DNA of 53,766 nt from Actinomycetota bacterium (lineage in GTDB: Bacteria; Actinomycetota; Acidimicrobiia; IMCC26256; VFJJ01). The stretch covers positions 1-53,766 of the forward strand of contig VFJJ01000077.1 in assembly GCA_009886115.1 (NCBI GenBank), written 5' to 3'. Position numbers and translations under genes: made by a program. The notes beneath the pieces are model-generated. The model was not told the DNA's origin. It worked only from the letters and a program-made list of their open reading frames with translations, and made no database searches. Below, piece by piece: positions 1 to 53,766 of this stretch (positions within the stretch are counted from its first letter, which is position 1; every line of letters begins with the position of its first letter).

Positions 1-18
1 ATCGTCGTTATGTCAAGT
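1..18 (+). other. Probable chromosomal dif (XerCD) recombination site, truncated by the window edge
   Basis: Bases 8-18 TTATGTCAAGT match the XerD-binding arm of actinobacterial dif as I recall it (M. tuberculosis-type ..GCCGATAA-N6-TTATGTCAAGT). They are preceded by a 6-bp candidate spacer TCGTCG (2-7) and an A at position 1 that could be the last base of the XerC arm. The rest of the XerC arm is outside the window. Confidence 0.6.
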
Positions 19-105
19 GGCTCGGCTTTATGTCAAGTGGCTCGGCTTCATGTCAAGTGGCTCGGCTTTATGTCAAGTGGCTCGGCTTTATGTCAAGTGG
101 CTCGG
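8..105 (+). repeat. Tandem array of five 20-bp units TTATGTCAAGTGGCTCGGCT
   Basis: Units start at 8, 28, 48, 68 and 88. Unit 3 has one T>C change (TCATGTCAAGT) and unit 5 matches for 18 bp. There are no unique spacers. Confidence 0.97.
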
Positions 106-166
106 GCTCGAAGGGGCTCCGCTGCGTCACGTTCCAGCTGGCGGCATCGCACACGAGGGTTGCGCT

Positions 167-811
167 GTGTCATCGTGGGGGCTCCCCCCGAGCGAGGGGG
201 CGCGAGACGAACGGTTCGAGGGGGTGGGGGCGCTGTTCCGACCGAGCTGGGATTCGGGCTGGAGTGGGCGGACGCGAGAGATCCGACGGTGGCAGGTCCT
301 GCTCGTCGCGCTCGCGATGTTCCTGGTGGGCATGCTCGTGGGCTCGTCGAAGGCCGGTGACGACGGCACCGGCGCGATCATCGTCGAAGCCGGCAACGGC
401 GGCACCACCGACGGTTCGACCCCCGACGCCGGATCGACGGCGAGCACGACGACGACCACGACGCCCGTCAGCAGCGCGACCCGTGCTGTGGGCGAGGTGA
501 AATTCCTGGTGCTCAACGGGGCCAAGATCCCCGGTGGGGCCCGTGACCTCACGAACGATCTCATCGGACGCGGCTATGCGCCGGAAGCGGCTGGTGACAC
601 CGAGCTGCACCCCCAGAACACCGTCTACTTCCACCCGACGTCCGAGCCCGACTGCAACGCCCTGGCGTCGATCGTCGCCGAGTTCACGGGCGCTCGCACC
701 GCGACCGTCCCGCTCTTCGACCCGGTGCAGATCCCGGCGGCCGCGGGCCTCGACTGCCTCGTCGTGCTCGGGCGCGATTTCGCGGTCACCGTCTCGGCAG
801 CCCCGGCCTGA
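167..811 (+). CDS. Membrane-anchored LytR C-terminal (LytR_C) domain protein
   Basis: One hydrophobic helix (VLLVALAMFLVGMLVG), a Thr/Ser-rich linker, then VLNGAKIPGGA...TVYF...LVVLGRDF, typical of LytR_C. Start moved to GTG 167 (GAGGG at 155-159) because the ORF-track N-terminus is translated tandem repeat. Confidence 0.75.
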   Translation: MSSWGLPPSEGARDERFEGVGALFRPSWDSGWSGRTREIRRWQVLLVALAMFLVGMLVGSSKAGDDGTGAIIVEAGNGGTTDGSTPDAGSTASTTTTTTPVSSATRAVGEVKFLVLNGAKIPGGARDLTNDLIGRGYAPEAAGDTELHPQNTVYFHPTSEPDCNALASIVAEFTGARTATVPLFDPVQIPAAAGLDCLVVLGRDFAVTVSAAPA

Positions 812-850
812 CCGTCACCCATCGACCGGCACGGCGGCGATAGCCTGCAC

Positions 851-1076
851 GGGCTGACGACATCGTGCGGGAGAGTCCTCGAGTGGCGCTGGTACAGGTC
901 GGGCGGGGCGCCGAAGGAGCAACCTCCCCGGAATCTCTCAGGCCACCGAACCGCACGGAACAGGCACCTCTGGAGAGCAGCCGGCCCGTCATCGGGACCG
1001 TCTCACCGACGGGGAAAGCGTCATCGGGCAGCCGGCTCGGCGGCGTGAATCTCTCAGGTCAAGCGACAGAGTGGGG
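851..1076 (+). ncRNA. Tandem glycine riboswitch (two aptamers)
   Basis: Aptamer 1: CGTGCGG-GAGAG...CGCCGAAGGAGCAA...AATCTCTCAGG...CCGCACG (864-957). Aptamer 2: CTCTGGAGAG...CACCGACGG...AATCTCTCAGG...GACAGAG (968-1071). It lies directly upstream of gcvP, with a -10-like TAGCCT at 841. Confidence 0.93.
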
Positions 1077-1177
1077 AACGGCCCGCCGGGCGTCCGGCGG
1101 GTGAACGAGCGGCGCGCCACGAACCATTCCGTTCGTGGCGGCCATCCCGCCCTGCACGTCGATCGCCGAGGTGGCCC

Positions 1178-4124
<2,947 letters not shown>

Positions 4125-4132
<8 letters not shown>

Positions 4133-4430
4133 CGTGGCCGGCACCCCGGCGCCCGGAGAGGCGCTCACGAGCCGATGGCTGGTCGCCGCGCTCGGAGCTG
4201 TCGGTGAGGGTGCGCCGTTGCCGCCGGCGACGGTCGATCGGGTCGCAGGAATCGTCCTCGACTTGGCCCGCGACGCCGCCCACGGGGTCGCCCGCCCGGC
4301 AGCCCCGCTCGGGGCCTTCGCCCTGGGGCTGGCCCTGGGACGCTCGGGATCGGGGCCGGGCGACATCGACGCGGTCGAGGATCTCGCCGCCACCATCGTT
4401 CGTGCCGCCGGCACCTTCGCGTCGGACTGA
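4125..4430 (+). CDS. Small DUF6457-like protein
   Basis: Motif [21 protein letters not shown] recalled from this actinobacterial family; overlaps the gcvP end by 8 bp. Confidence 0.7.
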
Positions 4431-4436
4431 GCCCCG

Positions 4437-4787
4437 ATGTCGGGTGCCGTCCGGGACGGAGGCGACGCCGATGCTGCTGCCCGGGCCGCCCAGGCCAAGG
4501 CGGCCAAGGTCATGCGGGCGTTCGTCAAGGATGGCCGGCTGGTGTCGATCCCGGCTGCTCGCGGCAAGCGCCTGGTCATCCTCGACCGGCTGGCGCAGGA
4601 GTTCGAGCCGGGTCGGCACTACCGCGAGACGATGGTCAACCTGATCCTGGGCCAGTGGCACGCCGACACCGCGGCGTTGCGGCGCTCTCTGGTCGACGAG
4701 GGCTTCCTCGATCGCGATCAGGGCTGGTATTGGCGTTCCGGCGGCACCTTCCTTGACGACGACCCGCCCGCACCCGAGCGACCTTGA
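4437..4787 (+). CDS. DUF2087 domain protein
   Basis: AFVKDGRLVSIPA..GKRLVILD..F..GR.Y.E..VN..L...H.D.A.LRR.LVD.GFL.R..G.YWR pattern. Confidence 0.85.
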   Translation: MSGAVRDGGDADAAARAAQAKAAKVMRAFVKDGRLVSIPAARGKRLVILDRLAQEFEPGRHYRETMVNLILGQWHADTAALRRSLVDEGFLDRDQGWYWRSGGTFLDDDPPAPERP

Positions 4788-4851
4788 CTACCTCGGCGCA
4801 GGTATGCCGGGATATGTCCCGAGTTTTGGCCACGGAGAGTGAGACTCTTGG

Positions 4852-4932
4852 TCAACTCCCCCCATCTGTCGTGCCGATAGAAGGGACAGGCGAGCCTGGG
4901 AGGCAGACCAAACACCACGAGACAAGGATGTC
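4852..4932 (+). promoter_or_regulatory. Putative sigma28 (FliA/WhiG)-type promoter and leader with two GGA-loop hairpins (CsrA-type sites)
   Basis: TCAA (4852-4855), 17 nt, GCCGATAG (4873-4880). Hairpins GCC-TGGGA-GGC (4894-4904) and GACA-AGGA-TGTC (4921-4932); the second contains the Shine-Dalgarno of the GTG at 4938. Confidence 0.5.
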
Positions 4933-4937
4933 GAACA

Positions 4938-5798
4938 GTGGACGCCATCGGGATGGAACCCCGCACGATGGTGTCTGCCTCCGCTCCTCTCGCGGTCCGG
5001 CCTCGGACCGAGAACACCGCCCGTGAAGTTCACGGTACCGATGTTCTAGGTCCCCCGCTCGGTGCCGCGGGGGAGATCCAGACGGTGGTCGGCCTCGAGC
5101 CCGCACCCGACAACGGCGGCAGCACCCAGACCAGCACCGACCCCGGCGCCGGCACCACCGGCACGGCGATCGGTGAAGACGCCAGTTACGCCGCCTTCGC
5201 CCGGGCCCACCGGGGAACGGGCGAGCAGGCCCCGGGGAGCTTCCCCTGGGACCGCAACCGTGATGGCTGGGTCGACGATCCGATCAGCCTGATGGAACGC
5301 CAGCACGCGGCCCAGGCCGAGGCTGCACGCAGCGCGGCACAAGCCGATGCCGCACGCATTGCCGCTCAAGCCGATGCCGCACGCATCGCGGCCAGGGCAG
5401 ACGAGCCGGATGCGGTGGCCCAAGAGCGCACCGCCGGCCGAGCCGTCGAGCCTCCGCCCGTCGCGTTCACACCGGGAGCGAGCCGTCCCGGCGAGTCATC
5501 GCCTCCGACGGCCGAGTTTCCCGAGATTGTGGTGCCCGGCCTCGACCGTCACAGCGGGGACGGGTCGGTGGCACAACGAGCCGCGGGTGCGACCGAGGAG
5601 CGGCCGCCGCCGGAGCCGGCCCGGGTCGAGCTGCACTCGATCACGCTCCGTGCGCCCCCCTCGCAGGCTCCCTCGCAGCCGGTGATCGCGGCCGCCACCG
5701 CTACCCCGGTCGCCTCCCCTGCTCCTCGACCGGAGCCCGCAGCGCGCTACTCGATCCCCGAGCTCGCGACGGCCTCGGTGTCGAGCCGCTACCTCTGA
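4938..5798 (+). CDS. Hypothetical Ala/Pro-rich protein with a DxNxDG motif
   Basis: 286-aa ORF filling the gap, AAGGA 9 nt upstream. Contains DRNRDGWVD and a 27-bp-period duplication (QADAARIAA, 5340-5386). No family recognised. Confidence 0.55.
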   Translation: MDAIGMEPRTMVSASAPLAVRPRTENTAREVHGTDVLGPPLGAAGEIQTVVGLEPAPDNGGSTQTSTDPGAGTTGTAIGEDASYAAFARAHRGTGEQAPGSFPWDRNRDGWVDDPISLMERQHAAQAEAARSAAQADAARIAAQADAARIAARADEPDAVAQERTAGRAVEPPPVAFTPGASRPGESSPPTAEFPEIVVPGLDRHSGDGSVAQRAAGATEERPPPEPARVELHSITLRAPPSQAPSQPVIAAATATPVASPAPRPEPAARYSIPELATASVSSRYL

Positions 5799-5802
5799 CC
5801 CA

Positions 5803-5847
5803 TCTGTGTGCAGAAAGCGTCGCCAGGCGACGCTTTCTGCACACAGA
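5803..5847. repeat. REP-like perfect palindrome (22-bp arms)
   Basis: TCTGTGTGCAGAAAGCGTCGCC-A-GGCGACGCTTTCTGCACACAGA followed by ACGGGGG; between convergent genes. Confidence 0.9.
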
Positions 5848-5883
5848 ACGGGGGTTGGCCCGTTGGCCCCGGCCAAGTGGGCG

Positions 5884-7998
5884 TCAGCCCAGGGCCAGAG
5901 CCACGGCGGCGGCGTCGAGGTTGGCGCCTTCGATGCGGCGCACCTCCCGACAATCGCCGACCACGTGATGGGCGACGCCTGCGGACGTGAGCTCGTCGGC
6001 CAGGCTCGTGTCGGGGCGCACGTCCGAGGTGACGATCACCGTGTCGGCGGGAATGTCCTCGGTCGAGGCCGAGCCGGAGTCGGAGTCGGAGTCGGAGCCG
6101 GAGCTGGCGCCCGAGCCCGCAGCCCCGGCATGGGTGACCACCACCGCGCTGGCCGTGATCTCCTGGGCGATCGCCCGATCGACGAGGCGGGCACCGGCGG
6201 TGTCGAGGTCGGAGACCAGCCGCCAACGCCCGGGGAGGCCCAGCTCGATGCCGAACACGTTGGTTGCCTCGACGAGGGTCACGTGCCGACCCCGAGAGAG
6301 CGCCAGGTGCCCGATCGACACGGCCGACTTCGCCCCACCGAGGATCACGACCCGCTGACCCACCGACGGACCGTCGGCGCGCAACCACGGCTCGAGCTCG
6401 GCGACGGTGCGCACGTGGGGCCGATCGGCCCCCGGGAGCGCACCTCTCCCCCACGTCCCGCCGGTGGCCACCACGACCTCATCGGCACCGAAGCCGGCGA
6501 TACCGGCGGCGGTCGCTCGCCGGCCCACGACCATGGTGACACCGGCCTGCTCGACCTGCCGGGTGAGCCAGCCGTTGTACCGGTCGAGCAGCCCGTCGGC
6601 CAGACCGGCGTAGGTGAGCATCCCGCCGAAACGATCGGAGGCCTCCCAGATCGTGACGGCATGACCGCGGCCGGCCAACAGGCGGGCGGTCTCGAGCCCG
6701 GCCGGGCCGCCGCCGACGATCAGCACCCGCCGCGGTGACGCCGACGGCTCCGAAAGAGGCGCGTGATCGTGCTCGCGGCCCGTCGACGAGTTGCCAACAC
6801 AGTGCAGCGACTCCTTCACGAAGATGTTGCCGATGCAGCGGTACTGGTAGATGCACGGCCGGATGTCGTCGACCCGCCCGGCGGCGAGCTTGTTGGGAAG
6901 GTCGGGATCAGCCAGGAGCTTGCGGCCCATGGCGATGAAGTCGGCCTTGCCTTCGGCCAGCACGGCCTCGGCCTCGTCGGGCTCCATGCGCCCGAAGGTG
7001 ATGACGGGGACGTCGACGCGGGCCTTGAGCGCCTTGGCGCACTCGGTGAGCGAACCGGGCTTGCCGGGCTCGAAGACGTGTGGGGCGTAGCCGTCGGTCG
7101 GGCCCGTGGCCACGTCGGTGTCGGCGTAGGCCGTGAGGTGCACAGCGTCGATCCCGGCTTCGACGGCCATCTCGATGACCACCACCTGGTCGTCGAAACG
7201 CTCACCGTCTTTCTTGTGGTGCTCGACGGAGTTGATGCGGATCCAGATCGGGAACTCCGTGCCCAGCCTGGCTCGCAGGGCGCGCAGGACCTCCACGAGC
7301 ATCCGGGCGCGGCCCTCGATCGAACCGCCCCAACCGTCGGTGCGGGTGTTGACCGCCGGCGACAGGAACATGTCGAGCAGATAGCCGTGCCCGGCATGGA
7401 GCTCGATGGCGTCGAAGCCCGCCTTCACGCAGCGCTCGGCGGCGTCGACGAACTGGCCGATGACCTCTGCGATGTCGGCCTCCGACATCACCTGGTACTC
7501 GAGCTTCGAGGTCGGCTGGGTGAACGGGCTCGTCATGGCGGCCATCTCGGCGTCGCTCACCATCATCGACACCCGGTCGGGGTTGGGAGGCTTGGGGATC
7601 GATGGGACGAGCTGCGGGAAGCCGCGCTGCGTGTCGAGGAGCGACATCTGGCCGTTGTGGACGAGCTGCGCGGCGATGCGGCCGCCGTGACGGTGCACCC
7701 GGGCGCACAGGTCGGACAGGCCGGGGAGGTACTCGTCGGACGAGGCCGCAACCTGGCGCTCGTCGAACGACGCGTGCGGGTAGGCGATCGACACCGATCC
7801 GACGAGCAGGAGGGCCGCTCCCCCGCGAGCCCGGGCCTCGAAGTAGGCCGCTTGGTTGTCGCTGATCGATCCGTCGAGGTTGCACAGCGAGTCGCCCATG
7901 GGGCACATGAAGATCCGGTTGCGCAGCTCGAGCGAGCCGATGCGGCCCGGGGCGAGCAGGTGGGCGAAGCGAGCGGGTGACTCGGTGGTCGTCGTCAT
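5884..7998 (-). CDS. NADH:flavin oxidoreductase (old yellow enzyme / 2,4-dienoyl-CoA reductase-like, TIM barrel plus FAD/NAD domain)
   Basis: LRNRIFMCPM, GFDAIELHAGHGYLLDMFLSP..N.RTD.WGGS, MGRKLLADPDLPNK, IVGGGPAGLE; AGGAAGG RBS. Confidence 0.92.
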   Translation of the reverse strand: MTTTTESPARFAHLLAPGRIGSLELRNRIFMCPMGDSLCNLDGSISDNQAAYFEARARGGAALLLVGSVSIAYPHASFDERQVAASSDEYLPGLSDLCARVHRHGGRIAAQLVHNGQMSLLDTQRGFPQLVPSIPKPPNPDRVSMMVSDAEMAAMTSPFTQPTSKLEYQVMSEADIAEVIGQFVDAAERCVKAGFDAIELHAGHGYLLDMFLSPAVNTRTDGWGGSIEGRARMLVEVLRALRARLGTEFPIWIRINSVEHHKKDGERFDDQVVVIEMAVEAGIDAVHLTAYADTDVATGPTDGYAPHVFEPGKPGSLTECAKALKARVDVPVITFGRMEPDEAEAVLAEGKADFIAMGRKLLADPDLPNKLAAGRVDDIRPCIYQYRCIGNIFVKESLHCVGNSSTGREHDHAPLSEPSASPRRVLIVGGGPAGLETARLLAGRGHAVTIWEASDRFGGMLTYAGLADGLLDRYNGWLTRQVEQAGVTMVVGRRATAAGIAGFGADEVVVATGGTWGRGALPGADRPHVRTVAELEPWLRADGPSVGQRVVILGGAKSAVSIGHLALSRGRHVTLVEATNVFGIELGLPGRWRLVSDLDTAGARLVDRAIAQEITASAVVVTHAGAAGSGASSGSDSDSDSGSASTEDIPADTVIVTSDVRPDTSLADELTSAGVAHHVVGDCREVRRIEGANLDAAAVALALG

Positions 7999-8091
7999 GG
8001 ACCCTTCCTATCCCACCGCGGGAGCTGACGCTAACGTCACAGAATGTCGGGTCGGACAGCTCCCGATCCCCATCCCCACGCGGAGGTTCCG

Positions 8092-9342
8092 ATGAGCACG
8101 ACCAACCAGACCCCGGGCGGCCCCGGCGCACCCAGCGCACCCGGCGCACCCGGCGACAGGTACACGCTGATCTCGGCCGACACCCATGCCGGCGGCTCGG
8201 TCGCCGACTATCGCCTCTACCTCGAGTCCCGCTACCGCGACGAGTTCGACGCCTGGCGGGGTCGATACTCGAACCCGTTCCGCGACCTCCAGGGCGACGG
8301 CCGCACCCGCAACTGGGACGACGACCGGCGCTGGCACGACCTCGAAGCCGACGGGACCGTCGCCGAGGTGATCTTCCCCAACACCGTGCCGCCCTTCTTC
8401 CCCACGGGGATCGTGATCGCCCGGCCGCCCCTCGCGTCGGAGTACGAGCTGCGCTGGGCGGGGATCAAGGCCCACAACCGGTGGATGGCCGACTTCTGCG
8501 CTCGGGCCCCCGAGCGACGGGCGGGCATGGCCCAGATCTTCCTCAACGACGTCGGCGACGCCCTGGGCGAGATCCGCTGGGCCAAGGAGGCCGGTCTGCG
8601 CGGCGGGGTGCTCGTGCCGAACATCCCGCCCGACCATCCCGAGCTGAAGCCCATCTACCACCCCGACTACGACCCCATCTGGGCGCTCTGCCAGGAGCTC
8701 GAGGTCACGGTCAACAGCCACTCGGGCACCGGTCTGCCCGACTACGGCACGCACGACTTCGCCATGACCCTGTGGGTGCTGGAAACGCCATTCTTCGCCC
8801 ATCGCCCGTTGGGGTTCATGATCATGGGTGGCGTCTTCGAGCGGTTCCCGGACCTGAAGTTCGTGATGACCGAGTCGGGCTGCGCCTGGGTACCCGAGAC
8901 CCTGGCTCGCCTCGACGGGCTGCACGGCGCGATGAAAGCCGGCCGCTCGGGTGAGGTCGGCTTCGACTCCTCCGCGGCTTTGCCGCTCAAGCCGTCGGAG
9001 TACTTCGACCGCAACGTGTGGATAGGTGTGAGCTTCCCCAGCCCGCGTGATGCCAAGGCCCGTCACAAGATCGGGGTGCACAAGTTCATGTGGGGCAACG
9101 ACTATCCCCACAACGAGGGCTCGGCGCCGTTCTCGAAGGAGGCCATCCGCCGCTCGTTCCTGGGCGCGACCCCCGAGGAGATGCACACGGTCTTCGCGCT
9201 GAACGCGTGCCAGGTCTACGGGTTCGAGCTCGACAAGCTCGCCCCGCACGCCGCCCACGCCGGCCCCACGGTCGCCGAGATCGCCGAGCCCTACGAAGGC
9301 GTCCCCGCCGGTGCCACCAGCCCGGCGTTCTACCAGCCGTAG
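8092..9342 (+). CDS. Amidohydrolase family protein (Amidohydro_2 type)
   Basis: ISADTH, GGVFERFPDLKFVMTESG, MWGNDYPHNEG; start at ATG 8092 after GGAGG. Confidence 0.9.
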   Translation: MSTTNQTPGGPGAPSAPGAPGDRYTLISADTHAGGSVADYRLYLESRYRDEFDAWRGRYSNPFRDLQGDGRTRNWDDDRRWHDLEADGTVAEVIFPNTVPPFFPTGIVIARPPLASEYELRWAGIKAHNRWMADFCARAPERRAGMAQIFLNDVGDALGEIRWAKEAGLRGGVLVPNIPPDHPELKPIYHPDYDPIWALCQELEVTVNSHSGTGLPDYGTHDFAMTLWVLETPFFAHRPLGFMIMGGVFERFPDLKFVMTESGCAWVPETLARLDGLHGAMKAGRSGEVGFDSSAALPLKPSEYFDRNVWIGVSFPSPRDAKARHKIGVHKFMWGNDYPHNEGSAPFSKEAIRRSFLGATPEEMHTVFALNACQVYGFELDKLAPHAAHAGPTVAEIAEPYEGVPAGATSPAFYQP

Positions 9343-9390
9343 GCCTCAGGCGGGGGCGCTCGGGAGCCCGCTCCGATAGCTTGCCCGCCC

Positions 9391-11685
9391 ATGAGCCAAA
9401 CGACCACGAGCGACGCCCGGGCCGGTGAAGACGAGACGACCGTCCACACGGTGACGTGCCCGTTGTGCGAGTGCATGTGCGGACTGCAGGTGCACGTTCG
9501 TGAGCGCGACCAGCAAGTGACGCTCATCAGGGCCGACCGAGACGACGTGTGGTCGAAGGGCTACCTGTGCCCCAAGGGCACCACGCTCGGCCACCTGCAC
9601 CACGATCCCGACCGTATCCGCGTGCCCATGGTGCGAGAGGGCACGCGCTGGCGTGAGGTCACCTGGGACGAGGCGTTCGACCGCTGCCAGGCACTGCTCG
9701 CGCCCATCATCGAGCGCGATGGCGTGAAGGCCGTCACGGCGTTCATCGGCAACCCGGTGGGCCACAGCTACTCGCTCGGCCGGTACGCCGCGCTCCTCAT
9801 GGGGCAGGCCAAGTTCCCGAGCATCTACTCGGCCGGGACGGTCGACCAGTGGCCCAAGAACGTGGCGTGCGTCCTGATGTACGGAAACATGTGGATGATT
9901 CCAGCACCCGACGTGCAGCGCACCGACTACCTCGTGTGCATGGGAGGCAACCCGCAGGCGTCCGGCGGCTCGTTGCTGGCGTGCCCCGACATGCTCGGCG
10001 AGCTCGACCGTATCCGTGCCGCAGGCGGGAGGGTCGTGGTCATCGACCCACGACGCACCGGCACGGCCGACCACGCCGACGAGTGGGTGCCGATCCTCCC
10101 CGGGACCGACGCCGCGTTCCTGCTCGCGATGTTGCAGGTGATCTTCGCCGAGGGGCTCGACACCCTGGGAGACTTGGCCGACGCGGTGAACGGGTTCGAA
10201 GCCGTGCGTGAGCTCTGTGCGGAGTTCACGCCCGAGTCGGTCGAGACCTTCACCCGGGTACCGGCAGAGACCACGCGTCGAATCGCGCGGGAGTTCGCGG
10301 CTGCACCCACCGGTGCGGTCTACGGCCGGATCGGCTTGTGCAATCAGGAGTTCGGGACCATGGCGTCGTGGCTGGTCGACGTCGTCAACATCGTCGTGGG
10401 CAAGTTCGACACGGTCGGCGGGATGATGTTCGGCAACCCGGTCAACTGGCCCTTGGCCTGGATGGCCAGCACTGCTCGCGACGGCGAGCCTCAGTTCGGG
10501 CGCTGGAAGTCACGGGTGCGAGGCGCGCCCGAGATCCTGGGCCAGGTCCCCGCATCGTGCCTGGCCGAAGAGATCGCCGCGCCTGGCGACGGTCAGATCA
10601 AGGGGCTCATCACGATCGCGTCGAACCCCGCGATCAGCGTGCCCGACTCGGCCCGGCTCGAGGAGGCCCTCCCGCTGCTCGAGTGCATGATCTCGCTCGA
10701 CAACCACCTCAACGAGACCACCCGCTTCGCCGACGTGATCCTCCCCGGCCCGTCACCGCTCGAGACGCCCCACTACGACGAGCTCATCTGGGGCTGGGCG
10801 GCCCGCAGCGCAGCCAACTGGAGCCCGGCGGTGTTCGAGCGCCCGGAGGGCACACCCGAGGAGTGGGAGATCCTGGCCCGGCTGGGCTGGCTCTGCGCCG
10901 GCAACACCAATGACACCTTCGACGTGAAGCCACTCGACGACGGGTTCTTCTCGGCGCTGTGCCGCTACAAGGGCCTCGACCCCGACGAGATCCTGCCGTT
11001 GTACGACGAGGGCGGCCCCGACCGCATGGTCGACCTGACGATCCGCACCGGGCCCTTCGGCGACTGGTACGAAACGGTGCCTGACGGGCTCACGCTGGAA
11101 TCGGTCAAGGCCCAACCGCACGGCATCGACATGGGCCCGATGATCCCCCGGGCCCGGGAGCTGGTGTGCACACCGTCGGGGAGGATCGAGCTGGCGCCGC
11201 CGTACATCGTGGGCGACCTGCCCCGCTTGCGGCAGCGCATGGCCGAGGCCGACGATCGCCGTGCCACGGCTGGCGATCGTGGTCCGACAGCCGGAGAGGA
11301 CCTGGTGCTCGTGAGCCGCCGTCACATCCGCTCGAAGAACTCGTGGATGCACAACGTGAAGGTGCTCGTGAAGGGCAAGGACCGCTGCACCCTCCTCATC
11401 CACCCTGCCGACGCCTCGGCGTGCCGGGTGCTCGACGGGAGCCTGGCCCGGGTCTCGTCGGAGGCCGGGTCGATCGAGGTGCCCGTCGAGGTGAGCGACG
11501 AGATGATGCCCGGGGTGGTGTGCCTGCCTCACGGATGGGGCCACGACAAGCCCGGAACCCGCCAGTCGGTGGCCCGCGAGCATGCCGGCGTCAACAACAA
11601 CCTGCTGGCGCCGGGACATTTCGTCGACGAGCTCTCGGGCAACGCCGCGGTCAACGGCATCCCCGTGGTGGTCGCTCCAGCCTGA
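9391..11685 (+). CDS. Molybdopterin-dependent oxidoreductase (DMSO reductase/MopB superfamily) with N-terminal 4Fe-4S motif
   Basis: TCPLCECMCG...LCPKG, VVVIDPRRTGTA..ADEW.PI.PGTD, C-terminal dinucleotide-binding domain (LLIHPADA, PGVVCLPHGWG); no Tat signal seen. Confidence 0.92.
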   Translation: MSQTTTSDARAGEDETTVHTVTCPLCECMCGLQVHVRERDQQVTLIRADRDDVWSKGYLCPKGTTLGHLHHDPDRIRVPMVREGTRWREVTWDEAFDRCQALLAPIIERDGVKAVTAFIGNPVGHSYSLGRYAALLMGQAKFPSIYSAGTVDQWPKNVACVLMYGNMWMIPAPDVQRTDYLVCMGGNPQASGGSLLACPDMLGELDRIRAAGGRVVVIDPRRTGTADHADEWVPILPGTDAAFLLAMLQVIFAEGLDTLGDLADAVNGFEAVRELCAEFTPESVETFTRVPAETTRRIAREFAAAPTGAVYGRIGLCNQEFGTMASWLVDVVNIVVGKFDTVGGMMFGNPVNWPLAWMASTARDGEPQFGRWKSRVRGAPEILGQVPASCLAEEIAAPGDGQIKGLITIASNPAISVPDSARLEEALPLLECMISLDNHLNETTRFADVILPGPSPLETPHYDELIWGWAARSAANWSPAVFERPEGTPEEWEILARLGWLCAGNTNDTFDVKPLDDGFFSALCRYKGLDPDEILPLYDEGGPDRMVDLTIRTGPFGDWYETVPDGLTLESVKAQPHGIDMGPMIPRARELVCTPSGRIELAPPYIVGDLPRLRQRMAEADDRRATAGDRGPTAGEDLVLVSRRHIRSKNSWMHNVKVLVKGKDRCTLLIHPADASACRVLDGSLARVSSEAGSIEVPVEVSDEMMPGVVCLPHGWGHDKPGTRQSVAREHAGVNNNLLAPGHFVDELSGNAAVNGIPVVVAPA

Positions 11686-11729
11686 AGGCCCGGTCTGGTT
11701 GTGGGCCTGGCTTCTCGGCGGTGGGCGGT

Positions 11730-12809
11730 TCAGCGCCCGCCGATGACCTCGGTGATCCAGACGGCCAGGCGGTCCCAGAGGACGTGGCGGTCGGGCTCGA
11801 CGTTGTGGTTGTGCTTGGCCCTGGGCAGTACGAACACCGTCGTGGCGGCGTTGGGAAAGTCGCCGGCGAGCAGCTCGACCGGGCCCGTGATGTCGTGCTC
11901 GCCCACGCCGACGAACACCGGGACCGTCACCGCCTCACGCTCGCGCTGCGTGCTCCCGGGGATCATCGACGTCAATCCGCACACGGTGATGAGGCTGGCT
12001 GCGGTCCGGCCGAGCTCGGCGATCACTGCCTCTGGAAGGCCGTCGACCGTGAGCATCCCCGAGGTCGACGTCGCACCCGGCGGCAGGGCCCGGCCGAAGC
12101 GGGCTCGGGTCAGCTCGACGATCGCAGCCTCGATGGCGTCCTGGTCGTGGGCCACGGCCCGCTCGTCGTCGTTCAGGTGCTCGTGGAGCCCGCGACCCGA
12201 GAACCCCAACAACCCCAGGGCGCTGAAGGTGCCGTTCCGGGCCTGTTGCACAACGGCGAGGAGCCCGCCCATCGAGTGACCAACGCCGATCGTCGCGAGT
12301 TCAGGCTGGGCCGCGAGCGTATCGATCCCCTCGATCCCAGCGAGGTCGTCGTGGATGTCCCGGTCGTCGTGGATGTCCCGGTCGTCGAGGTCGGCAAGGT
12401 CGGCGAGGAGCGTGCCGGCCCGCAGCCCGTCGACCACGATCGAGATCACCCGGGCGTTCACAGCGGCCACGACGGCCGGCGTGAGCGTCCATCCGTCGTG
12501 GGGGCGATCGCTCTCGCCCACTCCCGGATGATCGATGGTCAGCAGCCAGAGCCCATGGTGTGTCACGAGATGCTCGGCCATGCTGTATCCGGCGACCCCT
12601 GCGACCCCGCCGTCCCTGCCGGGTCGCAGGTCGAAGTAGCGCCGGCTCATCCCCCCGCCGGGCAGGCAGCAGACCAGCACGGGCACCGCGCTCGGTACGC
12701 CGGGTCGAGCCAAGGCGCCGACGGTCGGAGCGAAGAGATCGACGACGACCGTCGCCACACCGGCCGGGGCCATGTCGCCGACGGGAATCTCCAGGCGCCA
12801 ACGCCTCAA
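11730..12809 (-). CDS. Alpha/beta fold hydrolase
   Basis: CLPGGG, IDHPGVGES, nucleophile elbow GHSMG, GEHD and a C-terminal His. TTG start at 12809 overlaps the GMC stop (TTGA); ATG 12773 is an alternative. Confidence 0.85.
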   Translation of the reverse strand: MRRWRLEIPVGDMAPAGVATVVVDLFAPTVGALARPGVPSAVPVLVCCLPGGGMSRRYFDLRPGRDGGVAGVAGYSMAEHLVTHHGLWLLTIDHPGVGESDRPHDGWTLTPAVVAAVNARVISIVVDGLRAGTLLADLADLDDRDIHDDRDIHDDLAGIEGIDTLAAQPELATIGVGHSMGGLLAVVQQARNGTFSALGLLGFSGRGLHEHLNDDERAVAHDQDAIEAAIVELTRARFGRALPPGATSTSGMLTVDGLPEAVIAELGRTAASLITVCGLTSMIPGSTQREREAVTVPVFVGVGEHDITGPVELLAGDFPNAATTVFVLPRAKHNHNVEPDRHVLWDRLAVWITEVIGGR

Positions 12810-14416
12810 CGGTGCTCGCCCGTGTCGAGACGTTCCGGCGGGTCGCTGGTGCTCGGCCCCCGCGGGCCCAGCAGCTCCGCCACACGCTCGCCGATGGCCA
12901 TGGCGAGCAGGTTGGTGTTGGTCCGCGGCACGGCGGGGATCACCGACGTGTCGGCGATCCTGAGGCCGTCGACACCCATCACCCGGCATTCGGTGTCGAC
13001 CGCGCGGCCGATCCCGCAGCTCCCGACGCCGTGGTAGAAGGCGCCGTGCTTGAGCGTGATGTGCTCGTCGAGCGCGTCGTCGGTCATCGCGAGGTCGCGT
13101 TCGAAGCCGGCAGGGTCGAGGCCGATCCCCGAGGCTCGTACGATCCTCGCCGCGAGCCGCCAACCGGCCCGGAGCCGGGCGAGGTTCTCAGGGACACGGG
13201 CGAACGGCCAGACGATGCGGGCTGGGCCCGCCGGGTCGACGCTGGTGGGGGTGATCGATCCGAGGCCCTCGGGGAGCTGGAGCGACACGCTCATGCCGAG
13301 CGACCGGGTCCCGTCGGCATGCCGGATGGCCCACGGACACAGGTGCAGATCGTGGGTGCGGGCGCTTCCCGGAGCGGTCGTCCGGAGGATGGTCTGGATG
13401 TTGGGAGCGCCGTCGGGCACGGCGTCGGGTCGCACCGGCGCGACGTAGTCGATCACGAAGTGATCCCCGACGTGACCGCCCACGTCTGCGAGGTCGACGA
13501 CGGGGTCGATCCCCAACGCCCGCACGGCGTCGGCTGGTCCGATGCCCGAACGCCAGAGCAGGAGCGGGGTCTGCACGACACCGGCGCTGACGACGACCGT
13601 CGCCGCCTCCACGATCGTGCCGTCGACGAGCTCGACCCCGGTGGCCCGTCCTCCATTCACGAGCACCCGGCGGACGTGAGCGTCGCCGCGAACCCTGAGG
13701 TTCGTGCGCCCCCGAGCCGGCTCGAGATAGGCCTCGTTGGCGGAGATGCGTTCGCGGCCCCGACGGTTCATGGGGACCGGCCCGACGCCGGTGGTGCCGG
13801 GCTCGTTGTGGTCGGGGCATTCCGGCATGCCCACGGCCACGCAGCCGGTGACGAACGCTTCGTGCAGGGCCCACAGCTCGTGCGGTCGGTAGCGCACGAT
13901 CGGGACCGGTCCGGCATTGCCGTGGTACGGACGGTCGCCGAAATCGAGATCGTTCTCGACGCGCCGGAAGGCCGGGAGCATGTCGTCCCAACGCCATCCG
14001 GCCGGAAAGCCCTCGAAGTCGGCGGGCTCGCAGCGGATGGCGACACCGCCGTTGGTGAGCGACGAACCGCCGACACCCCTCCCCCGCTTGTAGCTCAGCG
14101 AACGGTCGGCTCCGGTGGTCTGCGACGTCACCGTGTCGTCCCAGTCGTAGGGCCACGCCACCGGTCGAGACAGCAACCTCAGCTGCTCGGGGAGATCGAC
14201 GATGCTGTGGTCGGGGCCGGCCTCGAGGAGCAGCACGCTACGGGACGGGTCTTCGCTCAGGCGGGCCGCGACGACGCACCCTGCCGAGCCGGCGCCCACC
14301 ACGACCACGTCGCACTCGATGCGCTCGATCACGATCGGCGTGCGTCCGTTCGGACCCGTACCGACAGCAGCTCGTCCGTCACCGTCACCGTCACCGTCAC
14401 CGCGGCATACTGGCAT
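12806..14416 (-). CDS. GMC family FAD oxidoreductase (choline dehydrogenase-like)
   Basis: VVVGAGSAGCVVAARLSE, RGRGVGGSSLTNG, YHGVGSC, GLRIADTSVIP, NTNL. The real start may be GTG 14332. Confidence 0.92.
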   Translation of the reverse strand: MPVCRGDGDGDGDGRAAVGTGPNGRTPIVIERIECDVVVVGAGSAGCVVAARLSEDPSRSVLLLEAGPDHSIVDLPEQLRLLSRPVAWPYDWDDTVTSQTTGADRSLSYKRGRGVGGSSLTNGGVAIRCEPADFEGFPAGWRWDDMLPAFRRVENDLDFGDRPYHGNAGPVPIVRYRPHELWALHEAFVTGCVAVGMPECPDHNEPGTTGVGPVPMNRRGRERISANEAYLEPARGRTNLRVRGDAHVRRVLVNGGRATGVELVDGTIVEAATVVVSAGVVQTPLLLWRSGIGPADAVRALGIDPVVDLADVGGHVGDHFVIDYVAPVRPDAVPDGAPNIQTILRTTAPGSARTHDLHLCPWAIRHADGTRSLGMSVSLQLPEGLGSITPTSVDPAGPARIVWPFARVPENLARLRAGWRLAARIVRASGIGLDPAGFERDLAMTDDALDEHITLKHGAFYHGVGSCGIGRAVDTECRVMGVDGLRIADTSVIPAVPRTNTNLLAMAIGERVAELLGPRGPSTSDPPERLDTGEHR

Positions 14417-14466
14417 CGACGGGCGCGCCTCGACGAGTGGGCCGCCGCAGAGCTCGGAGCGCGGCC

Positions 14467-15765
14467 ATGACCGTCGAGTACGACCCCGTGGCTCCCGAGG
14501 TGCTCGGCAACCCGTTCCCGGCGTACAAGGAGCTGCGCGAGCACTGTCCCGTCCACCACAACGAGCTGTTCAGCCCGCCGCACTACACGCTCAGCCGCCA
14601 CGCCGACGTGCGCGAGGCGCTCGTCGATCACCAGACCTGGTCGATCCGCTACGGCCAGAGCCCGCAGTACACCCGTCCGGCAGCGTTGGTGAACGACCCG
14701 CCCGAGCACACGGCCTATCGCGCCCTGTTCGCCCGGGCGTTCACGCCCCGCACGGTCAAGACGATCGAGGACCAGATCGATGCCTTGGCGGGTGTGTTCA
14801 TCGACGCCATGCTGGCGCTCGGCGGCGGGCCCGGTGCCGATGGAGCGCCGGGCGCGGGTGCCGGCGCGGGTGCCGGTGCGGGTGCCCGACGGGCCGCCGG
14901 CGATCTCCACGACCTCTACGCCTGCCCGTTGCCCACCATCGTGATCGCCAAGCTGCTGGGGATCCCGCCGGAGGATCTCAACCGCTTCAAGCAGATGTCG
15001 AACGACCTCACCGCGACGTACAACTCGTCCGATCCGGCGGTCTCGCTCGGTCCCCGCAAGGCGTTCGACGCCTACTTCGCTGCCGTGCTGGCCGAGCGCC
15101 GTTCAGCGCTGCGTTCGGCCGGCTTCGATGTGGCCGAGGGTGGCCCCCGCTCGGGCCCCGACCAGATCGGCCCCGTCCTCCCCGAGGATCTGGTGAGCGC
15201 GCTGGTCGTCGCCGAAGTCGACGGGCGTCGCCTCGACGATCACGAGTTGTCGTGGATCCTGCTCCTGCTACTGCTGGGAGGTAACGAGACGAGCACCGCG
15301 CTGCTCACGAACCTCATGTGGCGCTTGCTCGAGCGGCCCGAGCGGTGGCAGGCGGTGTGTGCCGACCCGTCGCTCATCGACGTGGCCGTCGAAGAGTCGC
15401 TGCGCTTCGACCCACCCGTGCTGGGTCTGTTCCGCACCCCGACCGCCGATACGACGCTGCACGGGGTGACGATCCCGGCCAAGGCCAAGACCATGCTGTG
15501 CTACGGCTCGGCCAACCATGATCCGGCCGTCTTCGACGATCCCGACGAGTTCCGGCTCGACCGCGACCTCGACGACGTCAAGCGCCATGTGAGCTTCGGC
15601 TTCGGGGCCCATTTCTGCCCGGGTGCCGCGCTGGCCCGCCTCGAAGGACGGGTGACGCTCCGGCTGCTCACCGAGCGCCTCCCGACGCTGGCCCTGGCCG
15701 GCGAGCCCCAGCGCATCGTCGCCTTCAACCTCTGGGGCCGCAGCACCCTCCCCGTCACCTGGTGA
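14467..15765 (+). CDS. Cytochrome P450
   Basis: I-helix GGNETS, K-helix EESLR, heme-binding HVSFGFGAHFCPG; ATG 14467 after GGAG. Confidence 0.96.
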   Translation: MTVEYDPVAPEVLGNPFPAYKELREHCPVHHNELFSPPHYTLSRHADVREALVDHQTWSIRYGQSPQYTRPAALVNDPPEHTAYRALFARAFTPRTVKTIEDQIDALAGVFIDAMLALGGGPGADGAPGAGAGAGAGAGARRAAGDLHDLYACPLPTIVIAKLLGIPPEDLNRFKQMSNDLTATYNSSDPAVSLGPRKAFDAYFAAVLAERRSALRSAGFDVAEGGPRSGPDQIGPVLPEDLVSALVVAEVDGRRLDDHELSWILLLLLLGGNETSTALLTNLMWRLLERPERWQAVCADPSLIDVAVEESLRFDPPVLGLFRTPTADTTLHGVTIPAKAKTMLCYGSANHDPAVFDDPDEFRLDRDLDDVKRHVSFGFGAHFCPGAALARLEGRVTLRLLTERLPTLALAGEPQRIVAFNLWGRSTLPVTW

Positions 15766-15821
15766 CACCACCCACCTCGTGGAAGTGATCGAGCAGCGAG
15801 GCGACCCGGAGGCTGACGCAG

Positions 15822-17012
15822 TCAGTCGGCCAGTGACAGCACGGCTCGCACGACGGAGCCGTGACGAACTGCGTCGATGGCAGCGTCGAACTCGGTGAGG
15901 GGCCAGACCTGGCTCACCTGGTCGGCGATGGTGAGCCGGCCGTGGCGGGCGTGCTCGACGATGGCCGGCAGGTCACGTCGGGGCTCGCAGGCGCCGTTGA
16001 GGCTGCCGACGATACGCCGGCCCCGGAGCAGCGCGCCCACGTCAAGGGCGGCCCGGAAGCCCGGCGGCGGGATGCCGACGAGCGCGACGGTGCCGCCGAC
16101 GCCGACGATCCTGATCGCGGCATCGATGGCGACCGGCGCTCCGCTGCACTCGATGACGACATCGATCGTGGTCGCTCGGCCAGCGACATCGCGCACCAGC
16201 CCGGCGATCGTTTCGGAGTCGCCGTCTCTGGGCGCCAGAACGAAGACGTGGGCCCCGTAACCGAGGGCAGCGGATTCCTTGGCGGGGTTGACGTCGACGG
16301 CGATCACCCGGGCCGCGCCCTCGATACGGGCCGCCGTCTGGATGGCGTTCACGCCGATCCCGCCAACGCCGATCACCACCACGGTGTCGCCGGCCTGTAC
16401 CCGGGCGACGTTGCGGACGACGCCGTAGCCGGTGCTCACGGCGCATCCGACGAGCGCAGCGGCCGCGGCCGGGAGCCCGTCAGCCGCGATCACCTGGTCG
16501 GCGCGCACCACGATCCGCTCGGCGAACGACGCGATGTTGGCGTACGACCGGACGGGCGAGCCGCGCCAGGTGAACATCGGCTCCCGGCTGGCGTAGGTGG
16601 CGGCGCAGTCCGACGGACGACCGTCGGCACAGGCTCGGCAGGCCCGGCACGGCGTCATCGAGCTCACGAGCACGGCCTGTCCCACGTGCAGTCCTTCGAC
16701 CCGGCGCCCGGTCCCGGACCCGGCCCCGGTCCCGTCCTCGGTCCCATCCCCGGACCCGGCGTGGCCCGGCTGTTCCCCCGGCCCGCCGGTACCGCCGGTT
16801 CCGGCCTCGCCGAGGCGCTCGATGACCCCGCCGGCCTCGTGGCCGAGCACCACGGGTGCGGGTACCGGCGAGGTGCCATCGACGACGTTGAGGTCGCTGT
16901 GACAGATGCCCGAGGCCAACACGCGCACCTCGACCTCACCCGGCCTCGGCGGACGCACCTCGAGATCGTCGACGAGCCGCAGCCGCTCGCCGTCGAACAG
17001 GACCGCCCGCAT
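15822..17012 (-). CDS. Zn-dependent alcohol dehydrogenase (MDR family)
   Basis: GICHSD, GHE, structural Zn CRACRAC..C, GVGGIG Rossmann motif. Confidence 0.92.
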   Translation of the reverse strand: MRAVLFDGERLRLVDDLEVRPPRPGEVEVRVLASGICHSDLNVVDGTSPVPAPVVLGHEAGGVIERLGEAGTGGTGGPGEQPGHAGSGDGTEDGTGAGSGTGRRVEGLHVGQAVLVSSMTPCRACRACADGRPSDCAATYASREPMFTWRGSPVRSYANIASFAERIVVRADQVIAADGLPAAAAALVGCAVSTGYGVVRNVARVQAGDTVVVIGVGGIGVNAIQTAARIEGAARVIAVDVNPAKESAALGYGAHVFVLAPRDGDSETIAGLVRDVAGRATTIDVVIECSGAPVAIDAAIRIVGVGGTVALVGIPPPGFRAALDVGALLRGRRIVGSLNGACEPRRDLPAIVEHARHGRLTIADQVSQVWPLTEFDAAIDAVRHGSVVRAVLSLAD

Positions 17013-17033
17013 CGCGAACGACCCGCCCCGGGC

Positions 17034-18146
17034 CTACGACGCCCGGGGCTCGCGGGGCAACCCGAGCACCCGCTCGCCGAGGACGTTGCGCAAGATGTTC
17101 GACGTGCCGCCCATGATCGTGTAGGCCGGCGCGTAGACGATGCCCTGCCCGGTCTGGTCCCACAGGAGTCCGTCGGCTCCGAACACGCGAGCGATGAACC
17201 GGGCGACGCGCTGCTCGTGCTCGGTGCAGTACACCTTCGTCGCCGCACTGAATCCCGTGGGGGCCTGGCCCAACGTCTCCCGGATCACGAGCAGGCGGCC
17301 GATCCGGTAGCCGCATTCGAGGCGGCCGATCTCGTCGCGCACGAGGGGGTCGGTGGTGTCGGCCCGCTCGAGCGCCAGCTCGTACAGCGCCCGGTTCGAC
17401 ATGAGCCGGTCGATGCCACCGCGCTCGTGCTCGAGCTGGCGCATGGTCTGCGCGAAGGCGCCGCCTTCGGTCCCGACCAGGTTGGCCGCCGACACGTGCA
17501 CGTCGTCGAAGAACACCTCGCAGAAGTGCTCGCCCCGGGTGAGGTCGGCGATCGTGCGCACCTCGATGCCCGGCGAGTCCATCGGTACGATGATCTCACT
17601 GATTCCCGCGTGCGGCGGGCCAACGCTTCGGGTGCGGCAGATCAGGTAGATGAAGTCGGCTTTGGCCGCGAAGCTCGTCCAGATCTTCTGGCCGTTCACC
17701 ACGAACTCGTCGCCAGTGCGCTCGGCTCTGGTCGTGAGGCCGGCCAGGTCGCTGCCGGCGCCGGGCTCGCTCATGCCGATGCACCACGTGGAGCGACCGG
17801 CGATGATCTCGGGGAGGAACCGGGCCCGTTGGTCGTCGGTCCCGTAGGCGATGATCGCCGGGCCCATCTGACGGTCGGCCACCCACCATGCGCCGATGGG
17901 CGCGCCGGCTGCGATGAGCTCCTCGGACACGATGAGGCGGTCGATCGCCGGCCGTCCGCCACCGCCGACCGCGGTGGGCCACGTCATGCCGATCCAACCC
18001 TGCGCGCCGACCTCGATCGCCGCTTCGCGCGAGTAGGCGGCCATCCAGCTGTCGTTGTGACGGCCGTAGGTGGCAACGAGGCGGGCGGCGACTTCCTTGG
18101 CCTGTGCACGAAGGGCGAGCTGATCGTCGGTCCAAGCGAACTCCAT
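17034..18146 (-). CDS. Acyl-CoA dehydrogenase family protein
   Basis: WCIGMSEPGAGSDLA, VNGQKIWTS, FCEVFFDDV, TIMGGTSNILRN; ATG 18146 after GAGGA. Confidence 0.93.
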   Translation of the reverse strand: MEFAWTDDQLALRAQAKEVAARLVATYGRHNDSWMAAYSREAAIEVGAQGWIGMTWPTAVGGGGRPAIDRLIVSEELIAAGAPIGAWWVADRQMGPAIIAYGTDDQRARFLPEIIAGRSTWCIGMSEPGAGSDLAGLTTRAERTGDEFVVNGQKIWTSFAAKADFIYLICRTRSVGPPHAGISEIIVPMDSPGIEVRTIADLTRGEHFCEVFFDDVHVSAANLVGTEGGAFAQTMRQLEHERGGIDRLMSNRALYELALERADTTDPLVRDEIGRLECGYRIGRLLVIRETLGQAPTGFSAATKVYCTEHEQRVARFIARVFGADGLLWDQTGQGIVYAPAYTIMGGTSNILRNVLGERVLGLPREPRAS

Positions 18147-18190
18147 GCCCAATCCTCGCGCCGCGACACGGACTACGTCGGCTCCATCCC

Positions 18191-18237
18191 TTCTTTGTGT
18201 CTCAGGTCACTCTGGGCGTGACCCTGGACACAAAGAA
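18191..18237. repeat. REP-like imperfect palindrome
   Basis: TTCTTTGTGTC-TCAGGTCAC-TCTGGGC-GTGACCCTG-GACACAAAGAA followed by CGGGGGG; between divergent genes. Confidence 0.85.
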
Positions 18238-18293
18238 CGGGGGGTGGGGATTACGCTCCGCACATCCGCCACCCTGTGACGAGGAGCACGACC

Positions 18294-19493
18294 ATGCGCG
18301 ACGGCTTCAAGGTCTTCGACGCCGACGCCCACGTGATCTACCCGCCCGACCTGTGGTCGCGCTTCCTCGACGATCGACACCGGGACCGTGTCGGCCGCAA
18401 GCCGGTCGGCGGGTTCGACCACTACAACCCGGTGACCGTCGACGGCCGCTGGACCCAGCACACCACGACCCTGCTCGGCCAGTTCCAGAAGGCCATCAAC
18501 TGGACCACCGAGGACATGGTCGCCCAGTACGGCGACGAGCTCATGAGCAAGGGCTTTCGCGGCGATCTCGTCGCGCAGGCGCTCGAGGTCGAGGGCGTCG
18601 ATGTGATGGTCATCTACGGCCCCGAGTACGACATGTGGCTCGAAGGCATCGACCCCGAGCTCCAGGCAGCCATGGCCCGGGCCTACAACCGTTGGGGCCA
18701 GGAGATGCGCGAGACCTCAGGGGGGAAGGTGATCGCCAGTGGGCCCATCCCGTTGGGTGACGTGACCCGAGCCGTCGAGGAGATCCAGTACGCGTACGAC
18801 CACCTGGGGACGCGTTGCTTTTGGGCCCGCCCCAACCATGTCAACCGGCGCAACCTCGGCGATCGCTACTACGACCCGATCTACGAGCTCCTCCAGGATC
18901 TCGACTGCGCGTTCGCGACGCATGAGTTCATGGGGCTCAACGCGCACACCGCCGGTGTCGAGCGCTTCCACACGTTCACGGAGTGGCACACGGTCGTGCA
19001 CAGCCACGAGGCCCAGTACGCGATGCTGGCGATGATCGTGCACGGCGTGTTCGAGCGCTTCCCGCGGTTGCGGTGTGCGTACATGGAAGCCGGCTGCGGA
19101 TGGGTGCCCTCGTGGCTGCACCGGATCGACGAGCACCTCGAGCTCGCCGGAGCAGCCGAGGCTCCCTCGTTGACGATGAGCGCGACCGAGTACTTCCGGC
19201 GCAACTGCTGGACCTCGACGGAGTGCGAGGACCCGTTCGTGACCGACGTCATCCGCTGGATGGGCGACGACCACATCGTCTTCGAGACCGACTTCCCGCA
19301 CCCCGACTCCAAGTACCCGCACGCCACCGAGCACTTCCTCAACCTGCTGCCCGATCAGCTCTCCGATGCCAGCAAGGCCAAGATCCTCTGGGACAACGCC
19401 ATCGACCTGTACCGCTTTCCCGATGGGTACCTCCCCGCCGTGGCCGCCGGGCCCATCTCCACGCCGGCCTCGGTCGTCACTGCGGCGGGCTGA
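18294..19493 (+). CDS. Amidohydrolase family protein (Amidohydro_2 type)
   Basis: VFDADAHV, GVFERFPRLR.AYMEAGCGW, FETDFPHPDS, KILWDNA; GAGGAG RBS. Confidence 0.9.
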   Translation: MRDGFKVFDADAHVIYPPDLWSRFLDDRHRDRVGRKPVGGFDHYNPVTVDGRWTQHTTTLLGQFQKAINWTTEDMVAQYGDELMSKGFRGDLVAQALEVEGVDVMVIYGPEYDMWLEGIDPELQAAMARAYNRWGQEMRETSGGKVIASGPIPLGDVTRAVEEIQYAYDHLGTRCFWARPNHVNRRNLGDRYYDPIYELLQDLDCAFATHEFMGLNAHTAGVERFHTFTEWHTVVHSHEAQYAMLAMIVHGVFERFPRLRCAYMEAGCGWVPSWLHRIDEHLELAGAAEAPSLTMSATEYFRRNCWTSTECEDPFVTDVIRWMGDDHIVFETDFPHPDSKYPHATEHFLNLLPDQLSDASKAKILWDNAIDLYRFPDGYLPAVAAGPISTPASVVTAAG

Positions 19494-19497
19494 TCCG

Positions 19498-20625
19498 ATG
19501 AGCGTCCCGACCGGCACCGCCCGGGTCATCTCAGCCGATTGCCACGTCAACGAACCACCCCACGTGTTCGACGCCATACCCGCGGCGTTCCGCGATCGCG
19601 CCCCGAAGCTGCTCCGAGGTGACGACGGAGGTGACGGCTGGAGCTTCGACGGCGGCCCGCCCAAGCGCACCTTGGGTGTGGAGGCCACAGCAGGCCAGGC
19701 CGTCGGGAAGATGAGCGGCCTGCGCTTCGACGAGATCCTGCCGGGGAACTACGACGGAACGGCCCACGTCGCCGACATGGACCTCGACGGGATCGACGTC
19801 TCGATCGTCTACCCGGCCAACGCCATCCACGTGTACGTGGAGCCCGACCGGGAGCTGGCCCTGCACTGCACCCGCTCGTACAACGACTGGATCCTCGACG
19901 AGTTCCAGGCCGCCGATCCGGCCCGGCTGGTGGGCCTCCCGATGCTCCCCGTCGACGACGGCGCCAACCATGCAGCGGCCATCGCCGAGGTCGACCGGTG
20001 CCTGCCCAAGGGGGCCAAGGGGTTCTTCATCCCCGGGTTCCCGAGCCGGCCCTATCACGACCCGTCGTACGATGCCCTCTTCGCCCACGTCGCCGAGGCC
20101 GGGGTGCCGCTCACGTTCCACCGGACGTTCGGTGGTACGCCCCCGGCCGAGGACCGGGCCGAGCTCATCAACCTCCAGGTGACCACCGCGGGCACCGTCC
20201 ATCGCTTCTTCTCGGCCGTGCGCCCGTTCACGTACCTCGTCTTCGGAGGGGTGTTCGAACGTCATCCGGGCTTGAAGATCGTGGGCGCCGAGGTGAACTT
20301 CGGCTGGCTCCCGTTCTGGGCCCAGACCATGGAACAGAACCTCGACGTGCGCTCGGCGTTGAACGACGCCGCCCTCGCAACCCGCCCGACCGACCACCTC
20401 GGCCGGAACCTGTTCGTCACCGTGCTCGACGACCACGTGGGCTTCGACCTCGTGCGTTCACACCCCTGGATGGCCGACGCCGCCATGTTCTCCACCGATT
20501 ACCCGCACAGCGTGTGCCTGTGGCCCCGGTCGCGTGAGCACGTGGCGACCCTCACCGCCGGGCTCGACCCCGACGCGTCGCACAAGATCCTGGCCGGCAA
20601 CGCCGCCCGGGTCTACGGAGTATGA
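19498..20625 (+). CDS. Amidohydrolase family protein (Amidohydro_2 type)
   Basis: VISADCHVNEP, GGVFERHPGLKIVGAE, FSTDYPH, KILAGNAARVY; starts 4 bp after the previous stop. Confidence 0.9.
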   Translation: MSVPTGTARVISADCHVNEPPHVFDAIPAAFRDRAPKLLRGDDGGDGWSFDGGPPKRTLGVEATAGQAVGKMSGLRFDEILPGNYDGTAHVADMDLDGIDVSIVYPANAIHVYVEPDRELALHCTRSYNDWILDEFQAADPARLVGLPMLPVDDGANHAAAIAEVDRCLPKGAKGFFIPGFPSRPYHDPSYDALFAHVAEAGVPLTFHRTFGGTPPAEDRAELINLQVTTAGTVHRFFSAVRPFTYLVFGGVFERHPGLKIVGAEVNFGWLPFWAQTMEQNLDVRSALNDAALATRPTDHLGRNLFVTVLDDHVGFDLVRSHPWMADAAMFSTDYPHSVCLWPRSREHVATLTAGLDPDASHKILAGNAARVYGV

Positions 20626-20713
20626 GCACGGTCGGCGGGAGCGATGGCTCCCCGCGACTGGACGTGCTCGCGGGCCATGCCGGGGGCAACGTGGTACACG
20701 TAAGGTAACGCTG

Positions 20714-22120
20714 ATGGCCCAAGGATTCCGGCGTCCCCACCAGGCGGTCGACATGGACGAGGTCGCCCGGCTGTACCAACCGCCCCCGGAGTACTTCGAG
20801 GGCGCGTACCACGACGGGCCCGAGACCATCGAGCGGCGGCAGCTCGTTCGCCTGCGGGAGAAGGCCCGGCGGGCGCAGCGTGTGCCCTTCTTCGCCGAGC
20901 GCTGGGCAGCGGCCGGCGTGGGCGCCGATGATCTGCGCTCACTCGACGACCTCGCCCGCTTCCCCACCTACACCGTCGACGACATCAGGCGCAGCATCGA
21001 GACCCATCCTCCCTACGGCAACTACCAGGGCGTGACTCCGGCCGACGCGCTGCGCGAGCCGATGCGGGTGTTCATGTCAGGGGGCACCACGGGGGCGTCA
21101 CGACCGACGTTCTACACCATGTGGGACCGCGAGGTCGGGGCGGTTCTCACAGCTCGGGCCCTGTATTCCCAAGGGATCCGGCCGGGCGACGTCGTGCTCA
21201 ACAGCTGGGCCTACGGGCTGCACAACGGGGCGCACTGCTTCGACGAAGCGCTGCTGCACTGGCTGAACTGCGTGATCCTCACCACCGGCACGGGGAACGT
21301 CACCAGCACCGAGAAACAGGTCGCGCTGGCCATCGAGTACGGCGCCACCGCCATCCTCACCACCGGCGACTACCTGCTCCGGATCGCCGACGCCGCTCGG
21401 AGCCTCGGCTACGACCCGGCCGTCGATCTGAAGATCCGAGCCCTCCCCAACATCGGCGATGTCGACGCGCTCCGCGACGCCTTCGGCCTGGAGGCCCTCC
21501 GTTCGTACGGCTTCCACGAGGTGCAATGGGTGGCCACCGAGTGCGAGGCCCGCCAGGGACTGCACATCTACGAAGACGCGTTCGTCGTCCAGATCGTGGA
21601 CCCGGAGACAGGTGAGCTGCTCCCCGACGGCGAGCTCGGTGCCATCTGCATCACCGAGCTCTACAAGACCGGCTCGCCACAGTTCCGGTACAACATCATG
21701 GATCTCTCGGCCCTGTACCCCAGGGAGCGCTGTGAGTGCGGGAGCTGGCTCCGACGCATGGCCCCGTTCGCCGGGCGGGCCGACAACATGGTGAAGCTGC
21801 GGGGCGTGAACGTGTGGCCGGAGGGCCTCGGCGAGATCGCATCGTCCGTGCCGGGCACGCTGCCCGATTACTTCGTGCGAGCAGTTCGAGACGGCAACCG
21901 CGACGAGATGACCATCGCCGTCACCTCCGACCGACCCGCCGCCGAGTGGGATGATCTCCGCATGCAGATCGAGCGGCAGTTGCACCATCAGCTCGGTGTG
22001 AAGATCTCGGCCACCGTCGTCGCCCCCGGTGCGCTCGATGCCGACACCGAGATCCACACCTCACCCAAGCCCAAGCGCTTCCGCGACGAGCGCGCCCACC
22101 CGCACCCGGGTCGGGCCTGA
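20714..22120 (+). CDS. Phenylacetate--CoA ligase (PaaK)-family adenylate-forming enzyme
   Basis: MSGGTTG P-loop, YGFHEV, GLHIYED, RYNIMD, GRADNMVKLRGVNVWP; TAAGGT -10 lies 7 nt before the ATG. Substrate not assignable. Confidence 0.88.
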   Translation: MAQGFRRPHQAVDMDEVARLYQPPPEYFEGAYHDGPETIERRQLVRLREKARRAQRVPFFAERWAAAGVGADDLRSLDDLARFPTYTVDDIRRSIETHPPYGNYQGVTPADALREPMRVFMSGGTTGASRPTFYTMWDREVGAVLTARALYSQGIRPGDVVLNSWAYGLHNGAHCFDEALLHWLNCVILTTGTGNVTSTEKQVALAIEYGATAILTTGDYLLRIADAARSLGYDPAVDLKIRALPNIGDVDALRDAFGLEALRSYGFHEVQWVATECEARQGLHIYEDAFVVQIVDPETGELLPDGELGAICITELYKTGSPQFRYNIMDLSALYPRERCECGSWLRRMAPFAGRADNMVKLRGVNVWPEGLGEIASSVPGTLPDYFVRAVRDGNRDEMTIAVTSDRPAAEWDDLRMQIERQLHHQLGVKISATVVAPGALDADTEIHTSPKPKRFRDERAHPHPGRA

Positions 22121-22995
22121 TGCCCGTGGGGACCCGCGCCAGCCGCGGTGCGGTCGACTACTGGTGCAACGCCTTCACCCCCGACCGGCGGGACCTCTGG
22201 GACGGCTCCGTAGCCGACCAGGGCATCCGGGTCAAGGTGCGCCGAAACGCCGACGACACGTTCTGCCAAGCTCCCGAGCTCGTGGCCCGCATGGACGAGC
22301 TGGGTATCTCGACGTTGATGGTTCCCACCTGCGACGCCCCCGCCCACATGACGATGCTCGACTTCGAGGCGTTCGCAGCACGGCCTGAGGAGTCGGCTGC
22401 GCTCGTCGACCGTTGGCCGGGACGCTTCGCAGCCACGTGGTCGATCGATCCCAGAACGGGCCTCGCCGGCGTGAGGCGGGCCGCCGACATGCTTGCGAAC
22501 GAGTGGGTCGTCGGCCTGCACATCCATACCCACAGCTGGGATCGGCGCTTCGATCACGCCGATTACTATCCGTATTACACGCTTGCGGCCGAGCACGGCG
22601 TTCCGGTCATCATGCAGGCCGGCACCTCGGGTGGACTGATGCCCAGCGAGTGCGGTCAGCCGATCGGCATCGACCGGCCGGCTCTGTACTTCCCCGATCT
22701 GAGGTTCGTGCTCTCGCACACCGGCTGGCCCTGGTGCGTCGAGGCCATCGCCATGGCCCTCAAGTTCCCCAACGTGTACCTCGGGACCGCTGCCTATCCG
22801 CCACGCCACTGGGATCCGGCCGTGGTCGAGTTCATCAAGCGGGCCGGGCGAGCGAAGGTCTTGTGGGGGACGGGTTTCCCGACCGTCGGTCACCGGCACA
22901 GCCTGAGCCAGGTCGACGAGCTGGGCCTGGTCCCCGAAGCCCGGGACCGCGTGCTCGGCGGAAACGCCCGCGACATCTTCTCCCGTCTCCCATGA
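22120..22995 (+). CDS. Short amidohydrolase family protein
   Basis: YYPYY..A.E.GVPV, FPDLRFVLSHTGWPW, FPNVYLGTAAYPP, KVLWGTGFP, VLGGNA; 1-bp overlap with the ligase stop (TGATG). Confidence 0.88.
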   Translation: MPVGTRASRGAVDYWCNAFTPDRRDLWDGSVADQGIRVKVRRNADDTFCQAPELVARMDELGISTLMVPTCDAPAHMTMLDFEAFAARPEESAALVDRWPGRFAATWSIDPRTGLAGVRRAADMLANEWVVGLHIHTHSWDRRFDHADYYPYYTLAAEHGVPVIMQAGTSGGLMPSECGQPIGIDRPALYFPDLRFVLSHTGWPWCVEAIAMALKFPNVYLGTAAYPPRHWDPAVVEFIKRAGRAKVLWGTGFPTVGHRHSLSQVDELGLVPEARDRVLGGNARDIFSRLP

Positions 22996-23074
22996 ACGTC
23001 GCGAGCACCCACACGGCCTCTGCACGGCGGCACCGCAGAGGCAACGGAACACCCTCGGACGCACTGGAGCGAAC

Positions 23075-23674
23075 ATGACAATCGGAAAGATCTACACGAT
23101 TCCTCCCCAACCACCGGTGGAGGAGAACACCCGTTGGCTCGACGCCGGGGCACTCCGATTCGGGGTCGAGTATCGCGAGCTCGATCCGGCATCACTCGTG
23201 GCGAGCTATGCCGACAACGCGGAGCACCTCGCCGAGCTGGTCGAGCGGTCACCCGATGGCGGCTTCACCGATGAAGGCGTGTCGATCCACGTGAGCACAT
23301 CGGCTCCTGGGCGCGATCATCGGGAGCATCTCCGTTTCGACGTGTTCGACGGCGAGCCCCACTACCACTACATCCACTACGGCGACGACGGCGCGGTGAG
23401 CATCAACAACGTGATCGACTTCGACACCACGGCCCACGGCGAGATGCTCCCCTGGGTCATCGACACGTTGCGCCATCGCGTTGCGGCCATGCTCGAGCAC
23501 GCCGGAGCCGACCTCGAGCCGACGGGCCTCGACGCGGCGATCGTCGCTACCACGATCGATCGGGTAGCCGAGATGGCTCTGGCGGCCCAGAAGGCCCAAC
23601 GCACGGCCCGGGCCGTACCTCTCCCAGGGGTCGGGCACCTCTCAGGAGCCGAGGGCTCTGAGGCCGGCGGCTGA
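23075..23674 (+). CDS. Conserved-looking hypothetical protein with LRFD..FD..PHYHY motif
   Basis: GGAG RBS; globular composition; GVSIHV...EHLRFDVFDGEPHYHYIH. Function unknown. Confidence 0.75.
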   Translation: MTIGKIYTIPPQPPVEENTRWLDAGALRFGVEYRELDPASLVASYADNAEHLAELVERSPDGGFTDEGVSIHVSTSAPGRDHREHLRFDVFDGEPHYHYIHYGDDGAVSINNVIDFDTTAHGEMLPWVIDTLRHRVAAMLEHAGADLEPTGLDAAIVATTIDRVAEMALAAQKAQRTARAVPLPGVGHLSGAEGSEAGG

Positions 23675-24754
23675 AGCCAGGAGGTCGAGCTCGGCGACGA
23701 GGCCGGCCGAGAGGGGAATGCCCTCGGCGAGGCGTTGCGCGCGTCGACGGTGCTCGAGCTCCCCGGGGACGAGAACGCCCGCCGATCCCACCGACGGCTC
23801 GCAGTCGTGCAGGTCGCGCACCAACGTGTCGATGTCGCGGCGGTAGTCGTCGGCGGCCGAGCCATCACCCGAGCCATCACCCGAGCCCGCGCCCGAGCCC
23901 GGGAGCGAGAAGCGGCTCGGGTCGATCGTGATGAACACGTAGCCCTTGGCCACCCGGTCTCGACCGGCGGCGGTGGCGGCGCTGCGCTCGGTACGTCCGA
24001 AGCAACTCCGGGCCAGGGCACCGGCCATGGCCTCGACGAGGAGAGCGATGCCGTAGCCCTTGTGCCCGCCGAACCACTGCAGGTGCATGGGCGAGGCCCT
24101 CTGGGTGTCGGTCGTGGGGTTGCCGTCCTCGTCGTTGGCCCAGCCCTCGGGGATGGTCGCGTCGCCGCGCTTTTTGGCCAGGATCACCTTGTTCCCGGCG
24201 ACGGTCGTGGTCGCGATGTCGTAGACCACGACGGGCTCGTCGAGCGTGGGCAACGCGTACGAGAACGGGTTGGTCGAGAAGATCTGGGTGAGCCCGCCGA
24301 ACGGAGGGACGATCGTGGGCCCGTTCTGGAACGCCAGCGCGATCAACCCGGCCTCGGCCGCCCGCATCGTGTAGTACGCCAAGGCTCCCAGGTGCGTGCT
24401 CTCCCGTACGGCAACGGCGGCGAGGCCGTGGACGCGGGCCCGCTCGATGGCCAGGTCGATCGCGATCCGTCCGGCCACCTGGCCGAAGCCGAGCCCCCCG
24501 TCGAGCAGCACCGTCGATCCGTCGTCACGGACCGTCGACACCTCGGTGACAGCACGGAGGTCACCGGCCTGCATGCGGGCCACGTACAACGCCAGCAGGT
24601 TGCAGCCGTGCGAGTCGACGCCGCGCAGGTCGGCCTCGACGAGGCTGTCGGCCACGATCGCCGCCTGCTCGGCGGGCACCCCGTGATGGTCGAGCACGCC
24701 GACGAGCTGCGCACGCAGCACCTCGGCGTCGATCAGCCGAATGTCGTCGCCCAT
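23642..24754 (-). CDS. Ldh_2 family NAD(P)-dependent oxidoreductase (AllD/ComC-like)
   Basis: ADLRGVDSHG, DGGLGFGQ, HLGAL, TNPF, GGHKGYG, VPGELE; ATG 24754 after GGAGG. Confidence 0.92.
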   Translation of the reverse strand: MGDDIRLIDAEVLRAQLVGVLDHHGVPAEQAAIVADSLVEADLRGVDSHGCNLLALYVARMQAGDLRAVTEVSTVRDDGSTVLLDGGLGFGQVAGRIAIDLAIERARVHGLAAVAVRESTHLGALAYYTMRAAEAGLIALAFQNGPTIVPPFGGLTQIFSTNPFSYALPTLDEPVVVYDIATTTVAGNKVILAKKRGDATIPEGWANDEDGNPTTDTQRASPMHLQWFGGHKGYGIALLVEAMAGALARSCFGRTERSAATAAGRDRVAKGYVFITIDPSRFSLPGSGAGSGDGSGDGSAADDYRRDIDTLVRDLHDCEPSVGSAGVLVPGELEHRRRAQRLAEGIPLSAGLVAELDLLASAAGLRALGS

Positions 24755-24837
24755 CTGCGCCTCCCCGTCGTCGTGCGTCGCTGCGGTCCAGCCGGCACCG
24801 AGCCTACGATGCCGAGCGAGGCGAGACCGGAGGAGCC

Positions 24838-25476
24838 ATGGTGCGCTTGATGGTGCTGGAGTCGAAACCCGAGGTCGTCCTGCGAGCGGCGGGGAGCACC
24901 GGCGGCTCCGAGGTGATCGACACCGGCCACCCCGACGACGCGGTTCGGGCCAAGTTCCGTCGGCCCGGGCCCTTCCCCATGGTGGCCCTGCGTTGGACGG
25001 GGACGGGGACGGGCGGTGCAGGCACGCCGGAGCCGGCGCCGAGTCGCGGACCGTGGTTCGATCTGGTCGAGCACGTCGGCTGGCTGGCCCCACCCGGCGA
25101 GGTTGCCAGCACCGACGCCGCCGACGTCGTGAAGCAGGTGTCGTTCCTCCATGCCAGCGACGGCGTGACGGCCTCTGAGTTCCGGGCCCACTATCGCGAT
25201 CATGTGGCCCTGGCTCGGCGGCTCATGCCCAGCCTGTGGCAGTACCTGCAGTACGACGTGCAGGTCATCGGCGGCGACCGCGCCGCGCTCGCCAGCGGCG
25301 TCGTTGCCGTGTCGGTGCTGTGGTTCAAGACGACGGCCGACTTCTTGCACCGCTACTTCCTGACGCCCGACGACGCCGAGGAGTTCCGCTCGCACGAAGG
25401 TTTCCTCGACCTCACCCGAGCCGTCACGTTCGTGGGGACGAGCCATCCGACCTCGGGACCGGTCGACCGTCCCTGA
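24838..25476 (+). CDS. EthD-domain-like protein
   Basis: C-terminal VKQVSFL...EFRAHYRDHVALARRLMP...YLQ...LWF...FLD pattern; GGAGG RBS. Confidence 0.7.
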   Translation: MVRLMVLESKPEVVLRAAGSTGGSEVIDTGHPDDAVRAKFRRPGPFPMVALRWTGTGTGGAGTPEPAPSRGPWFDLVEHVGWLAPPGEVASTDAADVVKQVSFLHASDGVTASEFRAHYRDHVALARRLMPSLWQYLQYDVQVIGGDRAALASGVVAVSVLWFKTTADFLHRYFLTPDDAEEFRSHEGFLDLTRAVTFVGTSHPTSGPVDRP

Positions 25477-25518
25477 GGTGCTCGCCCGGCAGCCCCACCA
25501 CACGGAAAGGCGCTCGCA

Positions 25519-26670
25519 TTGGATCGAGCCACGCAGCACGAGGTTGCCGCTCGGGTCATCGACCAGCACGCGGCGCGGACCACCACGTTGGCTGAGGAGC
25601 CCCACCGGATCCCCGTCGTGTCGTACGTGTCGGAGGAGCACCATCGTCGTGAGCAGCGCGTGCTCTTTCGCGACTCGCCGGTGCTGGCGTGCCTCTCCGT
25701 CGACATTCCCGAGCCTGGCGACAGCATCACGATCGAGTCGGGTGGTGTCCCCATCGTCGTGGTTCGTGCCCGCGATGGCGGTGTGCGCGCCCACCTCAAC
25801 GTGTGTCGCCACCGGGGCACGCAGCTCACGCGCGGGCGTACGTCGGGCTCGAAGAGCTTCTCGTGCCCGTTCCACGGATGGGTGTACGACGCCGACGACG
25901 GTCGCCTGCTCGCCCAGCCCCGCTCGTGCGACGGCTTCGCCGGCATCGATGCCGCCAGCCTCGGGCTCCGCCCGCTCGCTGCGGTGGAAGCCCACGGGCT
26001 GGTCGTCGTGCGGCCCGGAAGCGACGCGCCCATCGACGCCGATGGCTGGCTGGCCGGGCTGGGCCCCGAGTTGGCGGTTCGCGACTACCACGCGCTCATC
26101 CCCTACGCGCAGGCCAGCTCGACGTGGAACTGCAACTGGAAGCTGCTCATCGACACGTTCCTCGAGTCGTACCACGTCCCGACCCTGCACCGGGTCTCGC
26201 TCGGTGCGGCCTACCTCGGGATCGCGTCACCTTTCGACGCGTACGGTCCCCACAACCGGATCGTCGTTCCCCAGACGGCGATCCTCGATCAGGGCGAGCG
26301 TCCCCGACACGAGTGGGAGCTGCTGGCGCACTCGGTCCTGCAGTACTTCCTGGCACCCAACGTGATCATCAGCAACATCACGGGCTACGTGATGGTGTGG
26401 CGCTTCCTGGCCGACGCCGTCGACCGCACGACCGTCGAGCACGCGTTCTACACCTCCGAGCCGGTGAGCACCGACGCCGACCGGGAGCGGTTCGACCAGC
26501 GCTTCGCTGCGGCCCGCACCGTCACCGGCGCCGAGGACTTCCCCGAGTCGGAGCTGATCCACCGGAACCTGGCGTCGGGCATGACCGAGACGACCATCGC
26601 CGGCCGCAACGAGCCCGGGATCATCCACTTCCATCGGATGATCGCGTCGGCTCTGGCCGCCTCGTCCTGA
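25519..26670 (+). CDS. Rieske non-heme iron oxygenase, alpha subunit
   Basis: Rieske ligands CRH...CPFHGW; mononuclear Fe motif NWK...FLESYHVPTLH and EDF; TTG start after GAAAGG. Confidence 0.93.
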   Translation: MDRATQHEVAARVIDQHAARTTTLAEEPHRIPVVSYVSEEHHRREQRVLFRDSPVLACLSVDIPEPGDSITIESGGVPIVVVRARDGGVRAHLNVCRHRGTQLTRGRTSGSKSFSCPFHGWVYDADDGRLLAQPRSCDGFAGIDAASLGLRPLAAVEAHGLVVVRPGSDAPIDADGWLAGLGPELAVRDYHALIPYAQASSTWNCNWKLLIDTFLESYHVPTLHRVSLGAAYLGIASPFDAYGPHNRIVVPQTAILDQGERPRHEWELLAHSVLQYFLAPNVIISNITGYVMVWRFLADAVDRTTVEHAFYTSEPVSTDADRERFDQRFAAARTVTGAEDFPESELIHRNLASGMTETTIAGRNEPGIIHFHRMIASALAASS

Positions 26671-26687
26671 GGAGCGCCTGGGTCGCT

Positions 26688-27551
26688 TCACGAACCCGGT
26701 GCCCGCCGGGCGAGCATGACGTCGGCGCCGAGTACGGGCTCGATGAACGGACCGAAGTTCGGGCCCCGCCGGAGGGCATGCCCGCCGTCGCTGTTGATGA
26801 TCTGGCCGGTGATCCAGCGCGACTCCGGTCCGATCAGGAACCGGGCGAGCGAGCCGATCTCCTCGGGCGCTCCGACGTCACCGAGCGGCGTGTTCTCGAT
26901 GTAGCTCTGGTAGACGGCCGAGTCGCGCGGGATCCCCTCCATGATCTCGGTCGAGATGAACCCGGGCCGGATGGCGTTGAACCGCACGGCCACCGGGCCG
27001 TACTCGTCGGCCGCGTTGCGCATCATGGCCTCGATGCCGGCCTTGCCGACTGTGTAGGCGCCGAAGTACGGATGGGTGACGCTGCCGGCGATCGACGACA
27101 TGCCAACGAACGACCCACCGCCGGCGGCGACCATGGGGGCCACGGTGTGCTTCACGCACAAGAACGTGCCCAGCACGTTCAGGTGCAGCACCCTGATGAA
27201 CTCGGCCGTGTCCTGGAGGTGGAGCGGACCCAGGCCCCCTCCCCCGCCAGCGTTGGCCACGACGCCGTCGAGGCGTCCCGTGGGCTCGAGCGCCCGGGCG
27301 ACGAGCGCCTCCACCTCGGCCTCGACGGTGACGTCGGCCACGACGTGCTGCACGCTGCCGCCGTTCGAAGCCTGGGCGCGGATCCGCTCGGCCGCCTCGA
27401 CGAGCTTCGACTCCGTGCGACCGCAAATCGTGACCGCCGCCCCGTCGACAGCCAACGCCGCCGCGCACGCGCTACCGATGCCGGTACCGCCTCCGGTGAC
27501 GATGACGGAGCGGCCTTCGAGGCCACCAGAAGGACGGCTGAGGCGGTTCAT
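26688..27551 (-). CDS. Short-chain dehydrogenase/reductase (SDR)
   Basis: TGGGTGIG, ANAG, catalytic YTVGK, NAIRPG, ITGQIINSDGG; ATG 27551 after GGAG. Confidence 0.93.
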   Translation of the reverse strand: MNRLSRPSGGLEGRSVIVTGGGTGIGSACAAALAVDGAAVTICGRTESKLVEAAERIRAQASNGGSVQHVVADVTVEAEVEALVARALEPTGRLDGVVANAGGGGGLGPLHLQDTAEFIRVLHLNVLGTFLCVKHTVAPMVAAGGGSFVGMSSIAGSVTHPYFGAYTVGKAGIEAMMRNAADEYGPVAVRFNAIRPGFISTEIMEGIPRDSAVYQSYIENTPLGDVGAPEEIGSLARFLIGPESRWITGQIINSDGGHALRRGPNFGPFIEPVLGADVMLARRAPGS

Positions 27552-27627
27552 GAGATCTCCAGGATGGTGGGCCGGCTGGGTGCCACCTTCATCGCTGGAG
27601 GCCCGTCCTGACAAATGAGGCCCCGGG

Positions 27628-29967
27628 CTACGAGCCGTCGGCCAACGATCTCCACACCCGTTCGGGGCTGCACGGAACGGCGATCGATACGACGCCGCGG
27701 CCCGCCAAGGCGTCGAGCACGGCGGCGTGCACCGCGATGGGTGCCGCGATGGTGCCGATCTCGCCAACGCCCTTGGCGCCCAAGGGATTCGTGGTGGCGA
27801 CCGTCGGCGCGAACGTGTTGCCCAGCCCGCTGATCGACGGGAGCTCGGCCGCAGACGGGACGAGGTACTCGGCCAGGCTCAGTGTGCGGGGGCTGCCGTC
27901 GTCGTAGCGGAACTCCTCGAACAACGCCTGGGCGAGACCCTGAACGCTGGCGCCGATCACCTGCCCGTCGGCCGATGGGTGATCGAGGACCGTGCCGCAG
28001 TCGGTGATCGCGAGCAGGCGCACCAGCCTGACTGCTCCCGTCTCGGGATCGACCTCGACCACGGCGCACTGCGCAGCGAACGGGTACGTGGCGTGGTCCT
28101 GCTCGAACACGCAGCGGGCTTCGAGGGCGCCGGAACCACTCGGCCCGCCAGAGCGGCCACGGGCGCCGGGACCCCCGGGACCGCCGGGACCGCCCCGTGT
28201 GCCCCCGTTGGCTGCGAGCGCAGCCAGCTCCGCATACGAGAGGCTGCGAGCCGGGACTCCCCGCACGCCGAGGCACCCGTCCACGACGACGACGTCGGCG
28301 ACCGGCGCCTCGAGCACATCGGCGGCCAGCCGGCGGGCCTGTGCGAGAACCTCCTCGGCCACCTGGCGCGCCGCGCTGCCGGCGAGCTGGAGCGACCGCG
28401 ACCCGGAGCTCCCCATCCCGTCGGGCTCGGCGTCGGTGTCGCCTTCCACCACCGTCACGTCGTCGACCCCGACACCCAGCGTCTCGGCCACGAGCCCGGC
28501 GAAGACGATGGCGTGCTCTTGTCCGGCGGCGGCCGTGCCCAGGGTGAGGACGATCGAGCCGTCCGCCCCGAGGGTGAGTGCAGCCGGCTCTCGCCGAGCG
28601 AACCACGCTGTGGAGTCGACGACGGTGGCCACGCCGATCCCGACGAGCCAACCGGTGCCGGCCTCGCCGTCGCGGGCGCGGTCGCTCGCTGTGGCCGACG
28701 ACCGCACTGTCGCCTGGCGTTCACGCAACGACGAGTAGCCGACCTCGTGTAGCAACTGCTCGAGCACGCCCGGGTAGTCACCATCGGCGAGATGCGCCCC
28801 CGCCGGGGTGAGACGCGGGAGCTCGTCGGGGCGCAGGAGGTTGCGCCTGCGCACCTCGACCGGATCGAGAGCGAGCTTCCGGGCCAGGAGATCGAGGGCC
28901 CGCTCGAGCGCACCCGACGCTTCAGCACGTCCCGGACCGCGGTAGGCGCCGGTCGGGGCGAGGTTCGTGGTGACGCTCCGCGCCGCAACGTGCAGGGCAT
29001 CGATCCGGTAGGGACCACACGCCATGAGCGTGGTCTTGCCCGGCTCGACGGCGCCCGTCGAAGGGTAGGCGCCAGCGTCCGCGGTGTCGTCGAGGCCCAG
29101 CCAGAGCAGTCGCCCGTCGTGATCGGCGTGCACCTCGACCGTGAGGTGCGCTCCGCGACCCTGCATCGACAGGAGGTTCCCCGACCGGTCCTCCACGAAG
29201 CGCACCGGACGACCGAGCCGGAGCGCCGCCGCTGCCGTCACGACATGGTCGGGGACCCCGCCGATCGCCTTGCCTCCGAATCCTCCGCCGATGTTCGGTG
29301 CGACGACCCGAACCCGATCGAGCGCGAGACCCGTCGAGCGGGCGATCTGGGCTCGGGTGCCCTGTGGCGACTGGGTCGAGACGTGCACGGTGAGTCGGCC
29401 GTCGGGCCCGGGCACGGCCACGACGGAATGCCCTTCCATCGGCGCGACCGCGACCCTCGGGAGGTGAAACGAAGTGCGCACGACGACCTCGCCTTCGCGG
29501 CACCGGTGAGTACCCGCGTCGACCGTCCACGACAGCACGACGTTGCTCGCGCTGGTCGGAATCACCGGGGCGGCGCCGGGCTCGAGAGCCTCGGCGATGC
29601 CCACGATCGCCGGCAGGGTCTCGTACTCGATGACGACCCGCTCGGCCCCGTCGAGCGCGGCGGCCAGGGTCTCGGCCACCACGGCGACGACCCGCTCGCC
29701 CACGTAGCGCACCGTGCCGTCGGCCAGGGCGGGCTGGGCGAAGGTCTCGGGGATCGACATGATCTCCCAGACGGGCACCGTCGGCAGTGAACCGGCCGTG
29801 AACACGGCGACGACCCCGGGTATCTCCTCGGCCGCCGACACGTCGATGGAGACGATGCGGCCGTGGGGCACGGTCGAGCGGACGAACACCAGATGCAGGG
29901 CGTCGATCGGAAGGTCGGCTGCGAATCGGGCCGCCCCTGTCGTCAATCCGGCGAAGCGCTGCGCCAT
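27628..29967 (-). CDS. Xanthine dehydrogenase/CoxL-like molybdopterin-binding large subunit
   Basis: FVRSTVPHGRI, VRYVGE, GGGFGGK, AYRGPGRAE, VEVDPETG, GAKGVGEIG. Start set at ATG 29967 because the ORF-track extension overlaps the next gene. Confidence 0.92.
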   Translation of the reverse strand: MAQRFAGLTTGAARFAADLPIDALHLVFVRSTVPHGRIVSIDVSAAEEIPGVVAVFTAGSLPTVPVWEIMSIPETFAQPALADGTVRYVGERVVAVVAETLAAALDGAERVVIEYETLPAIVGIAEALEPGAAPVIPTSASNVVLSWTVDAGTHRCREGEVVVRTSFHLPRVAVAPMEGHSVVAVPGPDGRLTVHVSTQSPQGTRAQIARSTGLALDRVRVVAPNIGGGFGGKAIGGVPDHVVTAAAALRLGRPVRFVEDRSGNLLSMQGRGAHLTVEVHADHDGRLLWLGLDDTADAGAYPSTGAVEPGKTTLMACGPYRIDALHVAARSVTTNLAPTGAYRGPGRAEASGALERALDLLARKLALDPVEVRRRNLLRPDELPRLTPAGAHLADGDYPGVLEQLLHEVGYSSLRERQATVRSSATASDRARDGEAGTGWLVGIGVATVVDSTAWFARREPAALTLGADGSIVLTLGTAAAGQEHAIVFAGLVAETLGVGVDDVTVVEGDTDAEPDGMGSSGSRSLQLAGSAARQVAEEVLAQARRLAADVLEAPVADVVVVDGCLGVRGVPARSLSYAELAALAANGGTRGGPGGPGGPGARGRSGGPSGSGALEARCVFEQDHATYPFAAQCAVVEVDPETGAVRLVRLLAITDCGTVLDHPSADGQVIGASVQGLAQALFEEFRYDDGSPRTLSLAEYLVPSAAELPSISGLGNTFAPTVATTNPLGAKGVGEIGTIAAPIAVHAAVLDALAGRGVVSIAVPCSPERVWRSLADGS

Positions 29968-30060
29968 CTGGAGGCCCTCTCCCCCGGCCACCGCCTGCCT
30001 TGCCGGGCGATCGCGAGGAGGGCAGGCTAGCGGCACGGTTGGACGACTCCGAGGAGAGCC

Positions 30061-30513
30061 ATGGGTGTGCGGTTGAGCGAGGACGAGGCCTGGGCGTTTC
30101 TCGAGGCGGGGCACACGGGAATCCTCACGTCGATGAAGCGCGACGGCTTCCCGATCGCGCTCCCCGTCTGGTACGCCGTCATCGACCGTCACGTCTTCGT
30201 TGCCGGTCCGGGCACGTCGAGGAAGTTCGCCCGGGTGCGCAACAACGGCAAGGTCTCGTTCCTCGTCGAATCGGGCGAGCGCTGGGCGGAGCTGAAGGCC
30301 GTGCACCTCACCGGCCGAGCCGAGATCGTCGACGCCGAGGCGTGGCCCGAGGTTGACCGCCAGATGGACGCGAAGTACGCCGCGTACCGCACAGCGTCCA
30401 AGGCCATGCCCGACGCCACCCGCAAGCACTACGCCGTGTCGCGTGGGCTCATGCGCATCGCTCCCGAGGCTCGAATCCTCACGTGGGACAACGCTCGCCT
30501 GGGGCTGTCTTGA
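30061..30513 (+). CDS. Pyridoxamine 5'-phosphate oxidase-like (FMN/F420 split-barrel) protein
   Basis: 150 aa; L.S.K.DG.P...PVWY, K..RVRNN.KVSFLVESGE, TWDN; GAGGAG RBS. Confidence 0.85.
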   Translation: MGVRLSEDEAWAFLEAGHTGILTSMKRDGFPIALPVWYAVIDRHVFVAGPGTSRKFARVRNNGKVSFLVESGERWAELKAVHLTGRAEIVDAEAWPEVDRQMDAKYAAYRTASKAMPDATRKHYAVSRGLMRIAPEARILTWDNARLGLS

Positions 30514-30557
30514 CACCAGGGAGCGTGAGCGGCGACGGCGCACAGGGAACGTCGACG

Positions 30558-31538
30558 ATGCGGGCCGTCCGCTGCGTCGATCGAGCGGCGGCGGTCGTCG
30601 ACGTGCCCCGACCGAGCGGCGACGGGGTGCTCGTGAAGGTGGCATCGGCCGGGATCTGCGGCTCCGATCTCCACCTGATGTCCATGTGGCCCTTGGCGGC
30701 CACGCTCGGCCACGAGTTCGCCGGCACGCTCGCCGACGGCACCCCCGTGGCCGTCGAGCCGCTCGATCCGTGCTGGGAGTGCCCGGCGTGCCTCGACGGC
30801 ATCTACCACCGCTGTGTCCGCGGGCCGATGCACGTCATCGGCCTCGGCTCCGACGGGGGGATGGCCGAGAGCTGCCTCGTTCCCGAGTCGGCCATCGTCA
30901 GGCTCCCCGCCGGTCTCACGCCGAGCGACGCCTGTCTCGTCGAGCCCGTCGCCGTCGCGGTCCACGGTGTTCGTCGCGGCGCGATCCGTGCGGGCGAGCG
31001 GGTGGCCGTGATCGGTGGCGGGACGATCGGCCAGTGCTCGGTCGTGGCCGCGCAGGCGGCCGGGGCCACGGTCGATCTCGTCGCCCGCCACGACCGCCAG
31101 CGCGAGGCCGGGGCTCGGCTCGGCGCCGGATCGGTTCCCGAGGGCGCAACAGCAGGTGTTCCTGGAGACGCCAGCGCCGGCCTCGGGCGCCGCTACGACG
31201 TGGTCTTCGAAGCCGCCGGCACCAGCGCCGCCATGGCGCAGGCCGTGGCCCTGTGCGCGTCGGGTGGACGGATCGTGATGGTCGCCAGCTACTGGGAGGG
31301 CCTCGAGATCCCGGGCATGGACGTGAGCATGAACGAGATCACGCTCATCCCGGCCTCGATGTACTGCCGCTCGGGTCCGTCGCGCGATGTCGACGTGGCT
31401 GCGCAGATCCTGGCGTCGCGCCCCGAGATCGCCTCGTCGATCATCACCCACCGATTCCCGCTCGAGGCCGCGGGCGAGGCCTTCCGCGTCGCGGCCGACC
31501 GGGCGTCGGGCGCCATCAAGGTCGTGCTCGAACCCTAG
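30558..31538 (+). CDS. Zn-dependent dehydrogenase (threonine/sorbitol dehydrogenase-like MDR)
   Basis: GICGSDLH, GHEFAG, CWECPAC..C, VEP, GGGTIG, ITHRFPL, IKVVL. Confidence 0.9.
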   Translation: MRAVRCVDRAAAVVDVPRPSGDGVLVKVASAGICGSDLHLMSMWPLAATLGHEFAGTLADGTPVAVEPLDPCWECPACLDGIYHRCVRGPMHVIGLGSDGGMAESCLVPESAIVRLPAGLTPSDACLVEPVAVAVHGVRRGAIRAGERVAVIGGGTIGQCSVVAAQAAGATVDLVARHDRQREAGARLGAGSVPEGATAGVPGDASAGLGRRYDVVFEAAGTSAAMAQAVALCASGGRIVMVASYWEGLEIPGMDVSMNEITLIPASMYCRSGPSRDVDVAAQILASRPEIASSIITHRFPLEAAGEAFRVAADRASGAIKVVLEP

Positions 31539-31555
31539 GGCGTTCCCACCCCACC

Positions 31556-31606
31556 CGTTCTTTGTGTCCCAGCCCACGCCAGGCGCGGTGCTGACCACAA
31601 AGAACG
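31556..31606. repeat. REP-like imperfect palindrome
   Basis: CGTTCTTTGTG...CGCCAGGCG...CACAAAGAACG followed by CGGGG; outer arms nearly identical to the 18191 copy; between convergent genes. Confidence 0.85.
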
Positions 31607-31637
31607 CGGGGCGTGCCCCGCCGTGCCCTGCGGTCGC

Positions 31638-33341
31638 TCAGGCGTTGGATGCGATCACCCGTCCAGGCAGGGCACCGGTGAGCTTTCCCTGTTCCTGCAC
31701 GGGAACGCCGCTCACGATGGTGGCCCGGAAGCCTCCCTCGGGACGCCGCAACCGTGCGCCGCCTCCGGGCAGATCGTGGACGAACTCGTCGTCGTCGTAG
31801 TGGAGCTCGTCGAGGGCGAAGACCACGAGATCGCCATGATCGCCCGGGGCCACCCGGCCCCGGCCGTCGAAGCCGAACGCCTCGCGCTGGCGCCCGGTGA
31901 GCTGGTGGATGGCATGCTCGAGCGTGAAGTCGCTGCGGTCACGGACGTGACGGGTGAGGAACAGCGTCGGATCGCCCGAGGCACACAGCATCTGCACGTG
32001 CGCCCCGGCATCGGACGAGCTCCACAACACGTTGGGATCGGCGAGCACGCCGGCGACACCGTCGACGTCGGAGTTCGACACGCCCACAGCCACGATTCCG
32101 GGCGAGCAGTCGTTGGCCAGCACGAAGTCGGCGAACACGTCGGACGGGTGCCCGCCCCGCTCGGCCACGAGGTCGGCGAGCGACGAGCCGAGCCACCGTT
32201 CCTGTCCGACACCCTTCACCTCGACGAAGCGGACCAGCCCGATGCGCCGGTGCGGGAACATGGCCCGCTCGGTGGCATCCCACTCGGCCCGGGCCGTGTC
32301 GCGCCAGACCGGGTCGCTCAACAGCGCCGCCTTGTCTGCGCCGCGGGCCGCGACGACGCGATGCCACCCCTGGGGCATCGACATGAACATCATCGACGAG
32401 TCCCAGTTGAGCCGGAAGTCGACCGTGCGAGGCGAGAGCTGGGGCCAGATCTGGGCTCCCTCCGAACGCAACCGCCGGGTCAGCTCGAGCCAGAACTCGG
32501 TGCGGGCCGGCATGGTCTCGGTGTGGGTGAACCCGGTCCAGGTGAGCGGGACGCCCCGCGAGGCGCACAACCGGGCCAGCATCTCCATCTCGAGCTCAGG
32601 CGTGGGGCCGAGCAACGCAGGCACGAACTCGAGCAGGCCCCGCGGGGCGGCGCCGACGACGTCGAGCAGCGCAGCGAACTCGGCTTCGCCGGCGTTGCGC
32701 GACGGGACCGGTCGACCGTGCGCGTCGACGTCGAGGAACGACGTCGACAGGCCCCACGCACCGGCAGCCATGGCCTCGGCGAGCACCCGGGTCATGGCGG
32801 CGAGCTCGTGGGTGCTCACGGCGCGATCGGCGTCCCACGCGTCGTCGCCCAGCACGGCCAGACGGATCGGGCTGTGGCCGACGAGAGCCGCGACGTTGAC
32901 TCCGGTGCCTCCGGCGTTGACGGCGTCGCGGTAGCCGGCATAGTCGGTCCAGGTCCACGGCACGCTGTCGTCGAAGAGATGGCGGGGCACGTCCTCGATG
33001 TAGGAGAAGAGATCGGCGATCTGGGCCCGGGCGTCGGCGTCGGCCGCCGGGTACAGCGACAGGCTGCAGTTGCCGACGAGCGTCGTGGTGACACCGTGCT
33101 GGGGTTCGGGGTCGAGCGCCCGGTCCCAGAACACCTGCGGGTCCATGTGTGCGTGGGTGTCGATGAACCCCGGCGCCACCACCGCACCGGAGGCGTCGAT
33201 CTCGGCTTCACCGTCGGGGGCCAGGCCGGGCCCGACCTCCACGATGCGGCCATCCCGGACCCGCACATCGGCCGGCAGGGCTCGGCTGCCCGTGCCGTCG
33301 ACGACCGTCCCGCCCCGCACCAGCAGATCACCCTGTGTCAT
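31638..33341 (-). CDS. N-acyl-D-amino-acid deacylase family amidohydrolase
   Basis: VRGGTVVDGTG, APGFIDTHAHMD, HGVTT.LVGNC, SDAGAH, TGALPGR; leaderless-type start (TACCAT, 7 nt, ATG 33341). Confidence 0.9.
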   Translation of the reverse strand: MTQGDLLVRGGTVVDGTGSRALPADVRVRDGRIVEVGPGLAPDGEAEIDASGAVVAPGFIDTHAHMDPQVFWDRALDPEPQHGVTTTLVGNCSLSLYPAADADARAQIADLFSYIEDVPRHLFDDSVPWTWTDYAGYRDAVNAGGTGVNVAALVGHSPIRLAVLGDDAWDADRAVSTHELAAMTRVLAEAMAAGAWGLSTSFLDVDAHGRPVPSRNAGEAEFAALLDVVGAAPRGLLEFVPALLGPTPELEMEMLARLCASRGVPLTWTGFTHTETMPARTEFWLELTRRLRSEGAQIWPQLSPRTVDFRLNWDSSMMFMSMPQGWHRVVAARGADKAALLSDPVWRDTARAEWDATERAMFPHRRIGLVRFVEVKGVGQERWLGSSLADLVAERGGHPSDVFADFVLANDCSPGIVAVGVSNSDVDGVAGVLADPNVLWSSSDAGAHVQMLCASGDPTLFLTRHVRDRSDFTLEHAIHQLTGRQREAFGFDGRGRVAPGDHGDLVVFALDELHYDDDEFVHDLPGGGARLRRPEGGFRATIVSGVPVQEQGKLTGALPGRVIASNA

Positions 33342-33434
33342 GAAGGGCATGGTACCGCTGGGATCACTGCGTCCCCGACCCGGTGACACGCCGGGCTGAT
33401 GCGCCGTGTGCGGGGGCCGAGGTAGATTCCGACG

Positions 33435-34436
33435 ATGAGCTTGCTGGATCGAAGGACTCCCCATCCCGGTCGACGATCGATCCGTGCAGGCGCCGTCGCG
33501 TTGCTCGCGACGGTCGGGCTGCTGGCCGCGTCGTGCTCGTCGGATGACGACGACTCAGCGACCCCGGCAACCGACGAGCCGACAGCGAGGTCCGCTGAGG
33601 TCCCCGATCCGGCTGACGACGCGCCCGTCGACCCGTTGCCCGACGCCGACACCCCGGGTCTGGTCACGTGCGAAGGTTGCCCGACGACCGATGACTTCAC
33701 CGATTTTCGACCGGACTTCGGCAAGTCGTCGTCGTACCAGTTCCAGGGAACTGTCAGCCTCGCGAAAGGCAACGGAAGGTTCTACGTGGAGAGCCCCGAT
33801 GGTCAGGCCTTCGGTGGCCCCATCGAGACAGACACCCAGACCGGCAAGTACTCGGCAACCGTTCCGCTCGTGTGCGGCGAGCACGTGTTGAAGCTGGTGT
33901 GGGAGAACGACCAGGGGGCCGCTGGCGTGGTTCTCAGGCCCCGGACCACGGGTTGTGCGGCGAGCGACATCCGACTCACCCTGTCGTGGGACGACCGAGG
34001 CGACGACTTCGAGCTGCACCTGATCCGCGAGGGCGGGACCATCAACGATGGCACCAACGACTGCACCTGGACGAGCTGCATTGGAGTTCCCCTCGATTGG
34101 GGCCGGGCTGGTGACCCGTCCGACGATCCGGTCAAGGATGTGGACGACGTCGACACGCTCGGCCCCGAGAACATCGTGTATCCACAACCAGAAGTTGGCC
34201 GCTACACCGTCATGGTCGAGCATTGGGGCGGCGGCCAATCCGGTGCCAACGGGACGGTGGTGCTCAACGTGACCGGTCAGCGCCCCGTCGAGATCCCCAT
34301 CGAGGGACTCGATCCCCAGCACGTTTTCACCGCGGCCACGATCGACTGGCCCGCCGGCACGATCACGGTCGTGGCCACCACGCACGACTGCACCGCCAAC
34401 TGGGCGAGTGGCTGTCTCGACAAGATTCCCGCCTGA
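33435..34436 (+). CDS. Putative lipoprotein with a YfaP/DUF2135-like domain
   Basis: Signal peptide with lipobox LAASC, acidic linker, then DIRLTLSWD..DFELHL..DVDDVDTLGPENI; several paired Cys. Confidence 0.7.
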   Translation: MSLLDRRTPHPGRRSIRAGAVALLATVGLLAASCSSDDDDSATPATDEPTARSAEVPDPADDAPVDPLPDADTPGLVTCEGCPTTDDFTDFRPDFGKSSSYQFQGTVSLAKGNGRFYVESPDGQAFGGPIETDTQTGKYSATVPLVCGEHVLKLVWENDQGAAGVVLRPRTTGCAASDIRLTLSWDDRGDDFELHLIREGGTINDGTNDCTWTSCIGVPLDWGRAGDPSDDPVKDVDDVDTLGPENIVYPQPEVGRYTVMVEHWGGGQSGANGTVVLNVTGQRPVEIPIEGLDPQHVFTAATIDWPAGTITVVATTHDCTANWASGCLDKIPA

Positions 34437-34486
34437 CGCCACCGTCGTCAGGCGAGCAGAGGCCGACGGGTCGAACTCATCGAGCT

Positions 34487-35785
34487 CTAGTGGTTGGCCA
34501 TCTCGTGGTCGATGAACTCGGCGAAGCGCTCACGCAGTTCCGCCTTGCGGGTGGGGACGTGTTGGCTCGGCCAGCCCTCGACCGGCGTGTAGGCCTTGGC
34601 CCGCTTGGTCGCGACGAACGACTTGTGCACCTCGTCGGCGCCGTCGGCGATGCGCATCTGGCGGGCCATCACGTACATCTCGGCGAGCGGCAGGTCGGTC
34701 GTCCACCCCAGCGCTCCGTGCACCTGGATCGCCCGGTCGATCACGTTGCCGAGCACCTGCGCGCCCCAGTACTTCAGCTCGGCGATCTCGATGCGGGCCA
34801 ACGATCCACCTTCGGTGTCCCACACCCAGGCCGAGTGCAACGCCATGAGGCGCAGCGCCCGGATCTCGGCTGACGAGTCGGCGATCAGCTCCTGGATCAT
34901 CTGCTTCTCGATGAGCAGCTGGCCCTTGGTCTGGCGGCTGACGGCTCGCTCGCACATGAGGTCGAAGGCCTTCTGGCACTGGCCGACCCAGCGCATGGCG
35001 TGGTGGATCCGTCCGCCCGAGAGGCGCTTCTGGGCCAGGAGGAACCCGTCGCCCTCGGCACCGATGCGATGGTCGGCGGGGATCCGGCAGTCCTCGAAGA
35101 AGATCTCGGCGTGACCACCCGAGCGGAAGTGGCCGGGGTACGGGTGGTGCATGGTGAAGACGTTGCGGTGGATCCGCATGCCGGGCGTGTCACGGGGCAC
35201 GACGAAGAACGAGGCGGCCTTGTGCGGGGGGTTGTCGGGGTTGGTGACGGCCATCACGAGCACGAAGTCGGCCTTGGCGGCGTTCGACGCGAACCACTTG
35301 TGGCCGTTGATGACGTACTCGTCGCCGTCGCGCACGGCCCGGGTGTTGATCATCGTCGGATCGCTGCCCGAGAAGTGGGGCTCGGTCAGCGAGAACGACG
35401 ACGTGATGTCGCCTCGCAGCAGCGGCCACAGCCACCGATCCTTCTGCTCGTCGGTGGCGCCGATGGCGATGAGCTCGCCGTTGCCCGAGTCGGGGGCTTG
35501 GTTGCCGAAGATCTCCGGTGCCCGGGTGACCCGCCCCAGGATCTCGTGCATCAACGCCAGCTTCACCTGCCCGTAGCCCTGGCCGCCGAGCTCGGGGTCG
35601 AGATGGCAGGCCCACAGACCCCGGTCCTTCACCTGCTGCTTGAGCGGGGCGGTGGCCCGCTTCCAGCTGGCGTCGGTCATCTCGTCGTAGAACAGATGGA
35701 GCGGCTCGATCTCGTCGTCGACGAAGCGGCGCATCCAGGCGAGATGCTCGGCGAATTCCGGATCGACGCTGAAGTCGATGCTCAT
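34487..35785 (-). CDS. Acyl-CoA dehydrogenase family protein
   Basis: FGNQAPDSGN, FSLTEP..SGSDP, INGHKWF, AQKRLSGGRIHH, DRAIQVHGALG, RIADGADEVH; GAGGGG RBS. Confidence 0.94.
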   Translation of the reverse strand: MSIDFSVDPEFAEHLAWMRRFVDDEIEPLHLFYDEMTDASWKRATAPLKQQVKDRGLWACHLDPELGGQGYGQVKLALMHEILGRVTRAPEIFGNQAPDSGNGELIAIGATDEQKDRWLWPLLRGDITSSFSLTEPHFSGSDPTMINTRAVRDGDEYVINGHKWFASNAAKADFVLVMAVTNPDNPPHKAASFFVVPRDTPGMRIHRNVFTMHHPYPGHFRSGGHAEIFFEDCRIPADHRIGAEGDGFLLAQKRLSGGRIHHAMRWVGQCQKAFDLMCERAVSRQTKGQLLIEKQMIQELIADSSAEIRALRLMALHSAWVWDTEGGSLARIEIAELKYWGAQVLGNVIDRAIQVHGALGWTTDLPLAEMYVMARQMRIADGADEVHKSFVATKRAKAYTPVEGWPSQHVPTRKAELRERFAEFIDHEMANH

Positions 35786-35944
35786 TGGTCCCCCTCGGTA
35801 CGGAACCCGACTCTGCCATCCCCCGGGCCCCGGTGCCCATCGACGACCCCCTGTGATCGAGGCCGGGCAACCGCTTCGGGACCCGAGAGCCCCGTGGAGG
35901 ATCCTCACCGGCCCGGTAACGTCACGCGACGAGGAGGAGGAGCA

Positions 35945-37114
35945 ATGCGGCAGGTGGTCGAGATCGTCGTGTTCTTGCTGGGAGCGGTGGCGCTGGTGCG
36001 AACGATGCTCTCGGCGGTCCGCACCGTCGTCGTGCCCCGAGCCGCCTCGAGCGTCTTGACCCGAGCGGTGTTCCGGAGCATCCAGTGGCTCTTCAAGCTG
36101 CGCACGCGACAGATCGCGTCGTACGAGCAACGCGATCATGTGCTGGCCCACCTGGCGCCGATCAGCCTGTTGGCGCTGCCGGTCGTCTGGCTCATCACGG
36201 TGCTGCTCTCGTGCACCGGCATGTTCTGGGCCCTGGGCGTGACGCCGATCCGAGATGCGTTCACCACCAGCGGCTCATCACTTCTCACGCTGGGCTTCGC
36301 GACGGTCGATGATCTGCCGACGACGCTCCTGGCCTTCAGCGAGGCGACCATCGGCCTGATCCTGGTGGCCTTGCTCATCTCGTACCTGCCCACGATGTAC
36401 TCCGCGTTCAGTCGTCGTGAAGCCCAGGTCGCGCTGATGGAGGTCAGAGCCGGGTCGCCGCCGTGGGGCGTCACCATGGTGGAGCGCTACTGGCTCATCG
36501 GCTCGTTCGAGCGGATCCACGACATCTGGTCACCGTGGGAGCTCTGGTTCGCCGAACTGGAGGAGACCCACACGTCGACCTCGGCGCTGTGCTTCTTCCG
36601 ATCGCCCAAGCCGGGTCGCTCGTGGGTCACCGCCGCCGGCGCCTGCCTCGACGGGGCCGCGCTCGTGGTCGCGGCCATCGACGTCGACGAGCCTCCCGAG
36701 GCGTCGTTGTGCATCCGATCCGGTTTCATGGCGCTGCGTTCCATCGCCGAGTCGCTCGACATCGTCTTCGACCCCGATCCTCGCCCCAGCGATCCGATCT
36801 CGGTGACCCAGGAGGAGTTCAACGAGGCCTACGAGCGTCTGGCCGCGGTCGGCATCCCGATGCGCCCCGATCGTGAGCGGGCCTGGCGCGACTTCGCCGG
36901 ATGGCGAGTCAACTACGACGTCCCGTTGCTGGGTCTCGCAGCCTTGGTCGAAGCGCCCTACGCGCCGTGGTCGGCGGGCCGGTTGCTGCTCACGCATCCG
37001 TCGGGTCGTCGGGGGACGCGGTGGAGGCCGCGAGCCGAGCGAGGCCCAGCGCGACGCCAGCCGCGAGGCCCGGGGTCAGGAAGCGACGGTACGCGAACGC
37101 GAGCGGTCCCCTGA
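35945..37114 (+). CDS. Membrane protein resembling 2TM ion-channel (K+ channel-like) family
   Basis: Strong RBS GAGGAGGAGG; three hydrophobic helices; pore-like SGSSLLTLGFA; ISYLPTMYSAFSRRE; soluble C-terminal domain. Confidence 0.65.
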   Translation: MRQVVEIVVFLLGAVALVRTMLSAVRTVVVPRAASSVLTRAVFRSIQWLFKLRTRQIASYEQRDHVLAHLAPISLLALPVVWLITVLLSCTGMFWALGVTPIRDAFTTSGSSLLTLGFATVDDLPTTLLAFSEATIGLILVALLISYLPTMYSAFSRREAQVALMEVRAGSPPWGVTMVERYWLIGSFERIHDIWSPWELWFAELEETHTSTSALCFFRSPKPGRSWVTAAGACLDGAALVVAAIDVDEPPEASLCIRSGFMALRSIAESLDIVFDPDPRPSDPISVTQEEFNEAYERLAAVGIPMRPDRERAWRDFAGWRVNYDVPLLGLAALVEAPYAPWSAGRLLLTHPSGRRGTRWRPRAERGPARRQPRGPGSGSDGTRTRAVP

Positions 37115-37430
37115 GGGTGGCCTCGGCCGAGACCGCCGAGGTGCCGCCGCGACGGGCCTCGATCAGGATCTTCGTGCGGACGGCAGCGCCGGGCAGCTGC
37201 GTGACCGTCTCGAACGCGGTGCCCTCGTCGATCGCAGTGACGACGAACGGGGTCTTGGGGCCGCTCCTCATGGTGAGCAGCCCACGGGCGCCCACCCGGA
37301 ACGGGCCGTCGAGATGCGCCCGCTCGACGCCGTCGTGCCACGACGGCCACGCTCCCACCTCGACGCAGCGGCGCCAGAGCACGCTCGGTGGCGCAGCCAC
37401 CTCGATCGAGTGCGTCCCCGTCCATCCCAT
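36990..37430 (-). CDS. SRPBCC (polyketide cyclase/START-like) family protein
   Basis: SIEVAAPP..LW...V..WP.W..GV......GPF.VG pattern; 146 aa. Confidence 0.75.
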   Translation of the reverse strand: MGWTGTHSIEVAAPPSVLWRRCVEVGAWPSWHDGVERAHLDGPFRVGARGLLTMRSGPKTPFVVTAIDEGTAFETVTQLPGAAVRTKILIEARRGGTSAVSAEATLRGPLAFAYRRFLTPGLAAGVALGLARLAASTASPDDPTDA

Positions 37431-37511
37431 GCCGCGGAGATCATGGCTGGCGGGCGCCCTCGAGTCGCATTGCCGTTGGACGGTCCGCTCCGTCGGGTAG
37501 CTTCGTGGGTC

Positions 37512-38111
37512 GTGCAGCTGTCGTTCTCCTTCGCGCCCTCCGCGCCCCCTGCGCCCCCCGGGCTCGGGCCGGCACTGGCCCCAGCACCGGCGCCGGAGCT
37601 GGTCCCGGCTCCCAGTCGGCACCCCCGCGACAGCCAGCGGATGCGCGTCTACCGGGCCGAGCACGGGCTGCGGGGGGCGCTGCTCCCCCAGCTCGGCGAC
37701 TGCCGGACCTATCTGAGCGCTGTGGTGGGCGATCCCTGGTGGGCGGATCGGTTCCCCGGGCTCGACGAGCTCGCGCTCCCCGACTTCCGGCCCGGGCACG
37801 GCGCCCGTCGAGCCTTCTACCGACTCGAGTTGGCGCCCCCGCACGGGACGGGACGCCCGTCGATCACCCTCCCCCGGTCCTACCGCACCCAGCACGTCGT
37901 GCTGCACGAGGCCGCCCATTGGGCCCTCGATCAGCGCACCGACCTGGCGGTGCACGGCCCGGCATTCGTCCGGTTGCTCGTCGATCTCACCGAGCGCTAT
38001 CGGGGGACCAGGGCTGTCAACGTCCTGAGCGAGCACCTCGGCACCCAAAGGGTCACCGTCGGACCACCAGCGATCCGCACCGACGCCGGATGGCGCTACG
38101 TCGACGTGTGA
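37512..38111 (+). CDS. TIGR04338-like HEXXH metallohydrolase
   Basis: RDSQRMRVYRAE, VVLHEAAH, HGPAF; TAGCTT -10 lies 8 nt before GTG 37512. Confidence 0.78.
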   Translation: MQLSFSFAPSAPPAPPGLGPALAPAPAPELVPAPSRHPRDSQRMRVYRAEHGLRGALLPQLGDCRTYLSAVVGDPWWADRFPGLDELALPDFRPGHGARRAFYRLELAPPHGTGRPSITLPRSYRTQHVVLHEAAHWALDQRTDLAVHGPAFVRLLVDLTERYRGTRAVNVLSEHLGTQRVTVGPPAIRTDAGWRYVDV

Positions 38112-39808
38112 AGCCTGCCGAGGTCGATGCTCCGGGTGGTCGAGACCCGCTCGAGGAACGCCCGATCGTGCGTCACCAGCACCAGCGTCCCTTCGAACGT
38201 CGCCAGGGCCTGTTCGAGCTGCTCGATGGCCGGTACGTCGAGATGGTTCGTCGGCTCGTCGAGCACGAGACAGTTCACACCCCGGGCCACGACCGCGGCG
38301 AGCAAGACCCTGGTTCGCTCACCGGGTGAGAGCTGACCGGGGAGACGTTCCACGTGCTCGGCGCCGATGCCGAACTTCGCGAGGAGTGAACGCCCTTCGG
38401 AGATGCTCAGGCCGGTGGTGTCGAGGAACTGCCTGAGAACTGTTACTTCTCTACCGGGCCCCTGGCCTCCGGCCATCCCGCCAGGTGCCTTCGGGGGCCC
38501 CCACCCCCCGGCCGAGTCACTGGTACGGCTGCGCTCGTCGCCTCCGGCCAGGGCGCGGACCTGGTCGAGCTCGCCGATGACGACCCCGGGACCCAACCAC
38601 CGCCGGCCCGAGCGCAATGGCACCCGTCCGAGAAGCGCTCCGATGAGCGTGGACTTCCCGCACCCGTTGGGGCCCACGACGGCGACGCGCTCGCCCCAGC
38701 CGATCTCGAGATCGACGGGGCCCAGCACGAACGATCCCCGTTCGATGACCGCGCTCTCCAAGCGGGCCACGACGTCGCCGCTGCGAGCCCCGGCTGCGAA
38801 GTCGAGGCGCAGCTCCCAGCCTTCCCACGGCTTGTCGACGACGACGAGGCGCTCGAGGGCCTTCTCGCTGATGCGTACCTTGGCCGCTTGCTTCTCGGTC
38901 CGGTCGATCTTGGTGCCTCGGGCGGCCCGGTCGTTGTCCTTGGGCTTCTTCTTGGCCTTGGCCGCGCCGTGCGCCGCCCAGTCGCGCTGCTCGCGAACCC
39001 TGCTCTCCAGCCGTGACTTCTCGCTCGAAGAGCGCTCGTGGGCCAGGCTCCGATGGCCCCGGGCGAGGTCGCGTGCCTCCACGTAGTCGCTCCAGCCGCC
39101 AGCGAGCTCCGTGCCACGGTGACTGTGCTCGTCGATCTCCAAGATCCGGTTGGCGATCCGGTCGAGGAAGGCCCGATCGTGCGAGACCACCACCAGCCCG
39201 CCGTCGCGCTCGGTGAGGAAGCCCTCGAGCCGATCGAGCCCTGCGAAGTCGAGGTTGTTCGTCGGCTCGTCGAGCAGGATCACGTCGAAGCGGCTCAACA
39301 AGATCGCGGCCAGGCCGGCCCGGGCGGCCTGGCCACCCGAGAGCGCGTGCAGGTGAACGTCGAGCCTGTCGGCGGGCAGCCCGACATCGGCGCACACTGC
39401 CCCGACCCGCGCGTCGAAATCGTCGCCCCCCAATGCGCAGAAGCGATCGAGCGCTTCGGTGTAGGGGTCGATGGCCTTCGGATCGTGGGCGAGCGCTTCG
39501 GTCCACCGGTCGAGATCGGCCTCGGCTCGGGCGACCCCGGTGCGCCGCGCGAGATATCGGCGCAGGGTCTCGCCCGCCTCGGCGTCGGGCTCCTGCGGCA
39601 GGAACCCCACGGTCGTCGAGCTCGGTGTCCGGTCGACCCGCCCCGAGTCAGGCTCGTCGATCCCGCCGAGGATGCGCAGCAACGTCGACTTGCCGATGCC
39701 GTTGGGCCCGACCACGCCCACCCGGGAATGGTCGACGATCCGCAACGACACCTGATCGAGGATCACCTGTGCGCCCTGGTACTTCACGAGGTCGACGGCA
39801 GAGAGCAT
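38096..39808 (-). CDS. ABC-F family ATP-binding protein
   Basis: Two ABC cassettes (GPNGIGKST/LSGGQ/LLDEPTNNLD; GPNGCGKST/LSPGE/VLDEPTNHLD) and no TM segments; TACCCT, 6 nt, ATG 39808. Confidence 0.93.
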   Translation of the reverse strand: MLSAVDLVKYQGAQVILDQVSLRIVDHSRVGVVGPNGIGKSTLLRILGGIDEPDSGRVDRTPSSTTVGFLPQEPDAEAGETLRRYLARRTGVARAEADLDRWTEALAHDPKAIDPYTEALDRFCALGGDDFDARVGAVCADVGLPADRLDVHLHALSGGQAARAGLAAILLSRFDVILLDEPTNNLDFAGLDRLEGFLTERDGGLVVVSHDRAFLDRIANRILEIDEHSHRGTELAGGWSDYVEARDLARGHRSLAHERSSSEKSRLESRVREQRDWAAHGAAKAKKKPKDNDRAARGTKIDRTEKQAAKVRISEKALERLVVVDKPWEGWELRLDFAAGARSGDVVARLESAVIERGSFVLGPVDLEIGWGERVAVVGPNGCGKSTLIGALLGRVPLRSGRRWLGPGVVIGELDQVRALAGGDERSRTSDSAGGWGPPKAPGGMAGGQGPGREVTVLRQFLDTTGLSISEGRSLLAKFGIGAEHVERLPGQLSPGERTRVLLAAVVARGVNCLVLDEPTNHLDVPAIEQLEQALATFEGTLVLVTHDRAFLERVSTTRSIDLGRLHTST

Positions 39809-39835
39809 GCCCCGAGGGTATCCACCCCCGCCGAG

Positions 39836-39879
39836 CACCTGTGAGTTGTCGGGGTCTGGACCCGGTGTTCTCACAGGTG
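39836..39879. repeat. REP-like imperfect palindrome (degenerate copy)
   Basis: CACCTGTGAG...GGGTC-TG-GACCC...CTCACAGGTG, with CCCCCG a few bases to its left (CGGGGG on the minus strand); between divergent genes. Confidence 0.65.
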
Positions 39880-39938
39880 GTCGGCAGCGAGGCTCGGGAC
39901 GGCGGGGGACGGGCGGGGGCGGGGCTACCCTCCACTCC

Positions 39939-40595
39939 ATGAGCCCCAAGTCGTTCTTCCTCGACGAGCCCGTCCATCGCTACCTGCTCGAGCACGGTAC
40001 GCCGCCCGATGCCGTCCAGCAGGCGCTCATCGAGGAGACGGCCCGGCTCGGCCGGATCGCCGGGATGCAGATCGCGCCCGAGCAGGGGGCGCTGATGACC
40101 TTGCTGACGAGGCTGATCGGCGCTCGCCGGGCCGTCGAGGTGGGTACCTTCACGGGGTACTCGGCCTTGGCCATCGCCATGGGACTCCCCGACGACGGAC
40201 ACCTCCTCTGCTGCGACGTGAGCGACGAGTGGACCACCGTCGCTCGACGAGCCTGGGCCGATGCCGGCGTCGACCACAAGATCGAGCTCCGTCTGGCACC
40301 GGCAGCCGAGACCCTGAGGGCGTTGCCGCTCGATCCCGTGCTCGACCTGGCGTTCATCGACGCCGACAAGACCAACTACCGCGCGTACTACGACGAGATC
40401 CTGCCCCGACTCCGTCCTGGCGGATTGCTGCTCGTCGACAACGTGCTGTGGAGCGGCCGCGTTGTCGACCCTGGCGCCAACGACGACGACACCGTGGCCA
40501 TCAGGGCCTTCAACGACATGGTCGCGTCCGACGAACGGGTCGATCGCGTCATGCTGGCCGTCTCGGACGGGCTGACGATCTGCCGAAAGCGCTGA
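39939..40595 (+). CDS. SAM-dependent O-methyltransferase (caffeoyl-CoA OMT/COMT-like)
   Basis: MQIAPEQG, EVGTFTGYSAL, DLAFIDADK.NY, LRPGG...DNVLWSG. Confidence 0.93.
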   Translation: MSPKSFFLDEPVHRYLLEHGTPPDAVQQALIEETARLGRIAGMQIAPEQGALMTLLTRLIGARRAVEVGTFTGYSALAIAMGLPDDGHLLCCDVSDEWTTVARRAWADAGVDHKIELRLAPAAETLRALPLDPVLDLAFIDADKTNYRAYYDEILPRLRPGGLLLVDNVLWSGRVVDPGANDDDTVAIRAFNDMVASDERVDRVMLAVSDGLTICRKR

Positions 40596-40637
40596 AGATC
40601 GCCAGGCGGCCGTCGCGCGGTCGGTAGATTCGGCATC

Positions 40638-41672
40638 GTGAAAACTTCCCCGTTCCTCGCTGCGTGCCGCCTCGAACCGGTGTCGCACGTACCTGTCTGG
40701 TTCATGCGTCAGGCTGGACGGTCGCTGCCCGAGTACCGGGCGATCCGCGGCGTCGGCACCATTCTCGACGCCATCGCCCAGCCCGAGCTCGCGGCCGAGA
40801 TCACGCTGCAGCCAGTGCGCCGCTACGGCGTCGACGCCGCGATCCTGTACTCCGACATCGTGGTTCCCGTCGCGGCGATCGGGTTCGGTGTCGACGTCAA
40901 GCCCGGCGTCGGACCCGTGATCTCCGAGCCCTTCCGCAGCCGGGCCGACCTGGCCCGCCTGCGTCCACTCGAGCCCGAGCTCGACACGCCGTACGTGCTG
41001 GAGACGGTGCGGATCCTCACCGGCGAGTTGGCCATTCCCCTCATCGGCTTCGCGGGAGCGCCGTTCACCGTGGCCTCGTACCTGGTCGAGGGGAGCCCGT
41101 CACGCACCTATCAGCACACCAAGGCGCTCATGCACGAGGACCCCGCGCTCTGGTTCGAGTTGCTGGACCGGTTGGCTGATCTGGCCGTGGCGTCGCTGCG
41201 GTCGCAGGTCGCAGCCGGGGCGCAGGCCGTGCAACTGTTCGACAGCTGGGCCGGTGCTCTCGATCCCCACGACTACGAGCACTTCGTGATGCCGGCCTCG
41301 CGCAAGGTGTTCGAGGGGATCGCCGATCTCGGCGTGCCGCGCATCCACTTCGGCGTCAACACCGGTGAGCTCCTCGGCTTGATGGCCGATGCGGGTGCCG
41401 ATGTCGTCGGGGTCGACTGGCGCGTCCCGCTCGACGCCGGGCGCGAACGGGTCGGACCGAGCATCGCAGTCCAGGGGAACCTCGATCCGGCGATCTGCCT
41501 GGCGTCGTGGGACGTGGTCGAACAAGCGGCGCTCCGGGTGCTCGATCGCAACGGTGGGAGGCCCGGCCACATCTTCAACCTGGGCCACGGCGTGCTCCCC
41601 GAGACCGACCCCACCATCCTCGAGCGGCTCGTCGAGCTGGTGCACGGGTATCAGGGCCCGGCCCGATCGTGA
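40638..41672 (+). CDS. hemE: Uroporphyrinogen decarboxylase
   Basis: [51 protein letters not shown]. Confidence 0.98.
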
Positions 41673-42610
41673 GCGCGGAACCGGTCCCGCCCGCGCCCGC
41701 CGGACGACCCGGGCTGCTCGTGATGGCCCACGGCACGCCGGCAACGCCGTCCGAGATCGAGCCCTTCTACACCCGGATCCGTCGTGGTCGGCCCCCCACG
41801 GCTGAGCAGCTCGCCGATCTCGTGGCCCGCTACGAGGCCATCGGGGGCTTGTCCCCGTTGCACGAGCGGACCCAGGCTCAGGTCTCGGCCCTGAGCCGCT
41901 CCCTGCCGGGCTGGCCGGTGGCGCTCGGGCAGAAGATGACCGAGCCGACCATCGAGGACGGCATGCGCAAGCTGGCCGGCGCAGGCGCCGATCTCGTCGT
42001 CGGACTCGTCCTCGCACCGCATTTCTCGACCATGAGCGTGGGCGAGTACCACCGCCGAGCCAGCGACGCGGCCGCTGCTGCCGGCATCGCCTATGTGCCC
42101 ATCGAGTCGTGGCACCTTCTGGAGTCGTACGTCGAGTTCCTCGCGTCGGCTGTCCAGGCGTCGCTCGTGGCTCTGCCGGTGCCGAGCCGGGTGATCTTCA
42201 CCGCCCATTCGCTTCCCGCGCGGATCCTCGAGTCGGGTGATCCGTATCCCGATCAGCTCCGGGCGACGGCTGTCGCGGTGGCCGAGCGGTGCAACCTGGT
42301 GGAGGGCCGCGACTGGCGCACCGCCTGGCAGAGCGCCGGACGTACCCCCGATCCCTGGCTGGGACCCGACATCCTCGAGGCCCTCCGCGAGGATGCGGCG
42401 TCGTTCACCGTGTCGGGCGTGCTGGTGTGCGCCTGCGGCTTCGTCGCCGACCATCTCGAGGTGCTCTACGACCTCGACATCGAGGCCGCCGGCATCGCCC
42501 GGGGTGTCGGTCTCGCCTTTGCCCGGACGCCGTCGCTCGACGACGATCCGGCGGTCATGGCCGGCCTGGCCGGCCTGGTCGCGTCGGTCGCGTCGGTCGC
42601 ACTGCGGTGA
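41669..42610 (+). CDS. hemH: Ferrochelatase (likely coproporphyrin ferrochelatase CpfC)
   Basis: [52 protein letters not shown] overlap with hemE. Confidence 0.95.
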
Positions 42611-43965
42611 GCATCTCCGATCCTCGGACCGTCGTCGTCGTCGGAGGTGGCATCACCGGACTCGCCGCGGCCTTCGAGGCAGCGACGCGAGGCGCCCGGG
42701 TCACCGTGCTCGAGGCCGGCGGTCGTTTCGGAGGCAACATCTGGACGCCGGAGTTCGAGGGCCGGCCCGTCGACGCCGCGGCCGACATGTTCCTGGCCCG
42801 GGTGCCCTGGGCGCTCGATCTCGTCACCGAGCTCGGGCTGACCGACGAGCTCGTGAGCCCCGCCGCCAACGCAGCATGGATCTGGGCTCGGGGCCGAGCC
42901 CGCCGGCTGCCGCAGGGTCTCGTGCTCGGCGTGCCGACGTCGATCCCGGCGGTGGCCCGGTCGGGGATCCTCGGTCCTCTCGCGCTGGCGAGGGCCGGTC
43001 TCGACCTGGTGCGTCCCCGCTACCCGCGCCGCAATGCCGACGACATCGCCGTCGGCGAGCTCATCCGCCACCGCTTCGGCCGAGCGGTCAACGGCTACCT
43101 CGTCGATCCGCTGCTCGGCGGCATCAACGCCGGGCACACCGACACCCTGTCGCTCGCGGCTGCAGTGCCCCAGCTCGTCGACGGCCTCACCGGCCATCGG
43201 AGCGTGCTGGTGGGCTTGCGCTCTCATCTGGCAACCAACCCACCCGATCCGAGCCGTCCCGTCTTCCATTCCTTTCGGGGGGGCATGGGGCGGCTGGTGG
43301 AGGCGCTCGTCGAGCGGCTCGAGTCGATGGGCGTCGAGCTGGTCGCCAACACACCGGTGGCAACGCTGTCCGAGGTGGCGTCTTCGGCTGACGGGGTGGT
43401 CGTGGCACTTCCCGCCCACGCCGCGGCGGCGCTGGTGCGAACGAGCGCGCCTCGAGCCGCCGATCTGCTCGCCACGATCGACGCCGCGTCGGTCGCCGTG
43501 GTCCTGGCCGACTACGACGCCGACGCCGTTCCGATGCACCTCGACGGTAGCGGCCTCCTCGTGCCGTCACCTGAGGGTCGCCGCATCAGCGCCGTGTCGT
43601 GGGCCTCGTCCAAGTGGCCCACGATCGCCCGTGACGGACGGGCCACCTTCCGCATCTCGGTGGGACGCGACGGCGACGACCTCGCCACGAAGCTCGATGA
43701 CGAGCGCCTCCTCGCCATCGTTGGTTCCGAGCTCCGCTCCCTCATGGGGATCGTCGCCGAGCCCCTCGCCACGCGGGTGCTCCGCTGGCCCCGGGCGTTC
43801 CCGCAGTACCGCCCCGGACATCTCCGCCTCGTCGACACGATCGAGCGAACGCTCATGGACGAGGCCCGGCACGTTCGTGTGGCCGGGGCGTCGTATCGCG
43901 GCCTTGGCATCCCGGCGTGCATCCGCCAGGGACGCGACGCCGCCGCGTCGCTCCTCGCCAGCTGA
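42607..43965 (+). CDS. hemG: Protoporphyrinogen/coproporphyrinogen oxidase (HemY/CgoX type)
   Basis: VVGGGITGLAAA, LVDPLLGGINAG, RWPRAFPQY.PGH, GLGIPACI.QG; GTGA overlap with hemH. Confidence 0.93.
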   Translation: MSISDPRTVVVVGGGITGLAAAFEAATRGARVTVLEAGGRFGGNIWTPEFEGRPVDAAADMFLARVPWALDLVTELGLTDELVSPAANAAWIWARGRARRLPQGLVLGVPTSIPAVARSGILGPLALARAGLDLVRPRYPRRNADDIAVGELIRHRFGRAVNGYLVDPLLGGINAGHTDTLSLAAAVPQLVDGLTGHRSVLVGLRSHLATNPPDPSRPVFHSFRGGMGRLVEALVERLESMGVELVANTPVATLSEVASSADGVVVALPAHAAAALVRTSAPRAADLLATIDAASVAVVLADYDADAVPMHLDGSGLLVPSPEGRRISAVSWASSKWPTIARDGRATFRISVGRDGDDLATKLDDERLLAIVGSELRSLMGIVAEPLATRVLRWPRAFPQYRPGHLRLVDTIERTLMDEARHVRVAGASYRGLGIPACIRQGRDAAASLLAS

Positions 43966-43982
43966 GCCCCGCTCCCCCTTCC

Positions 43983-44029
43983 AAATGTGCGCGGAAATGC
44001 GCACCGGGTGCGCATTTCCGCGCACATTT
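43983..44029. repeat. REP-like perfect palindrome (23-bp arms)
   Basis: AAATGTGCGCGGAAATGCGCACC-G-GGTGCGCATTTCCGCGCACATTT followed by CGGGGG; between convergent hemG and ettA. Confidence 0.9.
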
Positions 44030-44038
44030 CGGGGGTTG

Positions 44039-45724
<1,686 letters not shown>

Positions 45725-45758
45725 CCGTGCATGGTACCGCTGACTACGGTCGAATCCC

Positions 45759-46625
45759 GTGAACGAGGTCACCCCTTCCCGCTATCGGTTCCTCGTCTCG
45801 CCCCGGTGGATCGTGGGTCACGTCATCGTCGCGGCACTGTGCGTGTCGATGATCTGGCTCGGGTTCTGGCAGCTCGGTCGGCTCGACGAGAAGAAGCAGT
45901 TCCGGGCCGAGGTCGGTGCCCAGCTCACGAACCCGCCCACGGCGCTCGACGCTCTCGAGCTCACGACAGCTGAGCGCTATCGCCCCGTCACGGTCACCGG
46001 GGTCTTCGACGACGAGAGCACGGTGCTCGTCGCCAACCGGGGGTTCAAGGGCCAGTCGGGCTACGAGGTCCTCACGCCTCTCGCGATCGCACGCGACGCC
46101 ACCGATGCCACCGACGATGGTCCTGGCACCTTCGCCACGGTCGTCATCGACCGGGGCTGGGTACCCCTGTCGAACGTGGTGGCCACCCTGCCTGCGATTC
46201 CGGCCGCACCCACCGGTACGGTCACGGTCACGGGATTCCTCGACACGTTCGAGCGCGGGTCGGTGACCCTCGACGTCGGCCCCCCGGCGGTGGTCACCAA
46301 GATCGCGGCCAACCACTTCACGGCGTCGCCGGATGTCGCGCCGCTCGTCGTGCAGCTGACCGGCCTGGCCCCCGCAGCGGCCGACGGGCAACCGTTCCCC
46401 CAGGAGCCGCCCGACATCAGCCTGGGCCCGCATCTCAGCTATGCGCTGCAATGGTTCGTGTTCACCGCCATGCTGGCCGGCATGTGGCCCTTGCTGATCA
46501 GACGGGCCGCCCAGGTCCGTGAACGAAGGTTACGAGCAGGCAACGCCACGCCGGTCAGGCCACCGGAGGAGCCGTCCGATCGAACCACGGATGCGCCTGC
46601 TCCAGTTGGGTCGCCACGCGAATGA
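45759..46625 (+). CDS. SURF1 family protein
   Basis: LGFWQLGRLDEK, GYEVLTPL, IDRGWVP, GPHLSYALQWFVF; two TM helices. Confidence 0.92.
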   Translation: MNEVTPSRYRFLVSPRWIVGHVIVAALCVSMIWLGFWQLGRLDEKKQFRAEVGAQLTNPPTALDALELTTAERYRPVTVTGVFDDESTVLVANRGFKGQSGYEVLTPLAIARDATDATDDGPGTFATVVIDRGWVPLSNVVATLPAIPAAPTGTVTVTGFLDTFERGSVTLDVGPPAVVTKIAANHFTASPDVAPLVVQLTGLAPAAADGQPFPQEPPDISLGPHLSYALQWFVFTAMLAGMWPLLIRRAAQVRERRLRAGNATPVRPPEEPSDRTTDAPAPVGSPRE

Positions 46626-48000
46626 GCGTGGCCTCGTCGCCGAAACGGGCGCCGAGCTGCACACCGACCGGCAGCCCTGCCGGAGCGTCCCCCGAGCTCC
46701 CCGTCGTCCACCACAGTGGCAGCGAGATCGCCGGTTGTCCGGTGACGTTGAACAGTTGGGTGAAGCCCACGAAGCGGCCGATGCGCTGACGATAGAGCGC
46801 GGTGTCGCCGTTGGGGTCGAGCCAGCCGATCGGTACCGGCGGGGTGCCCAGGGTCGGCGAGCACACCAGGTCGTAGATGGCATGGAACTCGGCCATCGTG
46901 CGGCTGGCGGCGTGAAGGCCGCGCACGGCGAGCGCGTACTGCGCACCGGTCACGGCCTTGCCGGTCTCATACGCCCCAAGGGTTCCCGGCTCGAGGTCGT
47001 CGTCGCGCAGCGAGCGTCCCAACGTCGAGAGGCGTTCGTCGACCGTCGCCACCAGGTTGGCCGTCATGATCAGGTAGGCCCCGGCCAACGCGGGGCCGAG
47101 TGCGGGCCAACGGTCGAGGTGTTCGACGTGATGGCCGAGCGCCTCACATGCCCGTGCCGCGTGCTCGGCCGCGGCCACACACTCGGGGTCGACGGCGGCC
47201 CCCGACAACGCCACGGTCACCAGCGCGATCCGCAGCTGGCCCGGGTCGGCGCCGACCTCGTCGAGAAACGGCCGGGCGGGTGGCGGCGCCCAGTACGGAT
47301 CGCCCGGGTGCGGAGCACACACCGCGTCGAGCAGCGCTGCGGTATCGCGCACCGACCGGGTGACGGTGCCGCCGATCGACATGCCGGCCCATCCCTCGCC
47401 GGCATGGGGGGCCTGGGTCACGCGACCCCGGGTGGGCTTGAGTCCCACCAGTCCGCAGGCCGAGGCGGGGATGCGGATCGAGCCTCCCCCGTCGGTGGCG
47501 TGCGCCGCGGGCACCATGCCCGAGGCCACCGCCGCGGCCGCTCCCCCGCTCGATCCCCCGGTCGTGCGGCCGAGATCCCACGGGTTGCGCGACGGCCCGA
47601 ACAACAGCGGCTCGGTGGTGCCGGTGAGGCCGAACTCGGGCGAGTTGGTCTTACCCAGGATGGCCATCCCGGATCGACGCCAGCGGGCGACGAACTCGGA
47701 GTCGACCGTCGCGACGGCGTCGGCGAACAGGCGCGACCCGTTGGTGGTGGGCGCGCCGGCCACGTGGGCGTTCAGATCCTTGATGAGGAACGGCACCCCG
47801 GTGAACGGGCCGTCCGGCAGGCCCGCCGCCACCGCCGCCCGGGCCTCATCGTCGAGCCGGTGGACCACGGCGTTCACGGCAGGGTTGCGGGCCTCGACCC
47901 GCTCGATGGCCGCCTCGAGCACCTCGGAGGCGCTCACGCTGCCTTCGGCCACCAGCCCGGCCAGCCCCATGGCGTCGTAGCTCTCGTACTCGTCGAACAC
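46555..48000 (-). CDS. Amidase signature family protein
   Basis: [50 protein letters not shown] 48000 after AAGGGGG. Confidence 0.94.
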
Positions 48001-48154
48001 CGTTCCCCCTTGGCCTCGGGGTGCTCCCGAGTCTCGAGGTACGACAGTATCGGCCGGTCCCCGAACGCGCCGGTGCGGGACGCTTGCGCGCCCCGCACCG
48101 GTCACAGATGCATCAGGTTGGCCTGCAGGGATCGGGGCCTGAGCCCCTCACCCC

Positions 48155-51100
48155 TCAGGGAGCGAGGATGAAGTCAGCTGCGGTGATGGCGGCCGGAGCC
48201 GTCGTCCGCAAGCGGATGGTGCCTCCTCCCACCCTGATGCGCGTCGAGCCGCCGCCGCCGTTGGCGATGGTCACCGAGGTGTTGAACATCGCCGCCGTGA
48301 CATCCAGCGTCGAGATGTCGAGCAGGTCTTGCCCGGCCCCTCCGCTGGAGTCGAAGTTGCGGATGTCGTCGGCCCCGTACCCGGCGGCGAACTTCATCGT
48401 GTCGGCCCCGCCGGCTGCGAGGAAGATGTTGTCGTTGCCTGCGCTGCCGCGGATCACGTCGTTCGCCGCGTTCCCGGTGATGTTGTCGGCACCGGCCCCG
48501 CCGTCGATCTCGACGATCCCGATGAGGGAGACCGCCGCGAAGTTGAGCGTGGTGGCACCGGCGTGACCGGTGATCCTCACGTTGGTGAACCCGAAGGCAT
48601 CGATGGACTCGATACCAGCGATGGCCGACAGGCCGAAGGAGGTGCCGTCCGACATCGCCCGCATGGTGTCGACGTCGGCACCACCGTTGACGTTGTCGAA
48701 GCCCTCGACGCCGTTGACGTTGATGATGTCGTTGCCGGCACCGGTGTTGACGGTGTCAGCCCCGACCCCGGCGTTGACGATGTCGGAACCGCCGAGGGAG
48801 TTGATGATGTCGTCGCCGCCACCACCGTTGATGATGTCGTCGAACGCCGTCCCGGTCAGCGTCTCGCCTGCTACGAAGGCCGGGATGAAGTCACCCGTGC
48901 CGCCGGTGGCCGCCGAGATGACGGTCTCCGGCGTCCCGTGGCCGTCGGTGTAGGTCACGACCACCCGGAGGGTGGCGTTGACGTCGGCCTGGACCGGGGT
49001 GTAGGGGGCCAGGTTGGCATCGGGGATGTTCGCGCCGTTGCGCTGCCATTGGATGGCGAGCGGCCCGAGCCCGTCGGCGTCGGCGATGGTGCTGACGTCG
49101 ACGCTGAGGGGCACCGTCTCCGTCGGGGTGAGGTCGCTGATCACGGCCGCCCCGGTCGGAGCATCGTTGACGTTGACGACCGGAGCCGTCACCATCGACA
49201 TGAGCTGCTCGGGCGTACCACCACCGTCTGTGAAGTTGGCCACGACCCGAAGGACGAGACCGACCTGGGCGTTACCGGGAGTGAACGTCGCCCCGTTGAC
49301 CACCGACGTCCAGGGGCCGGCCGGAGTGGTGGCCGACTGCCAGGTGAGCACCACCGGCAGCGGGCCGAATCCGTCGAGGTCGACGATGTTGTTGGCCGTG
49401 GCCGTGATCGGCGTGCCCTCGACCGGTGCCAGGCTGTTGAGGTTGACCGTCCCCGTCGCCGGCGAGTTCGCAGCCCCGAGACCGGTCGGGATGTCCTCGA
49501 CGTTGAGGACCGCTCCGGTGACCGGGTCGATGGTGACGAACCGCAGGATCTCGACGTTGGTGATCAGGTCGATCCCCTGCCCGATCCCGACGGGAACCGC
49601 TGGCGCATGCGTGACCTGGAACGTCAGGTTGTCGGCCAGCAGCTCGATGATGAAGTCGCTGCTCGGACCGGTGAACAACGCCACGTCGACGCTGAGATCG
49701 GTGAGCGGGTCGGGTGTCCCGTCGATGAGCTCCCTGACGATGGCGACGTTGCCCGGGTCGACCAGGCCGGCGAAGATGGCCTGCTGCAGGTTCATGCCCG
49801 CAGTGCCCGGCCCGAAGTTACCGGTGAGCGCCTGGCTCGAGAGCCGATCGGTCGAGCCGATCTCGGTGCCCGGGTCGGCCGGGTTGGTGCGAACGCTGAG
49901 CCGCACGTTCATGTACAGGTCACCGTCGATGATGTCGTCGCCGCCCCGTCCCTCGATGAGGTCGGAACCGGCCCCACCGATGAGCACGTCGCCCGCCGCA
50001 AAGACCGGTCCGGCGAGGGTGATCCGGCAGTGCCGGCTCTGCGATGCCGCGATGATCGGCGCCGAAGGTTCGGTCAGATCAGGGATCAGTGCGTCGAACC
50101 CGGTGACCTGGTTGAGGCTGTCCTGGTCGAGGGCGTTGCAGCCGACGAACCCGACGCCGGTCACGTCCCGCGGGGCCAGGTCGGCACCCCGAAGGATGTC
50201 GTTGTGCATCCAGCCGCTCAGGGCCTCGACCTCATCGAAGCGGGTCCGCAGGTCGTTGACCGTGACCGGCACGCCTGCGAGCTTCAGGTTCAGGTCCACG
50301 TCTTGGGGAAGGTCGTTGAGGCCGATCAACCAGTCGTAGCCGGCCTCACCGGAGGCCTTCTCGATGCCCGGACCGGCAACCATGACGTCGTCGCCGCCTT
50401 CACCGTCGTAGTCGTCGTCACCACCGTCGCCGAAGAAGACGTCGCTGCCCGGCATGTCCTGGTCGATGAAGAAGAACGAGCTGCTGTCACCGATCAGGAG
50501 GTCCTGAGCGCCGAGCCCCTCGATCCAGTCGTCACCGCCGCCGCCGAAGGTCACGTCCGCGCCGGCGCTCCCGTAGGAGAAGTCGTTGCCGGGACCCGCG
50601 AACACCTCACCACCGTTGAAGCCGGTGTTGAGGAGGTCGTGGCCGCTGCCACCCAGGACGATGTCGAGGCCCGGGCCGGAGTCGATGGCGTCGTTGCCCG
50701 GACCGCCCTTGAGGACATCGTCGCCGTGCGAGTCGGTGATGATGTCGTTGCCCTCACCGCCGAGAGCCACGTCAGCACCGTCGTTGCCTTCGATGATGTC
50801 GTTGCCCAGACCGCCCCAGAAGGTGTCGTTGTCGATGCCACCCCACATGCGGTCGTTGGCGTCGGTGCCGTTGAAGACCGACTGGCCGTTGATACCGGCC
50901 GGGTCGACCTGGTTGCTCGTCCGGTACCGGATGGTCCCGTTGCTCATGCGCAGGAGCAGAAGGTTCTCGTTGCACGGGCTGGCCGGGACGTCCTGGATGG
51001 ACGTGACGCCGGTGTAGAAGCCCGAGGTGGCCGGGGAGACGAGGTTCCCAAGCTCGAAGCGGCAGTCGGCCACCGCGAACGGGTCGGCCTTCATCGTGGT

Positions 51101-53764
51101 CGTGGTCGTGTTGCGCATCACCAGCTCCGAGAACGAGTTGCCCTCGAGCTGGGTCAGGAGGTTCATGCCAAAGGTACGGGCGATGTAGTAGAAGCGGTCG
51201 CCGTTCTGCAACCGGGTCATCTGCTCCTCGAACACGTAGTTGAACGTCGAGCCCAGATGCCCGCCGAACAGGTTCGTCCGCTCGGCCAGGCCGCCCACCC
51301 ACAGGTCGATGTCGTCGACACCGGTCACCGAGATCCCGGCCACGTCGGCGAACGGGCCCGTGCTGTTGAGGAAGTGCTCACCGTTGCCGCCGAACTCGGC
51401 GATGGCGAGCAGCTCAGCCGCGTTGGCCCGCAGGCCCTCCACCGTGATCGGGACACCACCCGGGGTGATCTCGCCCGGGTTGGAGAGGCTCTCGACCAGG
51501 TCCTCGATCACTGCCGGGTCGGCGTACGCCGCGATGAAGTTGACGAGCGACTCCGGGTGCTTGATGTTGAGCCCGAAGTCGAGCCAGCTCGTGTACGGCG
51601 CCAGCTGACCGTCGTTGGTCGTGATGAAGAGCTGCTTGCGCAGGTCGTTGAGCCGCGGGATGCCTTCGGACCGACCGCGGGCCATGTTGATCGCGGGGAG
51701 GTCGAGGGGCAGACCCACGAGACGGTTTCTGAGCACGTCGGTGACGAACTCGTCGATCTCGTTACCCACCTGGTCCTGCATGCCCTGGAAGATCGAACCG
51801 GCCGCCGCCTTCGAGCTGAGCAGACCGGCCGGGCCGCCTTTGTGGTACTCGGCCGGGTTGAGGAACCCTGTGAACAGATCGACGTTGTTGGTCGAGCCGT
51901 CGAGGTTCGTCCGGTCGATCGTCTCGGTCAGCATCGAATGCCCGAACCGGTACACGGCGTCCGCGAACTCGGCGCTGATGGCCGGGTTGATGTTGGTCTG
52001 GCCGAAGGCGAAGAGGTTGAAGGGGTCGATCGCCGGCTGGATCTTCCGGGCGAACTCCTCGAACACCAGGTGCTGGTACTCCATCTCGGTGACGAAACGG
52101 GCCGCCTGGAACAGACGCTCGCCGTTCCATCCGCCGGCACCGAGCACCGTCTTCCAGTCGGCGATCGACGTGATACCGGTGTCGCCGAGGCCGTCGGAGT
52201 CGGCCATCAAAACGTTCTTGATGTCGTCGACCAGACGGTCGTGCTCGGAGTGGAAGATCTGGTGGATGGCAGTGAGACCGATGTTCTCGTTGACCCGACC
52301 ATCACCCGCGATGAAGTGCAGGTCGAGCAACTCGTCGTCGTAGAAGCCGGACGGGACGAAGGCGAGGCTCCCACCAGCCGTGAGGTTGTCGTCTGGAGTC
52401 TTGGGGGTTTCGATGCTGCCCGGCCCCGCCGCGTGGGCGATGTCGTTCAAGAACGCGATCCCGATCCGGTAGGCCCTGGCCACCGCCTCCGGGGGGAACA
52501 TGGCGTCAGCGATCGCTTGGGCCTCGACGACGGACACAGGGTCCGCGAGGTTGCCGGGGATCAGCACATCGGTGTGGCCGAGGGTCAAAAAGTCGCCGTC
52601 GAGGTCGACCTGCACCTCATACTGCGGCAGCCCGTTCCCGGCGGGGATGAACTTGCCGTAGGCGTCGACCTTGAGCATCGGGATGTTCGTGACGTCGGAG
52701 TCGACGAGCTCAAGCCCGAGCAGCGTCGCCGCCTGGAGCTTGACCTCCGCCCAGTTGGGCAGACCACCGTCGGGTGATGCGAGCAACTTGCCCGTCGAGA
52801 CCGGGAGGCCGTTCACGTTGTTCACGTACTCACGGGTGAACACCTGGTGCGACGGGTTCGACGTGTAGGTCTGGCTCTGGTCGACGAACGGCGTGTCGGT
52901 GTTCAGGGTCGTCCGGAACCCGTCGGGACCCGGTTCGATCTTCCCACGGGTCACCATCATGAAGTTCGGCGGGAACGGGTTCGTCACGGTCGGGGTGATG
53001 TAGAGCGGGTCGTCGGTCTTGAGCGGGACGACCACCGTGCCGTTGCCGCCGTTGGTGATCTTGTCGAGGCCATGATCGAAGAACTGGCCGAACAAGGCGA
53101 ACAGACCGTTGAACGGCGGCGACAGGCCCACGTCAGTGGTCACGTTCGGGATCGGCAACGTCTCACCCGGGAGAACGCAAGGGTTTCCGGGTGTCAGGGG
53201 CATGTTCGGGTCTCCGCAGACGAAGTACCCCTCGTTGCCCTGGGTCCGGACCGGGAAACCCGCCGCGGCCACCGCAGCCGGGTTGGTCGAGGTCTGATCG
53301 ACGATCAGGTTGCTGACCGTGCGGGGCTCCGAGTCGAACACGAACCCCAAGGTCTGGTCGTACGAGGTCGATCCGGAGCCGAAGGGGGCCACCCGGTTCT
53401 CGGCCGGGCGGAACTCGGGGACGGTCAACCGGGGGAACACCTGGCTGGCGGCTCCGAAGCTCTCCTGGCCCGACACCAGGTTGTTGCACGTACCGTCAAC
53501 GGTCCGCAACCCATACTCGAGCTGGGGGCTCGAGAGCTGGTAGGCGTCGGCGAACCCGTCACCGGGCTGGCGGAGCAGCGCACCACACGGCCCGGTCCCC
53601 CCGGGTAGCAGGCTGGTGTTGGTCACGTGGGCCTCGGCGATCTTGATCTGGGTCAAGATGTAGTCGAGGTCCGACGGGGTCACCACGAAGCCCTGCCCCG
53701 GCGTGTTCTGCGGCAGCGCCGAGGCGCTCTGCAGCACCGCCATGGTGGCGGCCAGTGCCGCCAT
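48155..53764 (-). CDS. Large secreted animal-type heme peroxidase with RTX/hemolysin-type Ca-binding repeats (probably 5'-truncated)
   Basis: RTVDGTCNNL, FGQFFDHGLD (distal His), GDGRVNEN, YRFGHSML (proximal His), IDLWVGGLAE, LQNGDRFYY; many GGxGxD nonapeptides; C-terminal TAADF. The frame is open to the window edge. Confidence 0.93.
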   Translation of the reverse strand: MAALAATMAVLQSASALPQNTPGQGFVVTPSDLDYILTQIKIAEAHVTNTSLLPGGTGPCGALLRQPGDGFADAYQLSSPQLEYGLRTVDGTCNNLVSGQESFGAASQVFPRLTVPEFRPAENRVAPFGSGSTSYDQTLGFVFDSEPRTVSNLIVDQTSTNPAAVAAAGFPVRTQGNEGYFVCGDPNMPLTPGNPCVLPGETLPIPNVTTDVGLSPPFNGLFALFGQFFDHGLDKITNGGNGTVVVPLKTDDPLYITPTVTNPFPPNFMMVTRGKIEPGPDGFRTTLNTDTPFVDQSQTYTSNPSHQVFTREYVNNVNGLPVSTGKLLASPDGGLPNWAEVKLQAATLLGLELVDSDVTNIPMLKVDAYGKFIPAGNGLPQYEVQVDLDGDFLTLGHTDVLIPGNLADPVSVVEAQAIADAMFPPEAVARAYRIGIAFLNDIAHAAGPGSIETPKTPDDNLTAGGSLAFVPSGFYDDELLDLHFIAGDGRVNENIGLTAIHQIFHSEHDRLVDDIKNVLMADSDGLGDTGITSIADWKTVLGAGGWNGERLFQAARFVTEMEYQHLVFEEFARKIQPAIDPFNLFAFGQTNINPAISAEFADAVYRFGHSMLTETIDRTNLDGSTNNVDLFTGFLNPAEYHKGGPAGLLSSKAAAGSIFQGMQDQVGNEIDEFVTDVLRNRLVGLPLDLPAINMARGRSEGIPRLNDLRKQLFITTNDGQLAPYTSWLDFGLNIKHPESLVNFIAAYADPAVIEDLVESLSNPGEITPGGVPITVEGLRANAAELLAIAEFGGNGEHFLNSTGPFADVAGISVTGVDDIDLWVGGLAERTNLFGGHLGSTFNYVFEEQMTRLQNGDRFYYIARTFGMNLLTQLEGNSFSELVMRNTTTTTMKADPFAVADCRFELGNLVSPATSGFYTGVTSIQDVPASPCNENLLLLRMSNGTIRYRTSNQVDPAGINGQSVFNGTDANDRMWGGIDNDTFWGGLGNDIIEGNDGADVALGGEGNDIITDSHGDDVLKGGPGNDAIDSGPGLDIVLGGSGHDLLNTGFNGGEVFAGPGNDFSYGSAGADVTFGGGGDDWIEGLGAQDLLIGDSSSFFFIDQDMPGSDVFFGDGGDDDYDGEGGDDVMVAGPGIEKASGEAGYDWLIGLNDLPQDVDLNLKLAGVPVTVNDLRTRFDEVEALSGWMHNDILRGADLAPRDVTGVGFVGCNALDQDSLNQVTGFDALIPDLTEPSAPIIAASQSRHCRITLAGPVFAAGDVLIGGAGSDLIEGRGGDDIIDGDLYMNVRLSVRTNPADPGTEIGSTDRLSSQALTGNFGPGTAGMNLQQAIFAGLVDPGNVAIVRELIDGTPDPLTDLSVDVALFTGPSSDFIIELLADNLTFQVTHAPAVPVGIGQGIDLITNVEILRFVTIDPVTGAVLNVEDIPTGLGAANSPATGTVNLNSLAPVEGTPITATANNIVDLDGFGPLPVVLTWQSATTPAGPWTSVVNGATFTPGNAQVGLVLRVVANFTDGGGTPEQLMSMVTAPVVNVNDAPTGAAVISDLTPTETVPLSVDVSTIADADGLGPLAIQWQRNGANIPDANLAPYTPVQADVNATLRVVVTYTDGHGTPETVISAATGGTGDFIPAFVAGETLTGTAFDDIINGGGGDDIINSLGGSDIVNAGVGADTVNTGAGNDIINVNGVEGFDNVNGGADVDTMRAMSDGTSFGLSAIAGIESIDAFGFTNVRITGHAGATTLNFAAVSLIGIVEIDGGAGADNITGNAANDVIRGSAGNDNIFLAAGGADTMKFAAGYGADDIRNFDSSGGAGQDLLDISTLDVTAAMFNTSVTIANGGGGSTRIRVGGGTIRLRTTAPAAITAADFILAP

Positions 53765-53766
53765 TG

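Follow-up and report, generated by a model that had tools for sequence, protein, structure and literature searches.

The chromosomal dif site is usually treated as a single, fixed site of 28 bp. The stretch of DNA analysed here (53,766 nucleotides, C77:1–53766, referred to simply as the window) begins with a dif-type site that is followed by a row of further XerD-type arms. What this row is, how it arose, and whether the cell has any use for it are the questions that the locus raises.

TRF returned a 20-bp tandem repeat at positions 8–105 of the window (4.9 copies, 97% matches, score 189, consensus TTATGTCAAGTGGCTCGGCT). The repeat unit consists of the XerD-type arm TTATGTCAAGT and the linker GGCTCGGCT. 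In copy 3 the arm is a TCATG variant (T>C at position 49), the context A-TCGTCG precedes copy 1 only, and the linker of the final unit has one additional G. An earlier note on this DNA, made from the window alone, had described five 20-bp units with a substitution in copy 3 and the A-TCGTCG context; both TRF and the sequence agreed with this description. The note had also called copies 2–5 XerD-arm-only, and on inspection of the sequence a XerC-like arm was indeed absent from these copies. When the 11-mer TTATGTCAAGT was searched for in the 5.45-Mb genome, nine matches were obtained, and all nine fell within the array (on contigs C77 and C191), while the reversed control gave none. It may be noted that tandem repeats per se are not rare in this genome. 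With limits of 10–70 for the period, no fewer than 3 copies and a match of 90% or more, 63 arrays were counted genome-wide, and the dif array ranked third among them. What goes beyond chance is the location of the array on the single dif, together with its recurrence elsewhere. The features are collected in Table 1.

Table 1. Features of the array and its surroundings, in window coordinates.
Feature	Position	Strand	Remarks
Last base of the 11-bp XerC-type arm GACGCCGAGAA	1..1	+	Other 10 bases on C191, reverse strand, ~107–117
Central region of the dif-type site, TCGTCG (6 bp)	2..7	+	Relatives have TCCnCG, TCGACG or the like in this position
Primary XerD-type arm TTATGTCAAGT, first of the array	8..18	+	Same sequence as the predicted F. 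alni arm and as the single sites found in relatives
Five XerD-type arms	8–18, 28–38, 48–58, 68–78, 88–98
Tandem array, five units (arm + 9–10 bp linker)	8..108	+	TRF; partner contig; Logan contigs of runs X1, X2 and X4
Array units	8–27, 28–47, 48–67 (arm TCATGTCAAGT), 68–87, 88–108 (linker GGCTCGGGCT at 99–108, one extra G)	+	
Polymorphic dinucleotide in the exit sequence	101..102	+	Window, CT; tail of C191 and run X2, TC; run X1, CC
Gene of a LytR_C-domain protein, flanking, pointing away from dif	233..811, start approximate	+	PF13399, 25.6 bits (cut-off 22.2)

Position 1 of the window is a contig end, which was not visible from the window alone. Contig C191 (21.6 kb) of the same genome was found to open with the reverse complement of the array. 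The reverse-complemented tail of C191 and the head of C77 overlapped by 107 nt with three mismatches: copy 3 differs by T/C, and in the exit sequence CT and TC are exchanged. C191 carries five arms as well, with copy 3 free of the substitution, and each of the two contigs runs through the five arms and continues for 7 or 9 nt into the flank on the other side. Where further contig ends of this assembly overlapped exactly, the overlap was mostly 109 nt long (120 cases). The break in the assembly graph is therefore attributed to a variant bubble about as long as one k-mer.

Logan contigs (k = 31) of four sequencing runs were aligned to positions 1–700 of the window; these provide depth ratios only, and not a direct copy count. 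In run X2, the TC variant of the C191 tail led without a break into the flank of C77, so that the two contigs are joined. The short contigs formed a repeat cycle of 20 k-mers in three of the four runs (X1, X2, and X4). In run X1 the depth of the repeat was 15.4 and 23.3, and in run X4 it was 37.4, against a flank depth of about 4–6 in both. In run X2, which belongs to a different study, pieces of the array had depths of 44.7, 40.3, 60, 19.5, and 7.3, compared to 14 for the flank. One piece from X2 had an extra G and hence a 21-nt unit, as in the last copy of the window, and the unit composition in X2 differs. The k-mer depths, which may include other organisms, suggest about 5–6 copies in X1 and perhaps 8–9 in X4. 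Variation in the copy number of the array is likely: the assembled alleles have five arms, and the number elsewhere may be higher.

Could the array be an assembly artefact, that is, a stutter or a collapsed graph loop at a contig end? The array does stand at the ends of two contigs, its length of ~100 nt is close to the 109-nt overlap of the assembler, and a genome of the same genus (G001) is also broken at the dif locus. However, both contigs cross all five arms into the other flank, the junctions between units occur at elevated depth in runs from another study, and comparable arrays are found in the interior of long contigs as well as in a Nocardia chromosome that is complete. We regard an assembly stutter as very unlikely and attach next to no weight to it. 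The concern of the earlier note that reads might support a single unit was answered by both contigs and by the Logan contigs, all of which support several units. In G001, both flanks of the locus lie at contig ends and the dif is unassembled; none of the four one-mismatch matches to the arm found elsewhere in that genome was dif-like. The break fits a hard-to-assemble repeat and proves nothing.

The upstream half of the site was recovered from C191, on which AGAATCGTCGTTATGTCAAGT is located at C191:90–110 on the minus strand. The full 28-bp site reads GACGCCGAGAA-TCGTCG-TTATGTCAAGT and is preceded by ...CCCCCA. We compared it with the predicted dif of Frankia alni, CACGCCGATAATGCACATTATGTCAAGT, which is printed in Kono et al. 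2011 (PMC3025954) along with the dif sites of E. coli and B. subtilis. The XerD arm was identical at 11 of 11 positions and the XerC arm at 9 of 11, the latter containing GCCGAGAA where GCCGATAA is expected. The pattern A.AA-N6-TTATGTCAAGT occurred once in this genome, a draft of 224 contigs that is 95.6% complete, and genomes of the same order had single sites of the form nnCGCCCATAA-TCCnCG-TTATGTCAAGT.

The genome was also examined for the proteins that act at dif. A XerD-like recombinase scored 340 bits with NF001399 (cut-off 279) and 320 bits with TIGR02225 (cut-off 329.6), and a XerC-like recombinase scored 271 bits with TIGR02224, under the equivalog cut-off of 335. An FtsK gamma domain (89 bits), SMC (TIGR02168, 824 bits), and Ku (167 bits) are encoded as well. 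On the C191 side GC skew was +0.009, and on the C77 side it was −0.014; over 96 contigs, the median absolute skew was 0.0126. This is a sign change of the terminus type with a typical magnitude, and it is local evidence in a draft of 224 contigs. The E. coli type KOPS motif GGGNAGGG showed no flip of polarity across the site; the best 7-mer, CGGGGGA, was distributed 13:1 to the left of the site and 6:16 to its right, which was not significant after multiple testing. The strand bias of ORFs around the site was weak. The site is located in a short intergenic region between two diverging genes, one for an MFS transporter (PF07690, 178.6 bits) on the C191 side, which is also directed away from dif, and one for the LytR_C protein. 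The latter marks the border of the intergenic region and is not a component of the array.

By homology and context, copy 1 of the array is a member of the dif family and the predicted dif of the chromosome: relatives have one such site each, the Xer, FtsK, and SMC genes are present, and the local skew changes sign at the site. This is what had been proposed from the window alone. Of the points on which that proposal turned, the XerC arm upstream was present on the adjoining contig, the attribution of TTATGTCAAGT to the XerD arm of actinobacterial dif was borne out by the full match to the predicted F. alni site, and between C191 and C77 the skew changed sign locally, as would be expected at a terminus.

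Similar arrays were looked for in other genomes. Among 401 genomes of the class, A.AA-N6-TTATGTCAAGT was present in 70 (this genome included), so that exact-arm patterns cover only part of the class. These 70 genomes had 74 sites; nearly all genomes had the pattern once, and in four it occurred on two contigs. The XerC arms of almost all 74 sites resembled nnCGCCCATAA or nnGCCGATAA. Additional arms, accepted with up to 2 mismatches within 250 bp of dif, were found downstream of it in 8 of the 70 genomes. Apart from the present array (20-bp period, five arms), these were 21 × 3, 26 × 3, 39 × 2, 53 × 2, 56 × 2, 57 × 2, and 65 × 2 (period × arms). Upstream, no additional arm was seen at any of the 74 sites. 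Thus, about one in nine of the sampled dif sites of the class carries tandem copies of its XerD half.

In a species-wide scan, each of 185,579 species was represented by a single genome and searched for pairs of exact arms 4–30 bp apart. It yielded 38 loci, seven of which were a recognizable dif with tandem units of arm plus flank. Five of the seven were in Acidimicrobiia MAGs (14 × 3, 41 × 2, 30/36 × 3, 19 × 4, and 26/27 × 3), one in a MAG labelled Acidobacteriota (39 × 2), and one in a complete Nocardia chromosome (24 × 2, at 4.70 of 9.15 Mb). The remaining 31 loci were mostly of low GC, and no XerC arm could be recognized in them by eye. Two genomes were common to both surveys and five arrays lay beyond the class sample, giving 13 distinct arrays in total. 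Their periods ranged from 14 to 65 bp, their linkers were unrelated, and the 12 other arrays had two to four arms. All additional arms had the same orientation and stood on the same side of dif.

Arrays were present in four of the six matching genomes of one genus, and no two of these had the same period and linker, a sign of separate events or of a fast turnover. It had been asked in the earlier note whether arm arrays occur in relatives with a variable linker and a constant 20-bp period. The arrays did recur and their linkers did vary, but the period was not kept, nor is a spacing of two helical turns conserved among the arrays. In a sample of the phylum, the array pattern was found in none of 400 other genomes; an exact-arm dif occurred in only 4 of 112 genomes of other classes, and therefore this result is uninformative on class specificity. 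As arrays break short-read assemblies, all array counts are lower bounds. A metagenome scan for two arms 3–33 bp apart gave at least 121 stretches, and no high-GC dif array was recognized among the 80 loci inspected. The metagenome matches listed were mostly contigs of ~40% GC with CCATAG-TTATGTCAAGT-ATTTT arrays, which are a different feature.

We then compared, for each array, the bases to the left of arm 1 with those to the left of the later arms. In 12 of the 13 arrays, the identity ended directly at the arm's first nucleotide. Base −1, which is G at the true dif, was T, A, or C in front of the secondary arms and never G. In the Nocardia array, the identity extended 7 nt further, up to the XerC-side border of the central region (± 1 nt). 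Array L230 was an exact 56-bp duplication in two copies, with zero shared bases at both junctions; L264 and L255 were full two-unit duplications that have diverged since. The number of phases that keep the arm whole equals the period minus 10, i.e., 4 to 55 per array, and 12 arrays share one and the same phase. The search patterns needed whole arms, so that starts inside the arm were detectable only by a TRF control. In this control, which was blind to the arm and covered 73 dif sites (43 kb), five repeats with a score of at least 100 were detected, and four of the five started at arm offset 0. The fifth was a 124-bp repeat upstream of one dif site, and no strong repeat directly adjoined any of the 73 sites on the XerC side.

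According to PMC4246890, XerD remains attached to the arm when it cleaves, and the central region is left with a 5'-OH. Taken together with this chemistry, the shared starting point of the units is the scissile position of XerD. The same source describes that integration of the TLC phage needs XerD catalysis even though its site is without a proper XerD arm. The earlier note had listed a by-product of aberrant Xer action among its options, and this gave the best fit to the exact boundary of the units.

We favour, with some reservation, an origin in which the XerD arm was first duplicated at the XerD cut site of dif and later amplified into a row of XerD-only half-sites. The founding duplication would have occurred where XerD cleaves, at the bond that joins the central region to the XerD arm. 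Two routes may be envisaged, for both of which we infer a part of XerD catalysis: an off-pathway strand transfer by XerD, in which the XerD-linked arm is passed to an end of the sister duplex that is not its cognate partner, or a break at the XerD nick that is rejoined without homology, conceivably with the help of the encoded Ku. The XerD arm with its 9–10 bp of outer flank would in this way have been tandemly duplicated, eventually to five copies, with later gain, loss, and variation of units by slippage or unequal sister exchange. The predicted outcome is one recombination-competent dif and four XerD-only half-sites.

The DNA beyond the arrays was compared by eye with the XerD arm. It matched at 7 of 11 positions in L058, at 7 of 11 with a 1-nt offset in L255, and at 2–4 of 11 in the present array, L230, L233, L043, and L264. 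An Xer exchange of the classical type, with a homology check against a secondary site, is not well supported and was not adopted: base −1 never matches the true spacer, and the exit sequence is arm-like only sometimes.

Could the arrays instead be products of ordinary slippage or unequal crossing-over in non-coding DNA, with the arm included by chance and with neither a Xer role nor a function? The genome does hold 63 short-period arrays of similar quality, amplification from two to five identical units is typical of slippage, and in L058 the flank after the array begins with TTATG, a 5-nt direct repeat able to prime slippage. But slippage alone would have had to hit the same nucleotide of dif in 12 of the 13 arrays, when 4–55 starts were possible in each. 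The clean two-copy case, L230, has no microhomology at its junctions. Four of the five strong repeats near the 73 dif sites stand at arm offset 0, and none adjoins a site on the XerC side. Moreover, with ~63 arrays of ~100 bp in 5.4 Mb, the chance of an array covering dif is estimated at ~0.1% per genome. A slippage-born minisatellite was rejected on the shared first base, the L230 junctions, and the TRF offsets, and we hold an origin by slippage without XerD to be improbable.

Another explanation would see the arrays as remnants of departed mobile elements that exploit Xer (IMEX), or as decoys against such elements. Integration at dif does leave a second dif-like site, as stated in PMC4246890. 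The direct repetition of Xer-type sites at or near dif is likewise shared with the IMEX arrays of Vibrio (CTX, VGJ, and TLC phages) and the pdif modules of Acinetobacter plasmids. In those systems, however, full or hybrid XerC/XerD sites are kilobases apart, whereas here half-sites alternate with 3–54 bp of duplicated local flank. The assignment as an IMEX array was rejected on these linkers and on the missing XerC-like arm of the secondary units. Furthermore, units of 14–65 bp cannot code for anything, the linker reproduces the local chromosomal flank and not foreign DNA, and the unit and its arm are absent elsewhere in the genome. A scan of viral contigs gave 17 loci, none of them a high-GC dif-like array. 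We consider remnants or decoys highly improbable; the decoy option of the earlier note found no support, as neither an element-like sequence nor a viral match was obtained.

A further question is whether the copies have been kept. Between adjacent units, 7 of 242 arm positions and 96 of 444 linker positions differed, a contrast that is inflated because the arrays were found through their arms and the last linker was taken at full unit length. In some arrays, linkers were 35–46% diverged, with none or one of the 11 arm positions differing; L045 and L050 had linker divergences of more than 40%, and arm differences of 0 and 1, respectively. For L230, L255, and L264, in which the similarity of the linkers is plain by itself, arms differed at 0 of 33 positions and linkers at 15 of 148, which is suggestive only. 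This comparison, biased as it is, suggests that the secondary arms may have been kept by selection rather than being a neutral scar.

A row of XerD molecules beside dif could then have been kept as useful. It might unload or stall Smc-ScpAB before dif, stop FtsK arriving from that side, or raise the local occupancy of XerD. Besides the arm-to-linker contrast, the uniform orientation and side of the additional arms and the encoded SMC and FtsK gamma domain speak for such a platform. By analogy with E. coli half-sites, the secondary arms are probably bound by XerD alone: Graham et al. 2010 (PMC2800217) report a KD of ~10 nM for XerD, compared to >100 nM for XerC, and stopping of FtsK that is ~5-fold better at the outer face of XerD. 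Since the secondary arms all have one orientation, anything approaching from that side would encounter their outer faces. An XDS array built artificially, moreover, is reported to block translocation of Smc-ScpAB (Karaboja et al. 2021, as cited in PMC11840125).

Several points weigh against this. Arrays occur in only 8 of the 70 sampled genomes, and within one genus they are not conserved between species: the four genomes with arrays all differ in period and linker, a pattern closer to turnover than to a device that is maintained. [quoted passage not shown] A selected platform therefore seems to us doubtful, but a good deal less so than slippage. A platform is compatible with an origin at the XerD cut, which would then be secondary. 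In its fullest form, the idea is that some Acidimicrobiia and at least one Nocardia have XerD-written, selected rows of XerD-only sites at dif that serve as a one-sided, outward-facing barrier, stopping FtsK or unloading Smc-ScpAB shortly ahead of the recombination site, a built-in, tunable counterpart of the dispersed XDS of Bacillus; we put this forward as tentative and rather unlikely. The cell may use the array, simply tolerate it, or be mildly harmed by it.

In B. subtilis, the XDS are separate dif-like sites spread over the terminus region, and are not known as tandem copies of a XerD arm. At these sites XerD unloads Smc-ScpAB (Karaboja et al. 2021, via citing papers including PMC11840125). 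The present array resembles them in having dif-like sites in a probable terminus region, in the predicted engagement of XerD without recombination, and in the presence of SMC. It differs in abutting dif, while the citing papers place the XDS in the terminus region and do not present them as adjoining dif, and in being sporadic among relatives (8 of 70). With the half-sites of Graham et al. 2010 (PMC2800217), the array shares XerD half-sites whose outer face is turned towards a translocase coming from the XerD side, the best FtsK-stopping orientation in vitro. Those were single engineered half-sites with E. coli proteins, and the accessible text of that paper does not describe a natural row.

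Compared with the chromosomal dif/XerC-XerD/FtsK system, the 11 + 6 + 11 layout, the one full site, the XerD arm identical to that of F. alni, and the Xer and FtsK-gamma genes are all in common. A described dif has one XerD arm, whereas here the arm and a short flank are repeated head to tail, five times in this genome and two to four times in the 12 others. The words 'tandem', 'duplicat', or 'multiple dif' do not occur in the main text of the dif survey (PMC3025954), and no description of tandem XerD arms at dif was found in the limited literature collection that was searched.

If XerD makes these duplications, the arrays are a natural record of off-pathway cleavage or strand transfer by XerD in living cells, an activity otherwise studied on engineered substrates and phage attachment sites. 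If XerD writes the rows at its own cleavage point, the enzyme would create its own accessory sites. Should the cell retain the copies for a purpose, these would be natural XerD-only arrays on which FtsK stopping and SMC unloading beside dif could be tested. There is also a practical consequence. Arrays break short-read assemblies at dif, as in this genome and in G001, and therefore tools that predict dif as a single site miss or misplace it.

The reverse strand of every repeat unit contains TTGACA. Reading the units as promoters was set aside, as the arrays in other genomes follow dif and not particular genes.

Strand polarity was examined over 75 kb around the dif site, on C77 joined at dif to the reverse complement of C191, an overlapping contig of the same genome. 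The heptamer CGGGGGA had a top:bottom strand ratio of 13:1 to the left of dif and of 6:16 to the right; this strand flip is of the kind that an FtsK-orienting motif should show, and was not significant after all 7-mers had been tested. In the same-genus relative G001, the assembly breaks off to either side of the homologous locus (at the end of contig C241 and the start of C124; L026 and L029), and dif itself is unassembled. The window-side contig of this genome begins TGTCGAGGAGCC..., which is possibly the tail of a variant arm.

Other irregularities at dif were observed in the class. Locus L014 (genome G027, contig C26) has a single-arm dif with a 124-bp tandem repeat (2.2 copies) just upstream of it. 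Within this repeat, between 258 and 65 bp upstream of the site, TTATGGGCG, which is the XerC-arm core in reverse complement, occurs four times. This is a dif add-on of a different kind from the XerD-arm array. Four class genomes carried a dif-type site on two contigs each: G065 (C11, C61), G271 (C64, C180), G207 (C123, C169), and G376 (C64, C99). Several of these sites were less than ~500 bp from a contig end, and their flanks were alike, not identical. Strain mixtures, or else insertions at dif, could account for the double sites.

Outside the phylum, two-copy duplications of the arm with its flank were found at four loci (L062, L046, L048, and L040). The duplicated copy at L062 takes in 7 nt upstream of the arm, like the copied unit of the Nocardia dif array. 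No XerC arm was recognisable at any of the four loci, and they were therefore left out of the dif-array count. In one Prevotella metagenome-assembled genome, many contig ends (L039, L052, L054, L056, L059, L060, L063, L071) have a repeated element in which two arms, spaced 17 bp apart, come after the palindrome-like TTATGTAAATGTTTACATAA. This may be the terminal part of a mobile element that bears Xer-type sites.

The matches listed for the scans also included arrays of CCATAG-TTATGTCAAGT-ATTTT, with 3–7 copies per contig at irregular spacings of 20–80 bp, on contigs of ~40% GC. The motif carries TTGACA on its reverse strand. Since a large viral contig holds one of them, the arrays may consist of phage promoters or operators; they have no relation to dif.

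Locations of the features described in the text
Feature	Location	Strand	Details
Two adjoining glycine riboswitch aptamers	window 858–1079	+	RF00504, 63.5 and 41.5 bits
Arm-plus-flank duplication, L062	3.35 of 4.15 Mb		complete alphaproteobacterial chromosome
CCATAG-TTATGTCAAGT-ATTTT arrays	L096, L109, L120, L121, L133, L134, L139, L148, L152–L154, L160		metagenome contigs, among the matches listed
CCATAG-TTATGTCAAGT-ATTTT array	L283		viral contig, 191 kb

Within the window, the aptamer pair is an ordinary tandem glycine riboswitch. Downstream of both aptamers, an ORF starts near position 1178; its product, judged by eye, looks like a glycine-cleavage P protein.
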